The notes: generated from the sequence alone by a model not told the origin. DNA of 64,000 bases from an uncultured Faecalicatena sp. (GCA_948468385.1 CAOKHZ010000008.1:40265-104264), one strand, 5' to 3'. Shown: positions 1 to 64,000, counted from the stretch's first letter. Numbers and translations: made by a program.

Positions 1-569
<569 letters not shown>

Positions 570-803
570 TTACGATACATTATGGGAAAATCGCGACACC
601 GTCATTTCTTTGAAGATAGTATACCAGATGATGCATGGGGATAAAATGTCTTAAGTGGCAAAAAATTTGTTAGATTTGGTAAAGAATGCCGATTTATCTG
701 GAATTAGTACTAGAGGATTGCTATAATCATACTATGAGTATTTAAAGTATGTCAAAAATCGATGGATTTGATAAAGGATTTATGAGGGGGGAAACTGAAA
801 TAA

Positions 804-1793
804 ATGAAATCGAGGGATGAAAGGGTTGGAGAAGCGAAATTAGGGAAGAGAGAGCTTGAGGAAAAAATTCATTCAATGGAAAGTGATGTCAGCTATCGTT
901 GTGTTGGGGAAGACTTTGACGAGGGCGTGGTGGCATGTGGATTTATGCGAAAACGCACCAGGGGACGGTCGCAAATTGATTTTCAGGTGGGGTACTACAG
1001 CGGCTTTTTCTTGCTTGCCGGAAGCGGGTTGTATGTGACGGAGGACGGACGTGAGTTTCCGATACGGGCGGGAGATTTTGTGCAGCGTTTGCCTGGGAAA
1101 ATGCATTCCACATATGTGGAGCCGGACGGGGAATGGCTGGAGTTTTTTGTCAGTTTAGGCAAAGGTCGATATCAGGCCGTGAAAAAACTGGGATTATTGC
1201 CGGAAGCGTGCGTGAGCAGGTGTCCGGTGGAGGACATGTTGGAAGATTGCAGCATGCATTTGGAGCGGTTGAAAGAAGCTGCAAACGGGGAGCTTGGCAT
1301 ATTGCTTGCGGGGCAGGAAATGTTGCTTCATGAGCTTTTGCGGCACGGAGAAAATCGAGTGGAGCAAGAAATGGAGCAAAAGCGGGAGCGGGCGAACAAG
1401 GCGGGGGAGCCGATGATTGGACGCGCGGAGAACGATTCAGATAAATATGCGGAGAAAATGCGCCAGGCGGCGGACATTTTATCGGCGAATCCAAGTGCAA
1501 ATTTGAATATGGAAGAGGTGGCGGAAAGCCTCTCGATGGGATATGAGACGTTTCGTAAGCAATTCCGCAAGCGGACGGGACTTTCCCCGGCGGATTACCG
1601 GTTGCGGCACAAAATGCGTCAGGCCTGCCACATGCTGGATGCCGGGATCAGCATTAAGGAAACGGCGGCGTTGACGGGGTATGCGGACGTTTATACGTTT
1701 ACCAGGCAATTTGCCAAGACGATGGGCAGCACGCCGGGAAAATATAGGAGCAGAGTAAGGAACTTAACAGTTCCTAACAATCGAGGATTGTAA
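804..1793 (+). CDS. AraC/XylS family transcriptional regulator (cupin-like N-terminal half, C-terminal double HTH)
   Basis: 329-aa ORF. C-terminus reads EVAESLSMGYETFRKQFRKRTGLSPADYRLRHKMRQACHML...LTGYADVYTFTRQFAKTMGSTPGKYR. Divergent from the GH2 gene. The exact start is uncertain; an alternative is the Met of MESDVSY. Confidence 0.85.
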   Translation: MKSRDERVGEAKLGKRELEEKIHSMESDVSYRCVGEDFDEGVVACGFMRKRTRGRSQIDFQVGYYSGFFLLAGSGLYVTEDGREFPIRAGDFVQRLPGKMHSTYVEPDGEWLEFFVSLGKGRYQAVKKLGLLPEACVSRCPVEDMLEDCSMHLERLKEAANGELGILLAGQEMLLHELLRHGENRVEQEMEQKRERANKAGEPMIGRAENDSDKYAEKMRQAADILSANPSANLNMEEVAESLSMGYETFRKQFRKRTGLSPADYRLRHKMRQACHMLDAGISIKETAALTGYADVYTFTRQFAKTMGSTPGKYRSRVRNLTVPNNRGL

Positions 1794-1865
1794 AGCGAAA
1801 CGTGTTTTGCTATAATGTGAGTTAAGATTTGGCCGAGATATTATCAAGGTCAGGAGGATGGAAAC

Positions 1866-2030
1866 ATGCACGAAATTGTCAAGGCAATGGAAGAGCGCAG
1901 GGGAATTCGAAAATTCAAGTCTGACATGTCGGCAAAGGAGGGAATCGGGCATTGTGCCGCGGGTTACATGGAGGGAGAATTGCCGGAAGCCGTGAAACGC
2001 AAGGAGGGCGGAGTGTTTTGGGCGGAATAG
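1866..2030 (+). pseudogene. 54-codon ORF whose first ~20 residues resemble a nitroreductase N-terminus; possible gene remnant or leader ORF overlapping the GNAT start
   Basis: Strong RBS (AGGAGG) 7 nt before the ATG. MHEIVKAMEERRGIRKFKSDM resembles the conserved nitroreductase start (..RRSIRKFKSD..), and the similarity then decays. The stop at 2028-2030 overlaps the probable GNAT start at 2018. Confidence 0.3.
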
Positions 2031-2464
2031 GGGGAAGCAGGTTGGAGATTCGTTTTGCGAAAAGCGAGGATGCCGCCTGGCTTGTGCAATATGACAAGCA
2101 TATTTCCGAAGAGGAGATGGGGCATGCCATATTGCGAAATCGTGTTTATATCGCCGAGAAAGATGGACGGTTCGTGGGATGGCTTAGATACAATTTGTTC
2201 TGGGACAACATTCCGTTCATGAACATGCTGTATGTCATGGAAGAATATAGAGGAAGCGGGGGCGGCAGGAAGCTGGTCGAGTTTTGGGAGAGCGAGATGG
2301 AACGGCAGGGATACTCAAAAGTGATGACTTCGACCCAGGCAAATGAATACGCGCAGCATTTTTATATCAGGCTGGGCTATGAGGCGATGGGTGGGTTCCT
2401 GCTGGGTGGTGAACCATATGAAATGCTATTTGCGAAGGAAATAAGGCATGAGGGGAATGGGTAA
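2018..2464 (+). CDS. GNAT family N-acetyltransferase
   Basis: The ORF track gives 1952..2464. The acetyl-CoA-binding motif region is YVMEEYRGSGGGRKLVEFWESEMERQGYSKV. The likely start is TTG at 2018, 9 nt after AAGGAGGG. Confidence 0.75.
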   Translation: MGGIGGSRLEIRFAKSEDAAWLVQYDKHISEEEMGHAILRNRVYIAEKDGRFVGWLRYNLFWDNIPFMNMLYVMEEYRGSGGGRKLVEFWESEMERQGYSKVMTSTQANEYAQHFYIRLGYEAMGGFLLGGEPYEMLFAKEIRHEGNG

Positions 2465-2569
2465 ACCAACATGGAGGAATATTAGGTATTAAACAAAAAT
2501 TAAGGATTACATGCTTGGTTTATGAGAAATAATTGTTTAGTTAGCTGTAAGAGCTACGGGGGATGACAT

Positions 2570-3928
2570 ATGGCGGAAAGTCAAAATATAGAATATAAAG
2601 AGTCATGGCGTGATGAATATTTGAAATGGGTATGTGGTTTTGCTAATGCACAAGGTGGAACGATATACATCGGGGTGGATGATTCTGGAAACGTAGTAGG
2701 CGTGAAGAATGCGAAGAGATTGATGGAGGATATCCCGAATAAAATACAATCGGGACTCGGCATTGTTGCAGATGTCAATAGGATAAGCAAGGATGGGCAA
2801 GACTATATTGAAATAAAAGTAAATCCAAGCACTTATCCTATTAGTTATCATGGTGAATATCATTATCGGAGCGGTAGTACAAAGCAACAGATGACGGGCA
2901 TTGCCTTGTCAGAATTTATTATGCGAAAAACTGGTGTCCGCTGGGAGGATGTCACTGTTGATGATATTTCGGTTGAAGATTTGGATGAAGAGAGTTTTAA
3001 AATATTTCGTAGAGAGGCATTGAGAAGTAAGCGAATGACGCAAGAGGAACTGGATATTCCGAATGAAGAACTGCTAAGTAAGTTACATCTGATGTCTGGT
3101 GGAAAGTTAAAAAGGTCTGCCGTGTTGCTCTTCTATGGTGATCCCGCCGTGGTTCAGAACGGCAGTCATGTACAAATGGGAAAGTTTGGGGAAGGCGCGG
3201 ATTTACAGTATCAGGATATCTTGGAAGGCTCGCTAATCACTACTGCTGATAAAGTGGTCGATTTGATTTATCTTAAATATTTGAAAGCCAAGATTACCTA
3301 TGCACATGATAGACGTGTAGAGACTTATCCTTTTGCAAGGGCGGCCATTCGCGAGGCCGTTTATAATGCTATTGCACATAATTGCTATATGTTCGGCAGT
3401 CCCATACAGATTCGTATCGAGGATGAAGCGATGATTATCAGTAATCGGTGTATTCTGCCGGAAGGATGGACGGTGGAAACTCTGATGAGGCCACATGATT
3501 CCATACCGTATAACCCAGATATAGCAAATGTGTTCTATCGCGCAGGGTATATTGAACGTTGGGGACGCGGCATTGAAAAAATTTGTGATGCGTGCAAGGA
3601 ACTTGGTGCTGAACTTCCGATATATGAGCTGCGCGGTAATGGTCTTCGTGTTCATTTCTCAGCATTGCAAAGTGCGCTGATAAAAGATTCCAAAGCACCA
3701 AAGCACCAAAACACCAAAGCACCAAAGCACCGAAGCGTTAACGATGATGTAATGACATTTAGGATTATTGAAATAATAAAGGATACGCCAACGATTTCGC
3801 AGGAGGAATTGGCTAAGCGGCTAGGAACAACAAGACGATTGGTGCAAATGAGAATGAATATTCTGAAAGATGCTGGCCACGTAACGCGTGTTGGCGGCAA
3901 ACGTTATGGGCATTGGGAAATTAGATAG
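2570..3928 (+). CDS. Schlafen/AlbA_2-domain protein with HATPase_c_4-like middle region and C-terminal winged HTH (COG2865-type putative regulator/ATP-binding protein)
   Basis: 452-aa ORF. The N-terminus MAESQNIEYKESWRDEYLKWVCGFANAQGGTIYIGVDDSGNVVGV matches the AlbA_2 signature (E.K.S....L.K.I.AFAN..GG.I.IGV.D.G.V.G). The C-terminal ISQEELAKRLGTTRRLVQMRMNILKDAGHVTRVG is HTH-like. The gene is visibly more AT-rich than its neighbours. Confidence 0.7.
   Translation: MAESQNIEYKESWRDEYLKWVCGFANAQGGTIYIGVDDSGNVVGVKNAKRLMEDIPNKIQSGLGIVADVNRISKDGQDYIEIKVNPSTYPISYHGEYHYRSGSTKQQMTGIALSEFIMRKTGVRWEDVTVDDISVEDLDEESFKIFRREALRSKRMTQEELDIPNEELLSKLHLMSGGKLKRSAVLLFYGDPAVVQNGSHVQMGKFGEGADLQYQDILEGSLITTADKVVDLIYLKYLKAKITYAHDRRVETYPFARAAIREAVYNAIAHNCYMFGSPIQIRIEDEAMIISNRCILPEGWTVETLMRPHDSIPYNPDIANVFYRAGYIERWGRGIEKICDACKELGAELPIYELRGNGLRVHFSALQSALIKDSKAPKHQNTKAPKHRSVNDDVMTFRIIEIIKDTPTISQEELAKRLGTTRRLVQMRMNILKDAGHVTRVGGKRYGHWEIR
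3690..3737 (+). repeat. Six tandem copies of an octanucleotide (CCAAAGCA consensus) inside the Schlafen-like CDS
   Basis: Read directly: ccaaagca ccaaagca ccaaaaca ccaaagca ccaaagca ccgaagcg. It encodes KAPKHQNTKAPKHRS. The unit length is not a multiple of 3. Confidence 0.9.
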
Positions 3929-3977
3929 ACTATGGAAGTGAAGATTAAAGTCAGTTTTAGTGAAGCAACAAAGGGTG

Positions 3978-4499
3978 ATGAAAATGAGATTATTTATTGC
4001 GATACAATTTGACGAGCCGATTCTGGCGGCTTTGACCAACCTGCAAGAGGAAATGAAGACACAAAACGTGGAAGGGAATTACACCCATAGGGAGAATCTG
4101 CATCTGACGCTCGCGTTTATCGGGGAATACGGGAATTCTGACGACGTGCTTGACGCGATGGAATTGTCGGATTTCCGGTCATTTGACATTGTGCTGGACG
4201 GCGTGGGATGTTACCATGGCGACTTGCTCTGGGCAGGAATCGCTGACAATGAAGAGCTCGCCTCCTATGTGAAGCGGCTTCGCAGGGAGTTATCCAATCA
4301 GGGCATCCCGTTTGACCGGAAGCGGTTCATCCCGCACATTACGTTGATTCGGAAAGCCTTCTATCGAAGCGGACAAGGACTGCCGGACATAAATTCACCG
4401 GTCGGGAAGATGCGGGTAAGCAGGATTTCTCTTATGAAGTCGGAGCGCGGCAAGCGGGGGATGATCTATACGGAAATCGGAGGAGTGGGGGAGGAATAG
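3978..4499 (+). CDS. thpR: RNA 2',3'-cyclic phosphodiesterase (2H phosphoesterase, LigT/ThpR family)
   Basis: MKMRLFIAIQF... with the two 2H-family H-x-T/S-x motifs (HLTLAF and HITLIR). The ORF track start at 3960 is GTG; ATG at 3978 or 3984 is more plausible. Confidence 0.8.
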   Translation: MKMRLFIAIQFDEPILAALTNLQEEMKTQNVEGNYTHRENLHLTLAFIGEYGNSDDVLDAMELSDFRSFDIVLDGVGCYHGDLLWAGIADNEELASYVKRLRRELSNQGIPFDRKRFIPHITLIRKAFYRSGQGLPDINSPVGKMRVSRISLMKSERGKRGMIYTEIGGVGEE

Positions 4500-4569
4500 A
4501 TGTTTTAGGCGGCGATGTATGCCGCCTATTTCTGCCTGTTTCTGCCTATACCGCCATATTTTGTTCTGT

Positions 4570-6048
4570 TTATACTCCCGCTGTATTTTGCCTGGCATTC
4601 CTTTCCGTCTCTTTGATCGTTTTATTCCATTTTAGTGCCAGGAATGCGCCGACGGCCAATGCGAAAATGAGTGTCACGGCGGTGGAGAACGCGATGCCGT
4701 ACATTTGGAACGCATGGTTCATGAGAAACAGAATCGGCAGGTAAAAAAGTCCCTTGTCGAGCAGCGCCGTGAAGGTGGCGTAGGCCGCCTGGCCGGTTGC
4801 CTGCATGAAGGTCTGGCAAAGCTGGTACAGTCCGTAAAACGGCCCGGTACAGATGGAAGCAAGCACCATGATTTGGCCGTATTCGATGACCTCCGCATTG
4901 TCGATGAAGGCGGAGATAATCGGGGTGCGGGCAACGTAGCAGCCCGCGCTTAGGACGAATCCGAGCACGACCGTGAAAACGCCGGTGTTGCGGATGATGG
5001 AGTACATCCGTTTTAAGTCGCCCCGCCCGTAATTGTAAGAAATGGCAGGCTGGAGTCCCATGCAGATGGCCATCAAAAGCATCGTGATGACCATGGCCAA
5101 TTTTCCGGCCACGCTCTGTGCGGACAAGGCCACGGAACCGTATCCGATCATCATCCGGTTGGAAATCATGTGGGAAATGCTGTTTAGCATGGTGCTGCAG
5201 CACATTGGAAGTCCCAGCGTGACCACCGGCAGAAAATACTCTTTACGGAACGTGAAATATTTTGGATAAGGACGAAATGCCGGTTGCTTCTTCCATAAAT
5301 AATACACAAGGTAAATGCTCGTCAGTATGTTGCCAATCACGGTCGCCAGGGCGGCACCGGCCACGTCCCAGTGGAATACCATGATGAACAAAGCGTCCAG
5401 TATAATGTTACTGACCGTTCCAAGGAGGTTTGAAACCATGGACTGGGAAGCGGCTCCGTCGGCGCGGATGACGCAGTTATACGTCTGGTTGAACATGACG
5501 AAGGGCGCTCCCAGTGAAAAAATCATTAGGTACTGGCAAGTGTATTCCATGGTACTCTCATCGGCACCGAGCATCGCGGCAATCGGGCGGATGGCGAACA
5601 AGACAATCAGCATAAATGCGATGCCGACCGCCAATGCGCTATAACAGCAGATGCTGCAGAAGGATTTGATTTTTGTATGGTCCTTGCGTCCGAGTGCCAT
5701 GGAGATGGAGGTGCAGCCGCCGTTGCCGAACAAGGTCGCCACGCCGGACAGAATGGTGAAAAACGGCATGGAGAGGGAAATGGCGGCGATTTTGTTGGGA
5801 TCGCCGGTCTGGCCGATGAAGTAGGTGTCCGCCATATTGTAAATAATCATTACTAATATTATGACGACGGATGGAATGCACAGTTTAATCAGTAGTTGTG
5901 GGAAGCTTCCTTCAGCCAGTATGGCCTCGTTTTTGTTGATAGAGGATTTTCCGGTTTTCGATTTGGCGAGGGTATCCCCTTCGCTTGAGATGGCCGGAAT
6001 TTCTTGTGATTCGTTTTGCGTCTGAGTAGTATTTTTTGTGTCGTTCAT
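4570..6048 (-). CDS. MATE family efflux transporter
   Basis: 492-aa polytopic ORF with ~12 hydrophobic segments. The motif region LLIKLCIPSVVIILVMIIYNMADTYFIGQTGD is typical of MATE/NorM-like proteins. A GGAGG RBS is present. Divergent from a TetR gene. Confidence 0.85.
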   Translation of the reverse strand: MNDTKNTTQTQNESQEIPAISSEGDTLAKSKTGKSSINKNEAILAEGSFPQLLIKLCIPSVVIILVMIIYNMADTYFIGQTGDPNKIAAISLSMPFFTILSGVATLFGNGGCTSISMALGRKDHTKIKSFCSICCYSALAVGIAFMLIVLFAIRPIAAMLGADESTMEYTCQYLMIFSLGAPFVMFNQTYNCVIRADGAASQSMVSNLLGTVSNIILDALFIMVFHWDVAGAALATVIGNILTSIYLVYYLWKKQPAFRPYPKYFTFRKEYFLPVVTLGLPMCCSTMLNSISHMISNRMMIGYGSVALSAQSVAGKLAMVITMLLMAICMGLQPAISYNYGRGDLKRMYSIIRNTGVFTVVLGFVLSAGCYVARTPIISAFIDNAEVIEYGQIMVLASICTGPFYGLYQLCQTFMQATGQAAYATFTALLDKGLFYLPILFLMNHAFQMYGIAFSTAVTLIFALAVGAFLALKWNKTIKETERNARQNTAGV

Positions 6049-6078
6049 AGTTGTCTGCCTCCTTGTAAATGATTATGT

Positions 6079-6112
6079 ATAGTGGATCACAAAATAATTT
6101 GTCGTCCACTAT
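6079..6112. promoter_or_regulatory. Inverted repeat ATAGTGGA-N18-TCCACTAT in the MATE/TetR divergent intergenic region; candidate TetR operator
   Basis: Arms read directly at 6079-6086 and 6105-6112. The right arm and its flank (TTTGTCGTCCACTAT) recur as a direct repeat at 6206-6220. Confidence 0.4.
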
Positions 6113-6182
6113 GACCCTGCCGGGGGATGCGCACGATTTTTGCAAGGAAATATTTGCGTTTGTACGCGGCAAAAATTGGCGC

Positions 6183-6218
6183 AGTAAACGCCAAAGGTAA
6201 AAATTTTTGTCGTTTACT
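6183..6218. promoter_or_regulatory. Second inverted repeat AGTAAACG-N20-CGTTTACT; candidate second operator
   Basis: Arms at 6183-6190 and 6211-6218. It has the same architecture and the same TTTGTCGTnnACTAT right half as the first repeat. Confidence 0.4.
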
Positions 6219-6240
6219 ATAAATGACTTCGAATCTACAC

Positions 6241-6269
6241 TTGTCGAATTAATATATTTATAGTATAAT
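6241..6269 (+). promoter_or_regulatory. Sigma-A-type promoter for the TetR gene
   Basis: TTGTCG (6241-6246), 17 nt spacer, TATAAT (6264-6269). Confidence 0.55.
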
Positions 6270-6341
6270 CTGTTTGCAAGAAAAAATCAAGAGTCAAAAC
6301 AACTACAAGTGTAGGAATAATAAAATCCTGGGAGTGAGACG

Positions 6342-6932
6342 ATGAATAAAAAAGGAAATCAGAGGTATCAGGAGACATGTCAGAGAATTGAGGAAGCCGT
6401 GATAGCACTTTTAGAGGAAAAAGAGGTGGAGCAAATCACGGTCAGTGAAATTTGCCGGAAAGCACAAGTGCACCGCACGACATTTTACGGGCATTATGAT
6501 GATATACCTGATTTGATGAACCATGTGGCGGGGCAGATGTATTCCCATGTGATGGAGGGATTCAAGCTGACGGACGGCGCGACACCGGGAGAAGGTTTTA
6601 TAAAATTGTTTTACTATATCAAGGAAAATAGGCAGATGTTTCGGAGCCTGATGGATTATTACAGTTCCAAGCGATATAAATTCGCCATTCTCCCGTCAGA
6701 GATGGAACAGCATGTGAAGGAAATCATGAAGAAGTCCGGGTATGAGGAGAGGGAGGTGGGCTTATATTATTATATTTTCTTTACGGAGGGCTTGAAGGCG
6801 GTAATCTATCATTGGCTGGAACGGGATTGTGCGGAATCTCCGGAGAAAATGTGGAAGATTGTCGCGAAGGAGTATGAACCGTTGCACATGGAAAAGATTC
6901 AAAAGAAAAAGGGGAGAAAGAAGACGGACTAA
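6342..6932 (+). CDS. TetR/AcrR family transcriptional regulator
   Basis: 196 aa. The N-terminal HTH reads ITVSEICRKAQVHRTTFYGHYDD. Divergent from the MATE transporter, which is the classic repressor/efflux arrangement. Confidence 0.85.
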   Translation: MNKKGNQRYQETCQRIEEAVIALLEEKEVEQITVSEICRKAQVHRTTFYGHYDDIPDLMNHVAGQMYSHVMEGFKLTDGATPGEGFIKLFYYIKENRQMFRSLMDYYSSKRYKFAILPSEMEQHVKEIMKKSGYEEREVGLYYYIFFTEGLKAVIYHWLERDCAESPEKMWKIVAKEYEPLHMEKIQKKKGRKKTD

Positions 6933-7084
6933 GTAGGTTAGGACATGAAAAAAACAAAACCACGAAAGAAAAAGCCAAAATTTGCTATGCTAAAATTGCA
7001 CTTTCGTGTATAATAGGAAGAAGTGTGAGGACGGGGTGCTTTTGAAGAATCTCGTCAAATGCCAGAACAAGGAGGAAGCTTAGT

Positions 7085-8893
7085 ATGCAGTACTTATGTA
7101 ATCCAGTAAACATTGATTATCATTACCAGTTTAACAAAGTGCAGATGCCGGACATGCCGGGAGACGCGCCGCTGCAGGTGGCGCGGGAGGCGGCCGACCC
7201 GTCCATGATTCAGTTTAAGGGAAGGTATTATATCTTCGCGTCCATGAATTTAAGCGTATGGGTGTCGGATGACATGGCAAATTGGAAGAGTTATCGCCTG
7301 CCGGACAATCTGCCGCTTTACGACTATGCGCCGGACGTGCGTGTGATTGGCGACTATGTGTATTTCAGCGCATCCAAGAGAGAGGAAGTTTGCGACTATT
7401 ACCGTACGAAGGACGTGATTAACGGACCTTATGAGCGTATCGAGGGAACGTTTGACTTCTGGGATCCGAACTTGTTCGTGGATGACGATGGCAGGATTTA
7501 TTTTTATTGGGGCTGTGCGAATGTGACTCCGGTGTGGGGCGTGGAGCTTGACCCGGAGACGATGAAGCCTTTGACCGAGCGCAAGGAACTTATCTGGGGA
7601 GATGCCTGGACAAAGGGGTATGAACGATGCGGAGAAGACCATTGTCAGCCGCCGTATACAAAAGAAGAGGCGGAAATGCGCTATCAGGGCTTCTTGCAGA
7701 TGCGCGGCATGAAAGATTCTGAATTATCTGACAGTATGAGAATTATGCTTCGCGGCTACATGAGTGGAGATCCGTATATCGAGGGGGCATGGATGGACAA
7801 GTACCAGGGCAAATATTATTTGCAGTATGCCTGTCCGGGAGCGGAGTTTAACGTATATGCAGACGGCGTATATGTGGGTGATTCCCCGCTTGGACCATTT
7901 GAACTGGCGGAAAACAATCCGTTTTCTTATAAGCCGGGCGGTTTCCTGCCGGGTGCGGGACATGGTTCCACGATGTGGGACAAGCACGGAAACTTATGGC
8001 ACGCGTCAACGATGAGAATCGGCATCAATCACCAGTTTGAGCGCCGTGTCGGTATCTGGCCGGCAGGATTTGACGCGGATGGCGAGTTGTTCTGTAATCA
8101 GAGGTATGGGGACTGGCCGATGGCGATTGACCAGGCGAAGCAGGATCCGTGGAAAGACCCGGACTGGTATTTGCTGAGCTACAAAAAGGCGGTGAGTGCC
8201 TCCTCCGCAGAAGAAGGCAAAGGGCCGGAGCTGGCGGCGGACGAGAATGTCCGGACCTGGTGGCGCGCGGCGAGCGAAGAGCGCGGCCAGTGGATTTGCA
8301 TGGATCTGGGGGACGTGTGTGACGTGCGCGCCGTGCAAATAAATTTTGCGGACGACAAGATTGACATTCCGATTCCGGGCGAGGTTCGCGGAACGTCGCA
8401 GGCGCGATATATTGAGGAAGCGGATTTGATTACCCGCTGGATTTTGGAAGGCTCCGAGGACGGGGAAAACTATTTCGTACTGGAAGACAAGTCGGACGTG
8501 ATGACCTGTTTGCCGCACGACCTCGTGGTGAAAGAGGACGGCGTCAAGATACGTTTTGTCAAATTGACGATTTTGGAGATTCCGTATGACCAGAAACCAT
8601 GTATTTCCGGACTCCGTGTATTTGGAATCGGAAACGGGGAAGCACCGAAAGCACCAAAATTTACGGTAAATCGCACAACAGATATTGACATGGAAGTGAA
8701 AATTGAGGATAATGGAGCGGTAGGTTATAATATTCTCTGGGGACACACGCCAGAAAAGTTATATCACAGCTACATGGTTTTCGGCAAAGACGCGCAGACT
8801 ATTGGTGCATTGGTCAAAGGAAGGAATTATTATGTGAGGGTCGACGCATTTAATGAAGTGGGTATCGCGGAAGGCGAAGTAGTGGCACTGTAA
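7085..8893 (+). CDS. Glycoside hydrolase family 43 enzyme with C-terminal F5/8 type C (discoidin) and Fn3-like domains
   Basis: 602 aa. The GH43-type five-bladed-propeller N-terminus includes ADPSMIQFKGRYYIFAS and DPNLFVDDDGRIYFYWG. The discoidin-like block is ENVRTWWRAASEERGQWICMDLGDVCDVRAVQINF. There is no signal peptide, so it is probably intracellular. Confidence 0.8.
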   Translation: MQYLCNPVNIDYHYQFNKVQMPDMPGDAPLQVAREAADPSMIQFKGRYYIFASMNLSVWVSDDMANWKSYRLPDNLPLYDYAPDVRVIGDYVYFSASKREEVCDYYRTKDVINGPYERIEGTFDFWDPNLFVDDDGRIYFYWGCANVTPVWGVELDPETMKPLTERKELIWGDAWTKGYERCGEDHCQPPYTKEEAEMRYQGFLQMRGMKDSELSDSMRIMLRGYMSGDPYIEGAWMDKYQGKYYLQYACPGAEFNVYADGVYVGDSPLGPFELAENNPFSYKPGGFLPGAGHGSTMWDKHGNLWHASTMRIGINHQFERRVGIWPAGFDADGELFCNQRYGDWPMAIDQAKQDPWKDPDWYLLSYKKAVSASSAEEGKGPELAADENVRTWWRAASEERGQWICMDLGDVCDVRAVQINFADDKIDIPIPGEVRGTSQARYIEEADLITRWILEGSEDGENYFVLEDKSDVMTCLPHDLVVKEDGVKIRFVKLTILEIPYDQKPCISGLRVFGIGNGEAPKAPKFTVNRTTDIDMEVKIEDNGAVGYNILWGHTPEKLYHSYMVFGKDAQTIGALVKGRNYYVRVDAFNEVGIAEGEVVAL

Positions 8894-8911
8894 TGGAAGG
8901 AGAAAATCGTA

Positions 8912-10009
8912 ATGAATTTAAATTTAAGACCGAAGGAAGAATGTAAATTTGATGCCGTGTCATTGGGAGAAGTCATGCTCCGGCTTGACCCGGGCGAGGG
9001 AAGGATCCGTACGGCGAGGAGTTTTCGCGCGTGGGAAGGCGGCGGAGAGTACAACGTAATCCGCGGACTGCACAAGTGCTTCCGCATGAACACGGCCGTG
9101 ATTACCGCGTTCGCGCAAAACGAGGTCGGCCTTTTGATGGAAGACTTTATCGAGCAGGGCGGCGTGGACACGTCCCTCATCAAGTGGATGAAGACGGACG
9201 GCATCGGACGCATTTGCCGTAACGGCTTGAATTTTACGGAGAGAGGATATGGCATCCGCGGGGCGGTTGGCTGCTCCGACCGTGCCAACACGGCGATTTC
9301 CAAGGCGACGCCGGAAGATTTTGATTTTGAATATATTTTTGGCGAATTGGGTGTGCGTTGGCTGCATACAGGCGGCATTTACGCGGCGTTGTCCGAGCAG
9401 TCTTGCGAGACCGTTCTGGCGGCGATTAAGACGGCGAAGAAGCATGGCACCATCGTGTCTTATGATTTGAATTACCGTCCTTCCATGTGGAGCGCGATTG
9501 GCGGCCAGGCAAAGGCGCAGGAAGTCAACAAGGAAATCGCGCAGTATGTGGACGTCATGATTGGAAATGAAGAGGACTTCACGGCCTGCCTTGGTTTCGC
9601 CATCGAGGGCAATGACGAGAACTTGAAGACGCTGAACCTGGACGGATATAAGAAGATGATTAACGAGGCGGCCAGGACGTACCCGAACTTCAAGGCCGTG
9701 GCAACGACGCTTCGCGAGGTGAAGACCGCGACGGTCAATGACTGGAGCGCGATTTGCTGGGCGGACGGCGAGATTTACAAGGCCAAAGATTACAAGGGTC
9801 TGGAAATCATGGATCGCGTGGGCGGCGGGGATTCTTTCGCTTCCGGCTTGATTTATGGCCTGATGACGACGGAAAATGCCGAACTGGCGGTCAATTATGG
9901 CGCGGCGCACGGCGCGTTGGCCATGACCACGCCGGGCGACACGACCATGGCCAGCAAGAAAGAGGTAGAGGCCATTATGGGCGGCGCGGGCGCGCGTGTA
10001 CAGAGATAA
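8912..10009 (+). CDS. PfkB-family sugar kinase (2-dehydro-3-deoxygluconokinase-like)
   Basis: 365 aa, with the PfkB C-terminal signature DRVGGGDSFASGLIYGL. It starts 19 bp after the GH43 stop and has its own GGAGA RBS. Confidence 0.8.
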   Translation: MNLNLRPKEECKFDAVSLGEVMLRLDPGEGRIRTARSFRAWEGGGEYNVIRGLHKCFRMNTAVITAFAQNEVGLLMEDFIEQGGVDTSLIKWMKTDGIGRICRNGLNFTERGYGIRGAVGCSDRANTAISKATPEDFDFEYIFGELGVRWLHTGGIYAALSEQSCETVLAAIKTAKKHGTIVSYDLNYRPSMWSAIGGQAKAQEVNKEIAQYVDVMIGNEEDFTACLGFAIEGNDENLKTLNLDGYKKMINEAARTYPNFKAVATTLREVKTATVNDWSAICWADGEIYKAKDYKGLEIMDRVGGGDSFASGLIYGLMTTENAELAVNYGAAHGALAMTTPGDTTMASKKEVEAIMGGAGARVQR

Positions 10010-10066
10010 GAACAAAGAATATTCAACGTGTATAGACGGCATTGCCGGCCACGGGATTATGAGCAA

Positions 10067-10102
10067 GGAGTCTTCCAATGTATTGGAGGACTCTTTGGTT
10101 CT
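10067..10102 (+). terminator. Rho-independent terminator after the GH43-kinase pair
   Basis: GGAGTCTTCCAAT / ATTGGAGGACTCT stem (12-13 bp including one G-U), followed by TTTGGTTCT. Confidence 0.6.
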
Positions 10103-10204
10103 ACGTCTTATGGTAGGTAGAGGCGGACGCGATGATGCCTACGAATTGCTCCGCGCTTTGGGACTCTGGTATCATCATTATGTTTTAGGGAGAGGGTTGC
10201 ATTT

Positions 10205-10996
10205 ATGGAACGGAAATTAACGGGGACACAGTTAAAGTGGCTGGCAATCATCATGATGGCGATTGACCATGTGGGAGCCGTGATCGTGGGGGGCTTTGTC
10301 TTTTTTCAGGGGATGGTCATAAATCCAAATCTTGAACACGTATATTGGCTGATGCGAAATATCGGCCGCCTGGCATTCCCGATTTTTTGCTTTTTGCTGG
10401 TGGAGGGCTTCTTTTATACCAGAAGCCGCAAAAATTACATGATAAGGCTGTTTCTGTTTGCATTGATTTCCGAATTCCCGTTTGACCTGGCGTTTGGCGA
10501 TTCCTACATCGACATGGAATACCAAAACGTATTTTTTGTGCTGTTTATCGGATTTGCCGTCATCTGGATTATGGAAAATCTGAAAGGAAGTCCGGTGCGG
10601 CAGACGCTTGTGATGTTAGCGGGCTGTGTCTTGTCCGAGATCATCATGTGCGACTATGGCCTGATCGGGGTAGTGCTTATCGTGATTTTTTACGCGTTCC
10701 GGCAGGATAAGACAAAAAGAGCCGTGGTGGGAGCACTCTGGCTGTATTTCGGCACGATGCTTCATTTTGCGGTGGAATTAGGGCCGTGGATTGTTTTGTA
10801 TGAAAATAAGTTGGAGGTGGCCGCCTATCTTTCGGATTCGGGTCTGGCGGAATTTCCGGGCGTCCTTGCATTTATTTTGGTTGGCATGTACAATGGGGAG
10901 AAGGGAAAACCATTTCCCAAGTATTTCTTCTATGCTTTTTATCCGTTGCATTTGTTGCTTCTGGGCATGATAAGACAGCGGCTGTTCGGGTTTTAA
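10205..10996 (+). CDS. TraX family membrane protein
   Basis: 263 aa and polytopic. The N-terminal LKWLAIIMMAIDHVGAV is the TraX-family hallmark. Confidence 0.75.
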   Translation: MERKLTGTQLKWLAIIMMAIDHVGAVIVGGFVFFQGMVINPNLEHVYWLMRNIGRLAFPIFCFLLVEGFFYTRSRKNYMIRLFLFALISEFPFDLAFGDSYIDMEYQNVFFVLFIGFAVIWIMENLKGSPVRQTLVMLAGCVLSEIIMCDYGLIGVVLIVIFYAFRQDKTKRAVVGALWLYFGTMLHFAVELGPWIVLYENKLEVAAYLSDSGLAEFPGVLAFILVGMYNGEKGKPFPKYFFYAFYPLHLLLLGMIRQRLFGF

Positions 10997-11060
10997 GGCG
11001 CGGGACGTTTACAAAGAACGGGTTCGGCCGTGGATAAGTTTTCATGGGAGGAAAGGAAAG

Positions 11061-11999
11061 ATGACGTTTTGGATACCGTTGATGATTGCGCTTGTTTTAT
11101 GCGGCATATTTTTTACGTATCTATGGCAGCAGTTTGAGCGCAGGAGGGAACTGGGGCTACTGTCCGATGCGATAGAACGGATTTTGCGGGGCGAGGATCA
11201 AGAGGCGGAGATTGTGGTGAAAAAGACGCGGCGAATTCCTTACAAGGATACCTTCTTTTCTCGCATATGTCATAAACTGAACCGTTTGGAACAAAGGATG
11301 GATGGATGTTATGAGCAGATTGCGGCCGACCGTGATTCGATGAAGGAGTCGATTACGGAAATTGCCAATCAACTGCGTACGCCGCTTAACAATCTGGAGG
11401 TTTATCTGGACTTTTTGGAGGGCGGCCATTTGACGCAAGAAGAGCAGGCTCGTTATTTGGGGACGGTTCGCGCGTCCGAGCAGAAAATCCGGCTCCTTAC
11501 AGAGAACTTTCTCAAAATGTCGAGGCTGGAAAACCGCATGATCAGGGCGTCTCGGGAAGAGTGGGATTTGCTGGCGACGATGGAGGCGGCCGTGGAATTG
11601 CTCTCGCCCGAAATGAAGGAAAAACAAATCGTCCTTAAGACCAGTTTCCCGAAGAAGCTTCATTTTCCGCATGATGCGGATTTGCTAGGCGAGGCGGTGC
11701 GAGATGTGCTTGACAACGCGGTAAAGTATAGCAGTGCGGGAGGGAAAATCGAGCTTGGCGCAAGACAGAGCGAGATGTTTACACAAATCTGGGTGCGCGA
11801 TTATGGAATCGGAATTCAGGAGGGCGACGAGGCAAAGGTGTTCCGGCGTTTTTATCGGGCAGAAAATGCGAAGGAGCAGGAAGGCTTTGGCATCGGCTTG
11901 ACAATCGCGCGGGAAATCGTGCTGCAGCACGACGGGTTCATGCAGGTTGTTCGCCAGAAAGACGGAACCCGCGTGGAAATTTATATGGAAAATTCATAG
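11061..11999 (+). CDS. Orphan histidine-kinase-like protein (one TM, HisKA-like helix, intact HATPase_c) with the phospho-acceptor His replaced by Asn
   Basis: 312 aa. The H-box position reads ITEIANQLRTPLNNL, versus the canonical SHELRTPL. The N-box VLDNAVKYS, G1 VRDYGIGI and G2 GFGIGLTIA are all present. No response regulator is adjacent. Confidence 0.75.
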   Translation: MTFWIPLMIALVLCGIFFTYLWQQFERRRELGLLSDAIERILRGEDQEAEIVVKKTRRIPYKDTFFSRICHKLNRLEQRMDGCYEQIAADRDSMKESITEIANQLRTPLNNLEVYLDFLEGGHLTQEEQARYLGTVRASEQKIRLLTENFLKMSRLENRMIRASREEWDLLATMEAAVELLSPEMKEKQIVLKTSFPKKLHFPHDADLLGEAVRDVLDNAVKYSSAGGKIELGARQSEMFTQIWVRDYGIGIQEGDEAKVFRRFYRAENAKEQEGFGIGLTIAREIVLQHDGFMQVVRQKDGTRVEIYMENS

Positions 12000-12131
12000 C
12001 GTCCGTACACCGACGCTAAGCGCGTTCTCGTAAGTGGCAAAGCGGTCGGCTTGGACGTTTTGACGCTGGCCGCGAGAATTTGCGTGCATCCTCGCGGTCA
12101 ATCAGCGCGGTGATTGGCCGGGATGGACTGG

Positions 12132-12659
12132 TTACCTTTCCGGCCGTTCGCTGGAAACGTCCGGATGTAAAAAGGTATATTGGAGCGCTTTCACTTCGCT
12201 CGTGTCGACCATGGTAAGAATGACGTTCCCGCTTTCCAGATACCAAACGTCGTTTGGATTTGCCATGGCGGCGAACTTGTCAGAATTGAATTGATAGCCG
12301 CTCTCGCCTAGTACGTCCTCCGTCTCGCTGTGGATTTTGTCGTACATGGCTTTCAAGTCTTCGGAATCATTGCTCTCGTACAGCCATGACATGCATACGA
12401 GCATTTCCTTGTCGTCAAACATGTACTTGATGGTTCCGTCCAATTCGTCATATTCTTTGGGATAGGTGTACGTCGTGCCTCCGTATACGGAATCGTAGGA
12501 TTCCTTGCATTCGCCTTCAAGCGCGATGATGTCTTCCAAGGTGGAGTTCCAGGTAATCGTCGTGAAGGGGCATTTCATTTCCTTTTTCTGGCATCCGGCA
12601 ATGAACAAGGTGGAAAGTGCCAAAACTAGGAGAAAAGCAATCTTGCGTGTCTGCTTCAT
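12132..12659 (-). CDS. Lipoprotein of unknown function
   Basis: 175 aa. The signal peptide carries a lipobox (LSTLFIAGC), and a GGAGG RBS is present. Confidence 0.7.
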   Translation of the reverse strand: MKQTRKIAFLLVLALSTLFIAGCQKKEMKCPFTTITWNSTLEDIIALEGECKESYDSVYGGTTYTYPKEYDELDGTIKYMFDDKEMLVCMSWLYESNDSEDLKAMYDKIHSETEDVLGESGYQFNSDKFAAMANPNDVWYLESGNVILTMVDTSEVKALQYTFLHPDVSSERPER

Positions 12660-12804
12660 GATAGTACCTCCATAATTTTAAGTCGTTCTATTTGACGTGA
12701 ACGTATTGTTTATAGTATACAATAGTTGGGCGTGAATGACAATAGCGTGCTTGCTTTTCCCATGCTTGTGGAAAGTAAGTGGGTGATACATTTCATTTCG
12801 ACCC

Positions 12805-12833
12805 TTGCCGTTTTGAAAATTAGGGAGTATAAT
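12805..12833 (+). promoter_or_regulatory. Sigma-A-type promoter for the LacI-family gene
   Basis: TTGCCG (12805-12810), 17 nt spacer, TATAAT (12828-12833). Confidence 0.55.
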
Positions 12834-12872
12834 AGCCTTGCTTGTGAATATGGTTGAAAAGGGTGGTGTGAC

Positions 12873-13871
12873 ATGCCGGCAACGATGCGTGACGTGAAAA
12901 ATAAAACGGGTTTGTCTCTGGCGACGATTTCCAAATATTTAAATGGCGGAAACGTGCTCCCGGAGAACAAGGTTCTGATTGAAAATGCAATTAAGGAATT
13001 AAATTATGAAGTGAATGAAATCGCAAGGGGACTTGTGAAGAACAAGACGAAGATCGTCGGGGTCATGGTGCATGACATTGAGAGCTTTTTTTCGGGAAAA
13101 CTGTTGCACTATATAGGGCGGGAACTTCGGAAATATGGGTACGGGATTATGATTTGCGATTCCAATAATGACGAGGCGGTGGAGGCGGAAAACCTTAAGT
13201 TCCTGGTTAGCCGGAAGGTGGACGGCATCATCGTGCTGCCGGTGAACATGAAAGGGACGTTTTTGAAACCGGCGAGGAAAAGGGGCATTCCCGTGGTTCT
13301 GGTGGATCGCTCGGTTCAGGACGAGGAGTTTGACTGTGTGGGGATTGACAACAAGGTGGCGGCCTTTCGGGCGGTGGAGCTTTTGCTGAAAAATAACCAC
13401 AAGGACATCGCGATTATTGCCTCGGACGTGGAGTACACCGGGGTGGAACGAATCAAAGGGTATAGGGAGGCAATGTGGCAGGCGGGCCTTGAAGTGAAGG
13501 GCGAATATATAAAGACCGGCCGCCATTCGGTCGAAACGGGGTATGAAAGGATGAAGGAACTGCTGGCGGATCCGCATCGCCCTACGGCCGTGTTGATGGG
13601 AAATTATGACACGATGCTGGGCGGGGTCTTGGCGGTAAACGAGTCGGAGTTTTCTTGTCCGGAGGACATTTCGTTAATCGGGTTTGATTCCTTGTTGGTA
13701 AGCGGGTTGGTGAGTCCGAGTTGGTACGTGGTCGTGCAGCCGATGGAGGAAATTTGTGAAAAGACGGTGAAATTGTTGCTGAGTCGGATTGAGAGTGAAG
13801 AAGACGCGGCACCGGTCAAAATGTGGCTTGGAACGAAGATACAAGAAGGAGAGTCCGTCCGTGCCATTTGA
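12873..13871 (+). CDS. LacI family transcriptional regulator
   Basis: 332 aa. The N-terminal HTH is ATMRDVKNKTGLSLATISKYLNGGNVLPENKVLIENAIKELNYEVNEIARGL, followed by a periplasmic-binding-protein-like sugar-binding fold. Confidence 0.9.
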   Translation: MPATMRDVKNKTGLSLATISKYLNGGNVLPENKVLIENAIKELNYEVNEIARGLVKNKTKIVGVMVHDIESFFSGKLLHYIGRELRKYGYGIMICDSNNDEAVEAENLKFLVSRKVDGIIVLPVNMKGTFLKPARKRGIPVVLVDRSVQDEEFDCVGIDNKVAAFRAVELLLKNNHKDIAIIASDVEYTGVERIKGYREAMWQAGLEVKGEYIKTGRHSVETGYERMKELLADPHRPTAVLMGNYDTMLGGVLAVNESEFSCPEDISLIGFDSLLVSGLVSPSWYVVVQPMEEICEKTVKLLLSRIESEEDAAPVKMWLGTKIQEGESVRAI

Positions 13872-14008
13872 AAGAACGGATTATAGGACTGCCGATGGCG
13901 TTCGATGCGTATAAGTGGAAATGGAAGAGGTGGAACCGATTGTCTCGAATGGGACGGTCGATTCTACTTCTTTTTTTCTATGTGCACGAACAAGGACAAA
14001 ACACAGAA

Positions 14009-14020
14009 CGAAACGTTTCG
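14009..14020. promoter_or_regulatory. Perfect 12-bp palindrome CGAAACGTTTCG; candidate LacI-family operator O1
   Basis: Read directly. It has the central CG and AAnCGnTT core typical of LacI/CcpA-type operators, and sits 21 nt upstream of the -35 element. Confidence 0.55.
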
Positions 14021-14040
14021 CTTAAATATTGCGAAAGATA

Positions 14041-14069
14041 TTGACAGTGGGCGGCTGATATGATACAAT
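14041..14069 (+). promoter_or_regulatory. Near-consensus sigma-A promoter of the sugar ABC operon
   Basis: TTGACA (14041-14046), 17 nt spacer, TACAAT (14064-14069), with a TGA extended -10 immediately upstream. Confidence 0.7.
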
Positions 14070-14161
14070 GTGCACTATAGAAGAAAAAATCAATGCCGAA
14101 ACATATAAAGATTGCCTAAAAATAGACAATGTGCGCGGAGGAAATCTGACAAGGCGTGAGA

Positions 14162-14175
14162 GCGAAACGTTACGC
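14162..14175. promoter_or_regulatory. Second operator-like palindrome GCGAAACGTTACGC (O2) in the leader
   Basis: 12 of 14 positions are symmetric and the core is the same as O1. Its centre is 154 bp from the O1 centre, ~20 nt before the ATG at 14196. Confidence 0.5.
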
Positions 14176-14195
14176 CATGGAAGGGGTGCGCACGT

Positions 14196-15227
14196 ATGCG
14201 GCGGCGGGATGAAAAGGCGAGTAAAGGAATCGTTTATGAAGGAGGAGTGGAAGTGGAGAAAATCAAACAAAATGCACTTGTGAAAAAGGTGGGATTTAAC
14301 AGAATTGTCTTGATTTGCGTGTTGCTTCTGATGTATTTGGCGTTTTGCATCTTGACGGGAGGCGCTTTCTTCGGAATCTCACGTATCACAAACGCATTGA
14401 ATTATGCGTACTTTTTGGGATTTTTGTCTCTCGGCGTGACGTTCGTCATTGCCACGGGCGGAATTGATTTCTCGATTGGACCAGTCATGTTCTGTTGTGC
14501 GTTGGTTTCCGGATACAGCCTGACGACGTACGGGGTGCCGATGGCACTTAGCTTGATTATGAGCGTGCTGATAGGTGTCTTGTTCGGGACGTTTAACGGA
14601 TATCTGGTGGCGTACTGGAAAGTGCCGCCGTTCATCGTGTCGATGGCAAGCATGAACATCGCGAAGGGCATTGCCGCCGTGTTTACGAAGACGCAGTCCG
14701 TGAGCTGGCCGCAGGCATCGGCGGAGGGCGGATGGTATCGTAATTTTGTAAATATGAACGGTTTTCCGGTCGGACTTGTCGTGTTTTTGGTGGTGGCGGT
14801 GATATGTGCCATCGTGCTGAACCAGACGAAGTGGGGACGTTACATACTTTGCCTTGGTAGCAACGAGGAAGCCGTCAGGCTTTCCGGCGTGAACGTGAAG
14901 CGGTGGAAGATGCTGGCCTACATCATCTGCGGCACCCTGGTCGGCATTGCTTCCATCTACTTTGTGGCGGCATACACGACGGTACAGCCGGGATATGGCG
15001 ACCAGTATAATAATGAAGCGATTGCCGGATGCGTCATGGGCGGCACGTCCATGGTCGGAGGATTGGCTTCCATCAGCGGCACGGTGATTGGCGTGTTCAT
15101 CATTTCTCTTTTGCAGCAGGGTATTCTCGCGCTTGGATTTACGAAAGAATACCAGTACATTATTACCGGTCTGATTGTTATTGCGGCGGTTTACGCGGAC
15201 GTTTCCGCAAGGCGCAGGAAGAATTAA
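14196..15227 (+). CDS. Sugar ABC transporter permease (RbsC/AraH-like, monosaccharide CUT2 family)
   Basis: 343-aa polytopic ORF with the typical ...ATGGIDFSIGPVM... motif. An alternative GTG start at 14253 lies 6 nt after GAAGGAGGA. Confidence 0.85.
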   Translation: MRRRDEKASKGIVYEGGVEVEKIKQNALVKKVGFNRIVLICVLLLMYLAFCILTGGAFFGISRITNALNYAYFLGFLSLGVTFVIATGGIDFSIGPVMFCCALVSGYSLTTYGVPMALSLIMSVLIGVLFGTFNGYLVAYWKVPPFIVSMASMNIAKGIAAVFTKTQSVSWPQASAEGGWYRNFVNMNGFPVGLVVFLVVAVICAIVLNQTKWGRYILCLGSNEEAVRLSGVNVKRWKMLAYIICGTLVGIASIYFVAAYTTVQPGYGDQYNNEAIAGCVMGGTSMVGGLASISGTVIGVFIISLLQQGILALGFTKEYQYIITGLIVIAAVYADVSARRRKN

Positions 15228-15272
15228 GGCTCGGATGGAAGAATCAGATGGCGAGAAAGGAGAAATGAGGAT

Positions 15273-16769
15273 ATGGGCGAAGTTATTTTGACGATGAAAG
15301 ATATTGACAAATCGTTTCCGGGTGTTCACGCGCTGGATCATGTGGACTTGGAAGTGAGGAAGGGCGAAGTCCTCGCGTTAATGGGCGAGAACGGCGCGGG
15401 CAAGTCCACCTTGATGAAGGTGCTGACGGGCATTTATAAGAAAGATTCAGGCACGATTACATATGAAGGGAAGGAAGTCGAGTTCAAGAACACGAGAGAG
15501 GCTCAGGACGCGGGCATCGTCATCGTGCATCAGGAACTGAACATGTTGGGACACTTGACGGTCGCACAGAACTTGTTCATCGGTCGGGAGTTCAAGAAAG
15601 GAATTCAGATTGACGACAAGAGGATGAACGAGGAAGCGAAGAAGCTTTTCGACCGGCTGAACGTGAGCATTGATCCGAAGGAGACGATGTCGAACCTGAC
15701 GGTAGGCAAGCAGCAGATGTGCGAGATTGCCAAGGCGGTGTCGTTTGACGCGAAGGTCATCATTTTTGATGAACCGTCGGCGGCCCTTACGGAGTCGGAG
15801 ATCGAGGAGATGTTCAAAATCATCCGTGACTTGAAGAAAAAGGACATCGCGATGGTATATATATCACATCGTATGGACGAAATCAAGGTCATCACGGATC
15901 GCGTGACGGTCATGCGTGACGGCACTTACGTGGGAACCTTGATTACAGAAGAGTGTACGAAGGAAGACATCATCAACATGATGGTCGGCCGTGTCATTTA
16001 CGAGGATCCGAAGACGGAGAGCGCGGTGCCAAAGGACGCGCCGGTCGTCTTGAAGGTGGAGCATTTAAATGCCGGAAAAATGGTGCAGGACGTGAGCTTT
16101 GAACTACACAAGGGCGAGATACTTGGCTTCTCGGGATTGATGGGAGCCGGTCGGACGGAGACCGCGAGGGCGTTGTTCGGAGCCGACCCGAAGGAGAGCG
16201 GCGACATTTACATCAACGGGCAGAAGGTGACGATTAATACCCCGCAGGATGCCGTGGATTATGGCCTTGGGTATCTTTCAGAGGATAGAAAGCGTTATGG
16301 TATCGTGGTGCAGAAGACGGTGGCACAAAACACGACGATGGCGTTTATGAAGAACTTCATGAAAGGCATTTTTATTGACAAGAAGAAAGAGACGGACGTG
16401 GCTAAGGAATATGTGGACGCGTTGGCGACCAAGACGCCAAGCGTGGAACAGTTGGTCGTGAACTTGTCGGGTGGTAACCAGCAGAAGGTGGTCGTCGCCA
16501 AGTGGCTAGCCAGGAACAGCGATATCCTGATTTTCGACGAGCCGACAAGGGGTATCGATGTTGGCGCGAAGAACGAGATATACAAGTTGATGAACAAGCT
16601 GGTGGCGGAAGGGAAGTCCATCATCATGATTTCGTCGGAGATGACGGAAATCTTACGTATGAGCGACCGCATCGTCGTGATGTGCGAGGGCAAGAAGACG
16701 GGCGAGCTTGACATTGCCGAGGCGACGCAGGAGAACATCATGAACCTGGCGACGAGAGAGATTGCATAG
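15273..16769 (+). CDS. Sugar ABC transporter ATP-binding protein (duplicated NBD, RbsA/MglA-like)
   Basis: 498 aa. Walker A is GENGAGKST. There are two signature regions, including LSGGNQQK. The Walker B motifs are IIFDEPSAAL and LIFDEPTRGID. Confidence 0.92.
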   Translation: MGEVILTMKDIDKSFPGVHALDHVDLEVRKGEVLALMGENGAGKSTLMKVLTGIYKKDSGTITYEGKEVEFKNTREAQDAGIVIVHQELNMLGHLTVAQNLFIGREFKKGIQIDDKRMNEEAKKLFDRLNVSIDPKETMSNLTVGKQQMCEIAKAVSFDAKVIIFDEPSAALTESEIEEMFKIIRDLKKKDIAMVYISHRMDEIKVITDRVTVMRDGTYVGTLITEECTKEDIINMMVGRVIYEDPKTESAVPKDAPVVLKVEHLNAGKMVQDVSFELHKGEILGFSGLMGAGRTETARALFGADPKESGDIYINGQKVTINTPQDAVDYGLGYLSEDRKRYGIVVQKTVAQNTTMAFMKNFMKGIFIDKKKETDVAKEYVDALATKTPSVEQLVVNLSGGNQQKVVVAKWLARNSDILIFDEPTRGIDVGAKNEIYKLMNKLVAEGKSIIMISSEMTEILRMSDRIVVMCEGKKTGELDIAEATQENIMNLATREIA

Positions 16770-16786
16770 AGGAGGGGGATGAGAAA

Positions 16787-17758
16787 ATGGTGAAGAAAAG
16801 AGCGTTTGGCAAATTGAAGGGGCGCGAGGTCATGGTACTGGGAATCATCGTCGCGATGGTTATCCTATTCAGCTTCTTAAGTCCCACGTTTCGAACCTAT
16901 CCCACTCTGGTGAGCGTGCTGGATAATTCGTATTATATCACATTGATGGCACTTGGTGTCACGTTCCCGTTGATTACGGGTGGCGTTGACCTTTCCATCG
17001 GAACCGGTCTGGTTTCTTATGCGCTGATTGGCGGCTACTTGATTATACATATGGATATGCCGGTGGGCGTGGGCATCCTGGCATGTATCGGCATGGGCTT
17101 GCTGATCGGCGTGTTTAACGGCGTATTGGTCGCGGTGATGGATTTGCCGCCGTTTCTGGCCACGCTTTGTACCTGCATGATTACGCGTGGACTTGGACCG
17201 GCACTTTGCGGAGGCTTTGGTGTTTCCTGGCCGTCGGCACTGTCGGAGAGTGGTACGTTCCGTAAGATTTTTAAATTTACGACCGCCGGGGGAACGGTGG
17301 TACCGATTGGTATCATCTTCATCGTGATTTTGGTGTTGATTATGTCTTACGTGCTAAATCACACGAGAGTCGGACGTTACACCATCGCGATTGGAAGTAA
17401 CAAGGAAGCGACGCGGCTTGCCGGTGTGAACGTGAAGTTTTACCATATGCTGGCCTACATTATTTCAGGCCTTTTCGCAGGACTTGCGGGTGTCGCTTAT
17501 GCGGCTACATACGCGACGATTTATCCGGGAGCCGGAGCGGGATTTGAGTTGGATGCCATCGGCGGTGCCATCGTGGGCGGTGTTTCGGCATCCGGCGGAG
17601 TTGGTTCGATTGTCGGCGCATTTTTAGGTGTCATCGTAATCTGTTTGATGAAGGTGGGATTGCCGTTTATCGGGCTTCAGGCGAACTGGCAGCAGATATT
17701 TACCGGCATCGTGCTGATTGCGGCGGTATTGGTGGACGTGGTAAAGAAGAAAAAATAA
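16787..17758 (+). CDS. Second sugar ABC transporter permease (RbsC-like)
   Basis: 323 aa and polytopic, with ITGGVDLSIGTG. It is a paralogue of the permease at 14196. Confidence 0.88.
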   Translation: MVKKRAFGKLKGREVMVLGIIVAMVILFSFLSPTFRTYPTLVSVLDNSYYITLMALGVTFPLITGGVDLSIGTGLVSYALIGGYLIIHMDMPVGVGILACIGMGLLIGVFNGVLVAVMDLPPFLATLCTCMITRGLGPALCGGFGVSWPSALSESGTFRKIFKFTTAGGTVVPIGIIFIVILVLIMSYVLNHTRVGRYTIAIGSNKEATRLAGVNVKFYHMLAYIISGLFAGLAGVAYAATYATIYPGAGAGFELDAIGGAIVGGVSASGGVGSIVGAFLGVIVICLMKVGLPFIGLQANWQQIFTGIVLIAAVLVDVVKKKK

Positions 17759-17881
17759 GCGAGGCGGCATCCGGCGAAAGTCTTGGAATGACGCGATGCC
17801 GGATAGCGTATGAATGGAATATGTCGTTCGAGGAAGAACTTCATATATTAAAAATCTCAACAAAAAAAGGAGGAACAAAAA

Positions 17882-19036
17882 ATGAAAAAGAAAGTGTTGG
17901 CAATTTTGCTCGGTGCAGTGATGGTGTTGTCATTGGCAGCTTGCGGCGGCGGTGGCGACCAAGGGGGTGACTCGAAAGACAACACGAAGCAGGAAGCGGA
18001 AGGCGGTCAGGACGAAGGCGGCTCCCAGAGCAGCGATGGCGGTTATCACTTTGAAGTAATCGTAAAGAGCTTCCAGTCCACTTACTGGCAGGCAGCCGTT
18101 CAAGGTATCGACCAGGCTTGTGAAGAGTTGGGTGTTACGGCGAATGCCAATGGACCGGCAAACGAGTCTGATATCGCCGACCAGGTACAGATGATTAACG
18201 ACGTAATCGAAAAGAAGCCGGACGGAATCGGTTTGGCGGCATGTGACACGAACTCTGTGTTGGATTCTCTGACAAAGGCAGCAGAGGCTGGCATTCCGGT
18301 CGTGTGTTTTGACACAGGCGTTGATGATGCTCCGGAAGGAAGCGTATATGCCACGGTAGCGACGGACAATGAGGCGGCGGGCGCGTGTGCGGCTGAGAAC
18401 ATGTTCCCGGTTATCGAGGATAAGGTAAAGGCTGCCACGACTGACGCGAAGGTTCGTATCGGTGAAGTTAACCAGGATGCCACGGCACTTAACATCCAAC
18501 AGCGTGGTAACGGATTTATTGCCAAGATGATTGAGCTTTGTAACGGAGTTGACAAGAAGGTTGCGGTAGTTGGTAATGAATTTTATGTAAATGCGGCAGA
18601 AGGCACGGTATCCGAGGCAGAAGCGGAAGTTATTATCGAAGTAGGCGTTCCGGCGCAGACGACGGTAGACCTGGCTTCCACAGAAGCTCAGAAGATCATG
18701 GCGAAGGAAGACACGATTGCCATCTTTGGTTCCAACCAGACAACGGCAGAAGGCGTCATCACGGCAAACCAGACTCTGAACAAGCTGTCGACGGATCCAG
18801 AAAAGGGAATCATCGGCGCAGGTTTTGATGCCGGTACTCCGCAGAAGGAAGCCATCATGAACGGCCAGTTCATTGGTTCCGTAACGCAGTCCCCGTTGAT
18901 GATGGGTTACGAGTGTATCCAGACCCTGAACAAGATTGCCAAGGGCGAAAGCGTATCCGACATCCCGATGGATGGTTACTGGTATGATACGGAAAACATG
19001 GAAGACGACAACATTGCACCAAACCTTTATGACTAA
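17882..19036 (+). CDS. Sugar ABC transporter substrate-binding lipoprotein
   Basis: 384 aa. The lipobox LSLAAC is followed by a G/D/Q-rich linker and a periplasmic-binding-protein type I fold. Confidence 0.85.
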   Translation: MKKKVLAILLGAVMVLSLAACGGGGDQGGDSKDNTKQEAEGGQDEGGSQSSDGGYHFEVIVKSFQSTYWQAAVQGIDQACEELGVTANANGPANESDIADQVQMINDVIEKKPDGIGLAACDTNSVLDSLTKAAEAGIPVVCFDTGVDDAPEGSVYATVATDNEAAGACAAENMFPVIEDKVKAATTDAKVRIGEVNQDATALNIQQRGNGFIAKMIELCNGVDKKVAVVGNEFYVNAAEGTVSEAEAEVIIEVGVPAQTTVDLASTEAQKIMAKEDTIAIFGSNQTTAEGVITANQTLNKLSTDPEKGIIGAGFDAGTPQKEAIMNGQFIGSVTQSPLMMGYECIQTLNKIAKGESVSDIPMDGYWYDTENMEDDNIAPNLYD

Positions 19037-19053
19037 TGTTTGAATAGGTATTG

Positions 19054-19095
19054 TGGGGGCAAGCGGATTTTGCCCCCAATATCATATTTGTTTTG
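19054..19095 (+). terminator. Rho-independent terminator after the substrate-binding protein gene
   Basis: TGGGGGCAA / TTGCCCCCA stem followed by a T-rich tail (ATATCATATTTGTTTT). Confidence 0.7.
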
Positions 19096-19117
19096 TGAAG
19101 TAAATATTCTGATGGAA

Positions 19118-19152
19118 GAAAAAGGAATCGATTTACTTCGGTTCCTTTTTTA
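19118..19152 (+). terminator. Second terminator-like hairpin in tandem
   Basis: AAAAAGGAA / TTCCTTTTT stem with a T-run. It ends 24 nt before the next start codon. Confidence 0.5.
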
Positions 19153-19175
19153 GGGGAAGGACTGGGAGGAATCAT

Positions 19176-19619
19176 ATGCTGAATAATCTGGAAACAATAT
19201 TTGACAACATGGTCGGGATGATGAAAAAGTTGAAGAAAAAGTCATATGAAGCCAATATGAAGCAATTCCTGGAAAAGAACCAACATTATTTCGACGAGGT
19301 GACGGCATATCTGGACGCGGCGAAAGACAAGGAGGAGGCCGCGAACGAGGTTGCCACGATATTTGCGGACACGGTCGAGAACGCGTTCGGCAAAGGTGAA
19401 AAGAAGAAGATTCCCTCCCGTACGCAGGCGGACGTCAATTTCTTTATGATTTACTATGTTTTCCCTGCAATCCTCAAGACGGGGCATGAGCACTGCAGGC
19501 TGGTTGCCGACAGCATTTGCGCGGAATGGAAAAAAAGATTTAAAGACAGTGAGATAGGATATACGGATTACGACTCCTTGTACAAGGCGTTCAGGGAGAA
19601 GATATTTGGGATATTTTGA
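19176..19619 (+). CDS. Hypothetical cytoplasmic protein (147 aa) between the ABC genes and fucI
   Basis: Good RBS (GGGAGG) and coding-like composition. I recognise no family. Confidence 0.55.
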   Translation: MLNNLETIFDNMVGMMKKLKKKSYEANMKQFLEKNQHYFDEVTAYLDAAKDKEEAANEVATIFADTVENAFGKGEKKKIPSRTQADVNFFMIYYVFPAILKTGHEHCRLVADSICAEWKKRFKDSEIGYTDYDSLYKAFREKIFGIF

Positions 19620-19800
19620 CCGAAACCGAAAGCAACTTGGCGAATCCGAGCGTAGCGAAGGATGAACCTAGTGCGAGGTTGTTCTTTGAGATTGGCGAGA
19701 CCGTAGGTCGAGCTTAGCGAAAAGAACTTCCTTGGTAAGGAGTCCCATCCATGAAATGAGCAAAATAAAAAATTAACATAAAGATCAAATAAAGGAGGAC

Positions 19801-21600
19801 ATGAAAATGGCAGAAAACAGATTGATTGGAGGAGCACCGGTCATCGGTATCCGTCCCACGATTGACGGAAGAAGGGGCGCGCTCAAGGTTCGCGAGTCAT
19901 TGGAAGAGCAGACGATGGGCATGGCGAAGGCGGCAAAGAAACTGTTCGAGGAGAACATTCGTTATTCCAACGGGGAGCCGGTGAAGGTCGTCATTGCCGA
20001 CACGACGATTGGCCGAGTGGGAGAGACGGCGGCGTGTGCTGAAAAATTCCGCAAGGAGGGCGTGGACATCACGTTAACGGTTACTCCGTGCTGGTGCTAT
20101 GGCTCGGAGACGATGGACATGGATCCGAACACGATCAAGGGCGTGTGGGGACTGAACGCGACGGAAAGGCCGGGTGCCGTTTATCTGGCATCAGTGCTCG
20201 CGACGCACGCGCAAAAGGGACTTCCGGCATTTGGCATATACGGGCATGACGTGCAGGACGCGGATGATGCCGAGATTCCGGCAGACGTAAGGGAAAAGCT
20301 GTTAAGGTTCGGCCGTGCCGCGGTTGCCGCGGCATCCATGAGGGGAACGTCCTATCTGCAGATTGGATCCATTTGCATGGGCATCGGCGGATCCATCATT
20401 GATTCGGATTTCATGGAATCTTATTTGGGAATGCGCGTGGAGTCCGTTGACGAGGTGGAAATCATTCGTCGTATGACGGAAGGCGTTTATGACGAGGCGG
20501 AATTTAAAAAAGCGCTTGCATGGGCGAAGGAGAAATGTGCCATCGGATTCGACAAAAATCCGGAGTGGCTGCAAAAGTCCGAGCAGGAAAAGGAAGAACA
20601 GTTTGAATTCGTTGTGAAGATGGCCGTCATTATCAAGGACTTGATGGGTGGAAATAAGAACCTGCCAGAAGGATGCGAGGAAGAGATGGTGGGTCATAAC
20701 GCGATTGCGGCCGGGTTCCAGGGGCAGAGGCAGTGGACCGACTTCTATCCGAACGGGGACTTCGCGGAAGCGATTTTGAACAGTTCCTTTGATTGGAACG
20801 GGGCGAGGGAGCCTTACATCCTTGCCACGGAGAATGACGTGTTAAACGGCCTTGGCATGTTGTTCATGAAGCTTTTGACGAATAGGGCGCAGATTTTTGC
20901 CGATGTTCGTACTTATTGGAGCGGGGACGCGGTGAAGCGCGTGACCGGTTATGAAATCAAAGGAAAGGCGAAGGAAGCCGACGGCTTCATTCATTTGATC
21001 AATTCCGGCGCGGCCTGCCTTGACGCGTGCGGCGAAGCCAAGGATGAAAACGGTAACGGCGTGATGAAGCCGTGGTATGACGTGACAGAGGCGGATCAGG
21101 ATGCCATCATGAAAGCCACCACGTGGAACGCGGCCGACAACGGATATTTCCGTGGCGGCGGTTATTCTTCCCGTTTCTTGACGAGGGCGGAGATGCCGTG
21201 TACGATGATTCGCCTGAATCTGGTGAAGGGGTTGGGACCGGTTCTGCAAATCGCGGAGGGCTGGACGATTGACTTGCCGTTCGAGGTGTCCGACGCGTTG
21301 TGGAAGAGAACCGACTATACATGGCCATGCACGTGGTTCGCGCCGAGATGTACGGGGAAAGGCCCGTTTAAGACGGCATATGACGTGATGAACAACTGGG
21401 GGGCGAACCATGGCGCGATTTCTTATGGACACATTGGCGCGGATTTGATTACGATGGCTTCCATTTTGAGAATCCCGGTATGCATGCACAACGTGCCGGA
21501 AGAGGACATCTTCAGGCCGGCGGCATGGAACGCGTTCGGAACGGACAAGGAAGGTCAGGACTATAGGGCGTGCGCGGCATATGGCCCGATGTATAAATAG
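19801..21600 (+). CDS. fucI: L-fucose isomerase
   Basis: 599 aa. The N-terminus ...[37 protein letters not shown]...[26 protein letters not shown]...[13 protein letters not shown] and the overall length match FucI. Confidence 0.9.
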
Positions 21601-21614
21601 GGAGGACGAATCGT

Positions 21615-22055
21615 ATGTTAAAAGGGATACCGAAAATATTGTCCCCGGAGCTGTTGAAGGTCTTGTGTGAAATGGGGCACAGCGACAGGCTGGTCATTTC
21701 CGACGGCAATTTCCCGGCGGAGTCCATGGGCAAAAATGCCATCGTGATTCGTTGCGACGGGCACGGGGTGCCGGAAATCTTAGATGCCATCCTACAAGTG
21801 TTCCCGCTGGACACGTACGTGGAAAAACCAGTCAACCTGATGGCGGTGATGGAGGGGGACGACGTGGAAACGCCGATTTGGGACACGTACAAGGAACTCG
21901 TCGCGAAGTACGACGAACGCGGCGCGGCGGCCGTGGGAAACATCGAGCGCTTCAAGTTTTATGATGAGGCGAAGACGGCGTACGCGATCATCGCCACGGG
22001 CGAGTCCGCGTTGTATGCCAACATCATGCTACAAAAAGGCGTGGTCGTAGAGTGA
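21615..22055 (+). CDS. fucU: L-fucose mutarotase (RbsD/FucU family)
   Basis: 146 aa, MLKGIPKILSPELLKVLCEMGHSDRLVISDGNFP... It lies immediately downstream of fucI. Confidence 0.85.
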   Translation: MLKGIPKILSPELLKVLCEMGHSDRLVISDGNFPAESMGKNAIVIRCDGHGVPEILDAILQVFPLDTYVEKPVNLMAVMEGDDVETPIWDTYKELVAKYDERGAAAVGNIERFKFYDEAKTAYAIIATGESALYANIMLQKGVVVE

Positions 22056-22100
22056 CATATGACTTTGGAAAAATGATTTTTACCTTGTGAAAAGTAACTA

Positions 22101-22128
22101 CCCCTGCGGCAAGCCGCAGGGGTTTTGC
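22101..22128 (+). terminator. Rho-independent terminator after fucU
   Basis: CCCCTGCGG-CAAG-CCGCAGGGG followed by TTTTGC. Confidence 0.85.
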
Positions 22129-22219
22129 ATGTTTTACTGGTAATTTGCCGGACTCTTGTGTATAATCAAAAGTAAGACGCAAAAGATTCGAAAAACTTGT
22201 CTACGAATGGGGGAATGAC

Positions 22220-23044
22220 ATGCAGGCGATACAGACGTTTAGCTTAAAAAAATATTTTTATAACGGGGAATATGAAGTGCGGGCGGTGGACAAGGTGAAC
22301 CTTTCCGTCGAGGAGGGGGAGTTTGTCGCCATCATGGGGAATTCCGGCAGTGGCAAGAGCACGCTCCTCAATTTGCTCGGGGGACTTGACGAGGCGACGG
22401 AGGGGGAAATCCTTATTCGCGGAGAGAGCCTGCGTGGAATGGAACGTGAGGAGCGCACGATTTTTCGCAGGCGGAACATCGGCTTTGTCTTTCAACAATA
22501 TAATCTGGTCACGTCATTAAGCGTTTATGAGAATATCGTTTTGCCATTGTGTCTCGACGGACTTGCGCCGGACGAGGCGTTTTTAAATCATCTTGTCGAA
22601 TTATTAAAAATAGGAGATAAATTGTATGAAATGCCGGAGCGTTTGTCGGGCGGGCAGCAACAGAGGGCGGCAATCGCACGGGCGTTGATTACGCATCCGG
22701 CAATCGTGTTGGCAGACGAGCCGACGGGAAATTTAGATTCGGCTACCAGCATGGAAGTGGCGGGTCTTTTGAAGACTTGCGCGAGGCAGTTTGATCAAAC
22801 GGTTATCATGGTGACGCATGACAAAACGGTGGCGCGGACGGCGGACCGAATCTTGCTGATGAAGGACGGGGTGGTACAAGTGGCTGACGACGTCTTGTCG
22901 ACGAAGGACGGGGTGGTGCAAGTGGCTGACGACGTCTTGACGACGAAGGACGGGGTGGTGCAAGTGGCTGACGATGTCTTGTCAAAGGAGGACGGGCTGG
23001 CGCATGCGTCAGACGATATTTTGCCGATGGAGGACGTGCAATGA
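22220..23044 (+). CDS. ABC transporter ATP-binding protein (MacB/LolD/FtsE-like) with a tandemly repeated C-terminal tail
   Basis: 274 aa. Walker A is GNSGSGKST, the signature is LSGGQQQR and Walker B is VLADEPT. The C-terminus contains KDGVVQVADDVL three times plus a degenerate fourth copy. Confidence 0.9.
   Translation: MQAIQTFSLKKYFYNGEYEVRAVDKVNLSVEEGEFVAIMGNSGSGKSTLLNLLGGLDEATEGEILIRGESLRGMEREERTIFRRRNIGFVFQQYNLVTSLSVYENIVLPLCLDGLAPDEAFLNHLVELLKIGDKLYEMPERLSGGQQQRAAIARALITHPAIVLADEPTGNLDSATSMEVAGLLKTCARQFDQTVIMVTHDKTVARTADRILLMKDGVVQVADDVLSTKDGVVQVADDVLTTKDGVVQVADDVLSKEDGLAHASDDILPMEDVQ
22862..23029 (+). repeat. Four tandem 42-bp repeats (three near-identical, one degenerate) at the 3' end of the ABC ATPase gene
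   Basis: Units at 22862-22903, 22904-22945, 22946-22987 and 22988-23029. The first three differ at only a few positions. Each unit encodes 14 aa, in frame. Confidence 0.9.
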
Positions 23045-25821
23045 TGAAAGCGGTGCGAATGCTGGCCAAAGGGATGGCGAAACAGAACCGGGGACGCGCC
23101 ATCGTGCTCGCGGCGGCGGTGGCACTGGGCATTTTGGTATTGTCAACGGTCTTTGGCATTTCGGCGGGCAAGGTGGAAGCGGAGGAATTGCGGGAAATCC
23201 GCGCCAATCGGACGTGCGCGGTAACGACGCTTGCGCGTGCCACGGTGGAGCAATATTGGAAAATCAAGAGCCTTCCCTACATTCAGGCGGTCGGACGGAA
23301 GTATGGGGCGGGTTCGACTTTGATATATGACGCGGCAGGGGCGCGTGATGGGGATGACGGTGAGGCGTTGTCTTGTGTTTTTACATGCCTGGACAAGACT
23401 GCCTGGGAAGAAATGACGACTCCCGCCTACACGGGGATAGAGGGGCATTATCCGCAGGAAGAGGGGGAAATCATGCTCAGCATCCGGGCCTTGGCGGCAC
23501 TTGGAATGGAGCGTCCGCAGATGGGGCAAGCGATTTCTTTGAAGATACAGTTGGGACCGTTCATGGAAATAGAGGAAACATTTACGCTGTGCGGGTGGTT
23601 CACGGATTATGTGGATTTGTCGGCATTTCCATTACAAGGATATGTCAGTGAGGCGCAGGTTCAGAAATGGGGAAAGAGCCTGGACGAGCCGGATGAGTTG
23701 TTAATCGTGCAAAATGACACGCTGGATGCTTATGAGTTGGAGGAAAGGCTGAATCAGGACGTGACGATGCGGGACAAGTCTCAATCCTTTGTCACGAACG
23801 ACACGTTCCGCTCGCGTGCCGTAAACGGCCTGGCCGGTGGTTACGAGATGGCCGCATTGTGCGGTGCGCTGATATTGTTGTGCGTGTTTTTGCTGGTTTA
23901 CAACGTATTGCGGATTTCCATGCAGAAGGAAGTTCGCCAGATTGGGCTATTGGACACGCTGGGTACGACGCAGAAGCAGATTCGGCGGATTTACCAGTGT
24001 CAGATTGGACGCATCGTGGCAGTAGGAGGCGTGATCGGAGTCGGTGCCTCGGCAATGGTGGGCATGGTCGTTTTGCCATACGTGGTAGGGGGAATGTACT
24101 TGTACCATTATGGACAGAGGACAGAGCTTACCGTGTGGCGGCCGGGGCTCGTCGTGGCCGCGGCGTGTTTTACCGCGCTCGTGGTGGAGTGGGCGACGTA
24201 TTTGATAATCCGCAAGGCGACTCGGCTGACGCCTCTGGAGGCGATGCGTTATCAAGGGGAGGCAAGGCGCGGCGGGAAGTTGAAACGGCATGGTGGAAAA
24301 AGCGGGCGGCATGTCGGCACGAAGGTCATTCGGCGCGGTAGCCGCCAGTACGTTTTCCACATGGCATGGCGCAACTTATGGCGTGAACGACGGAAATTTT
24401 TGCTGACCGCTTTCTCGCTATTTTTGGGCGTGGTGACCGTGCTGGTGGCGGAAATCATTGTCAGGGGGACGGATTATGCCAACGTGATTGAGGCGGAACC
24501 GGATTTTGCGATTGGCATTGAGTGCAAGAATGACGGCATGGAAATACCATATGTATATGAGGAATATGCGCCGATTCGGGAGGAACTAAAAGGGCGGATA
24601 TTGTCTTTGGAGGGCGTGAAGGCGGATTCGGTGGAGGCGCTTTACGGCGCGTTCGTGATTGTTGATTATGCGCAGGAGGCGTTTTGGCCACGAAATGACG
24701 CGCTTCTTTCGGACGGGGATTATGAAAACGCCTTGTGGCGTACATATAGGAAGCCGGAAGGTGAGGAAGGAGAGCCGGGCTTTCCTGACCCGGCCGTGGT
24801 TCAAATCGTGGACGATGATTATTTGGATAAATTGGAGCGATATGTGCAAGAAAATGGCTTGACGGCGGACGTTGACGCGGTGCGGCGGGGCGAGGGCGTG
24901 TTGTTTTTACATGAGGGCGCGTGGTCGGAAGAATTGCGGGAGGAGGCCGACGCGCAGTGTGGAATCAATGTTACGTTTTGGAATTTTTTAACAAAGACGG
25001 AGGAAGAATGGCATAAGCGCGCGTCGATGTCCGTGAAGGCAATTCAGGAGCAGGAAAGCAATGGAATATGGTCTGCCTATCCCTTGGCCGGGGAATCACA
25101 TGTGAGCGCGTATTTGGACACGCGGGCGAAAGGCTTCCCGCAGGTTGAGACGCTCTCGTATGACATGGTGCTTCCTTATTTCTTGATTAGTGAGCGTGGA
25201 TTTGAAAAACTGAACGTAGAAAAGAAAATGTTAAGCTGTCAGTTTGACGTGGAGGAGTCTTACGAGGAGGCGGCAAAGGCGGGGATTAAGGAAATGATTC
25301 GTGCCGAGAACGAGGAGAATGCATCGCGCGTGCAAGACAAAAAGTATGGCATTGACACGTTGCCGAACTTGTTTGTTCGCTGCAAGTCGGACGTGCTGGC
25401 GGAGGAGCAAAGCTATATCCGCACGAACCGCTCGCTGTTTTCCTTCCTTGGCGCGGCATTGCTCTTGATGGGTGTGATGAACTACGCGAACGTGATGGTC
25501 ACGGGGCTGTTTGCCCGCCGGAGGGAATTGAATACTTTGGAACGCGTGGGGATGACGGCAAGACAGATCCGTGCCATGGTGACGTGGGAAGGCGCGATGT
25601 ATTGTGGAATCGTGGGTGCGCTCGTGTTGGGCGTTGGCAATGGGATGTTTTACCTGGTTCGGTGGTACATGGAACAAAACGTGCCGCATTTTTGGTTTTA
25701 TTATCCGTGGGACGGCATGGCGGTAGTGTTTTTGCTGTTGGCGGTGGTCTGCGCAGGCGTTCCCAGGGCGTGTTTTTGGGGACGCAAGCGTGATGAAAAG
25801 AAAATGGGAGCGAATGTATGA
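23041..25821 (+). CDS. ABC transporter permease with two MacB-like halves (TM, large extracytoplasmic domain, FtsX 3-TM bundle; repeated twice)
   Basis: 926 aa with FtsX-type segments around aa 265-400 and 795-920. The start overlaps the ATPase stop (ATGA). Confidence 0.85.
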   Translation: MMKAVRMLAKGMAKQNRGRAIVLAAAVALGILVLSTVFGISAGKVEAEELREIRANRTCAVTTLARATVEQYWKIKSLPYIQAVGRKYGAGSTLIYDAAGARDGDDGEALSCVFTCLDKTAWEEMTTPAYTGIEGHYPQEEGEIMLSIRALAALGMERPQMGQAISLKIQLGPFMEIEETFTLCGWFTDYVDLSAFPLQGYVSEAQVQKWGKSLDEPDELLIVQNDTLDAYELEERLNQDVTMRDKSQSFVTNDTFRSRAVNGLAGGYEMAALCGALILLCVFLLVYNVLRISMQKEVRQIGLLDTLGTTQKQIRRIYQCQIGRIVAVGGVIGVGASAMVGMVVLPYVVGGMYLYHYGQRTELTVWRPGLVVAAACFTALVVEWATYLIIRKATRLTPLEAMRYQGEARRGGKLKRHGGKSGRHVGTKVIRRGSRQYVFHMAWRNLWRERRKFLLTAFSLFLGVVTVLVAEIIVRGTDYANVIEAEPDFAIGIECKNDGMEIPYVYEEYAPIREELKGRILSLEGVKADSVEALYGAFVIVDYAQEAFWPRNDALLSDGDYENALWRTYRKPEGEEGEPGFPDPAVVQIVDDDYLDKLERYVQENGLTADVDAVRRGEGVLFLHEGAWSEELREEADAQCGINVTFWNFLTKTEEEWHKRASMSVKAIQEQESNGIWSAYPLAGESHVSAYLDTRAKGFPQVETLSYDMVLPYFLISERGFEKLNVEKKMLSCQFDVEESYEEAAKAGIKEMIRAENEENASRVQDKKYGIDTLPNLFVRCKSDVLAEEQSYIRTNRSLFSFLGAALLLMGVMNYANVMVTGLFARRRELNTLERVGMTARQIRAMVTWEGAMYCGIVGALVLGVGNGMFYLVRWYMEQNVPHFWFYYPWDGMAVVFLLLAVVCAGVPRACFWGRKRDEKKMGANV

Positions 25822-26522
25822 AGGTTGCAATCGTGGATGACGAAAGGGATATGACGAGGCAAATCGAGGAGTTTTTGGAACGATTTCGAGTCGAAAGCCA
25901 GATGGAGGTGGATGCAAGGGTGTTTCATGAGCCACGGGCTTTCGTGGAGAACTATGATGGCAGTTATGACCTTGTTTTGCTTGACGTGGAAATGCCAGGA
26001 ATGAACGGAATCGAGGCGGCGAAAGCGATTCGCGGGCAGGATAGGCGGGTGAGCATCATGTTCATTACCAACATGGCGCAGTATGCCATCCATGGTTACG
26101 AGGTGGAGGCCGTGGATTATGTTCTGAAGCCCGTCGGCTATCAGGATTTTGCCATGAAGATGAAAAAAGCCCTCCGCTATATTGAGCGCGATGCGGAGCA
26201 GAAGCTTGTGCTTGACACCACGGCCGGAAAGCTGGCGGTAAAAGTGTCGGACATCGTCTACGTCGAGGTGATTCGCCATTATCTCAGCTTTCACACGGAC
26301 GCGGGCGTTTATGAGGTGCGCGGCGTGATGCGGGAGTGGGAGAAGGAATTGGGGCGGTATCATTTCGCGCGGTGCAGTCAAAGTTACCTGGTCAATCTGG
26401 CGAAGGTGCGGTCGATTCAAGGAAACAAGTGCATGGTGGGCGGGGAGGAGCTGCCGCTTAGCCGTAACAAGAAAAACGAATTTATTCAGGCGTTTACCAG
26501 GTACGTGGGAGGAATGGATTAG
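25818..26522 (+). CDS. LytTR-family response regulator (REC + LytTR DNA-binding domain)
   Basis: 234 aa, MKVAIVDDE...DLVLLDVEMPGMNGIE...DYVLKP, with a C-terminal LytTR block (IVYVEV...HFARCSQSYLVNL). The start overlaps the permease stop (ATGA). Confidence 0.9.
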   Translation: MKVAIVDDERDMTRQIEEFLERFRVESQMEVDARVFHEPRAFVENYDGSYDLVLLDVEMPGMNGIEAAKAIRGQDRRVSIMFITNMAQYAIHGYEVEAVDYVLKPVGYQDFAMKMKKALRYIERDAEQKLVLDTTAGKLAVKVSDIVYVEVIRHYLSFHTDAGVYEVRGVMREWEKELGRYHFARCSQSYLVNLAKVRSIQGNKCMVGGEELPLSRNKKNEFIQAFTRYVGGMD

Positions 26523-26523
26523 G

Positions 26524-27903
26524 ATGGGCGCGGTGGAATTTTTTGAGGAGCTTCGGTTTATCTGGGAACTGCTGGCGGCGGAGCACTTATTCGCGCTCGT
26601 GTTTGCAAAACGGCGGAAACGGTATGGCTGGATGGCAATGGTAAGTGGCTTGACTTTGACGGCCTGGGCATGTCTTTATCCGTTTTGGCAGAACGGCTTT
26701 TCCTGGGACGAATATGGCGGTTGGGGAAAAGTTTTTCACATCGCGTGGTATGTTGTTTTGGCGGTTGCCAGTGGAATTGCCCTTTATCTTTGTTATGACC
26801 TGACCGTGGCGGACACGATGTTTTTGTGCGTGGCGGGATACAGCCTGCAACATGTCGAGTTCGTCATGGTAAACGAGGTGTTGGCGAAGGGCGTTTGCGG
26901 GTGGCTTCCGAACCTCTTGCCCCTCTACGTGGCCGTCTGCGTGGTGACGGCGATTCTTTTGTACGTGTTGGCTTACAGCGTCGTTGCGGATAATTTTCAC
27001 GCGGCGGGCGGGACGCTTTTCGAGGACAAGCCGTCAAACTTGATTTTCATGTCTTTGACGTGCTCCATGCTGTTCGCGGCGACGTTCATGTGTCAGGAGA
27101 TTTTCGTCTCAAGCCAGTATAATTATGACCAGATTAATTACCTGGGGGCGGCGACGGATTTTTTGATTTGCCTTTTGATACTTGGCGTGCAATATAATAT
27201 TTGCAAGGTGCACAACCTAAACCGTGAGAGGGACATTATCGGACAGCTTTTGTACGAGCGCAAGCGGCAGTATGAGTTGTCACGGGAAAATATCGAGACA
27301 ATCAACCACAAGTGCCACGACTTGAAGCACCAGATACGGGCCCTCAAACAAGTGGGGCAAGATGAGCGAAACCAGTATATCGACGAGCTGGAACATTCAA
27401 TCGACATCTACGACGCGGTCGTGGAGACGGGAAACGAGGTGGTCAACACGATTTTGTCGGAGAAGTCGCTAAACTGTGAGAGGCGTAAAATTAAGCTTTC
27501 GTATATTGTCGATGCCAGCCACCTCGATTTCATGAGCACGCTGGACATTTACGCGATATTGGGAAACGCGCTCGATAATGCGATTGAAAACGTCAGCAGG
27601 TATCAGGATGCCGACAAGCGGGTCATCAGTCTGGCAATCAAGACGGTCGGGGATTTCCTTAGCATTCAGACGAATAATTATTGCGAGGGCGAAGTGGAGA
27701 TTCGCGGCGGGCTGCCGGTGACTACCAAGCGGGACAAAGAATATCATGGCTTCGGGATGAAGAGCATGCGCCATTTGGCTGGTAAATATGGTGGTTCGTT
27801 GGCGGTAAATGTAAAAGATAACGTGTTCACGCTGCAGATATTGTTGCCAATGCCGAACGAATTTTTGAGATTATATGCGGAGAGGAGCCAGAGAGAGTCA
27901 TAA
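26524..27903 (+). CDS. AgrC-like (HPK10) GHKL sensor histidine kinase with ~6 N-terminal TM segments
   Basis: 459 aa. The H-box is INHKCHDLKHQIRAL, the N-box is LGNALDNAIEN and the G-box is HGFGMKSM. It starts 2 nt after the response regulator stop. Confidence 0.85.
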   Translation: MGAVEFFEELRFIWELLAAEHLFALVFAKRRKRYGWMAMVSGLTLTAWACLYPFWQNGFSWDEYGGWGKVFHIAWYVVLAVASGIALYLCYDLTVADTMFLCVAGYSLQHVEFVMVNEVLAKGVCGWLPNLLPLYVAVCVVTAILLYVLAYSVVADNFHAAGGTLFEDKPSNLIFMSLTCSMLFAATFMCQEIFVSSQYNYDQINYLGAATDFLICLLILGVQYNICKVHNLNRERDIIGQLLYERKRQYELSRENIETINHKCHDLKHQIRALKQVGQDERNQYIDELEHSIDIYDAVVETGNEVVNTILSEKSLNCERRKIKLSYIVDASHLDFMSTLDIYAILGNALDNAIENVSRYQDADKRVISLAIKTVGDFLSIQTNNYCEGEVEIRGGLPVTTKRDKEYHGFGMKSMRHLAGKYGGSLAVNVKDNVFTLQILLPMPNEFLRLYAERSQRES

Positions 27904-27956
27904 GCTTCGGGTGCCGGGATTGTGAAAAGGATAATGGGGCGTGTAAGATGTGCCAG

Positions 27957-28004
27957 AAAAGTGCCAGTCGTGCCAGAGGTGTTGCGAGGAGTGGCACTTT
28001 TTTG
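27957..28004 (+). terminator. Terminator-like hairpin after the four-gene unit
   Basis: AAAAGTGCCA ... TGGCACTTTT stem (10 bp, 24-nt loop) followed by additional T residues. Confidence 0.5.
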
Positions 28005-28082
28005 TATGCTAAGAAAAAGAAGCGCGTAAGCGTCCATATTACGGGTGCCAAGTGCTCATAACGAGAAGGGAGATCGAGGAAG

Positions 28083-31000
28083 ATGAAAAAGGCCAGGAAA
28101 CCAATGACCGTGCCGAAAGCCGTGGTGACTTACGTCATTTGTGCGGTTCTGATCTGCGCGATGCTGATTGGCACATATTACGCGGACGTGTACCGTGACC
28201 TGATTACGGTGTTCATGAGCGGTTCGGGGACGGTCACGACGGACAAGTCCGAGGAGGTTTGCCGTACGATTGAGGAGGAGGGCATGGTTTTGCTCAAGAA
28301 TGAAGATGCCGCCCTGCCCCTTGCGTCGGGAGCGAAAATATCCTTGTTCGGTCAGGACAGCGTGGACTTCGTGTATGGCGGGGCGGGCTCCGGTTCCGTG
28401 GACACGACGCTTGCACCGAACTTGAAAGAGGCCATGGAGGCGGCCGGATTTACGGTCAATGAGACGTTGTGGGACTTCTATGAGACGGGGGCGGGAAAAA
28501 GTTACCGCAAGAGCGTGCCGGACGAGACCGGCGCGGGAGAGTTCGCCATCAACGAGGTTACGGCAGACGTTTATACGGACGCGGTGAAGGAGAGCTTTGC
28601 CGAGTATAATGACGCGGCGATCGTCTGCATCGGGCGAAGCGGCGGGGAGAGCGCGGACATTCCGACAGAACCGCTCGCGTCGGGGTACCAGTATCTGGAA
28701 TTGGATAACAATGAGATGGACATGCTTGCAATGGCATGTGAAAATTTCGACACGGTAGTCGTGCTTCTTAATGCCAACAATGCATTAGAGTTGGGATTTT
28801 TGGAGGACGAGGCGTATGAAAACGTGAAAGCCTGCATGTGGTGCGGAGGCGTTGGCCAGGTCGGAATCTACGCGATTGGTGACGCGCTGGCCGGGAATAT
28901 TAATTTCTCGGGGCATTTGGCGGACACGTATGCGTACGATTCGCTCAGTGCCCCGTCGAGCGCCAACATCGGTGATTTTGACATTTTGAACAGTGAAGTC
29001 ACGAATGGAACGAAATATGCGGTTTATGCGGAAAATATTTACGTGGGTTATCGTTACTATGAGACGCGCTACGAGGACGTGGTGTTAGACCAGGGGAACG
29101 CGGGAGATTTCGATTACGCTTCCGAGGTGCAATTCCCGTTTGGATTTGGTTTGTCCTATACGGAATTTGAGTGGTCGGATTACGAGGTCGAGGAGAAAGC
29201 GGATACGTTCGAGGTTTCCGTGAAGGTGACCAATACCGGCGACGTGGCGGGTAAGGACGTGGTGGAAATCTACATGCAATCGCCTTATACCGATTACGAT
29301 AAGGAAAACGGAGTGGAGAAGGCGGCCGTCGAGTTGGTCGGATTTGAAAAAACCGGGGAAATCAAGGCCGGGGATTCTGAGACGGTCAAGGTGTCCGTGC
29401 CGAAGGAGAGCATGAAGGCCTACGACGCGAACAAGGCCAAGACCTATATTTTGGACGAGGGTGATTACTATTTCGCGGCGGGCAAGGACGCGCATGACGC
29501 GCTCAATCACATCTTGGCGGCCAAAGGCTACACGACCAAGGACGGCATGGACGAAGAGGGCGATGAAAGCCTTGTGTACAAGACGACGGTCGATAAATTT
29601 GACGATGAAATTTATGCCAAGTCCAGCGAGACGGGCGAGAAAATAGAAAATCAACTGGATGACGTGGACATTCGTTATTATGACGGCGAGTTCACCTATT
29701 TGACGAGAAATGATTGGGAAGGGACATATCCGACTACCTATAAGGACGGCGGCATGAACGCTTCCACGTCAATGCTTCAGGAGCTTGAATGGGATCGTGG
29801 TGACGAGGTCGTCGCGGACGGATCCACGATGCCAAAATTCGAGGTGGAGACGGACAAAAAGGTGGCAGACGTTGCCGGATTGGATTATGCGGATTCGGCG
29901 TGGATGGAGCTGGTGGCGAGCCTGCCGGCAGACAAGGCGATGCAAATCGTGCGCCTTGGCGGTTACGCGACCGTGCAGGCCGACGCGATTGGGCTGCCGC
30001 CCACGCAGGACAAGGACGGCCCGTCCGGCATTTCCGGCACGCTTGTCGGAGGACAAAGCGCGATGGCATATCCGGTGGAGGCGGTGATGGCCTGCACATG
30101 GAATAAAGAATTGATGTACGAGCTGGGCGAAAGCCTTGGCGAGGACTCGGTTAACACCGGCGTGACCGGATGGTACGCGCCGGGCGTGAACATCCATCGT
30201 TCGCCGTATAGCGGCCGTAATTTCGAGTATTTCTCGGAGGACGGCTATCTGTCAGGACAGATGGCGGGCAACGAGGTGAAAGGTGCACGCGAAAAGGGCG
30301 TCATCACCTATATGAAACATTTTGCCTTAAACGACCAGGAGACGAACCGTTATGGCGGCGCGATATTTGCCGGCGAGCAGGCAATTCGAGAAATTTACCT
30401 GAAAGGTTTTGAATATACGGTGACGATCGGCAATACCAATGCGGCGATGGCGTCCATGAACCGTATCGGCGCGCGTTGGGTCGGCGCGCACAAGGGCCTG
30501 ATGACGAACATTCTGCGTGACGAGTGGGGCTTCGAGGGCATGGTCATTACCGACCAGGCTTCCGTTCCGGCGATGTTTTATCAGGACATCATATCCGGGT
30601 TGGACGCGGGGACGGATCTTTGGCTGAACACGAACAAGAATTACTGGAAGCTGAGCGAGTATGCGGAAAGTGACGGCACGGTGACGGACTGGACGAATAA
30701 TGCCACCGTCATGAACAACGTGCAGCGGGCGGCAAAGAACGTGATTTACGCGGTCGGCACGTCGAATGCGATGGACACGTTGTCAGAGGACGGCGCGGTG
30801 GAAAATAGCAAGGCTCCGTGGGAAGTCGCATTGATTATATTGCAAATTCTGGTGTACGGCGTTTGCCTGATTCTCATCGTTATTACGACGATCAGGCTAG
30901 TGAAATATTTGAAGTCAAGACCTAAGACTGAGAGCGCGGAAGGAGAGGATATCGTGAAAAAGAGTACGGTGGCAATTTTGGTAGTGGTCGCGGTAATAAT

Positions 31001-31538
31001 CGGGTTGGTGGCCGGCGGGGTCGGCATGAAGTTCCTGGGTTCGCCGGCAAAACCGGCGGACGGCGGTGCGGCCGCGGGTGAAGGTGGAAACGCGGCAACG
31101 GGCGGTGCGGCCATCGCCAACGTGTATGTCAATGGGGAAACCGTGGATAATGATTATGATGACAGAAATTACGTGGAGTATGAATTGACCTTGTTCACGG
31201 ATGGCACGTACCAGATGCGCATGACGGAAGCAACGAGCGGTTACGGCATGGTTCTTTCTCATACGACGGTCACGACGTTCGGCACGTTTGAAAAAGGCGA
31301 GTCTTCGGATGGGTACACGGCTTGTGAATTGTCGGAGGCCACCCGGATTATATACAACGGATTTTCCGACATGGGCGGATATAACCTTTCCCATGATTCG
31401 GATTCCTGCACGTTTCCGGTGGAGCTTCCGGGCGGCATCATGACGGAAAAGGAAGACTTCTGGGCACAGTTTGGCGCGGCGCGGACGGTGTATATTGATG
31501 ACGCGGCCACAAGCAAGATGGTATTCACGTTGGATTAA
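28083..31538 (+). CDS. Membrane-anchored glycoside hydrolase family 3 enzyme (beta-glucosidase/xylosidase-like) with permuted domain order and a C-terminal 2-TM plus extra-domain extension
   Basis: 1151 aa with an N-terminal TM. The GH3 C-terminal-type domain comes first (LLKNEDAALPL...ISLFG; FPFGFGLSYTEFEW), then an Fn3-like module (VKVTNTGDVAGKDVVEIYMQ). The GH3 catalytic domain follows (NIHRSPYSGRNFEYFSEDGYL...KHFALNDQETNR). After that come two TM helices and a ~170-aa tail. Confidence 0.85.
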   Translation: MKKARKPMTVPKAVVTYVICAVLICAMLIGTYYADVYRDLITVFMSGSGTVTTDKSEEVCRTIEEEGMVLLKNEDAALPLASGAKISLFGQDSVDFVYGGAGSGSVDTTLAPNLKEAMEAAGFTVNETLWDFYETGAGKSYRKSVPDETGAGEFAINEVTADVYTDAVKESFAEYNDAAIVCIGRSGGESADIPTEPLASGYQYLELDNNEMDMLAMACENFDTVVVLLNANNALELGFLEDEAYENVKACMWCGGVGQVGIYAIGDALAGNINFSGHLADTYAYDSLSAPSSANIGDFDILNSEVTNGTKYAVYAENIYVGYRYYETRYEDVVLDQGNAGDFDYASEVQFPFGFGLSYTEFEWSDYEVEEKADTFEVSVKVTNTGDVAGKDVVEIYMQSPYTDYDKENGVEKAAVELVGFEKTGEIKAGDSETVKVSVPKESMKAYDANKAKTYILDEGDYYFAAGKDAHDALNHILAAKGYTTKDGMDEEGDESLVYKTTVDKFDDEIYAKSSETGEKIENQLDDVDIRYYDGEFTYLTRNDWEGTYPTTYKDGGMNASTSMLQELEWDRGDEVVADGSTMPKFEVETDKKVADVAGLDYADSAWMELVASLPADKAMQIVRLGGYATVQADAIGLPPTQDKDGPSGISGTLVGGQSAMAYPVEAVMACTWNKELMYELGESLGEDSVNTGVTGWYAPGVNIHRSPYSGRNFEYFSEDGYLSGQMAGNEVKGAREKGVITYMKHFALNDQETNRYGGAIFAGEQAIREIYLKGFEYTVTIGNTNAAMASMNRIGARWVGAHKGLMTNILRDEWGFEGMVITDQASVPAMFYQDIISGLDAGTDLWLNTNKNYWKLSEYAESDGTVTDWTNNATVMNNVQRAAKNVIYAVGTSNAMDTLSEDGAVENSKAPWEVALIILQILVYGVCLILIVITTIRLVKYLKSRPKTESAEGEDIVKKSTVAILVVVAVIIGLVAGGVGMKFLGSPAKPADGGAAAGEGGNAATGGAAIANVYVNGETVDNDYDDRNYVEYELTLFTDGTYQMRMTEATSGYGMVLSHTTVTTFGTFEKGESSDGYTACELSEATRIIYNGFSDMGGYNLSHDSDSCTFPVELPGGIMTEKEDFWAQFGAARTVYIDDAATSKMVFTLD

Positions 31539-31617
31539 GCGGGTAATATTTGCCTTGGCGGGCATGTGTGTATAAAAAAGAACCAGGTTTAGAAAATGGG
31601 CGGGTACCTCCTGCGAT

Positions 31618-31640
31618 GGCGGGTGGCGACCCGCCTTTTC
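31618..31640 (+). terminator. Rho-independent terminator after the GH3 gene
   Basis: GGCGGGT-GGCG-ACCCGCC followed by TTTT. Confidence 0.8.
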
Positions 31641-31688
31641 GAAGGTAAATAAACATATGGGAAATGCCCACCACCATAAGTAAAAGCA

Positions 31689-31717
31689 TTGAAATTTTGA
31701 GCTTAAGATGCTATGAT
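31689..31717 (+). promoter_or_regulatory. Sigma-A-type promoter of the WYL-WYL-rtcB unit
   Basis: TTGAAA (31689-31694), 17 nt spacer, TATGAT (31712-31717). Confidence 0.6.
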
Positions 31718-31786
31718 TTTAACATATGGTTATACTGTTACAATTCACCAAGATGGATGGAAACGGGAGTGGCGAGGAGAGACACG

Positions 31787-33094
31787 ATGGCGTACAGTGA
31801 GTTGATTAAAAATTTTGAATCCATCCGTGACTATATGCGGGAGTTTTACGTGTACGGTTTTCGCCGCCGCGGCGAGGTTGGCGCGAAGAGCGCCCGCAGT
31901 TATGATAATGAGAAGCGGCGCATTGAGAGCTGGCTGGGCGATTACATGTCCTTTACGCGGTCGCCTTCCGGTCGGGCGAGGTTTTTGTCCATGGACGCTC
32001 GCAATGTCCGGCACAATCCGTTTTATCAGGCGTTTCGGGCGAAATCGTTTACGGACAATGACATGATTTTACACTTTTTTCTTTTGGACTTGCTTGGAGA
32101 AGAACACTGGCTTTCGTTTCGGGAAATCGCGGAGGGACTTCATGGGGAATATTTTGACAAATTAAAGAAGCCTTTCATACTGGATGAATCCACGATAAGG
32201 AATAAATTGAAAGAGTATGTGAAAATCGGTCTGTTGGAGCAAAAAAAGGAGGGGAAAAGCGTTTTATACCGAAAGGTAAAATGTGGCGTGGATCTGTCGT
32301 CGTGGATGGATGCCGTCGCTTTTTTCGCGGAGGAAAATCCGTTGGGGGTGGTCGGTTCTTTTATATTGGCGCGAAAGGGATTGCAGAATGCGACGTGTTT
32401 TCAATTTCGCCATCATTACATGTTATACGCGCTGGACAGCCAGGTGCTTTACGAATTGTTGGATGCCATGAAAGGCAAGTGCGCGGTGGAGATTGCCGTC
32501 GCGAGGCGCAGAAGGGAGGCATCACGCGGGTACGGCGTTTACCCGGTGAAGATTTTTATCAGCACGCAGACGGGGCGCGAATACGTGCTGGCTTATGAAT
32601 ATGGGCAGAGGAAGTTGTCATTTTTCCGGTTAGACCATATCAAGGGCGTGAAAAAGGGGCGACGAGAAGAAAAGTGGGAAACCTACGAGCGGCGTTTTGA
32701 AAAATTTCGAAAAAATCTGTGGGGAGTGTCCGCCGGGCAGGAGCGGCGGACGGAACATTTGGAAATGACGGTGGCCGTTTACGAGGGCGAGGAATATATC
32801 GTGCGGCGGCTTGAGAGGGAGAAGCGAAACGGCCGGGTGGAAAAATTGAGTGGGGACGCGTGTCAGAATTTGACAGACGTGCGTGGCGTGGCGGGATTAT
32901 ATCAGTACATGGCAGACGAGCGTGGCGGGGTGGAGTTATATCAGTATACGGCAGACGCGCGCGACGCGGTGGAAATGTTGCCGTGGATTCGCACGTTTAT
33001 TGGCAGAATCGTGAAACTGGAGTGCACGAACCCGGCCGTCGTCGCGACTTTTGAAAGTGACATGCGAAAATTGTATGACATGTATCATGTGTGA
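31787..33094 (+). CDS. WYL-domain-like transcriptional regulator A (wHTH N-terminus, degenerate WYL beta-barrel, C-terminal extension)
   Basis: The ORF track starts at 31664, but ATG at 31787 follows a GAGGAGAG RBS. The protein begins MAYSELIKNFESIRDYMREFYVYGF. The WYL-type segment is GVYPVKIFISTQTGREYVLAYEYGQRKLSFFRLDHIKGV. Confidence 0.65.
   Translation: MAYSELIKNFESIRDYMREFYVYGFRRRGEVGAKSARSYDNEKRRIESWLGDYMSFTRSPSGRARFLSMDARNVRHNPFYQAFRAKSFTDNDMILHFFLLDLLGEEHWLSFREIAEGLHGEYFDKLKKPFILDESTIRNKLKEYVKIGLLEQKKEGKSVLYRKVKCGVDLSSWMDAVAFFAEENPLGVVGSFILARKGLQNATCFQFRHHYMLYALDSQVLYELLDAMKGKCAVEIAVARRRREASRGYGVYPVKIFISTQTGREYVLAYEYGQRKLSFFRLDHIKGVKKGRREEKWETYERRFEKFRKNLWGVSAGQERRTEHLEMTVAVYEGEEYIVRRLEREKRNGRVEKLSGDACQNLTDVRGVAGLYQYMADERGGVELYQYTADARDAVEMLPWIRTFIGRIVKLECTNPAVVATFESDMRKLYDMYHV
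32882..32959 (+). repeat. Two tandem 39-bp copies inside WYL-A (RGVAGLYQYMADE / RGGVELYQYTADA)
   Basis: Units at 32882-32920 and 32921-32959, in frame, followed by a partial third unit (RDAVE). Confidence 0.8.
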
Positions 33095-33115
33095 GACGGG
33101 GCGAAGGAGTAGGCG

Positions 33116-34021
33116 ATGATTTTCAGCGAGATTTATGGTACATATTTTCAGGTGGTCGCGGAGATTTTGGAACTTGCGTCGCGGGAAGCGGTTTCGGAGA
33201 AAAAGATACGCGAAATCGTGGAGAAAAAGGCGTTTTCCGAGAGCGTCCTTTCCATACCGGCGGCGTTAAAGGACGGAAGGTGGCCGCTTTTGGACGAGGA
33301 TGGAAGAGCGTTGCTTAAAAACATTCCTTCCATGCCGATGACGATTTTGGAGAAACGATGGCTGAAAGCGTTGCTGTCAGACCCGCGGATTGCCTTGTTT
33401 GGGCCGTCCGTGGCAGGCCTGGAAGACGTGGAACCGTTGTTTACGTCAGACATGTTCGTGTACTTTGATCGTTATGCGGATGGCGATCCATATGATGATT
33501 GGCGATACGTGGAACATTTTCGCATGATCATGACCGCGCTTAAGGAGGGGCGGAAGCTGCGGGTACGGTTTCGCATGAGGAAGGGGAAGGAATGCCGGAT
33601 GATTTGCGTGCCGTGCAAATTGGAGTATTCCGCAAAAGATGACAAGTTCCGGCTTCTGGCCATCGCGGGAGGAGGTCGGGTGACGATTAACGTGGCGCGG
33701 ATTCTGGAGTGCCGTTTTCTGGCGGAGTGTGAAAGCGGGGCGACGTTACCGGCATGTGAAAAGCAAGAGGTCGAGTTGCTTTTGGTTGACGAGCGAAATG
33801 CCCTGGAACGTGCGATGCTACATTTTTCTCATTTTGAGAAAGTAACGGAACGGTTGGACGAAAGGCATTACCATTTCTTACTTCGCTATGAAAAGGAGGA
33901 CGAGACAGAAATGCTTGTTCGGATTTTGTCGTTCGGGCCGAGGCTTCGGGTGGTTGCGCCGGAGGAGTTCGTGGAGAGGATAAGGGAAAGGTTGGAAAGA
34001 CAGAAACGGTTACAAGAATAA
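33116..34021 (+). CDS. WYL-domain-like protein B (second regulator subunit candidate)
   Basis: 301 aa, 21 bp after gene A, with a GGAG RBS. The WYL-type segment is CRMICVPCKLEYSAKDDKFRLLAIAGGGRVTINVARILEC. Confidence 0.6.
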   Translation: MIFSEIYGTYFQVVAEILELASREAVSEKKIREIVEKKAFSESVLSIPAALKDGRWPLLDEDGRALLKNIPSMPMTILEKRWLKALLSDPRIALFGPSVAGLEDVEPLFTSDMFVYFDRYADGDPYDDWRYVEHFRMIMTALKEGRKLRVRFRMRKGKECRMICVPCKLEYSAKDDKFRLLAIAGGGRVTINVARILECRFLAECESGATLPACEKQEVELLLVDERNALERAMLHFSHFEKVTERLDERHYHFLLRYEKEDETEMLVRILSFGPRLRVVAPEEFVERIRERLERQKRLQE

Positions 34022-34046
34022 AATAGGTTCAAGGACAGAAACGGTT
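33999..34046 (+). repeat. Perfect 13-bp direct repeat GACAGAAACGGTT (two copies, 35 bp apart) spanning the WYL-B stop and the rtcB upstream region
   Basis: Copies at 33999-34011 and 34034-34046, with partial similarity continuing for ~14 more nt. This is either a small tandem duplication of the gene's 3' end or a pair of regulator sites. Confidence 0.8.
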
Positions 34047-34112
34047 GCAGACGAAATAATGCGTTGTCATTCGTGACGGCTTCGCGCACATGAGTTCGCA
34101 ACCTTTTTTCCA

Positions 34113-34121
34113 TGATAAAAT
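34113..34121 (+). promoter_or_regulatory. Possible extended -10 element (TGATAAAAT) for an rtcB-proximal promoter
   Basis: TG-n-TAAAAT lies 52 nt before the rtcB ATG. There is no good -35 element. Confidence 0.3.
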
Positions 34122-34172
34122 CTGGTAATCGTGTTACCATCTTTGTATCACGGAAGGAAAGAAGGGAAAATC

Positions 34173-35378
34173 ATGGAAATGATAGAAATCAAGGGAAAGG
34201 TAAATACGGCTCTTTGCTATGCGAAAGTCGTGGAGGACGAGGCCATCGAGCAAGTGCGCAGGATGTGTGATTATGAGTTTACGAAAGGGTGCAAGATTCG
34301 CATCATGCCGGACGTGCATTCGGGGAAGGGCTGTACGATTGGCACGACGATGACGGTGGGAGACAAGGTTGTGCCGAACATTGTCGGGGTGGACATTGGC
34401 TGCGGGATGTACACGGTTGATTTGGGACGAAAGGAATTGGATTTTGCGAAGCTGGACGAGGCGGCACATTTCGTACCTTCGGGGATGAACGTGTGGGAGG
34501 GGCGGAAAGAACGGTTTGACTTGATGGAGCTTCGTTGCTATCGGAGCCTGCGAGACACGAAGCGGTTGGAGAGAAGCCTTGGCACGCTCGGCGGGGGAAA
34601 TCACTTTATCGAAGTGGACAGGGCGGCAGACGGGCGAAATTACCTGGTGATTCATTCGGGCAGCCGCAACCTTGGCAAGCAGGTTGCCGAGATTTACCAA
34701 CGGCTCGCGGTTGATTTGAACAAGGGGAAGGAAACGTATTTTCAGGAGCGGGACGAGATTATACGCACATATAAGGAGGCGGGGCGCAGGAAGGAAATTC
34801 AGGCGGCGTTGAATAATATCGCGTGGAAGGAACGTGAGGCGACGATGCCGGAGGATTTGTGTTATTTATACGGAACGTACTTGGAGGATTATCTGCATGA
34901 CGTGGAGATTTGTCAGCGGTTCGCGAGGCGCAATCGCGAGAAAATGGCTGAAGTCTTGTTGGAGCGGGTGGGGCTTGAAGGGGGCGAGGCATTTCACACG
35001 ATTCATAATTACATTGACACCGGGGAAATGATTTTGCGCAAGGGGGCGATTGCCGCGCATAAGGGCGAGAAAGTGCTGATTCCGATTAACATGCGGGACG
35101 GGAGCGTCCTGGCCGTCGGCCGGGGAAACGCGGAGTGGAACTATTCGGCGCCGCACGGGGCGGGACGTCTAATGTCGAGGACGGGAGCTAAGCAGCGGCT
35201 TTCCATGGAGGAGTACGAAAAGGCGATGGAGGGGATTTACACCACGTCCGTCAACGAGGCGACCCTCGACGAGGCACCGATGGCGTATAAGGCGTTGGAG
35301 GACATTATTGACGTGATACGCGAGTCGGTGGACGTGCTTGAGGTCATGAAGCCGGTGTATAATTTCAAGGCTTCGTGA
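34173..35378 (+). CDS. rtcB: RNA-splicing ligase RtcB (3'-phosphate/2',3'-cyclic phosphate to 5'-OH RNA ligase)
   Basis: MEMIEIKGKVNTA... with the RtcB motifs IMPDVHSGKGCTIG, GVDIGCGMY, LGGGNHFIEV, IHSGSRNLG, HNYI and SAPHGAGR. The ORF track start at 34131 is less likely than ATG at 34173, which follows GAAGGGAAA. Confidence 0.9.
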   Translation: MEMIEIKGKVNTALCYAKVVEDEAIEQVRRMCDYEFTKGCKIRIMPDVHSGKGCTIGTTMTVGDKVVPNIVGVDIGCGMYTVDLGRKELDFAKLDEAAHFVPSGMNVWEGRKERFDLMELRCYRSLRDTKRLERSLGTLGGGNHFIEVDRAADGRNYLVIHSGSRNLGKQVAEIYQRLAVDLNKGKETYFQERDEIIRTYKEAGRRKEIQAALNNIAWKEREATMPEDLCYLYGTYLEDYLHDVEICQRFARRNREKMAEVLLERVGLEGGEAFHTIHNYIDTGEMILRKGAIAAHKGEKVLIPINMRDGSVLAVGRGNAEWNYSAPHGAGRLMSRTGAKQRLSMEEYEKAMEGIYTTSVNEATLDEAPMAYKALEDIIDVIRESVDVLEVMKPVYNFKAS

Positions 35379-35395
35379 AAGGCATTTGAAAAGTG

Positions 35396-35420
35396 GGCGG
35401 GGATGAAAGTCCCGCCTTTC
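35396..35420 (+). terminator. Rho-independent terminator after rtcB
   Basis: GGCGGG-loop-CCCGCC followed by TTTC. Confidence 0.6.
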
Positions 35421-35589
35421 GCCATATAGAATCTTACCCATGTTTTTTAAGGGGAGGTGCGCACTTTTAAGAATGTTTGTGTTTTTTGAACACAAAAGCA
35501 AATAATTGGATAAAATATCTTGACAAGTTGTGGTACAATGTGAGCAATTGACATTTTTTGATTGATATCGTAAAGGATGGAAGGAAGTT

Positions 35590-37578
35590 ATGCGAGAATG
35601 GTTTGCCAAATGGAATCGAGGAAACGTCGTCATCGCATGGCTGCTCGGTACTTTTTGCAGTTGCGGCCTGATGTTGTCCCTGACCAGCGAGGCCACGAAG
35701 CAAAATAGTCAAGGGTTGGATATGAAAAATGAAATGCTTGTGTATGTCCGTACGTTGTATTTGTCTTTTTCGTCCGACCGGCTTCGCACGTTTTTGCTGC
35801 TGCTGGCGATTGCCATGGTGGTTTACCTGGGTATGGAAATAAGTGGAAGCATGAAGGAGCGAATTTTATTGCTCCTATTTTCGGGTTCGTTTGCATTCGC
35901 ACAATTGCTCAGCATGAGTTATAAGTCGGCGGGCTCGTGGAACTTGTTGTTTGAAACGGAGATAAATCGGACGCGGGCTTGGTTCAAAGGGATTTCCCTT
36001 GCAATTATTTGTTATTACGCGTTAAAAATCTTGTGCCATTTCGTGAAGACATATCTATTGCAGGAGGGCGTGGCCGGAAGTGGCAAACGGGTGATTCTCG
36101 AGGGGGAAATTTCTTTTCGCGCGTTTTGGCTGTCAGTCGGCTTGATGATGCTGTGCTGGCTTCCTTATTTTATCATTTTTTATCCGGGGACAAGTAATGA
36201 GGACACCGTGATTCAGATGATGGAGTTTTTTCACATCCGTAGTTACATCAATGACATGACGGCGGCGGCTTGGGCGGACGCGTTTATCACGAACCATCAT
36301 CCGTATTTGCTGACGCTTTTGTTTGGTACATTTTTCCGTCTGGGGCTTTTCCTTGGCGACATCCGTCTGGGCGTGGCAGTGTATTGTGTGCTGCACATGT
36401 TGTTTCTGGCATGTACGTTTTCCGGTGCCTTGTTATATTTGAAGTATGTGGGAGTGTCGAAGCGGCGGACGAGATTCATCCGTCGCCTCGTGATGTTTTT
36501 GCCCGTCTTTCCGCTGTACGGCATTTGCATGGTGAAAGACACGATATATGCCGCATTTTGTTTGGCTTATATTTTGCTGATGTACGAGGTGGCCAGAACG
36601 GGCGGCGAGGCGTTAAAATCCGTGAAATTCGACGCGGGCTTGTTCGTGTTGGGGATGTTGATGACGCTGACCAAGGTGTACGCCATGTATATTTTACTCA
36701 TCGTGGGCGTGGTATATGTGCTGCACTATCGTAAATACGTGGTACGGACGGTGGCGGTCGTCTTCTTGCCGGTCATGTTGTACAAGTTCTTGTTCGTCGG
36801 TTTGTTGCTGCCCGCGTTGGGAATCGCCCCGGGCGGCATCCAAGAGGGCCTAAGCGTCCTGATTCAGCAGACTTCGCGCTACGTGGTCGAATATGGCGAC
36901 GAGGTAACGGACGAAGAACGCGCGGCGATTGACAATGTTCTGGTGTATGATGACATTTTGGACGATTATAATCCGGAGCTTTCCGACCCGGTGAAGAAGA
37001 AATGGCGGCAGGATTATACGCGGGAGGAACTCTTGGCATATTTCGAGGCCTGGTTTCGAATGTTTTTCAAACATCCGGACGTGTACGTGGAATCCATTTT
37101 GCACAACACGTACCAATATTATGACGTCAATAAAATTTCCAGCCTGGAATATTACGAGTTTGACCAGTATTTGCAGGAATATGACGAGGACGGGAAATAT
37201 TCCCGGCTATACGTGGAAAATGCGGAACGGTTTAAAGAGGAACGATATGTGGTCAACCAGCTTGTGCTGTTTTTGCAAAAGCTGCCGGGGTTAAACGTCA
37301 TTATGTCGATGGGATTTTTGCCGTGGATTTTGTGGCTTTTCATTTATTTGTACGTGTTTCGTGGGGAGGGGCGGTACGTGGAGGCGTTGCTTGTTCCGCT
37401 CGTTACCTTTGCCGTCTGTCTCGTTTCGCCGGATAACGGGAATTATCGATACATCATGCCGATAATCTTTGCGTTGCCGTACATGGGCGCGCTGGTGTTG
37501 GTGCGGCAAACGCGGCCGCAGGCCGTGAATAGTAACCTGAATAGTAACCCATGGAAATTATTGTCCAAATGGGGGTAG
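35590..37578 (+). CDS. Large polytopic membrane protein (about 14 TM), uncharacterised; possibly a GT-C/DUF6020-like envelope glycosyltransferase
   Basis: 662 aa with many hydrophobic segments and a ~150-aa hydrophilic loop (aa 440-590). It heads a glycosylation gene cluster. The family assignment is a guess. Confidence 0.5.
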   Translation: MREWFAKWNRGNVVIAWLLGTFCSCGLMLSLTSEATKQNSQGLDMKNEMLVYVRTLYLSFSSDRLRTFLLLLAIAMVVYLGMEISGSMKERILLLLFSGSFAFAQLLSMSYKSAGSWNLLFETEINRTRAWFKGISLAIICYYALKILCHFVKTYLLQEGVAGSGKRVILEGEISFRAFWLSVGLMMLCWLPYFIIFYPGTSNEDTVIQMMEFFHIRSYINDMTAAAWADAFITNHHPYLLTLLFGTFFRLGLFLGDIRLGVAVYCVLHMLFLACTFSGALLYLKYVGVSKRRTRFIRRLVMFLPVFPLYGICMVKDTIYAAFCLAYILLMYEVARTGGEALKSVKFDAGLFVLGMLMTLTKVYAMYILLIVGVVYVLHYRKYVVRTVAVVFLPVMLYKFLFVGLLLPALGIAPGGIQEGLSVLIQQTSRYVVEYGDEVTDEERAAIDNVLVYDDILDDYNPELSDPVKKKWRQDYTREELLAYFEAWFRMFFKHPDVYVESILHNTYQYYDVNKISSLEYYEFDQYLQEYDEDGKYSRLYVENAERFKEERYVVNQLVLFLQKLPGLNVIMSMGFLPWILWLFIYLYVFRGEGRYVEALLVPLVTFAVCLVSPDNGNYRYIMPIIFALPYMGALVLVRQTRPQAVNSNLNSNPWKLLSKWG

Positions 37579-37598
37579 AGTTAGCAAGACTTTTGTGT

Positions 37599-37620
37599 TA
37601 TAATCTCGAAAGAGATTATA
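37599..37620 (+). promoter_or_regulatory. Perfect 9-bp inverted repeat TATAATCTC-GAAA-GAGATTATA whose left arm is a TG-extended TATAAT box
   Basis: Read directly. TGT-TATAAT lies at 37596-37604. This is either an operator overlapping a -10 element or an AU-rich RNA hairpin with a GAAA loop. Confidence 0.4.
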
Positions 37621-37673
37621 ACGTGCACATTCATGCGAGAATACACGGTTAAAGTATTCACGCTTGGCGCGAA

Positions 37674-37702
37674 AGTCCGGCAAGCCGGACTCTTTGTTCT
37701 TT
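37674..37702 (+). terminator. Terminator-like hairpin in the leader of the GT2-gtrA operon (terminator of the upstream gene, or an attenuator)
   Basis: AGTCCGG-CAAG-CCGGACT followed by CTTTGTTCTTT. It ends 32 nt before the GT2 ATG, with no room for a promoter in between. Confidence 0.55.
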
Positions 37703-37733
37703 CAGATGGCGGTGAAGGGAGAAATGGTAAGTC

Positions 37734-38456
37734 ATGGGAATCAGCGTAGCACTGTTGGCATATAAAGAAGAAGAAAATTTGAAGGTTCTTTTGCCGCAGA
37801 TTATTGAACAAGTGGAAAAATGCGGGGAAGAGTACGAGATTTTGGTGGTGGACACTGAAAAGCCGTTGGATCATACGGCGGACGTGTGCGCGCAGTTTGG
37901 CGCGCGCTATGTCAATCAGGAGTTACCAGGGTTTGGCGGCGCGTTTCGTACGGCCATCAAGTACGCGAGGAAGGACAAGTTCCTGATTTTGGACAGCGAC
38001 GGCTCGCACCCGCCGAAGAACATTCCGGACTTGTACCGGATGTTCGTGTCAGGGCGTTATGACGTGGTGATTGGTTCCCGCTATGTAAAGGGAGGGCGGA
38101 CGGACGACGCGAAATCTTCCATCATCATGTCGCACATGTTGAATTTCGCGTTCCGCGTCTGCCTTGGAATTTCGGCGAAGGACATTTCCACGGATTATCG
38201 GATGTATTATACGAAACAGTTAAAGCAGGTGGAACTGACTTGTGTCAATTATGACGTGTTACAAGAGGTTTTGCTGAGGCTGAAGTTAAACAAGCAAGAT
38301 CGTCGTTTGCGAATCGGCGAGGTTCCGATTTATTTCCAGAAGCGTTTGTATGGGGAATCCAAGCGGCAGCTCGTAAAGTTCATCATCAGTTATTTGAAAA
38401 CGATTACGAGGCTTACGTGGATGCGAATTGCGCACGCGAGGCGGGCAGGATGTTAA
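37734..38456 (+). CDS. Glycosyltransferase family 2, polyprenol-phosphate sugar synthase-like (DPM1/Ppm1-type, soluble)
   Basis: 240 aa: ISVALLAYKEEENLKVLLP...YEILVVDTE...LILDSDGSHPP (DxD-like)...VIGSRY. Confidence 0.75.
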   Translation: MGISVALLAYKEEENLKVLLPQIIEQVEKCGEEYEILVVDTEKPLDHTADVCAQFGARYVNQELPGFGGAFRTAIKYARKDKFLILDSDGSHPPKNIPDLYRMFVSGRYDVVIGSRYVKGGRTDDAKSSIIMSHMLNFAFRVCLGISAKDISTDYRMYYTKQLKQVELTCVNYDVLQEVLLRLKLNKQDRRLRIGEVPIYFQKRLYGESKRQLVKFIISYLKTITRLTWMRIAHARRAGC

Positions 38457-38482
38457 AAAACGAATGAAAGAGGCGTAGTTTA

Positions 38483-38911
38483 ATGAAGAAATTGATTGCA
38501 CAGATGTTGAAATTCGGCGTGGTCGGGGGAATCAGCTTCGTGGTGGACTTCACCGTGTACGGCGTACTTTGCAACGTGATTGGGGTACACTATCTTGTGG
38601 CGGGGATGTTCGGCTTTACCATCTCCGTCATCGTGAATTATCTGTTGAGCATGCGGTTCGTGTTCCAGTCCCGGGACGACATGTCAAAGACAAGGGAATT
38701 CGTGATTTTTGTCATCTTAAGCCTGATTGGACTGGGGCTGAATTCGTTGATTCTCTATATTTGCGTGGACTTGATTTACGCAAGCTGGGCGTGGCTGAAC
38801 GGGTTTGTCGGCATTAAGCTGATGAACTTGGGGGCAAAAGTCATCGCCACCGGAATCGTGATGGTTTACAATTTTGTCACCCGGAAGATTTTCATTGAAA
38901 AGAAGGCGTGA
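38483..38911 (+). CDS. GtrA family membrane protein (polyprenol-linked sugar translocation)
   Basis: 142 aa with 4 TM. The protein begins LKFGVVGGISFVVDFTVYGVL and ends ...NFVTRKIFIE, both GtrA hallmarks. Confidence 0.8.
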   Translation: MKKLIAQMLKFGVVGGISFVVDFTVYGVLCNVIGVHYLVAGMFGFTISVIVNYLLSMRFVFQSRDDMSKTREFVIFVILSLIGLGLNSLILYICVDLIYASWAWLNGFVGIKLMNLGAKVIATGIVMVYNFVTRKIFIEKKA

Positions 38912-38940
38912 CGTGTTGGAAGGGTTAAGGGGAGATGGCG

Positions 38941-39903
38941 ATGAAGAGAATCATGATTACCGGTTTTTCCGGGTTCGTGGGCAGACATTTCCTGGAATTT
39001 TTATATGGGGAAGGTCTTTCCTACGAAGTGTTGGGGGCGGATATCAAGGAACCAGATTTAGATTTTTCAAGGTACGCTCCGACGTTGGGCGTTCGTTTTG
39101 AAAAGTTGGACATGCTCGATAGGGATGCGCTGCAGCAGGTGGTTCGCGAGTTCCGTCCCGATTACGTGCTACATTTGGCGGCGTTTTCCAGCGTGGCATA
39201 CAGTTGGAAATATCCGTCCGCTTGTTTTGACAATAACACCAAGATATTTTTGAACTTGACCGACGCGTTGCGCGCGGAACAGTTGGATTGCCGCGTGTTG
39301 TCGGTAGGCTCGTCGGAGGAGTATGGCGACGTCGCCGAGGACGAGTTGCCGCTTACGGAAGGACGGCCGTTAAATCCGGTCAGCCCCTACGCGGTGGCGC
39401 GGGTGGCGCAGGAAATGATGTCGAAGGTGCTTGTCAATGGGTTTGGCATGAAAATCATATTGACCCGTTCCTTTAACCATATCGGGCCGTACCAGGACGA
39501 GCGGTTCGTGGTTCCGGGATTTATCAGGCGGATTTTGAATCTTGCAGAGTCGGGCGCGTCGGAGGGTGAGATTGAGACGGGTAACACGGAAATCGTGCGG
39601 GATTTTTTGGACGTGCGCGACGTGGTGCGGGCGTATTACTTGTTGTTGACGAAGGGAACGCCGGGAGAGGTTTATAATATTTGTTCTGGAAAGGGAATCA
39701 GGCTTTGTGAGGTGATTGAGGAAATCGCCGGCATCGTGGGCGTGCGGGTGAAGGGAAAAGTCAATCCGGCGTTTGTGCGACCCGGCGACAATCAGGTCGT
39801 GGTCGGCACGGCGGCAAAGATAGAGATGGAACTGGGATGGAAACCACGGATTCCATTAAAGGAAACTCTAAAAGACATGGTAAGAATGATGCGGGCGGCT
39901 TGA
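38941..39903 (+). CDS. NAD(P)-dependent SDR epimerase/reductase, closest by eye to GDP-6-deoxy-D-lyxo-4-hexulose reductase (Rmd, GDP-D-rhamnose synthesis)
   Basis: MKRIMITGFSGFVGRHF (Rossmann fold), SPYAVARVAQE (YxxxK region, with K replaced in context) and RSFNHIGPYQ. The overall layout and several blocks (LDCRVLSVGSSEEYG, VRDFLDVRDVVRAY, GWKPRIPL) resemble Rmd as I recall it. ATG at 38941 is preferred over 38935 on RBS spacing. Confidence 0.55.
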   Translation: MKRIMITGFSGFVGRHFLEFLYGEGLSYEVLGADIKEPDLDFSRYAPTLGVRFEKLDMLDRDALQQVVREFRPDYVLHLAAFSSVAYSWKYPSACFDNNTKIFLNLTDALRAEQLDCRVLSVGSSEEYGDVAEDELPLTEGRPLNPVSPYAVARVAQEMMSKVLVNGFGMKIILTRSFNHIGPYQDERFVVPGFIRRILNLAESGASEGEIETGNTEIVRDFLDVRDVVRAYYLLLTKGTPGEVYNICSGKGIRLCEVIEEIAGIVGVRVKGKVNPAFVRPGDNQVVVGTAAKIEMELGWKPRIPLKETLKDMVRMMRAA

Positions 39904-40040
39904 CGGCTCGTTCGCCGAACTGTCACGGTGGCATCGTCGATTGAATCCAACGCGGTTCGATGTCGCAAATAGGCAAGTGATTTTGCTTAATATGAACGTG
40001 TCAGTACACTAGGTAATGGGAGAATGGGAGGAATTTTAAG

Positions 40041-41108
40041 ATGAAGGTGTACGGGGTTATCATGGCGGGCGGCGGCGGTACGCGTTTTTGGCCGTTGTCC
40101 AGGCAGGAGGAGCCAAAGCAACTTCTGAATTTGAGTGGCAAGGATTTGATGATTAACGAGACGATTGACCGGATTTGTACCGTGGCGGAACGAGAGGACA
40201 TTTTCATCGTGACGAATCAGGCGCAAGTGCCGAAAATGAAAGCCGCGACGAAGGGTCGAATCGAGGAGGGGCATATTCTTTCCGAGCCTTGCGCGCGCAA
40301 TACGGCGGCATGCATCGGGTATGCCGCGTTTGAGATTTTGAAGAAGCATGGCGACGGAATCATGTGCATTTTCCCGTCCGATCATTTTATTAAGAATCAG
40401 GCCGAATTTACCCGCGTCCTTGGCATGGCGGTGGAAACGGCCAGAGACGAGGACGTGTTAGTCACGCTTGGCATCACCCCGACCTATCCGTCCACCGGCT
40501 ATGGCTACATTCGCTTTGACAAAGGAACCTCGGGAGTGGCAAAGGACGTTTTGGAATTTCGGGAAAAGCCGGATGCAGAGACGGCAAGGCGTTACGTGGA
40601 GAGCGGCGAATATGCTTGGAACAGCGGGATGTTTATCTGGAAGGCATCGACGATTTTGAAACATTTTCAAGAGTTGTTGCCGGACGTGTACGCGGGGCTT
40701 TTGCGGATTGCGAACGCGATGGGGACGCCCGGGGAGCAAGACGTGATTGCCGAGAGATATCCGACGATTCCAAGCATTTCCATTGATTATGGCATCATGG
40801 AGAAAAGTGCGGGCGTGAAGGTCATTTCCGCGGAATTTGGCTGGAATGACGTGGGAAGCTGGGATAATCTGGGCGTGTTGTACGATGTGGACGGGAATGG
40901 AAACGTGGTGGTCGGGAACCAGGTTAACATCGATACGAAAAATTGTATTTCTTATGCGAAGAAGCGGCTGATTGCCACGGTGGGGGTGGAAAACCTGATT
41001 ATCGTGGAGACGGACGACGCGATTCTGGTGTGCGACAAGGCTCGTTCGCAGGATGTCAAGATGGTGGTCGAGGAGTTGAAGCGTCAGGAGCGGGGAGCGT
41101 ATTTGTGA
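40041..41108 (+). CDS. manC: Mannose-1-phosphate guanylyltransferase (GDP-mannose pyrophosphorylase)
   Basis: 355 aa: MKVYGVIMAGGGGTRFWPLSRQEEPKQLL... with GYGYI and WNSGMFIW motifs. Confidence 0.85.
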   Translation: MKVYGVIMAGGGGTRFWPLSRQEEPKQLLNLSGKDLMINETIDRICTVAEREDIFIVTNQAQVPKMKAATKGRIEEGHILSEPCARNTAACIGYAAFEILKKHGDGIMCIFPSDHFIKNQAEFTRVLGMAVETARDEDVLVTLGITPTYPSTGYGYIRFDKGTSGVAKDVLEFREKPDAETARRYVESGEYAWNSGMFIWKASTILKHFQELLPDVYAGLLRIANAMGTPGEQDVIAERYPTIPSISIDYGIMEKSAGVKVISAEFGWNDVGSWDNLGVLYDVDGNGNVVVGNQVNIDTKNCISYAKKRLIATVGVENLIIVETDDAILVCDKARSQDVKMVVEELKRQERGAYL

Positions 41109-41180
41109 AAAAAGATTTATCTTTGAAGTGCCGCGAATGGTAACAAAACATACGGCGAGTGGGCATGAACGGAGGACATG

Positions 41181-43004
41181 ATGGAGTATCAGGAAATTTA
41201 TAGGCGGTGGTGCACGGATGCATACTTTGACAAAAATACGAGGGCGGAACTGATTTCGCTTGCGGGCGACGAGGCGGAAATTAAGGATCGCTTTTACAAG
41301 CAATTGGAGTTTGGCACCGGGGGGCTGCGCGGCGTCATCGGGGCGGGAACGAACCGAATGAACGTTTATACCGTGCGGCAGGCCACGCAGGGGCTGGCGA
41401 ATTATGTCGTGAAGTGTGACGGGCAAAAGAAGGGCGTGGCGATTGCCTGGGATTCGCGGCTCATGTCGCCGGAGTTTGCCTTGGAGGCGGCGCTTTGCCT
41501 GAACGCGAACGGCATCGTGACGTACAGTTTCGATTCGCTTCGTCCGACCCCGGAATTATCATTCGCGGTGCGCGCGCTTGGTTGTACGGCGGGCATCGTG
41601 ATTACCGCCAGCCATAATCCGCGGGAATATAATGGCTACAAGGTGTATTGGGAGGACGGCGCGCAGATTACGCCGCCGCATGACATAAATATTTTGTGCG
41701 AGGTGCGAAAGGTCACGTCTTTTTCCATGGTAAGGACGATGGAGAAGGAGGCGGCCGTGGCGGCAGGGCTTTACCGTGTGATAGGGAGTGAAATCGATGA
41801 CGCTTACATGGCGGAATTAAAAAGCTTGTCGATTCACCCGGAAGTGATTCGGGAAATGGCGAAGGACATTACGATTGTTTATACGCCACTGCATGGCACC
41901 GGCAATTTGCCGGTGCGCCGTGTGTTGAAGGAATTGGGATTTGAAAAGGTTCATGTCGTGAAGGAGCAGGAGCTTCCCGATGGGACGTTTCCCACGGTGG
42001 CTTATCCGAACCCGGAATCTCCGGCGGCGTTCGAGCTTGCATTGAAGCTGGCGGCAGAGGTGGATGCCGACATCGTGCTCGCCACCGATCCGGATGCCGA
42101 CCGCCTTGGCGTGTATTGCAAGGATACGAAGGGCGGGAATGCATCCGAGGTTTCAGGCGTGTCGGGCTATACTGCGTTCACCGGGAACATGTCGGGAATG
42201 TTGATTGCGGAATATATTTTGCGGGAGCGTAAGGCGATGGGCACGATGCCGGAAAAACCGGCGCTCGTGGAGACCATCGTGACGACGGACATGGCGAAGG
42301 CGGTGGCGAAGGCCTATGGCGTGACGTTGATCGAGGTGCTGACCGGATTTAAGTATATCGGGGAACAGATTCGAATTTTCGAGGAGCGGGGCACGTATGA
42401 TTATGTGTTCGGCCTTGAGGAGAGTTATGGTTGCCTGGCCGGAACCTATGCCCGGGACAAGGACGCCTGCGTGGCGGTGATGATGTTGTGCGAGGTGGCA
42501 TCATGGTATAAGAAGAAAGGCATGACGTTGTGGGATGCCATGATGGAAATGTACGAGGTTTATGGATTTTATAGGGAGGGGCTTGAAACGCTCACCCTCA
42601 AGGGAGCGGAAGGGGCCGGGAAGATTCAAGGGTTGATGGATGAGGCCCGCAAGAACCCGCCAAAGGAGCTGGTATCCTACAAGGTGGCGGCGGTGCGCGA
42701 TTATAAGGCGGGCACGAGGACGGATTTGACGACCGGGAAAGTGGAAGGTACGAACCTTCCTGCTTCGAACGTGATTTATTATGAATTGGAAGACGCGAGG
42801 GGGACTTTCGCAGAAAATGAAAATGTGTCGGCCGTAAAGCGTGTCGGAGGCGTACGGGAGTCCGACGCGGCGTGGTGTTGCATTCGCCCGTCCGGGACGG
42901 AGCCGAAGATAAAGTTCTATTTTGGCGTGAGGGAATCGGACTTAGAGAGGGCGAATCGACGGTTGGCCGAATTGAAAGAAGCGCTTATGGGAATGTTTTC
43001 ATAA
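41181..43004 (+). CDS. Alpha-D-phosphohexomutase (phosphoglucomutase/phosphomannomutase, PgcA-like)
   Basis: ~607 aa. The active-site loop is TASHNPREYNGYK, the metal loop is ATDPDADRLGV and the C-terminal motif is RPSGTEPKIKFY. The start could be 41178 or 41181. Confidence 0.88.
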   Translation: MEYQEIYRRWCTDAYFDKNTRAELISLAGDEAEIKDRFYKQLEFGTGGLRGVIGAGTNRMNVYTVRQATQGLANYVVKCDGQKKGVAIAWDSRLMSPEFALEAALCLNANGIVTYSFDSLRPTPELSFAVRALGCTAGIVITASHNPREYNGYKVYWEDGAQITPPHDINILCEVRKVTSFSMVRTMEKEAAVAAGLYRVIGSEIDDAYMAELKSLSIHPEVIREMAKDITIVYTPLHGTGNLPVRRVLKELGFEKVHVVKEQELPDGTFPTVAYPNPESPAAFELALKLAAEVDADIVLATDPDADRLGVYCKDTKGGNASEVSGVSGYTAFTGNMSGMLIAEYILRERKAMGTMPEKPALVETIVTTDMAKAVAKAYGVTLIEVLTGFKYIGEQIRIFEERGTYDYVFGLEESYGCLAGTYARDKDACVAVMMLCEVASWYKKKGMTLWDAMMEMYEVYGFYREGLETLTLKGAEGAGKIQGLMDEARKNPPKELVSYKVAAVRDYKAGTRTDLTTGKVEGTNLPASNVIYYELEDARGTFAENENVSAVKRVGGVRESDAAWCCIRPSGTEPKIKFYFGVRESDLERANRRLAELKEALMGMFS

Positions 43005-43047
43005 TGGAGGCGCTACGGCAGAGCAAATTCGTAAGGAAGGATGAAGC

Positions 43048-43983
43048 ATGGAGAGAGAACGGCTGACATTGGTGATTCCGGCATATAATGAGGAAGAGGC
43101 GATTCCGATATTTTATAAGGAAGCCAGAAAAGTGGAGGAAGAACTTCATCAGGTGGAAGTGGAGTACTTGTTCATAGACGATGGTTCGAGCGACGCGACG
43201 CTTGACGTGCTACGACGACTCTCGACAGAGGATTCGCGGGTACATTATGTGTCTTTTTCCCGTAACTTCGGCAAAGAGTCGGCGATTTATGCCGGATTGG
43301 AAAAAGCGTCTGGCGATTACGTGGCAATCATGGACGCGGATTTGCAAGATCCTCCGGCATTGTTGCCACAGATGCTTTCCGGCATCATGGAGGAAGGCTA
43401 TGACTGCGTGGGAAGCCGTCGCGTCTCCAGAAAGGGAGAGCCCCCGGTTCGTTCATTCTTTGCAAGGCTGTTTTACAAAATCATGAATAAAATGTCCCAT
43501 ACGGAGGTCGTTGACGGTGCCAGGGATTTTCAGATGATGAATCGCAAGGTGGTGAAGGCGATTCTCAGCATGGGAGAATATAATCGGTTTTCCAAAGGTA
43601 TTTTTGGGTGGATCGGGTTTAAAAAGAAGTGGATGGAGTATGAAAACATTGAGCGGGTCGCAGGGGAGACGAAGTGGTCGTTTTGGTCGCTCTTGTTGTA
43701 TGCGTTTGACGGGATTGTGGCATTTTCCACGTTTCCGTTGGTGCTTGTTTCCATATTGGGGCTCTTGTTCTGCGTCGCGGCATTTATCGCCATTATTTTT
43801 ATTATCGTGCGGACATTGGTGTTCGGTGACCCGACATCGGGCTGGCCGTCCATGGTTTGCATCATTATGTTGGTAAGCGGGGTGCAGCTTTTGTGCATGG
43901 GCATTATCGGGCAATATATGGCAAAAACATATCTGGAGACGAAGAGGAGGCCGCTATATTTGGTCGAGGAGGAAAAATTATAA
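43048..43983 (+). CDS. GT2 polyprenol-phosphate glycosyltransferase with two C-terminal TM helices (GtrB/CsbB family)
   Basis: 311 aa: LTLVIPAYNEEEAI...IDDGSSDAT...IMDADLQDPP, followed by two hydrophobic helices and GQYMAKTYLETKRRPLYLV. Confidence 0.85.
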   Translation: MERERLTLVIPAYNEEEAIPIFYKEARKVEEELHQVEVEYLFIDDGSSDATLDVLRRLSTEDSRVHYVSFSRNFGKESAIYAGLEKASGDYVAIMDADLQDPPALLPQMLSGIMEEGYDCVGSRRVSRKGEPPVRSFFARLFYKIMNKMSHTEVVDGARDFQMMNRKVVKAILSMGEYNRFSKGIFGWIGFKKKWMEYENIERVAGETKWSFWSLLLYAFDGIVAFSTFPLVLVSILGLLFCVAAFIAIIFIIVRTLVFGDPTSGWPSMVCIIMLVSGVQLLCMGIIGQYMAKTYLETKRRPLYLVEEEKL

Positions 43984-44000
43984 GGAAAGGAGGACATAGG

Positions 44001-45083
44001 ATGGATTTTGTGGAATACAAATGTCCTTGCTGCGGGGCGGCGTTGAAGTTCTCGTCAGGGGCACAAAAGCTAAAGTGTGACAGTTGCGGGAACAAATACG
44101 ACGTGGCCGCGCTGGAAGAATGGAGGGAGGCGGAACAAGATACGTCGGAGCCGGAGCTTCATTGGGAATATCAAAAGGAAGCGCAAGGGGCGAAGCGGAC
44201 GGCGGACGGGAAGTATGTTTGTCCCTCATGCGCGGCGGAGATTGAGGTGGACGAGGACACCGTCAGCACGAAGTGCCCGTATTGTGACAACGTGGTGGTT
44301 ATCAAGGCGACGGCCTCCGGGGAATTTGAACCGGATTTCATGATTCCGTTCCAAGTCGAGGCAGGGGACGCGAGGCAGAGGCTGGAAAACTTTTGTCGGG
44401 GAAAACGTCTTTTACCGCGTGACTTTAAGAACAGGAGTTATTTGAAAAATATGAAAGGCTACTACGTGCCATACTGGTTGTTCGACTGCGACGCGAGGGC
44501 GGACATGAGTTTTCGCGCGACGCGCACCCGCACGTGGAGCGATTCGGAGTATAATTACGTGGATACCTCGCATTACCTCGTGCATCGGGGCGGGGAGATG
44601 GAATTTTACCATGTGCCGGTCGATGGCAGCACGGAGATGGATGACAAGACGACGGAGTCCATCGAGCCGTTTGACTATGGTGGAATCAAGGATTTCAATC
44701 CGGCATATTTGGCGGGATACGAGACAGACAAATATGACGTGGACGCGAGGAAAGCCGAGGTGCGGGCGAAGGAGCGGTTGTATAATACGGCGGAAGCGGC
44801 ACTTCGAAACACGGTCGCGGGATATGACGGCTTGGTCGTGAAGCGGCGGCAAATGGGAGCCAGGAGTGGGAAAATCAGTTACGCTTTGTTCCCGGTGTGG
44901 CTTTTCGAGACGATTTATGACAAGAAGAAGTACCAGTTTGCCATCAATGGCCAGACCGGCAGGATGGTAGGGGAATTGCCGGTGGACAAGGGCGCGTATT
45001 GGAAATATCTCTGCGGTTTCACGGCGCTCGGGACGGCGGTATGCTCTTTGATTGGAATCTTGTTGTTTGGGGGTGTGCTGTGA
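44001..45083 (+). CDS. Double zinc-ribbon protein with a C-terminal TM anchor (B. subtilis YdjG-like)
   Basis: The ORF track starts at 43857, but ATG at 44001 follows AAAGGAGGA. The sequence is MDFVEYKCPCCGAALKF..KCDSCGNKY ... CPSCAAEI..KCPYCDN, and a C-terminal hydrophobic helix is present. Confidence 0.7.
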   Translation: MDFVEYKCPCCGAALKFSSGAQKLKCDSCGNKYDVAALEEWREAEQDTSEPELHWEYQKEAQGAKRTADGKYVCPSCAAEIEVDEDTVSTKCPYCDNVVVIKATASGEFEPDFMIPFQVEAGDARQRLENFCRGKRLLPRDFKNRSYLKNMKGYYVPYWLFDCDARADMSFRATRTRTWSDSEYNYVDTSHYLVHRGGEMEFYHVPVDGSTEMDDKTTESIEPFDYGGIKDFNPAYLAGYETDKYDVDARKAEVRAKERLYNTAEAALRNTVAGYDGLVVKRRQMGARSGKISYALFPVWLFETIYDKKKYQFAINGQTGRMVGELPVDKGAYWKYLCGFTALGTAVCSLIGILLFGGVL

Positions 45084-46066
45084 TGAGGAGAAGAAAAGGA
45101 CGTAGGATGATTTCGCGCATGGCAATGTCGCTTGCTTCATGCACGGTGGCCGTGCTCGTACTTTCTTTGGCTTGTGTGACACCTGGCTTTGCAGCAGAAT
45201 CGCCGTTACGTGGCAGTGTGGACGGCGCGGTGCCGCTCGCGGAGGCGGCGCAGCCAATCGGGGCGGAGGAGCCGGCGACGCTAGAAAGCGTGGGCGAGCC
45301 GATACCGGATGGCACGGCAGATTCCCCGCTTCTTGAAAACACGTCGGGGCGCGCCTGCGTGATAGATCAGGCGGAACTTCTCGACGCGGAGGAAAAGGCG
45401 AGGTTGGATGAAGCGTGCAGGAAGATTTATGATACATACGGCGTGCTCGTCGCGGTCGTGACGGTCAATGACTTTGGCGGCGGGGATATTATGGACTGGC
45501 AAATACGGGTATTTAAGGAAGACCCGTTCGAGATGAGGGCGCAGGACGGTGTCATGTTGGCGGTCAGCACGTCAGAACGCGATTGGGGGATTCAGACGTT
45601 TGGCGGCGCGCAGAGGGCGTTTAACACCTATGGGCGGGAACGGATTGGCGGAATCGTCGTGGAGAGTCTTTCGGACGAGGATTACTATGGCGCGTTTGAC
45701 GATTTCGTAAAATTGAGTGAGCGATTTCTCAAGGAGGCGGAGAAGGGAAAGCCATATTCGTCGGAGCATCCGTATCGGAAAAGCGTGCCAATCTGGATTA
45801 TCGTGGCGATTTCCTTCGTGGCATCCCTGGTGGTGTCGTTAGGAATAGTAAGCAGTTGGAAAAAGAGCATGAACACGCAGGTGCGGCGAAGCGGGGCTGA
45901 GGAATATTTAAAACCGGGCAGCTTCCACTTGACGAGGTCGTCGGATGTTTTCTTGTACCATACGGTGAGCCGTACTCCGAAGCCGAAGTCGAATAGCGGC
46001 AGCGGCAATGGCAATGGCGGGTCAAGCATGCACTCGACGAGCTCGGGAACAAGTGGAAAATTTTGA
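45083..46066 (+). CDS. Secreted/membrane-anchored TPM (TLP18.3/Psb32/MOLO-1) domain protein (YdjH-like)
   Basis: The start overlaps the upstream stop (TGATG). The protein has a signal peptide, a TPM block (VIDQAELLDAEEKARLDEACRKIYDTYGVLVAVVTV), a TM helix and a Gly/Ser-rich tail. Confidence 0.75.
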   Translation: MRRRKGRRMISRMAMSLASCTVAVLVLSLACVTPGFAAESPLRGSVDGAVPLAEAAQPIGAEEPATLESVGEPIPDGTADSPLLENTSGRACVIDQAELLDAEEKARLDEACRKIYDTYGVLVAVVTVNDFGGGDIMDWQIRVFKEDPFEMRAQDGVMLAVSTSERDWGIQTFGGAQRAFNTYGRERIGGIVVESLSDEDYYGAFDDFVKLSERFLKEAEKGKPYSSEHPYRKSVPIWIIVAISFVASLVVSLGIVSSWKKSMNTQVRRSGAEEYLKPGSFHLTRSSDVFLYHTVSRTPKPKSNSGSGNGNGGSSMHSTSSGTSGKF

Positions 46067-46071
46067 TTATA

Positions 46072-46132
46072 GTGCCAAAGGTCTATCTCCACGATATGCT
46101 TGCATATCGGTGGAGAATAGACCTTATGGCAC
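46072..46132 (+). other. 61-nt near-perfect hairpin (about 27 bp, three single-nt bulges, CUUG loop) 6 nt after the TPM gene stop
   Basis: I paired it base by base: GTGCCAAAGGTCTATCTCCACGATATG-CTTG-CATATCGGTGGAGAATAGACCTTATGGCAC. No U-tract follows. Confidence 0.85.
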
Positions 46133-46133
46133 G

Positions 46134-46220
46134 CCCCACAATGAGGATGAAGCGGAGCGAAGCTCTGTGAGAATCCGAATTGTGGGGAGGATTGCGGGAG
46201 CACGTAATGCGGAGCAATCC
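46134..46220 (+). other. Two further adjacent stem-loops (CCCCACAAT...ATTGTGGGG and GGATTGC...GCAATCC)
   Basis: The 9-bp stem spans 46134-46142 / 46179-46187. The 7-bp stem spans 46189-46195 / 46214-46220. Confidence 0.7.
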
Positions 46221-46264
46221 GTAATCAAAAAATAATCATGTAAGAAAGGAAATGGTAAAAAAAC

Positions 46265-47530
46265 ATGGGACTTATCAAGGCGGCGTTTAGCGCGATGGGA
46301 AGCACGTTGGCGGATCAGTGGAAAGAGTATTTTTGTTGTGACTCGTTGGATGGGGACGTGTTGGTGGCGCGGGGCGAAAAACGGATTAACGGGCGTTCGT
46401 CCAATACGAGGGGAAATGACAACGTCATTACGGACGGCTCCCATATCGCGGTCGCGGACGGGCAATGCATGATGATCGTGGAAAACGGAAGGATTCTCGA
46501 CGTGTGTGCGGAACCGGGCGCGTACACATATCAGACGGGGGGCAGTCCGTCCGTCTTTGGCGGCAAGTTAAAGGACGGATTGAAGGGAATCGCCAGGGAA
46601 GCCTGGGAACGCTTTGAGTTTGGCGGCGGCGCGGGCAAGGATCAGCGTATTTATTATTTCAATACGAAGGAAATTCCTGGAAACAAGTACGGAACGCCAA
46701 ACCCGGTGCCGTTCCGCGTGATTGACCGAAATATAGGCCTGGACGTGGACATTGCCATCCGTTGTAACGGGGAATATTCGTATCGCATCGTCAATCCGAT
46801 GCTGTTTTATAAGAATGTCTGTGGAAACATCAGTGCCGTATATACGCGGGGACAGATTGACTCGATGCTCAAGTCCGAGCTTTTGACGGCCTTGCAGCCG
46901 GCCTTTGCCAGGATTTCCGAGATGGGGATACGTTACAGCTCCCTGCCGGGGCACACGGTGGAAATCGCGGATGCCCTGAATGAAATCTTGTCTAAGAAAT
47001 GGTTGGAGACGAGGGGGATTCAGGTCTTTTCCTTTGGAGTGAACAGCGTGACCGCGTCCAAGGAAGATGAGGACATGATCAAGCAGATGCAGAAGGCGGC
47101 AGTCTTGCGTGACCCGAACATGGCGGCGGCCAACTTGGTCGGTGCGCAGGCGGATGCCATGCGCATGGCGGCATCGAATAGCAGCGGCGCGATGACCGGG
47201 TTCATGGGAATGGGCATGGCGCAGCAGGCCGGCGGCGCGAACGTGCAGAACCTTTACGCGATGGGAGCCGCGCAGGGACAGCAGGCGTACGGCGGACAAC
47301 AAGGACAGGCGGGGTACGGTCAGCCGCAGAACCAGCAAATGTACGGTGCGCAAGGAACACAAGGACAGCGGGCTATAGGCGACATGTGGACTTGTAGCTG
47401 CGGCGCGCAAAACAGCGGGAAATTCTGCTCCGAATGCGGGCAGCCGAGACCGGCGCAGGAATGGACATGTACATGCGGCGCGGTAAATAAAGGGAAGTTC
47501 TGTTCCGAATGCGGGGCGAAGAGGCCATAA
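46265..47530 (+). CDS. SPFH/band-7-related 'virion core protein'-type protein with Q/G-rich linker and two C-terminal zinc ribbons (YdjI-like)
   Basis: 421 aa. The N-terminus is MGLIKAAFSAMGSTLADQWKEYFCCDSLDGDVLVARG. The duplicated C-terminal segments are WTCSCGAQNSGKFCSECGQPRP and WTCTCGAVNKGKFCSECGAKRP. Confidence 0.75.
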   Translation: MGLIKAAFSAMGSTLADQWKEYFCCDSLDGDVLVARGEKRINGRSSNTRGNDNVITDGSHIAVADGQCMMIVENGRILDVCAEPGAYTYQTGGSPSVFGGKLKDGLKGIAREAWERFEFGGGAGKDQRIYYFNTKEIPGNKYGTPNPVPFRVIDRNIGLDVDIAIRCNGEYSYRIVNPMLFYKNVCGNISAVYTRGQIDSMLKSELLTALQPAFARISEMGIRYSSLPGHTVEIADALNEILSKKWLETRGIQVFSFGVNSVTASKEDEDMIKQMQKAAVLRDPNMAAANLVGAQADAMRMAASNSSGAMTGFMGMGMAQQAGGANVQNLYAMGAAQGQQAYGGQQGQAGYGQPQNQQMYGAQGTQGQRAIGDMWTCSCGAQNSGKFCSECGQPRPAQEWTCTCGAVNKGKFCSECGAKRP

Positions 47531-47565
47531 GGTGAAGAGGCCATAGATGAAGAGAACTTAGGACG

Positions 47566-47598
47566 AAAAAGGTATGAGCGCTTGACTCATACCTTTCT
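47566..47598. terminator. Bidirectional terminator between convergent genes
   Basis: AAAGGTATGAG-loop-CTCATACCTTT, flanked by an A-run and a T-run. The right arm overlaps the last codons of the MFS gene. Confidence 0.6.
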
Positions 47599-48810
47599 AT
47601 TATAAATCTTTTTTATATCCTCCCGCCCACGTCCGATGATGAGGTAGCAGGGAAGTAGCCCGAGGGCGCTGATGATCGTCACGCACAGCCGGTAATCCAG
47701 TATCTCGCCGAGCGCACCGCCAATCAAGGTAAATATCGCGGGGAAGAGGGCAAAAAGCGTTGAGAAGATTGCATTGACCTTTGCCCGCATGTTGTCTGGC
47801 AGGTAGTTTTGCACGCTGCTTTCGCGCAGCGTGGCACTGTTGATGCCGAGGAAACCGCATACCGCCCGATTGGCCAGCATAAATGGGAATCCAGTCCACA
47901 AAAGGATGGTGTCCATGACGCTGTAGGCGATATAGACGGCGTAGGCCAGGGAAAAGCGTTTTTCCGGCGGGATTTCGAATTTGTAATGTACCAATCCGCC
48001 GATGGTCCGTCCGATGAATTGGGCGGAGGTGAACAAGGCGTACATGGTGATGTTGAGGCCCGGCGCGGTACGAAACCATGCACGTATCAGGGGCTCCGTG
48101 GCTTCGGATATACCTTGCGTGATAGGCAGGTAGGCATAAATGCGCAGCAGCCCTTTTTCTTTTTTCAAGTAGGAGAGGCCGTCCTTGAAATCTTGTATGT
48201 AGTCGTGGAACGAAAAACGTGCCCCCTTCTTGGTTCGCTCCTCCACCCGGATTTGCGTCTCCATCGTGGCGGCCACGGCCAAAAGCAGGCTTTCAGCCAG
48301 ACAAATGGGAGCCAGGCCGAACTGCGTGTACAAAATGCTGGCCACCGGGGTCATGACCATGAGCACGGTGGGGTAAAGCATACCGGAGATGGTGTAGCCT
48401 TTCTGGGCGAAGCCCTCGGGTATCAGGTTGGGATAGAGGCTTTGGTAAGCCAGGCCGTATACTGAGCCGACACAGCCGCCCAGGAGGGAAAAGACCAGGT
48501 AGAGAGGCAGGTGGAAAGGATGGTGCAATAAATACAAACCAAAGAACAAGTACATTATGCAACTGAAATAATCCAGACCGACAATCACTGGCTTGCGCCG
48601 GAAGTTGTCGAGGTAAGGAGAAACCAGTATCGGCAGGAGAATCCGGGGCAACGAGGAGGCGGCGGTGAAAAGGGCCGAGAGCAAGGTGCTCCCGGTCGTG
48701 TCAAATACCACGAAACTTAAGGCGAAGCCCATGGCTGTGTCGCCGATGGCACTGATGACGGTGCCAAGGGTGATGATGGTAAAGTTTTTGCTCCATAACG
48801 TGTTCTTCAT
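47587..48810 (-). CDS. MFS transporter
   Basis: 407 aa with ~12 TM, and an AAGGAG RBS. Confidence 0.8.
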   Translation of the reverse strand: MKNTLWSKNFTIITLGTVISAIGDTAMGFALSFVVFDTTGSTLLSALFTAASSLPRILLPILVSPYLDNFRRKPVIVGLDYFSCIMYLFFGLYLLHHPFHLPLYLVFSLLGGCVGSVYGLAYQSLYPNLIPEGFAQKGYTISGMLYPTVLMVMTPVASILYTQFGLAPICLAESLLLAVAATMETQIRVEERTKKGARFSFHDYIQDFKDGLSYLKKEKGLLRIYAYLPITQGISEATEPLIRAWFRTAPGLNITMYALFTSAQFIGRTIGGLVHYKFEIPPEKRFSLAYAVYIAYSVMDTILLWTGFPFMLANRAVCGFLGINSATLRESSVQNYLPDNMRAKVNAIFSTLFALFPAIFTLIGGALGEILDYRLCVTIISALGLLPCYLIIGRGREDIKKIYNRKV

Positions 48811-48966
48811 GAAAAGCGTCTCCTTAAAATCTGTCCGTCATCAATCGTGTTGGCGTTCATATATCGACATGATAGATAACTTGTTCCTGCAAAGCGTTTT
48901 ATTTCCGCGGGCAACGAGCCAAGCGGCCATGCTTGCATGGACATTTAGCGACTGCCGCGAGGGTGT

Positions 48967-49027
48967 AATACCCCGCAGCTTGCTGCGTATTCAAGCTATG
49001 ATGCCCCGTGGCTTGCTGCGGGGTATT
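48967..49027. other. 13-bp perfect inverted repeat AATACCCCGCAGC...GCTGCGGGGTATT directly abutting the map stop codon, with nested GCTTGC-centred hairpins
   Basis: Arms at 48967-48979 and 49015-49027. Internally there are CGCAG-CTTG-CTGCG and CCGTGG-CTTG-CTGCGG. No T-run is present on either strand. Confidence 0.6.
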
Positions 49028-49891
49028 TCACTTCGTCAGTACCTCGATTCCGTCCTCCCTTACCAGTACCATGTATTCAATCTGTGCCGAGAGGCCGTCA
49101 TCGATGGTATAGGCCGTCCAGTCATTGTCCTCGTCAATAAAAAAGTCAGGGCTGCCTTCGTTTATCATCGGCTCTATGGTGAACATCATGCCGGGTACGA
49201 GCAGCATCTCGGTGCCCTTCGGGGCGACGTAGCTGACGAACGGCTCTTCGTGGAACTCCAGGCCTACGCCGTGCCCGCCGATATCTATAACGACTGAGTA
49301 CCCGTTGGCCTGGGCGTGGGAATTGATGGCATCGGCGATGTCGCCAAGGTGCCCCCATGGCTTGGCAGCGGCCAGGCCTAATTCCACGCATTCGCCGGTC
49401 ACGCGCACCAGGCGTTCGGCGCGCTCGGAAACCTTGCCTATTTTAAACATTCTGGAGGCATCCGAATAATAACCGTTCAGGTTCGTGGAAACGTCCACGT
49501 TGACGATGTCGCCCTCTTGCAAAATGATATCCCTGGCAGGGATGCCGTGGCATATCTCGTTGTTGATGGAGGTACACACGCTTTTTGGGAAACCCTCGTA
49601 ATGGAGCGGGGCAGGAATGCCGCCGTTTTTCGTGGTAACGTCGTAGACAATCTGGTCAATCTCTTCGGTACACATTCCGACACGGATTTTTTCGGCCACG
49701 GAATCCAAAACAAGCGTGTTAAGTGCCGCGCTTTCCTTTATTTTTTCAATTTGGAAGGGAGTCTTTAAAAGCTTCCTGGTCGGGACGATTTCCCCCTTGT
49801 CCGCATGAATCCGCATTCTTTCTTCGATTGCCATGTGGCATTTTTTGTATTTCTTGCCGCTGCCACACCAGCATGGGGCATTTCTTTCCAT
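49028..49891 (-). CDS. map: Type I methionine aminopeptidase with an N-terminal SEC-C zinc-binding motif
   Basis: MERNAPCWCGSGKKYKKCH... followed by the M24 fold (metal ligands in the DIVNVDV, HGVG and EPM contexts). The ORF track start at 49939 is less likely than 49891, which follows a GAGG..AAGGAA RBS. Confidence 0.88.
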   Translation of the reverse strand: MERNAPCWCGSGKKYKKCHMAIEERMRIHADKGEIVPTRKLLKTPFQIEKIKESAALNTLVLDSVAEKIRVGMCTEEIDQIVYDVTTKNGGIPAPLHYEGFPKSVCTSINNEICHGIPARDIILQEGDIVNVDVSTNLNGYYSDASRMFKIGKVSERAERLVRVTGECVELGLAAAKPWGHLGDIADAINSHAQANGYSVVIDIGGHGVGLEFHEEPFVSYVAPKGTEMLLVPGMMFTIEPMINEGSPDFFIDEDNDWTAYTIDDGLSAQIEYMVLVREDGIEVLTK

Positions 49892-49953
49892 TTCCTTTAC
49901 CTCGTTTACTATTTTCTTGTATATACTAAACATTGCCAATACCGCCTTTTTTG

Positions 49954-51252
49954 TTACTTTTCTATCTCGTGAATGAACAGCCCGCTGCGAAGCTTCGGTT
50001 CGAACCAGGTGGATTTAGGCGGCATCAGCCCGTCCGCGTCCGCCACGGCCAATAATTCGTCCATGGAAGTCGGGTACATGGAAAATATGACGCTCCCGGG
50101 TTGCGCGTCCGCCATTTCCATCAGCGACGTCTCGTTTTGAATTCCCCCGATAAAAGAGATTCGCGAATCTGTTTTTGGGTCGCGGATGTCAAATAACGGG
50201 TTTAACACGTAATCTTGTAAAATGGAAACATCCAAATCCTTGGCCGGGTTGCCGCAAAACAAGGAAGGTCTGGCGCGCAGGCGGTACCATGACTTATCCA
50301 GATACATGGTGAGTTCCCCTTTCTGGGAGGGCGTTTGCGCCCGTCCTTGCATGACGGTTTCGCCTTGTGGGGCCTTTCTGTCGGATTGGCCGGGAGCGTT
50401 TTGGCAAGGTTCCACGTAAAAGCCGTCTGTCAATTTATCCAGAAGAGCGGAAGGGGAATCATGCCATGCGCCCGTGACCATACGGTTGTATGGGAAAATC
50501 CGCAGTTCGTCCGCCATGAATAGGACAGATAGGAAATAATTGAACTCTTCCGTGCCGTCGTAATCGGGATGCGCCTTTCTGCGCATGAGTCCGACTTTTA
50601 CCGCCGATGCCGCGCGGTGGTGGCCGTCAGCAATGTAGAGCGCGCCTATTTGATCCATGAAGAGGGCGATCTGTTTGACGTCCTTGTCATCTTCTATTTT
50701 CCAGACCTGGTGCCGGATGCCGTCTTCGCTCGTGAAATCGTAAAGAGCCGGGAAACGCTTTCTGGCGGTAAGAAGTTCGCGCAGCCGGACATGGGGCCGG
50801 CAGGCGAGAAAAATTGGCCCGGTCTGGGCACTTAGCGTGTCTATGTGGTGAATTCGGTCGAGCTCCTTGGCGGGCAACGTGTTTTCGTGCCGTTTGATGG
50901 AGCCGTTTTGATAATCGTCAATCGAGGCACATCCGACCAAGCCGTCCTGGGTGTGACCCCGCATGGTCAGGGAATACAAGTAATGGCAAGGTTTGTCCTC
51001 CCGGATGAAAAGGCCGTTTAGAAGCATGTCGGACAAGGTGTCCCTCGCCTTTTCGTAGACGATCGTGGAGTACATGTCGGTTTCATCGGGGAACTGTGTC
51101 TCCGCCCGGTCAACGCGTAAAAAGGAAATCGGGTTCCCGTTTACGGCGGACTTTGCCTGGACACGGTCATAAACGTCGTAAGGTAGTGCCGCGATGGAAG
51201 CGGCGTATTCTTTTGCCGGTCGGATTGCACAAAACGGGCGCAAGGTTGCCAT
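49954..51252 (-). CDS. DUF1015 family protein
   Basis: MATLRPFCAIRPAKEYAASIAALPYDVYD... is the typical DUF1015 N-terminus. ATG at 51252 follows an AAGGAG RBS; the ORF track start at 51345 is probably an over-extension. Confidence 0.75.
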   Translation of the reverse strand: MATLRPFCAIRPAKEYAASIAALPYDVYDRVQAKSAVNGNPISFLRVDRAETQFPDETDMYSTIVYEKARDTLSDMLLNGLFIREDKPCHYLYSLTMRGHTQDGLVGCASIDDYQNGSIKRHENTLPAKELDRIHHIDTLSAQTGPIFLACRPHVRLRELLTARKRFPALYDFTSEDGIRHQVWKIEDDKDVKQIALFMDQIGALYIADGHHRAASAVKVGLMRRKAHPDYDGTEEFNYFLSVLFMADELRIFPYNRMVTGAWHDSPSALLDKLTDGFYVEPCQNAPGQSDRKAPQGETVMQGRAQTPSQKGELTMYLDKSWYRLRARPSLFCGNPAKDLDVSILQDYVLNPLFDIRDPKTDSRISFIGGIQNETSLMEMADAQPGSVIFSMYPTSMDELLAVADADGLMPPKSTWFEPKLRSGLFIHEIEK

Positions 51253-51409
51253 GATGAGTCTCCTTTCTGTGAATGTCTCCAAGCGTCGAAGTGCGCACGG
51301 CCATGAAAGGCGGTACGCGCACGTCCGTGACTCGAAAACGAACAACGCATATAGTGTAGCACAGTTTGGCTGAAATTTCTAGTCAAAATATCGGTTATGA
51401 CATCGTGTG

Positions 51410-51439
51410 TTGACTGCCAATGCCGGTCAGTGTTACAAT
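51410..51439 (+). promoter_or_regulatory. Sigma-A-type promoter for the second LytTR two-component pair
   Basis: TTGACT (51410-51415), 18 nt spacer, TACAAT (51434-51439). Confidence 0.55.
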
Positions 51440-51553
51440 GTTAAAGATTGCAAGTGTTCTTTAGTGCCTGCCAATATTTGAACCGGTTGGACGGAAGGAT
51501 GCATGTAAATCTGTAATTTGAAGTTTGCCGATGTTACGAGACGGAGAGAAAAG

Positions 51554-52261
51554 ATGATAAGAATTGCCGTGGTGGAGGACGAGCAGGCCTATCGGCACCA
51601 AATCGTGGAGTACCTGCATCGTTACGAAAAAGAAAATAAAGAAAAAATTCAAATCAGCGTGTACCGGGACGGGGACGATATCTTGCAGGAGTATCGCGCC
51701 CAGTTTGACGTTATCTTGATGGACATCCAGATGCGGTTCGTGGACGGGATGAGCGCGGCTGAGGAAATCCGCGGACGAGACGCGGAGGTGATACTGATTT
51801 TCATTACCAACATGGCACAGTATGCCATCCGTGGATATCAGGTCGACGCGATGGATTACGTGCTCAAGCCGATTTCCTATTTCTCGTTTAGTCAAAAAAT
51901 TGCCAAGGCCGCGGCCAGGATTGGAAAGCGGCATGGCGGCCATGTCACGGTGCCGGTCAAGGGCGGGGTGTGCAGGTTGGCGGTTTCGGACATTTACTAT
52001 GTGGAGAGCGAGGGGCACAACCTGCTCTACCACACGAAAAACGGAACGCTCGTTTCGGCGGGGACGATGAAGTCCGCGGAGGAAATGCTGGAAAAACGAC
52101 ATTTTTCAAGGGGGAACAAAGGATACTTGATCAATCTTGAGCATGTGGAGGGCGTGAAGGACAAGTGCGCGCGGGTAAACGGGGAGAACCTTTTGCTAAG
52201 CCGCCTTGGCATGAAAAAGTTCATGCAGGATCTGACGCGTTATTGGGGCGAGATGGAGTGA
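51554..52261 (+). CDS. LytTR-family response regulator, paralogue of the one at 25818
   Basis: MIRIAVVEDEQAY... It shares FITNMAQYAI(H/R)GY.V.A.DYVLKP and the LytTR C-terminal domain with the first regulator. ATG at 51554 follows a GGAGAG RBS. Confidence 0.88.
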   Translation: MIRIAVVEDEQAYRHQIVEYLHRYEKENKEKIQISVYRDGDDILQEYRAQFDVILMDIQMRFVDGMSAAEEIRGRDAEVILIFITNMAQYAIRGYQVDAMDYVLKPISYFSFSQKIAKAAARIGKRHGGHVTVPVKGGVCRLAVSDIYYVESEGHNLLYHTKNGTLVSAGTMKSAEEMLEKRHFSRGNKGYLINLEHVEGVKDKCARVNGENLLLSRLGMKKFMQDLTRYWGEME

Positions 52262-52269
52262 GGTGCGTG

Positions 52270-53583
52270 ATGAACGAGTTGCAGGAGATATTGCCGGATA
52301 TTCCAAGGTATTATACGGCGTTGGCCGAGTGGCTTTCATGTATCGTGATTATTTTTCACATAAAGAAACGACTTGGGGGGCGAAGGCTGGCATTGGCGTG
52401 TGGCTGTGCCTTAGGTTTGCAGGTTTGCTTTATGGAAAGCACGGGCGGTTTGGAAACGGCATGGTGGCTGCCGTGCATGTTCGCGGCCATCGCCTTGATG
52501 ATTGGCTTTTTATATGTTTGTGGCGACGTGGATTGGAAGGATGCCGTGTATTATGGCGCGTATGCCTTCATCATGGCGGAGACGGCGGCTTCCCTGGAGT
52601 GGCAGCTTTATTTGTTCGGGCGTGAGAGGTATGCCGCACATGCCTGGTTATATGAGTACGGGGTACTGGCCGTGTCGTTCGCGGCCATTTTTTTCTTGTA
52701 CTGGCGGTTGTGCGCGATGCTGTTGGACGAGGAAGAAGGGCTGGGGGTAGAGACGAAGGACTTGTTGGCGGTGGTGCTTTTGACGGGGAGCGTGTTTTTT
52801 GTCAGTAATCTCGGGTTCGTAACGAGAAACACGCCGTTTAGCGGATTGTACGCGAGGGAAATTTTAAATATCCGCACGTTTGCCGACATTGCCGGGTTGG
52901 CCGCGTTGTGCGCCTACCACGTCCAATGGCGGGACCAGAAAGTGCGTCGGGAGTTGGAGTGCATTCGGAATATTTTGCATAATCAGTACATTCAGTATAA
53001 ACAGTCTCAGCAGACGCTGGAACTCATCAATTATAAATATCATGATTTGAAACACTATATCGTTGCCTTGCAGGCCAAGGAGGACGGGCAAAGAAGCGGG
53101 TACCTGGAACGTCTGAAAGAGGAAATCCAGCAATTCGAGGTACAAGGCAGGACCGGGAACAAGGTGCTTGACACCTTGCTTGCCGCCAAGGGGATGGAGT
53201 GCCAGAAGGAAGGCATCGAGCTAACCAGCGTGGCGGATGGCACGCTTCTTGAGTTTATGGACGTGATGGACATTTGTTCGATTTTCGGAAATGCCCTGGA
53301 CAATGCCATTGAATGTGAGAAAAAAATCGACGAGGCCGAAAAGCGGATGATTCATTTGCATTTGTCCTCCAGACACGAGTTCGTGGTGATTAAGATTGAA
53401 AATTATTATGAGGGCGACATCCGGTTCGAGCGGGAACTTCCGGTGACTACCAAGAAGGACAAGGAGTTTCACGGGTATGGATTGAAGAGCTTGAAATATA
53501 CCGTACACCAATACCATGGCGAGGTGGACATCCGTGCTGAAAATCATTGGTTTTCTCTAAGGATTTTGATTCCAATGCTCTGA
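52270..53583 (+). CDS. AgrC-like GHKL sensor histidine kinase, paralogue of the one at 26524
   Basis: MNELQEILPDIPRYY... with ~6 TM. The H-box is INYKYHDLKHYIVAL, the N-box is FGNALDNAIEC and the G-box is HGYGLKSL. It starts 8 nt after the response regulator stop. Confidence 0.85.
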   Translation: MNELQEILPDIPRYYTALAEWLSCIVIIFHIKKRLGGRRLALACGCALGLQVCFMESTGGLETAWWLPCMFAAIALMIGFLYVCGDVDWKDAVYYGAYAFIMAETAASLEWQLYLFGRERYAAHAWLYEYGVLAVSFAAIFFLYWRLCAMLLDEEEGLGVETKDLLAVVLLTGSVFFVSNLGFVTRNTPFSGLYAREILNIRTFADIAGLAALCAYHVQWRDQKVRRELECIRNILHNQYIQYKQSQQTLELINYKYHDLKHYIVALQAKEDGQRSGYLERLKEEIQQFEVQGRTGNKVLDTLLAAKGMECQKEGIELTSVADGTLLEFMDVMDICSIFGNALDNAIECEKKIDEAEKRMIHLHLSSRHEFVVIKIENYYEGDIRFERELPVTTKKDKEFHGYGLKSLKYTVHQYHGEVDIRAENHWFSLRILIPML

Positions 53584-53642
53584 AAAATGAAATTGTCTGA
53601 CAACGGCTTATGAAAATTTAAAAATTTGTTCTTCCCTTTGGA

Positions 53643-53691
53643 CACAATATGTAGTATGATAGTGAAAGACATCAAAACAAGATATAGTGCA
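53643..53691 (+). promoter_or_regulatory. Two NrdR-box-like sites upstream of nrdD
   Basis: ACACAATATGTAGTAT (53643-53658, 14/16) and AAACAAGATATAGTGC (53676-53691, 13/16) against the consensus acaCwAtATaTwGtgt. The boxes are offset by 33 bp. Confidence 0.6.
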
Positions 53692-53760
53692 TGGGCGTGT
53701 CGCCTGCCGTGGTGATACGGGGCTGGCGGCAGACACATACGAAAGGTGGATGAGGAGAGT

Positions 53761-55953
53761 ATGATAAATCTTGATGTAAAAACGAAGGTAATTAAGCGAA
53801 ACGGAAAAGAGGTCAGTTTTGATCTTTCTAAAATTACGAACGCGATAGAAAAGGCGAATAACGAGGTGGATCAGATTCACCAGATGAACATTTTCCAGAT
53901 TAACGCGATTGCGGAGACGATCGCCAATCAGGTGAAGGAATCCACCCACGCGGTCAACGTGGAGGACATTCAGGATTTGGTGGAAACGCGCATCATGGAG
54001 ATGCGCGGGTACGAGGTGGCGCAGAAGTACGTGCGTTACCGTTATAAGAGGGAGCTGACCCGTAAATCCAATACGACGGATAACGGAATCCTCGCGCTTA
54101 TCGAACATATCAACGAGGAAGTGAAGCAGGAAAATTCCAATAAAAACCCGATTATCAACTCCACCCAGAGAGATTACATGGCGGGCGAGGTCAGCAAGGA
54201 CTTGTCCAAGCGCGTGCTTCTGCCGGAGGACATCGTGAGGGCGCACGAGGAAGGCGTCATTCATTTTCATGACACCGATTACTTCGCGCAAAAGGAGCAC
54301 AATTGCGACTTGATTAACCTGGAAGACATGCTGCAGAACGGCACGGTTATCAGCGAGACGATGATTGAGAAGCCGCACAGCTTCTTTACCGCGTGCAACG
54401 TGACGACGCAGATCGTGGCGCAGGTCGCCAGCAACCAGTATGGCGGGCAGTCTTTTTCATTGTCCCATCTGGCGCCGTTCGTGGACATCAGCCGACAGAA
54501 GATTCGCAAGGCCGTAATCGAGGAGCGCGAGGAGTGCCATGAGAGTATGAATGCGGAAATTATTGACAAGGTTACCGAGCGCAGGCTGAGGAGGGAAATC
54601 AAGGACGGCATTCAGACCATTCAGTACCAGCTGATTACCTTGATGACTTGTAACGGGCAGGCTCCGTTCGTGACGGTGTTCATGTATTTGGACGAGGTGG
54701 CCGAGGGCCGCACCCGCGACGACTTGGCGATGATTATCGAGGAAGTGCTGGTGCAGCGGATGCAGGGCGTGAAGAACGAGAAAGGCGTGTGGATTACTCC
54801 CGCATTCCCCAAGCTGATTTACGTGTTGGACGAGGACAATATCACGGAGGGTGCCAAGTATTGGTATCTGACCGAGTTGGCGGCGAAGTGCACGGCCAAG
54901 CGGATGGTGCCGGACTACATTTCGGCCAAGATGATGCGGGAACTTAAGAAGGGCGAGGTATATACCTGCATGGGATGCCGGTCGTTTTTGACGGTGGAGG
55001 ACAATCAGCTCAACCCGGACGGTAGCCACAAGTTTTACGGCAGGTTCAACCAGGGCGTGGTAACCATCAACCTGGTTGACGTGGCTTGTTCCGCCAAAGG
55101 GGACATGGATGAGTTTTGGAAGATTTTGGATGAGAGGTTGGAGTTGTGCCATAGGGCTTTGCGCTGTCGGCATGAGCGTTTGCTTGGCACGGTGTCGGAC
55201 GTGGCTCCGATTTTGTGGCAGAATGGCGCGTTGGCACGCTTGAAAAAGGGAGAGACGATTGACAAGCTGCTATATGGCGGATATTCCACGATTTCCCTCG
55301 GATATGCGGGATTGTACGAGATGTGCATGCGCATGTACGGCAAGTCCCATACCGACCCGGAGGCGAAGCCGTTTGCCTTGAAGGTGATGCAGCGGTTGAA
55401 CGACAAGTGCGCGGAGTGGAAGGCGGCGGAGAACATCAGCTATTCCGTATACGGCACGCCGATGGAGTCCACCACGTACAAGTTCGCGAAATGCCTACAG
55501 AAACGGTTCGGCGTCATTGAGGGCGTGACCGATAAGAACTATATCACGAACAGCTACCACGTGCATGTTTCCGAGGAGATTGACGCGTTTAACAAGCTGA
55601 AGTTCGAGTCGGAGTTCCAGAAATTGTCGCCGGGTGGAGCCATCAGCTACGTGGAGGTGCCGAACATGCAGCACAATATCCCGGCGGTGTTGTCCGTGAT
55701 GCAGTTTATTTATAACAACATCATGTACGCGGAATTGAATACCAAGAGTGATTTCTGCGAATGCTGCGGTTACGACGGGGAAATCCAGATTGTTGAGGAC
55801 GAGTCCGGAAAGCTCGTGTGGGAATGTCCAAATTGCGGCAGCCGCGACCAGGAGAAGATGTCTGTGGCGAGACGGACTTGCGGGTATATCGGGACGCAGT
55901 TTTGGAACCAGGGGCGGACTCAGGAGATTAAGGACAGGGTGTTGCATTTGTAA
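53761..55953 (+). CDS. nrdD: Anaerobic ribonucleoside-triphosphate reductase (class III)
   Basis: MINLDVKTKVIKRNGKEVSFD (ATP-cone), a C-terminal Zn site (CECCGYDGE...CPNCGS) and the glycyl-radical motif RRTCGYIG. Confidence 0.92.
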   Translation: MINLDVKTKVIKRNGKEVSFDLSKITNAIEKANNEVDQIHQMNIFQINAIAETIANQVKESTHAVNVEDIQDLVETRIMEMRGYEVAQKYVRYRYKRELTRKSNTTDNGILALIEHINEEVKQENSNKNPIINSTQRDYMAGEVSKDLSKRVLLPEDIVRAHEEGVIHFHDTDYFAQKEHNCDLINLEDMLQNGTVISETMIEKPHSFFTACNVTTQIVAQVASNQYGGQSFSLSHLAPFVDISRQKIRKAVIEEREECHESMNAEIIDKVTERRLRREIKDGIQTIQYQLITLMTCNGQAPFVTVFMYLDEVAEGRTRDDLAMIIEEVLVQRMQGVKNEKGVWITPAFPKLIYVLDEDNITEGAKYWYLTELAAKCTAKRMVPDYISAKMMRELKKGEVYTCMGCRSFLTVEDNQLNPDGSHKFYGRFNQGVVTINLVDVACSAKGDMDEFWKILDERLELCHRALRCRHERLLGTVSDVAPILWQNGALARLKKGETIDKLLYGGYSTISLGYAGLYEMCMRMYGKSHTDPEAKPFALKVMQRLNDKCAEWKAAENISYSVYGTPMESTTYKFAKCLQKRFGVIEGVTDKNYITNSYHVHVSEEIDAFNKLKFESEFQKLSPGGAISYVEVPNMQHNIPAVLSVMQFIYNNIMYAELNTKSDFCECCGYDGEIQIVEDESGKLVWECPNCGSRDQEKMSVARRTCGYIGTQFWNQGRTQEIKDRVLHL

Positions 55954-56123
55954 AAGATTTGTTGCTATGAACAGTAACAAAGGTTTTGCGGACGATGAGT
56001 GAAATAGGGCGTTCTTGAATTCCTCCCCGGGCGGATTACCATGGTGATTCGTTCGGGGAATGTTGTGCTTTTAGGATATGACGATGGTCACCGGTAATAG
56101 AAGCGATAAGGGCATCGGACAGA

Positions 56124-56411
56124 TTGCTACAAAGCACATGGAACCATGACGAAGAAGCGGTGGCGGCCGGAATTGAAGTATCTCATCTGGCGAATGCGTC
56201 CGTTTTAAAATATAATGACGAGAATTCATTGCGATGCGTAATCAGATTGGCATATTACAATGCGATGAACGAGTATACGATTATTGACGAGATGCCGACC
56301 GGGAAAGGGTATGCGGATCTCGTGTTTATTCCCAGGCCGTGTTCGGACAAACCGGCCATGGTCGTCGAACTTAAATATGGGGGCGGTCTGAATGCGAGTG
56401 AAATTTGTTGA
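56124..56411 (+). pseudogene. Remnant of a PD-(D/E)XK nuclease (PDDEXK_9 / AAA-ATPase-like family) C-terminal domain
   Basis: The 95-aa ORF contains LKYNDENSLRCVIRLAYYNAMNEYTIIDEMPTGKGYADLVFIPR...PAMVVELKY. It lacks the N-terminal ATPase region and the usual C-terminal continuation, and has no RBS. Confidence 0.6.
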
Positions 56412-56436
56412 AAATAGAAAGAAATTGTGGTATAGT
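56408..56436 (+). promoter_or_regulatory. Sigma-A-type promoter of the second glycan-decoration cluster
   Basis: TTGAAA (56408-56413), 17 nt spacer, TATAGT (56431-56436), with a TGG extended -10. Confidence 0.6.
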
Positions 56437-56547
56437 AGGAACACTTGGGTTGCTTTCCGACTTGTGCCGACGTTGGCAGAAAGGGGCATGGTTGGGAACA
56501 TGATTGGTGTTGTAAGGAGATGCTGGTAGAAGAGAAGGAGAGTTTCG

Positions 56548-57234
56548 ATGGAAAACAAGGTTTTGAGCGTGGTGATTCCTTGCTATAACGAACGGGAAAG
56601 TATTTTGGAGATACTTAAAAAAGTCAAGGCGGCTCCGGTGGAGCACATGGAGATTATAGTGGTGGATGACAAGTCGACCGACGGGACGACGGAGATTGTC
56701 AGGGAAAAGGTCGAGCCCATCGTGGACAAGGTTATTTACCACACGGAAAATACCGGGAAGGGCGGAGCCTTGCGGACCGGCTTCATGGCGGCGACGGGCG
56801 ACGTGGTCATCATTCAGGACGCGGACATGGAGTATGACCCGAACGAGTACCCGCAGGTGGTAGGCCCCATTTTCGAGGGGAAGGCGGAGGTCGTTTATGG
56901 CTCCCGTTTTCTAAACCAGAGTGCGAAGGGGTATCTTTTAAATCGCTTGGCGAACAAGGGACTTACGTTCTTGTCCAACCTGCGCACGCATCAGAAATTG
57001 ACGGACATGGAGACTTGCTACAAGGCATTTAAGAGGGAAATCATCCAGTCGATAGACATTGAAGAGAAGAGGTTTGGCTTCGAGCCGGAGATTACGGCCA
57101 AGATATCCAAGAAGGGCATCACGATACAAGAAGTACCGATTTCTTACTATCCGAGAAGCAACGAGGAAGGAAAGAAGATTGGCTGGAAGGATGGCGTGAG
57201 AGCGTTGCACTGTATTTGGCATTATAGTAGGTAG
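56548..57234 (+). CDS. Glycosyltransferase family 2 (polyprenol-phosphate sugar synthase-like, soluble)
   Basis: 228 aa: LSVVIPCYNERESI...IVVDDKSTDGT...IIQDADMEYDP...VYGSRF. Confidence 0.8.
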   Translation: MENKVLSVVIPCYNERESILEILKKVKAAPVEHMEIIVVDDKSTDGTTEIVREKVEPIVDKVIYHTENTGKGGALRTGFMAATGDVVIIQDADMEYDPNEYPQVVGPIFEGKAEVVYGSRFLNQSAKGYLLNRLANKGLTFLSNLRTHQKLTDMETCYKAFKREIIQSIDIEEKRFGFEPEITAKISKKGITIQEVPISYYPRSNEEGKKIGWKDGVRALHCIWHYSR

Positions 57235-57264
57235 GCCGTCTGGTGGCCTTGGGGATGGAAGACG

Positions 57265-58362
57265 ATGGGAAAAAGTACGGACAATAAAGGGCGGAACGCG
57301 GCCATTGACTTGGCGAAGTTCGTGATGGCGATATTTGTCGTGGCGATTCACGTCCGTCCGTTTTCGGGCTGGCTGGCGTTTGTGGTGGATGATTGCATTA
57401 CGCGTTTGGCAAACCCGATGTTTTTCGTGATTTCGTCCTACTTTTTGTTTTATCGCGCGGAAACGGAGCGGGTTCAAAATGGCAATGTAAGATGGAGGGG
57501 CGGATTGCTTTGGAACTATGTAAAAAGACTCCTTGTCCTTTATACGGTTTTGTTTTTATTGAATATGCCGAACGTGATGCGCCTGGTGGAATTTGACGGG
57601 ATGAAGGAATTGGTTGCCCGTCTTTTTCAATTCTATTTTCTATCAGGGCCTTCCCATACGGCGTTGTGGTTTTTACCGGCACTGGTATGGGGAGTGGTTC
57701 TCACCTTTTGGATCGGCAGGGCGACAAGGCCGTGGGTCGCGTTGCTGGTAGGTTTGCCGCTGTATTCGTTGACCGTGTTGGACGGCGATTACACGGTATT
57801 TGTAAGGGAGGCCGTCTGGTTTCAAGCTCTTGTAGATGGGTTTAAGGCAATCTTTATATGGTTGGCAAACGGTCCTACCTATGGACTATTCTATTGTGCC
57901 CTGGGCGCGTGCGTGGCAGTCGGAAATGTCAGAAGAGGCGAAAAACTTCGGGAGAAAAAACGGGAATACCGAACATGGTTTGGCGTGGCGACGGGGATTT
58001 TTCTGGCCTTGTATATAGTGGAATGCGTGCTAATCAAGCATTACCAGTGGGGAGTGGGATTCGGAGCCCAGTTCATGATGATTCCGTTCTCCTACTTTTG
58101 TCTGCAGTTCCTTCTGTTTTCGGAAATAAAGGAACGGTCAATATATCGATTTTTACAGAAAATGAGCATCGTGATTTTTGGCGTACAGTTTCTGGTAATT
58201 TCCGGGCTTGGAGAATTGTTCGGGGGATGCGGATGGTATGCGGAGTCAGCGACGGTGCAGTTTGTCATCGTGCTGGCGGTGACGAGCGCGATTGCTGCGG
58301 TGGCGGTGTGGGTTTCGGAGCGGGCTGCGGCAAAGCAAGGAGAGAAAAACTGCGGCAGATGA
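57265..58362 (+). CDS. Acyltransferase-3 family membrane protein (O-acyltransferase)
   Basis: 365 aa with ~10 TM. The N-terminal AIDLAKFVMAIFVVAIHVRPF is typical of the family. Confidence 0.75.
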   Translation: MGKSTDNKGRNAAIDLAKFVMAIFVVAIHVRPFSGWLAFVVDDCITRLANPMFFVISSYFLFYRAETERVQNGNVRWRGGLLWNYVKRLLVLYTVLFLLNMPNVMRLVEFDGMKELVARLFQFYFLSGPSHTALWFLPALVWGVVLTFWIGRATRPWVALLVGLPLYSLTVLDGDYTVFVREAVWFQALVDGFKAIFIWLANGPTYGLFYCALGACVAVGNVRRGEKLREKKREYRTWFGVATGIFLALYIVECVLIKHYQWGVGFGAQFMMIPFSYFCLQFLLFSEIKERSIYRFLQKMSIVIFGVQFLVISGLGELFGGCGWYAESATVQFVIVLAVTSAIAAVAVWVSERAAAKQGEKNCGR

Positions 58363-58386
58363 AAAGGAAATGGCGAGGGGCTGGGA

Positions 58387-59424
58387 ATGGAAGACGTATT
58401 ACAAGGGGAAGGCGGGACGACAAAACAGCGGGTGGAATGGGCGGACATGGCGAAAGGCCTTGTGATTATTTTGATGATATATGGGCACTCCGTTGAAGTG
58501 GCCAGCAAGCAGTGGATGCTCATATATTCCTTTCATATGCCATTCTTCATCCTGATAAGCGGGTTCTTTTTTAAGGACATGGATTGGCGGCGGTTCCTAA
58601 AAAGGAATATAAGGGGAATGTTGCTTCCTTATGCGTGTACCATCGCAATAGAGTACGTACTTCGCATCGTGTTGTTGGGAGCGGACTGGAAAGAGAGTTT
58701 GGCGAAAATGTTCTTTACCACATTGACGGGGTTGAGCATGAAGGGGGAGGTTTCGTTCGTATTGGCCGAGGGCGTGGGCTTGCTATGGTTCGTGCCGATG
58801 CTGTTTTGCGTGAAGCTTTTATTTCTGTTGGCATCCAAATGTGGCAAGGGGAACGAGTTCGTGCGAATGTCGGTGGTCATATTATTGGTGATGCTTGGTC
58901 TGTGCCTACAGCGAAACCATTGCTATCTTCCATGGAGTCTGGATATCGCGCTATATGGAACAGGGTTTTATTATGTGGGATTTTTGTTAAGAAAATACAA
59001 TTTGTGCCAGATGATGTTTCAAAATGTGCGATATGTCCTCATCTGGATCGCTATCTGGTACGTGGGCGTTTCGAGCCAGTTTCGGTACGAAATGGTCATG
59101 CGTAGTTACACGGGGGAAATAATTTGCATGTTTGCCGCCGTGGCGGGTTCTCTTTTATGTTGTATGATTTCTAATTATTTAAGCAAGGTGAAAGGAATAA
59201 AAGGTTTTTTTGGATGGATGGGGCGGGGAACCATGGCGGTGTTGTGCCTGCACCATTTAGAAAAGGCGTTTATTCGCTATGAGGATTTTGGAATGCATCT
59301 GGGGCACAAGCTGTTCGTGGTAAGGCTGTTGCTCATCGTCGGCGGTTATCTGCTGATTACTTCCTTGACATTTTCATGGAGGAGATTTATACTGAGTGGC
59401 AGATTTAACTGCCGCTCAGTATAA
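58387..59424 (+). CDS. Second acyltransferase-3 family membrane protein
   Basis: 345 aa and polytopic: RVEWADMAKGLVIILMIYGHS... Confidence 0.7.
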   Translation: MEDVLQGEGGTTKQRVEWADMAKGLVIILMIYGHSVEVASKQWMLIYSFHMPFFILISGFFFKDMDWRRFLKRNIRGMLLPYACTIAIEYVLRIVLLGADWKESLAKMFFTTLTGLSMKGEVSFVLAEGVGLLWFVPMLFCVKLLFLLASKCGKGNEFVRMSVVILLVMLGLCLQRNHCYLPWSLDIALYGTGFYYVGFLLRKYNLCQMMFQNVRYVLIWIAIWYVGVSSQFRYEMVMRSYTGEIICMFAAVAGSLLCCMISNYLSKVKGIKGFFGWMGRGTMAVLCLHHLEKAFIRYEDFGMHLGHKLFVVRLLLIVGGYLLITSLTFSWRRFILSGRFNCRSV

Positions 59425-59566
59425 TATGATAAACACAGCCGCATAAGGAAATATGCCGCTTTGCAGCTGCGGCTGGCGCGATACTTACGGCAGATAAAAT
59501 CTGTCGTGAGTATAAAATGAAACAAGTGTTTAGAAATGAATGAAGAAAGTGAAAGAGGGATTCATC

Positions 59567-60274
59567 ATGAAAATCAAATTCGAACTGTTTGCCATAAAGT
59601 TTATAAAAGTGTTCCTTACGGGTGTAAACCATGTATTATCAAAAGTCAAGCTTGCCGTAGTGGTTCAGATGAGGAGCGTCGGATGGAAACGGCACGGCTT
59701 CGTCAACGGATATGATTATATACGTTTTTCTTCCTTGGAACTTGTCGCACGAGAGATACACAATCGGAAAATTCCCGGAAATGTCGCGGAGCTTGGCGTG
59801 TATCGGGGAGACTTCGCTTCTAAAATAAATATCGCGTTTCCAGACAGAAAGCTCTATTTGTTTGATACTTTCGAGGGATTTGCCAAAGAAGATATTGAGA
59901 CGGAACAAAAAGAATCATTTTCCAAGATGAAGAGCAAGGATTTCAGTGACACCAGCGTGTCATTGGTTCTGAAAAAAATGAGGCATGCGGGGAACTGCAT
60001 TATCAAAAAGGGATTTTTCCCGGAAACGGCAGAAGGCGTGGAAGATACGTTTGCGTTTGTAAGCATAGACTGTGATTTGTATGACCCGATTTTAAGCGGG
60101 CTGCAATTTTTCTGGGAAAGATTGTCCGTGGGAGGATATATCTTTGTTCATGAATATAATCAGACGGAGTATCTCGGTTCGAATGCGGCGGTGAATGAGT
60201 TCATCAAGGAGAACCCGGACGTCCACTTTTTCCCGCTCACGGATCAGGGGGGATCCATTGTACTAATCAAGTAA
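59567..60274 (+). CDS. TylF/MycF-type class I SAM-dependent O-methyltransferase
   Basis: Motifs are GNVAELGVYRGDFAS, LYLFDTFEGF and VSIDCDLYDPILSGLQFFWERLSVGGYIFVHEY. ATG at 59567 (AGAGGG RBS) is preferred over the ORF track start at 59540. Confidence 0.75.
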   Translation: MKIKFELFAIKFIKVFLTGVNHVLSKVKLAVVVQMRSVGWKRHGFVNGYDYIRFSSLELVAREIHNRKIPGNVAELGVYRGDFASKINIAFPDRKLYLFDTFEGFAKEDIETEQKESFSKMKSKDFSDTSVSLVLKKMRHAGNCIIKKGFFPETAEGVEDTFAFVSIDCDLYDPILSGLQFFWERLSVGGYIFVHEYNQTEYLGSNAAVNEFIKENPDVHFFPLTDQGGSIVLIK

Positions 60275-60288
60275 GAGGAAAACGCATC

Positions 60289-62361
60289 ATGAACAATAAT
60301 TTCATTGCAAAAATAAGCAAGCGCAAGGTAGAACTCCTTCTTTTGTCCTTGGTCGCCGTTCAGATTCTATATTTGTTGGTATTCAACGTATGCCGCATGA
60401 AATATATGGTAAACTTTGATTCCAACACCTATCTGGTTCAGGTCATGCAGATATGGAAGCAGCGTACCTTGTTGATTGAAGATTATTATTACAGCACCAT
60501 GCTGACATGGGACATGCCCACCCTGCCGGCCGTGGTGTTTTATGCCATTTTCCGTGACGTGTTTTTGGCATACGCCCTGGCGGATGACCTATTGATTATT
60601 TTATTCGTGCTTGTGCTGAACAAATTATGCAATGACCTTGATTTCAGTAAAGTCGCAAAATATCTGACGTTTATCGCGGTGTTTGCCACATATCAATATG
60701 GAAGTGTGGATTACATGGAGGAATTGTTCGTCAATGGGGCATTGTATGGTTTTCGAATCATGTTCATGCTGATGTTGATGGACGTTTTAGTGTGTTTCCA
60801 CAAAGGAAAGGCTGCTAAAAGGGATGTTGTTTTATATGGCCTTTCATTAATTGGATTTTTTCTTTGTGGGATTTCCAGCGGGATTTTCGAACTGGGCTGT
60901 TGTATATTCCCATTGTTGTTATATGAGATTTGGGACGTGCTCGAAAGAAAGGAAGACTTTAGGATACGTTACTTTTTTAATGCCAGGTTTTTGCTTGTCT
61001 GTGGTGCAGCCGTCGTCTCATTGCTTGGGATTATCGCGAACAAACTTTTGGGATTTGACGGTTCTTCGGCCATGAACAAAACTACGATGGCTGCCGAGGG
61101 ACTGGGAGAGAATATCATCAATGTTTTTGTAAGCCTTTTTCAGTTGTTTGGGTGGCCTCAAGATGGTGTAAGCATAGCAAGCATTTCTGGAATATTTGCA
61201 TTTGCGGCGATAGCGGTCACGGTGGTAATCTGTTCGGTTTTTATCATTTCTACCGTATGTTCATTTCGAAGACGAGGGATGGATGGAGAACGACGAGTCT
61301 ATTGCAGGCAGGTTTTTTGTGTATTCCTTGTAAATGCCGCTCTCTTTTGCTTTGCTGATTTAACGTACGGCGCGGTGACTTTTGAGTATCGCTATTGGCT
61401 TACGGCGATGGTTCCTATTTTTCTGGAATTTGGAATTTTATATGACTATGGCAGGAAGCATATAAAAGCAAGCTATAGAGAGTTTTTATTTGTTTGTTAT
61501 GTGGTACTGGCGGTTTGCATCTCGATTTATAAGGATTACGGCATGTGGCACGTGGACTGGGGCGGATCTAAATATGACGGCCTGATGGATATGGCAGAGG
61601 AACATGAAAGGGATGTCGTGTTTCTTTATTCTGATTATTTTAGCAGCAGGGTGTTTTTGGCCTTTACGCCGGAAGAACTGGAGGTATTTGCCGTAAATAA
61701 TGTCAGTATTGACGACAATGGGGCGAACTGGATAGAGGGTCAGCTTCGGATGCCAAAATGGGGGAATTATGTAAAATATGACGGGGACTGCATGGAATTG
61801 ACAGAAGATAAAAAAATAGGTATGTTTGTGACTGATTCCGTGGGGGAAGATTACCAGAAACTATTGGCAAAGGCGGAAGAGGTCGTCCCTATCGAGGATG
61901 GATTTTCATTTCTGGTGATGAATGAAAATTATATGGACTTTGAGTATGGCGTTCCGAAAGAAGAAAACGACCATAGCCGGGATTATCTTAACTGGGGCTA
62001 TGATAGAACGGAGCTGGCTTTGGACGAGGCGGGAGACTATGTATCATCCGGAGAGCAGGCGTGTGTTCTTTCCGGGGAATTTATATCTGACCGGGACGGG
62101 AAATATTCGGCAACCATAGAATATGAGGTGTTATCTTGTCAAGACGAGGAACGTCCGGCGGTTTTGGACATCGTGGTAACCGGGGCGGACGGTAAGGAGA
62201 AGTCATACGGCGTGGTTCTTGATGCCGGGAAAACCAAGGCGACCGTAGAAGGGTTTACTTTGCGGACCGGAGACGCTTACCGCGTCGTGGTGGAAGAAAG
62301 TGAAGGAACCATCGTGACACTGAAACAGATTGATTATTATCTGGAAGACTATGTGGAATAA
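60289..62361 (+). CDS. Large membrane protein (about 12 TM N-terminal half plus ~240-aa extracytoplasmic C-terminal domain); GT-C-like candidate, no recognised family
   Basis: 690-aa AT-rich gene. Its position downstream of the GT2, acyltransferase and methyltransferase genes suggests glycan decoration. Confidence 0.45.
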   Translation: MNNNFIAKISKRKVELLLLSLVAVQILYLLVFNVCRMKYMVNFDSNTYLVQVMQIWKQRTLLIEDYYYSTMLTWDMPTLPAVVFYAIFRDVFLAYALADDLLIILFVLVLNKLCNDLDFSKVAKYLTFIAVFATYQYGSVDYMEELFVNGALYGFRIMFMLMLMDVLVCFHKGKAAKRDVVLYGLSLIGFFLCGISSGIFELGCCIFPLLLYEIWDVLERKEDFRIRYFFNARFLLVCGAAVVSLLGIIANKLLGFDGSSAMNKTTMAAEGLGENIINVFVSLFQLFGWPQDGVSIASISGIFAFAAIAVTVVICSVFIISTVCSFRRRGMDGERRVYCRQVFCVFLVNAALFCFADLTYGAVTFEYRYWLTAMVPIFLEFGILYDYGRKHIKASYREFLFVCYVVLAVCISIYKDYGMWHVDWGGSKYDGLMDMAEEHERDVVFLYSDYFSSRVFLAFTPEELEVFAVNNVSIDDNGANWIEGQLRMPKWGNYVKYDGDCMELTEDKKIGMFVTDSVGEDYQKLLAKAEEVVPIEDGFSFLVMNENYMDFEYGVPKEENDHSRDYLNWGYDRTELALDEAGDYVSSGEQACVLSGEFISDRDGKYSATIEYEVLSCQDEERPAVLDIVVTGADGKEKSYGVVLDAGKTKATVEGFTLRTGDAYRVVVEESEGTIVTLKQIDYYLEDYVE

Positions 62362-62375
62362 AAAGGGGATAAAGG

Positions 62376-63608
62376 ATGATGCATGAAGAAAAGAGGCGAA
62401 ATCGAAATTTCTTTGTTTTACTAGGAATTTTTGCAGTTGCATGTGTTTTACGCTATTATGATCATTTTATCGTATCGGTTAATACGACGGTGTTTGCATT
62501 TTCCTATAAGTTGGGATTTATATCGAGGGGACTGCCTGGTACGGCATTAAGAGTTCTAAATCTCTTGTTCCCCTATGATTTCATGTCGTATAGCGGAATC
62601 GGGCTGGTATCGAAGGCGGCCACCTTTCTCTTTTTCGTTGTATTATTTGTGTTTTATGGTACTTGCTTGAAAAAGTGCAATGAGAAGATGCGGCAGGATG
62701 CGAGATGCCTGATTTTCTTTCTGTCGATATTTGCCTTTCCCATGTTTCTGTCCGCGGAGAATTTCGGAAGGTTGGATATTTATCTTTTAATCATCGTCAT
62801 ATTGAGCTGCATATTGGTGTTATATGAGAAATTTGAGTGGCTCATCGTGCCGTTGTCCGCGGTGGCAATGTTGGTACATCCCGGTTATGTCTTTATGGAT
62901 ATCAACATTTTGCTTGTGTTATTATTGTATAAAATGTTGACTGGTTCGGAGAAAAAAAGAAAAAAATATATTGCCTTGTTTGCCGTGACATTTATCACGG
63001 TGTCTGTTTTGTTTTTGTATTTTGAGTTTTTTAGCCATCCGCAAGGTGTGGATATCTATGAGGAGGTCGTTGCTACCGCGAAATCATTGTCGGATAACGG
63101 ACAGAATTACCATGACCATCTGATTAACCACGACATATTGGGAGAGGACGTGTTTTGGGCCGAGTGGGATTGGCATATCGTGAACTTTATCGAGTTTCCG
63201 ATTTTTATCGTATTGTTTTCTCCGTATATTTATCTGATTGGAAGGTTTTATTGGAACCTGATTAAAAACGAGCGGGAGCGGACGAAGAAATTTGCCTATA
63301 TTCTTATTACGCTGGGGGCGGGAACCATCTTGCCGGAGATGATTTTAAAAACGGATTACGGGCGTTATATGTTTGCGTTGATCTTTTACTATATCGGGTG
63401 CGTGCTTATTTTGTTGGCAATGGGTGACGAGGGCGCGACCCGGCAGGTGAAGGAACTGATGGAGTTTTTGAAAGAACATATGATGCTGTCCATATTCCTT
63501 CTCATGTATGCATTTTTGTTTGTTCCGTTTCGGGATTTTCATATATCGGACGTGTTGGAGGAGTTTTATGACATGATTATCGTACATTTGCCATATCGGG
63601 CATTGTAA
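62376..63608 (+). CDS. Polytopic membrane protein (about 10 TM), uncharacterised
   Basis: 410 aa and AT-rich, 14 bp after the previous gene, with a GGGGA RBS. Confidence 0.5.
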   Translation: MMHEEKRRNRNFFVLLGIFAVACVLRYYDHFIVSVNTTVFAFSYKLGFISRGLPGTALRVLNLLFPYDFMSYSGIGLVSKAATFLFFVVLFVFYGTCLKKCNEKMRQDARCLIFFLSIFAFPMFLSAENFGRLDIYLLIIVILSCILVLYEKFEWLIVPLSAVAMLVHPGYVFMDINILLVLLLYKMLTGSEKKRKKYIALFAVTFITVSVLFLYFEFFSHPQGVDIYEEVVATAKSLSDNGQNYHDHLINHDILGEDVFWAEWDWHIVNFIEFPIFIVLFSPYIYLIGRFYWNLIKNERERTKKFAYILITLGAGTILPEMILKTDYGRYMFALIFYYIGCVLILLAMGDEGATRQVKELMEFLKEHMMLSIFLLMYAFLFVPFRDFHISDVLEEFYDMIIVHLPYRAL

Positions 63609-63628
63609 GGAATTATTCACAGCCGGAT

Positions 63629-63684
63629 GAAAAGGAACAAGTTGGCTCGCAAGCTTGCTTGCAGGAAGCCACTTGTTCCTTTTC
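63629..63684. terminator. Bidirectional terminator between convergent genes
   Basis: GAAAAGGAACAAGT(T)GGCT ... AGCCACTTGTTCCTTTTC (18 bp with one bulge), with an inner GCAAGCTTGC palindrome. It is flanked by an A-run and a T-run. Confidence 0.75.
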
Positions 63685-63777
63685 ATCTGACTGGAATCAG
63701 TTATACTCACGGTCGATGAAATCTGCCGTATTTCACCCACATAAGCGGTTCCTATCCGTGAGGAGCGAAACTCTTTG

Positions 63778-64000
63778 TTACTCGGATTTCTTCTTGGATT
63801 TGCGGTGCTTCATTACCAACATGAGGAGAATGCCGATTACGGTCAGGATGGAAATCCAGTTGGAAATCCGTTGAATCCACGTTTCTTGATAGAAAACCCT
63901 GACATCCCCTTTTAGGCCGGTTTCATTTTGAACTTCCACCAGGCCATGCTCGGATTCTTGGACGGTCAGTTCCCGCGTTTCATTCTTTTCATCTGTCAGC
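63778..64000 (-). CDS. C-terminal end of a membrane protein continuing beyond the window (possibly YfhO-type; weak guess)
   Basis: Reverse-strand translation reads ...LTDEKNETRELTVQESEHGLVEVQNETGLKGDVRVFYQETWIQRISNWISILTVIGILLMLVMKHRKSKKKSE-stop. This is a terminal TM helix followed by a basic tail. Confidence 0.5.
   Translation of the reverse strand, partial: LTDEKNETRELTVQESEHGLVEVQNETGLKGDVRVFYQETWIQRISNWISILTVIGILLMLVMKHRKSKKKSE

Follow-up and report, generated by a model that had tools for sequence, protein, structure and literature searches.

The promoter of rtcB in the window, the whole 64-kb stretch of DNA analyzed here, lies downstream of two adjacent genes, A and B, that encode paired WYL-domain proteins. 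A near-invariant promoter ties A-B exclusively to RNA-repair cargo. Because A-B always adjoins this promoter of RNA-repair genes, the pair and this promoter very probably correspond, in Firmicutes, to the RtcR switch of Enterobacteria. We propose, with a probability of about 0.5, that a heteromeric A-B factor binds a conserved block in the promoter, and that a nucleic-acid damage signal turns rtcB on.

Results

The preliminary description had placed two closely spaced, same-strand genes ahead of rtcB, and the sizes and spacings were confirmed by their coordinates (Table 1). The promoter that it gave for A was also found, with a 10/12 consensus match and the TG extension; this site is not conserved among relatives. 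Of the two flanking terminators, the upstream one is a stable hairpin (31618-31635 plus UUUU, −20.5 kcal/mol, z −3.2) that insulates A-B from transcription upstream. The one downstream of rtcB is weaker (35395-35417 plus UUU, −14 kcal/mol, z −1.6), and a terminator scan misses both, their U-tracts being too short. The "trio" of the earlier account consists of two transcription units, A-B then rtcB, and is not one operon. The neighbors in the window are housekeeping genes (GH3 glycosidase, DUF6020).

Table 1. Features of the A-B–rtcB locus, in window coordinates.
Feature	Position	Strand	Details
Glyco_hydro_3 ORF (GH3 glycosidase)	28083-31538		upstream neighbor of A
Terminator-like hairpin	31618-31640	+	GGCGGGU-GGCG-ACCCGCC + UUUU; ends upstream GH3 glycosidase gene
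Sigma-70-type promoter-like site for A-B	31689-31717	+	TTGAAA-17-TATGAT, TG-extended
Gene A	31787-33094	+	435 aa; ~100-aa N-terminal domain, ArsR-like wHTH, WYL, WCX-like C-terminus
39-nt x3 tandem repeat in A	32863-32979	+	in-frame, 13-aa units YQYxADxR...
Gene B	33116-34021	+	301 aa; 21-nt gap after A; wHTH-like N-terminus (fold only), degenerate WYL, WCX
13-bp direct repeats GACAGAAACGGTT	33999-34011, 34034-34046	+	perfect copies; inside B end and intergenic
Branched terminator-like hairpin after B	34033-34111	+	−25 kcal/mol, z −1.9
Conserved upstream promoter block	34092-34116	+	GAG-TTCGCAAC-C-TTTTTT-CC-ATGAT, about −55 to −30
Conserved extended −10	34132-34140	+	TGtTACCAT; rtcB promoter, predicted start near 34147
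rtcB	34173-35378	+	401 aa; ATG at 34173; starts 151 nt after B
Weak terminator-like hairpin after rtcB	35395-35420	+	U-tract of 3

Both proteins had been described as carrying degenerate WYL-type segments, and the two peptides quoted are indeed WYL strands. Profile searches agree: A passes the gathering cut-off of Pfam WYL (PF13280; 24.3 bits, cut-off 21.8), and B passes that of Pfam WCX (PF25583; 31.2 bits, cut-off 23.9). In B, FRL replaces WYL, EYSxKDDKFR is invariant, and the Pfam WYL match is sub-threshold (13.6 bits); the PADLOC WYL model matches at 4e-12. The wHTH-like N-terminus of B had no match in sequence searches. The AF2 model of B (pLDDT 82.6) superposes full length on DriD (TM 0.45-0.49) and PafBC in Foldseek (9fnd_Y, 1.4e-9), with CapW, BrxR and WYL1 also among the structural matches.

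The profile of A matches PafB/C in the PDB at E 9e-4, in the WYL domain only. Weak ArsR/SmtB wHTH profile matches cover about residues 117-187 (E 0.2-0.8), and some homologues carry PF12840 or PF07848. The N-terminal ~100 residues are extremely conserved and gave no family match. PafBC, DriD, CapW, BrxR and WYL1 are the top Foldseek matches to the AF2 model of A, which is of low confidence (pLDDT 61); its WCX is assigned by fold only, from an alpha/beta C-terminus and full-length Foldseek matches. Together, profiles and models support for each of the two proteins an HTH-WYL-WCX fold like that of PafBC and DriD. Most relatives have a single copy of the WCX strand segment that the tandem repeat in A triplicates, and only the window protein and one other aligned sequence (P0002) carry the insertion. 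At the WYL arginine positions, R281 of A is invariant and the second position is variable (H in the window); in B, N192 is invariant and R195 near-invariant.

A-B pairing is obligate. The pair is intact at 80/80 related genome loci, with B directly after A on the same strand, and the two genes usually overlap by ~11-14 nt. Natural A-linker-B fusions, independent of each other, account for 11 of the top 150 family representatives. The two proteins have no detectable sequence similarity to each other. From these gene arrangements, A and B would putatively form one heteromeric unit of the PafBC type.

The rtcB promoter, sigma70-type in the window, contains a block that is near-invariant across the family, GAG-TTCGCAAC-T7-CC-RTGAT. 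It overlaps a weak −35 (ATGATA here, RTGATT in the general form) that matches consensus at 3/6 positions. Counted from the first T of TTCGCAAC, the extended −10 begins exactly 40 nt downstream in the window and in 54/68 unique promoters overall, and the sequence of the spacer between block and −10 is not conserved. An extended −10 had previously been assigned to TGATAAAAT (34113-34121), which instead falls at the −35; the conserved one lies farther downstream. On sequence grounds, the block is the candidate A-B binding site.

Within the 64-kb window, the exact 14-mer of the block occurs once, between B and rtcB. It is present as one copy per locus in 59/80 loci, and in 70/80 with at most one mismatch. 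The latter have the block 3′ of B in 40 cases and divergently upstream of A in 29; the one further locus is tandem on inspection. None of the tandem loci has a TTCGCAAC-type site upstream of A, and in about 10 of the 80 loci A-B has no motif nearby. A metagenome scan that started from the motif found A-B beside it at 70/80 loci. Among the ten remaining loci, the upstream sequence is shorter than 1.5 kb in eight, and two have ample upstream DNA, yet no A-B. The arrangement of A-B by a near-invariant RNA-repair promoter, counted in about 70/80 loci, extends to thousands of gut Firmicutes genomes. Enterococcus raffinosus, whose A is 31% identical, has a variant motif before Hen1-Pnkp-NTase, with the 40-nt spacing kept.

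RtcB, a 3′-phosphate/2′,3′-cyclic-phosphate RNA ligase, is the sole cargo of the block promoter in this genome. The protein (PF01139, Pfam 2.4e-56) is 31% identical to E. coli RtcB. Alignment with E. coli and P. horikoshii RtcB bore out the claim of complete catalytic motifs (MPDVH, GVDIGCG, GNHFIE, HSGSR, HNY, HGAGR), with the metal-binding Asp/Cys/His and the GMP-accepting His of HGAGR all present. Across the family, RNA-repair genes lie on the block strand in 66/66 motif loci with at least 2.5 kb downstream, Hen1-Pnkp included, and the block always points towards them. The cargo types are tRNA-like RNAs with DUF2828 and RtcB, with or without RlaP; Band7 with RtcB; Hen1 with Pnkp; and RtcB alone, as here. 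Many structured RNAs occur in the cargo of relatives. None of DUF2828, RlaP, Band7, Hen1 and Pnkp lies within the 64-kb window. The reported lack of rtcA and RtcR also held, as tblastn of the E. coli proteins against the window gave no match (E > 5).

The perfect 13-bp repeat GACAGAAACGGTT described at the end of B and in the intergenic region was confirmed; at 89% it reaches 19 nt. It has no conservation beyond the closest relative, and is absent or degenerate in loci L001, L002, L033, L058 and L063. The second copy is a duplicated B 3′ end that now serves as the 5′ arm of the B terminator, an arm that in relatives is made by the last codons of B themselves. A role for the repeats as operator is not supported; they are a local duplication of the B 3′ end and a terminator arm. 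The 3′ arm and U-tract of the branched hairpin are the TTCGCAAC-T-run element. Compact equivalents of the hairpin occur in tandem relatives (z −3 to −6) and none was found in divergent loci; the block is conserved also where no hairpin exists, and across differing cargo types.

Discussion

In the proposed mechanism, A and B would assemble into a single heteromer, a PafBC-type transcription factor with the HTH-WYL-WCX architecture, whose genes have a promoter of their own and form a unit separate from rtcB. Its binding site in the rtcB promoter would be GAG-TTCGCAAC-T7-CC-RTGAT, which spans about −55 to −30. Binding of a nucleic-acid damage signal by the WYL/WCX module would then switch the promoter on, and RtcB would be made. 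The signal would most plausibly be fragmented RNA, for example cleaved tRNA bearing 2′,3′-cyclic phosphate ends, or else ssDNA. The terminator between A-B and rtcB would insulate the one from the other, its 3′ arm being the binding-site DNA itself. The earlier suggestion that a WYL pair replaces RtcR stands as regards the folds, the obligate pairing, the RNA-repair promoter and the lack of RtcR and RtcA in the window; its 13-bp operator does not. WYL regulators adjacent to RNA-repair genes may already figure in a 2016 comparative survey.

The likeliest mode of action would be activation, with RNA polymerase positioned at the sub-optimal −35. The rigid spacing (54/68), unconserved spacer and poor −35 (3/6) argue for it, and for PafBC and DriD, too, the distance between site and −10 is fixed, the −10 being good and the −35 poor (PMC8635444, PMC13004042). 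Against the proposed mechanism, the TG-extended −10 could allow substantial activator-independent activity, and thus fits a repressor. Since a −35-like hexamer is part of the block, RNA polymerase by itself could account for the fixed spacing. The WYL arginine pair (FRLxRI) is only half kept in each subunit. The low confidence of the A model, the roughly 10/80 loci with A-B but no motif nearby, and the two motif loci with ample upstream DNA but no A-B also count against it. A tentative alternative, with about one chance in three, is that A-B represses from the same site in the manner of CapW and BrxR. It would occlude the UP/−35 region of an extended −10 promoter that is active in its own right, and come off when the WYL module binds ligand. 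The conserved −10 together with a T-rich, UP-like tract suggests strong basal activity, the block overlaps the −35 position, and CapW and BrxR, which are among the structural matches of A and B, are described as repressors beside a single cargo operon (PMC11888443). However, the asymmetric site is placed over the −35 or upstream of it, not over the −10/+1; its spacing is rigid, and in structure A and B match the activators PafBC and DriD best. Nor do tandem loci have a copy of the site before A, and they hence lack autorepression. On this comparative analysis, PafBC/DriD-like activation is favored over repression.

Much less probable is a role for A-B in which it binds RNA and assists the repair machinery, much as WYL1 assists Cas13d, rather than acting as the rtcB transcription factor; something else would then bind the block, or the block would merely be a strong UP element or terminator. 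The structural match to WYL1 (6oaw), the extremely conserved N-terminal 100 residues of A without a family match and the many structured RNAs in relatives' cargo are consistent with such a role. It fits poorly with the wHTH-type N-termini (the weak ArsR-type profile match in A and the DriD-like full-length superposition of B), with A-B forming a unit of its own that a terminator insulates and that often diverges from the cargo, and with a block kept without a hairpin and across cargo types, including the RNA-free cargo of the window. We consider it very improbable that the adjacency is incidental, with A-B regulating other genes and rtcB constitutive from an ordinary promoter. Housekeeping neighbors (GH3 glycosidase, DUF6020) and the roughly 10/80 loci that have A-B but no cargo nearby would suit an incidental arrangement. 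Yet RNA-repair cargo is present in 66/66 motif loci with enough sequence, which cover two orientations and three unrelated ligase systems; sampling from the motif agrees, and the 14-mer occurs once in the 64-kb window, exactly between B and rtcB.

Comparison with known systems

The proposed A-B activator most resembles PafBC, the mycobacterial/actinobacterial DNA-damage activator composed of PafB and PafC, fused in Arthrobacter (PDB 6SJ9, 7P5X, 9FND). Both systems have two adjacent genes as one unit, with natural fusions and an HTH-WYL-WCX architecture that is predicted for A-B; structure searches with either A or B put PafBC first, and each promoter combines a good −10 and poor −35 with an asymmetric, factor-specific element at fixed distance. 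The elements themselves differ: here TTCGCAAC-T7 (about −52 to −38) together with the −35 region, for PafBC tGTCgg at −26; the published sigma-adaptation motif tGTCgg-N10-tAnnnT is not matched by the conserved block. A also has its additional conserved ~100-aa N-terminal domain, and the conserved WYL arginine pair (FRLxRI, PMC11804915) is only partly kept in A-B. A-B adjoins one RNA-repair operon in Firmicutes, whereas PafBC controls a ~150-gene DNA-damage regulon in Actinobacteria. Orthology to PafB/PafC was rejected, given the marginal similarity (E 9e-4, WYL domain only), a context with no pafA or proteasome genes, and the Firmicute hosts.

DriD, the homodimeric WYL activator of Caulobacter (PDB 8TP8, 9PFV), has a full-length fold match to B (TM 0.45-0.49), a site overlapping the −35 at a fixed distance from the −10, and gating by a nucleic-acid ligand, ssDNA. 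Unlike the obligate A-B pair on its asymmetric site, it binds a pseudo-palindrome as a homodimer, and its regulon differs. CapW and BrxR, the WYL repressors of CBASS and BREX, have the HTH-WYL-WCX fold predicted for A-B and are likewise local regulators beside the operon controlled. They differ in being homodimers on palindromic operators with phage-defense cargo, and in their established repressor mode, activation by A-B being only the favored reading. WYL1 (PDB 6OAW), the Cas13d accessory protein, binds ssRNA. It is a WYL domain protein and a weaker structural match to A-B; it modulates its effector directly, has no paired partner and is not known as a transcription factor.

In the enterobacterial RtcR-rtcBA and rsr-yrlBA-rtcBA systems, RtcR is a CARF-AAA+-HTH sigma54 enhancer-binding protein that senses tRNA halves with cyclic phosphate ends, whereas the promoter here is sigma70-type and the 64-kb window has no RtcR/RtcA homologue. 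DUF2828/DUF7788 stands in place of Ro60/Rsr. As in Enterobacteria, however, a dedicated sensor-regulator, here a putative one, adjoins the RtcB operon, and the cargo of relatives holds tRNA-like/Y-RNA-like RNAs and a vWA protein upstream of rtcB, as does rsr-yrlBA-rtcBA.

A conserved promoter element accompanies the regulator pair

Two adjoining genes for WYL regulators, A and B, lie 5' of rtcB, the RNA ligase gene, in the window. Alignment of the DNA 3' of B in close and distant relatives revealed a conserved element, (R)AG-TTCGCAAC-TTTTTTT-CC-RTGAT, followed after about 18 non-conserved nucleotides by a conserved TG-n-TAtnaT. Across 80 species-representative genome loci, collected by searching with A, the exact 14-mer TTCGCAACYTTTTT is present in precisely one copy in 59, and with one mismatch allowed it is found in 70. 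The first T of the element precedes the start of the −10 by exactly 40 nt in 54 of 68 unique promoters. The inferred positions are about −52 to −45 for TTCGCAAC, −44 to −38 for the T-tract and −35 to −30 for a weak −35, RTGATT, which matches the consensus at 3/6 positions. The conserved part of the promoter extends from −55 to −30, its distance to the conserved −10 is rigid, and the near-invariant site amounts to 25 bp within a 50-bp promoter. The preliminary description had taken TGATAAAAT for the extended −10; it is not the conserved one, and aligns with the −35 region (RTGAT). Within this Lachnospiraceae subgroup, TGATAAAAT could still act as a secondary −10; the −35 would then be TTCGCA, at an unfavourable spacing of 15 nt.

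The element is always directed away from A–B. It is found 3' of B on the same strand in 40 loci (tandem, as in the window) and 5' of A on the opposite strand in 29 (divergent); one further motif-bearing locus, misfiled by the script, proved tandem on inspection. Tandem loci have no copy of the element upstream of A, and autoregulation of A–B through the same motif was rejected for them on this ground. About 10 of the 80 loci have A–B with no motif nearby. In one metagenome locus (L144, 2379-3630), the 22-mer is intact 3' of B, but a small ORF and unrelated genes (AAA_14/DUF4143, Na/Ca exchanger) occupy the place of the −10 region and of the cargo, the genes that the promoter would drive; the A–B/promoter module has apparently decayed or been rearranged here.

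The 3'-terminal codons of B (...TTGCGAACTC TGA) pair with GAGTTCGCAAC in tandem loci; together with the T-run, the predicted structure is an intrinsic terminator, and a strong one (z −3 to −6). Divergent loci have no hairpin at the element, yet the element is equally conserved there. TTCGCAAC-T7 is therefore not a mere terminator of B; the equal conservation indicates a DNA element whose sequence was also recruited as the 3' half of a terminator. In the window, the terminator arm inside B has decayed (CGGTTACAAG), and the 5' arm of a longer predicted hairpin comes from a duplicate that lies 35 nt downstream (ACGGTTGCAG). This copy is the second unit of a 13-bp direct repeat that had been put forward as a candidate operator. 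The repeat is perfect and real, but it lacks conservation in close and distant relatives and was rejected as an operator, since it arises from the duplicated 3' end of B that supplies the hairpin arm.

The window holds a minimal form of the system

Features of the window locus and other mapped elements
Feature	Position	Strand	Remarks
Upstream hairpin	31618-31635 + UUUU		stable fold, z −3.2
Promoter-like site 5' of A			TTGAAA-17-TATGAT, TG-extended
A	31787-33094	+	435 aa
39-nt tandem repeat in A	32863-32979	+	three copies, in frame
B	33116-34021	+	301 aa; starts 21 nt past A
13-bp direct repeat	33999 and 34034
Longer hairpin	34033-34111		−25 kcal/mol, z −1.9
TTCGCAACYTTTTT	34095-34108		one copy in window
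Extended −10	34132-34140		TGtTACCAT
rtcB	34173-35378	+	401 aa; starts 151 nt past B
Downstream hairpin	35395-35417 + UUU		modest, z −1.6
Clostridiales-1 RNA	46064-46227	+	sRNA; Rfam RF01699, 133.7 bits

ORF coordinates and folding agree with the layout first proposed, three same-strand genes between two hairpins. The catalytic motifs of RtcB are likewise complete, with MPDVH, GVDIGCG, GNHFIE, HSGSR, HNY and HGAGR all present, and a full-length alignment with E. coli RtcB shows 31% identity. The reported absence of rtcA and RtcR also held, as E. coli RtcA and RtcR queries had no match in the whole 64-kb window; neither DUF2828, RlaP, Band-7, Hen1, Pnkp nor a CCA-type enzyme was matched in it. 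The window holds a minimal form of the system, with regulators, promoter and RtcB only. The locus is flanked by genes for a DUF6020 membrane protein and a GH3 glycosidase and is thus not a defence island; a phage origin was rejected, with no match among 50,697 phage records. For the part of the window that holds the locus, Rfam returned two sub-threshold chance matches and nothing else. The Clostridiales-1 RNA has, as far as seen, no connection to the finding.

A and B are obligately paired WYL regulators

Word-indexed searches gave at least 7,549 matches for A and at least 6,984 for B. The A–B family, common in human-gut Clostridia, exceeds 7,500 clusters at 90% identity, and at E ≤ 1e-30 an exhaustive profile search returned 625 clusters of 50% identity. 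A survey of gene neighbourhoods, proposed in the preliminary description, found A followed by B in 80/80 species-representative loci, the two genes usually overlapping by about 11-14 nt. Among the 150 best representatives, 11 are proteins of 685-855 aa that consist of a full A, a low-complexity linker of 20-50 aa and a full B, the B part being 33-44% identical to that of the window. This coexistence of separate and fused forms parallels separate PafB/PafC and the naturally fused PafBC (6SJ9). A–B is a dedicated factor with a predicted HTH-WYL-WCX architecture, obligately paired and co-inherited with one promoter.

The assignment of both proteins to a PafBC-like WYL class is backed by profile and model comparisons. 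A passes the Pfam WYL cut-off (24.3 bits; cut-off 21.8) and B that of WCX (31.2 bits; cut-off 23.9), with the WYL match of B sub-threshold, and the PADLOC CRISPR-associated WYL model matches both (A, 1.8e-9; B, 4.3e-12). Against the PDB, a profile of A matched mycobacterial PafB/C in the WYL domain (7p5x, E 9e-4), and a stretch around residues 117-187 gave weak matches to ArsR/SmtB winged helices, while the best matches of a B profile, though weak, were PafBC and PafC; single sequences used instead of profiles gave no PDB matches. AlphaFold produced a good model of B (pLDDT 82.6) and a poor one of A (pLDDT 61). With both, Foldseek retrieved the same set, namely PafBC on RNA polymerase, DriD, CapW, BrxR and WYL1, and the B model superposed on full-length DriD at TM 0.45-0.49. 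The N-terminal domains of A and B have no Pfam match, and the extra N-terminal ~100 residues of A are extremely conserved, without a family match. No NCBIfam model covers A or B, and relatives are labelled 'WYL domain-containing protein' in RefSeq. A and B share no detectable sequence similarity, and a recent paralogous origin was rejected.

Internal repeats were seen in some A proteins. The 39-nt repeat of the window A triplicates a 13-aa WCX strand segment (YQYxADxRD..) over which AF2 confidence is low; most homologues have one copy, and the triplication is confined to the closest relatives (P0001, partly P0002). A 618-aa A homologue (P0013) carries the wHTH region in three tandem copies ahead of the WYL domain, and was rejected as an A–B fusion.

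The predicted promoter lies before varied RNA-repair genes

All 66 motif loci with at least 2.5 kb of downstream sequence have RNA-repair components as the same-strand genes. DUF2828/DUF7788 (vWA) with RtcB, with or without RlaP and a CCA-type nucleotidyltransferase, accounts for 41 loci; DUF2828 only or DUF2828 with RlaP for 11, of which many lie at a contig end; the window's arrangement, RtcB alone, for 6; Band-7 with or without RtcB and RlaP for 4; and RtcB-RlaP and Hen1-Pnkp for 2 each. As an independent sample, metagenomes were scanned with the 22-mer motif and 80 loci were examined. A/B lay on the upstream side in 70 (55 tandem, 15 divergent), and in 8 of the 10 without A/B the upstream sequence is shorter than 1.5 kb. 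Downstream sequence reached at least 2.5 kb in 41 loci, and the same cargo types recurred in 38 of these.

On an Enterococcus raffinosus megaplasmid (L081, NZ_CP081847.1, 2088-5880), A–B is divergent from Hen1-Pnkp-nucleotidyltransferase. Its A is only 31% identical, and the promoter has the variant CTCGCACCCTTTTTT with a TAAGAT −10 again exactly 40 nt downstream. The same pair and promoter before the unrelated Hen1-Pnkp indicate a promoter module that is portable across ligase types. Replacement of RtcB by Hen1-Pnkp was seen at L011 (7885-11894), L013, L081, L132 and L159, sometimes with DUF2828 and RlaP also present.

Other gene sets adjoin the module. In seven loci with a divergent repair operon (L008, L019, L023, L041, L043, L046 and L051), a conserved trio lies directly 3' of B (about 8195-12310), encoding a MoxR-like AAA ATPase, a DUF2201 metallopeptidase-VWA protein and a TPR protein with a NucS-like endonuclease domain; the trio could represent additional cargo or else a linked conflict system. 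At L036 (1003-4061, minus strand), TerB-N/TerB-C and BrxC/BrxD-like ATPase genes stand 3' of DUF2828 in place of RtcB, which hints at exchange with defence-type modules.

Structured RNAs precede DUF2828 in relatives

Arrays of 1-7 RNA modules, absent from the window, lie between the promoter and DUF2828 in loci from L003 to L080 (for example L035, 5664-5860 minus; L017, 5520-5825 minus; L054, 8200-9300). Each module is 50-120 nt long, with a 5' AAAG-N5 strand, an unpaired conserved ACAGCAA and a 3' N5'-CTTG strand. There are 116 in 43 of 46 leaders, compared with 1.8 expected in shuffles, and the closing stem has about 37 compensatory variants. Many enclose a tRNA-like body, and a subset of ~100 nt has a D-arm, a variable anticodon-like stem and a GGTTCGAATCC T-arm; RNAalifold on 14 tRNA-like modules gave 22 pairs, 15 with compensatory changes. 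Rfam returned weak tRNA matches for these leader RNAs and nothing more. The modules look like an uncatalogued Y-RNA/YrlA-like family pairing with DUF2828 in place of Ro60, and the layout recalls the YrlA Y RNAs adjoining rsr-rtcBA. In 1 of 25 loci scanned (L065), the cargo 3' of the promoter (motif at 8459) begins with a full-length ROOL RNA (8544-9138, +; 287 bits); two tRNA-like RNAs, DUF2828 and RtcB come next, and a functional link between ROOL RNA and RNA repair is possible.

Activation or repression of the cargo promoter

A–B would bind the conserved −55 to −30 block, and a ligand at the WYL/WCX module would switch the promoter. Activation is favoured because an asymmetric site lies upstream of or over a weak −35 and because the tandem loci have no autoregulatory copy 5' of A. 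It is also favoured by the behaviour of PafBC and DriD, the two best structural relatives: at promoters with a poor −35, both work at a set distance from a good −10 (PMC8635444, PMC13004042). A serious rival is that A–B is a CapW/BrxR-like repressor: the TG-extended −10 and T-tract could give a strong basal promoter, and local WYL regulators have been described as repressors (PMC11888443). The asymmetric site and the rigid spacing argue for activation over this alternative.

The nature of the ligand is approached by analogy with RtcR, in which tRNA 5' halves that end in a 2',3'-cyclic phosphate are bound by the CARF domain; RNA ends may likewise be the signal for A–B. The Aravind group has proposed that such tRNA-half RNAs signal to WYL factors too (PMC9503650). 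By contrast, the activating ligand of PafBC is ssDNA, not ssRNA (PMC11804915). The preliminary description had envisaged a PafBC-style pair that senses damage, replaces RtcR and switches on rtcB. We tentatively extend this to a first RNA-damage-sensing WYL factor that activates a portable RNA-repair promoter with interchangeable cargo at PafBC/DriD-like fixed geometry, and give this reading a probability of roughly 35%. The signal might, for example, be fragments of tRNA or rRNA that carry 2',3'-cyclic phosphate ends, and the cargo would comprise RtcB, Pnkp-Hen1, RlaP, CCA-type nucleotidyltransferase, Band-7, DUF2828 and Y-RNA/tRNA-like RNA arrays, in gut Firmicutes and some Synergistetes and Spirochaetes.

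Relation to known systems

To our knowledge, RtcR is the sole characterised sensor of RNA damage that switches on RtcB or Pnkp-Hen1 repair. We found no account in the literature of this pair, its fusions or its promoter, and the literature on WYL with RtcB, RNA repair, Hen1 or DUF2828 does not describe the pair; Burroughs & Aravind 2016, where an earlier mention of WYL regulators adjoining RNA-repair genes is most likely, may be an exception. PMC9503650 cites that work for WYL transcription factors, and it states that some CARF and WYL factors control RNA-repair pathways.

The locus is a compact, testable system that comprises a 50-bp promoter, a single cargo gene and two regulator genes, which also occur as one natural fusion. 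Searches with the conserved promoter can serve to find new RNA-repair components and accompanying non-coding RNAs. If true, the proposed role would amount to a non-homologous functional replacement of RtcR and offer a handle on the roles of the leader RNAs and DUF2828. It would also extend the PafBC heterodimer paradigm past Actinobacteria, from DNA-damage to RNA-repair control. A–B is orthologous neither to PafBC, for which tests of promoter motif and genomic context were negative, nor to RtcR, for which the RtcR and RtcA tests were negative; its likeness to PafBC and DriD is one of architecture, and its likeness to RtcR one of biological role.
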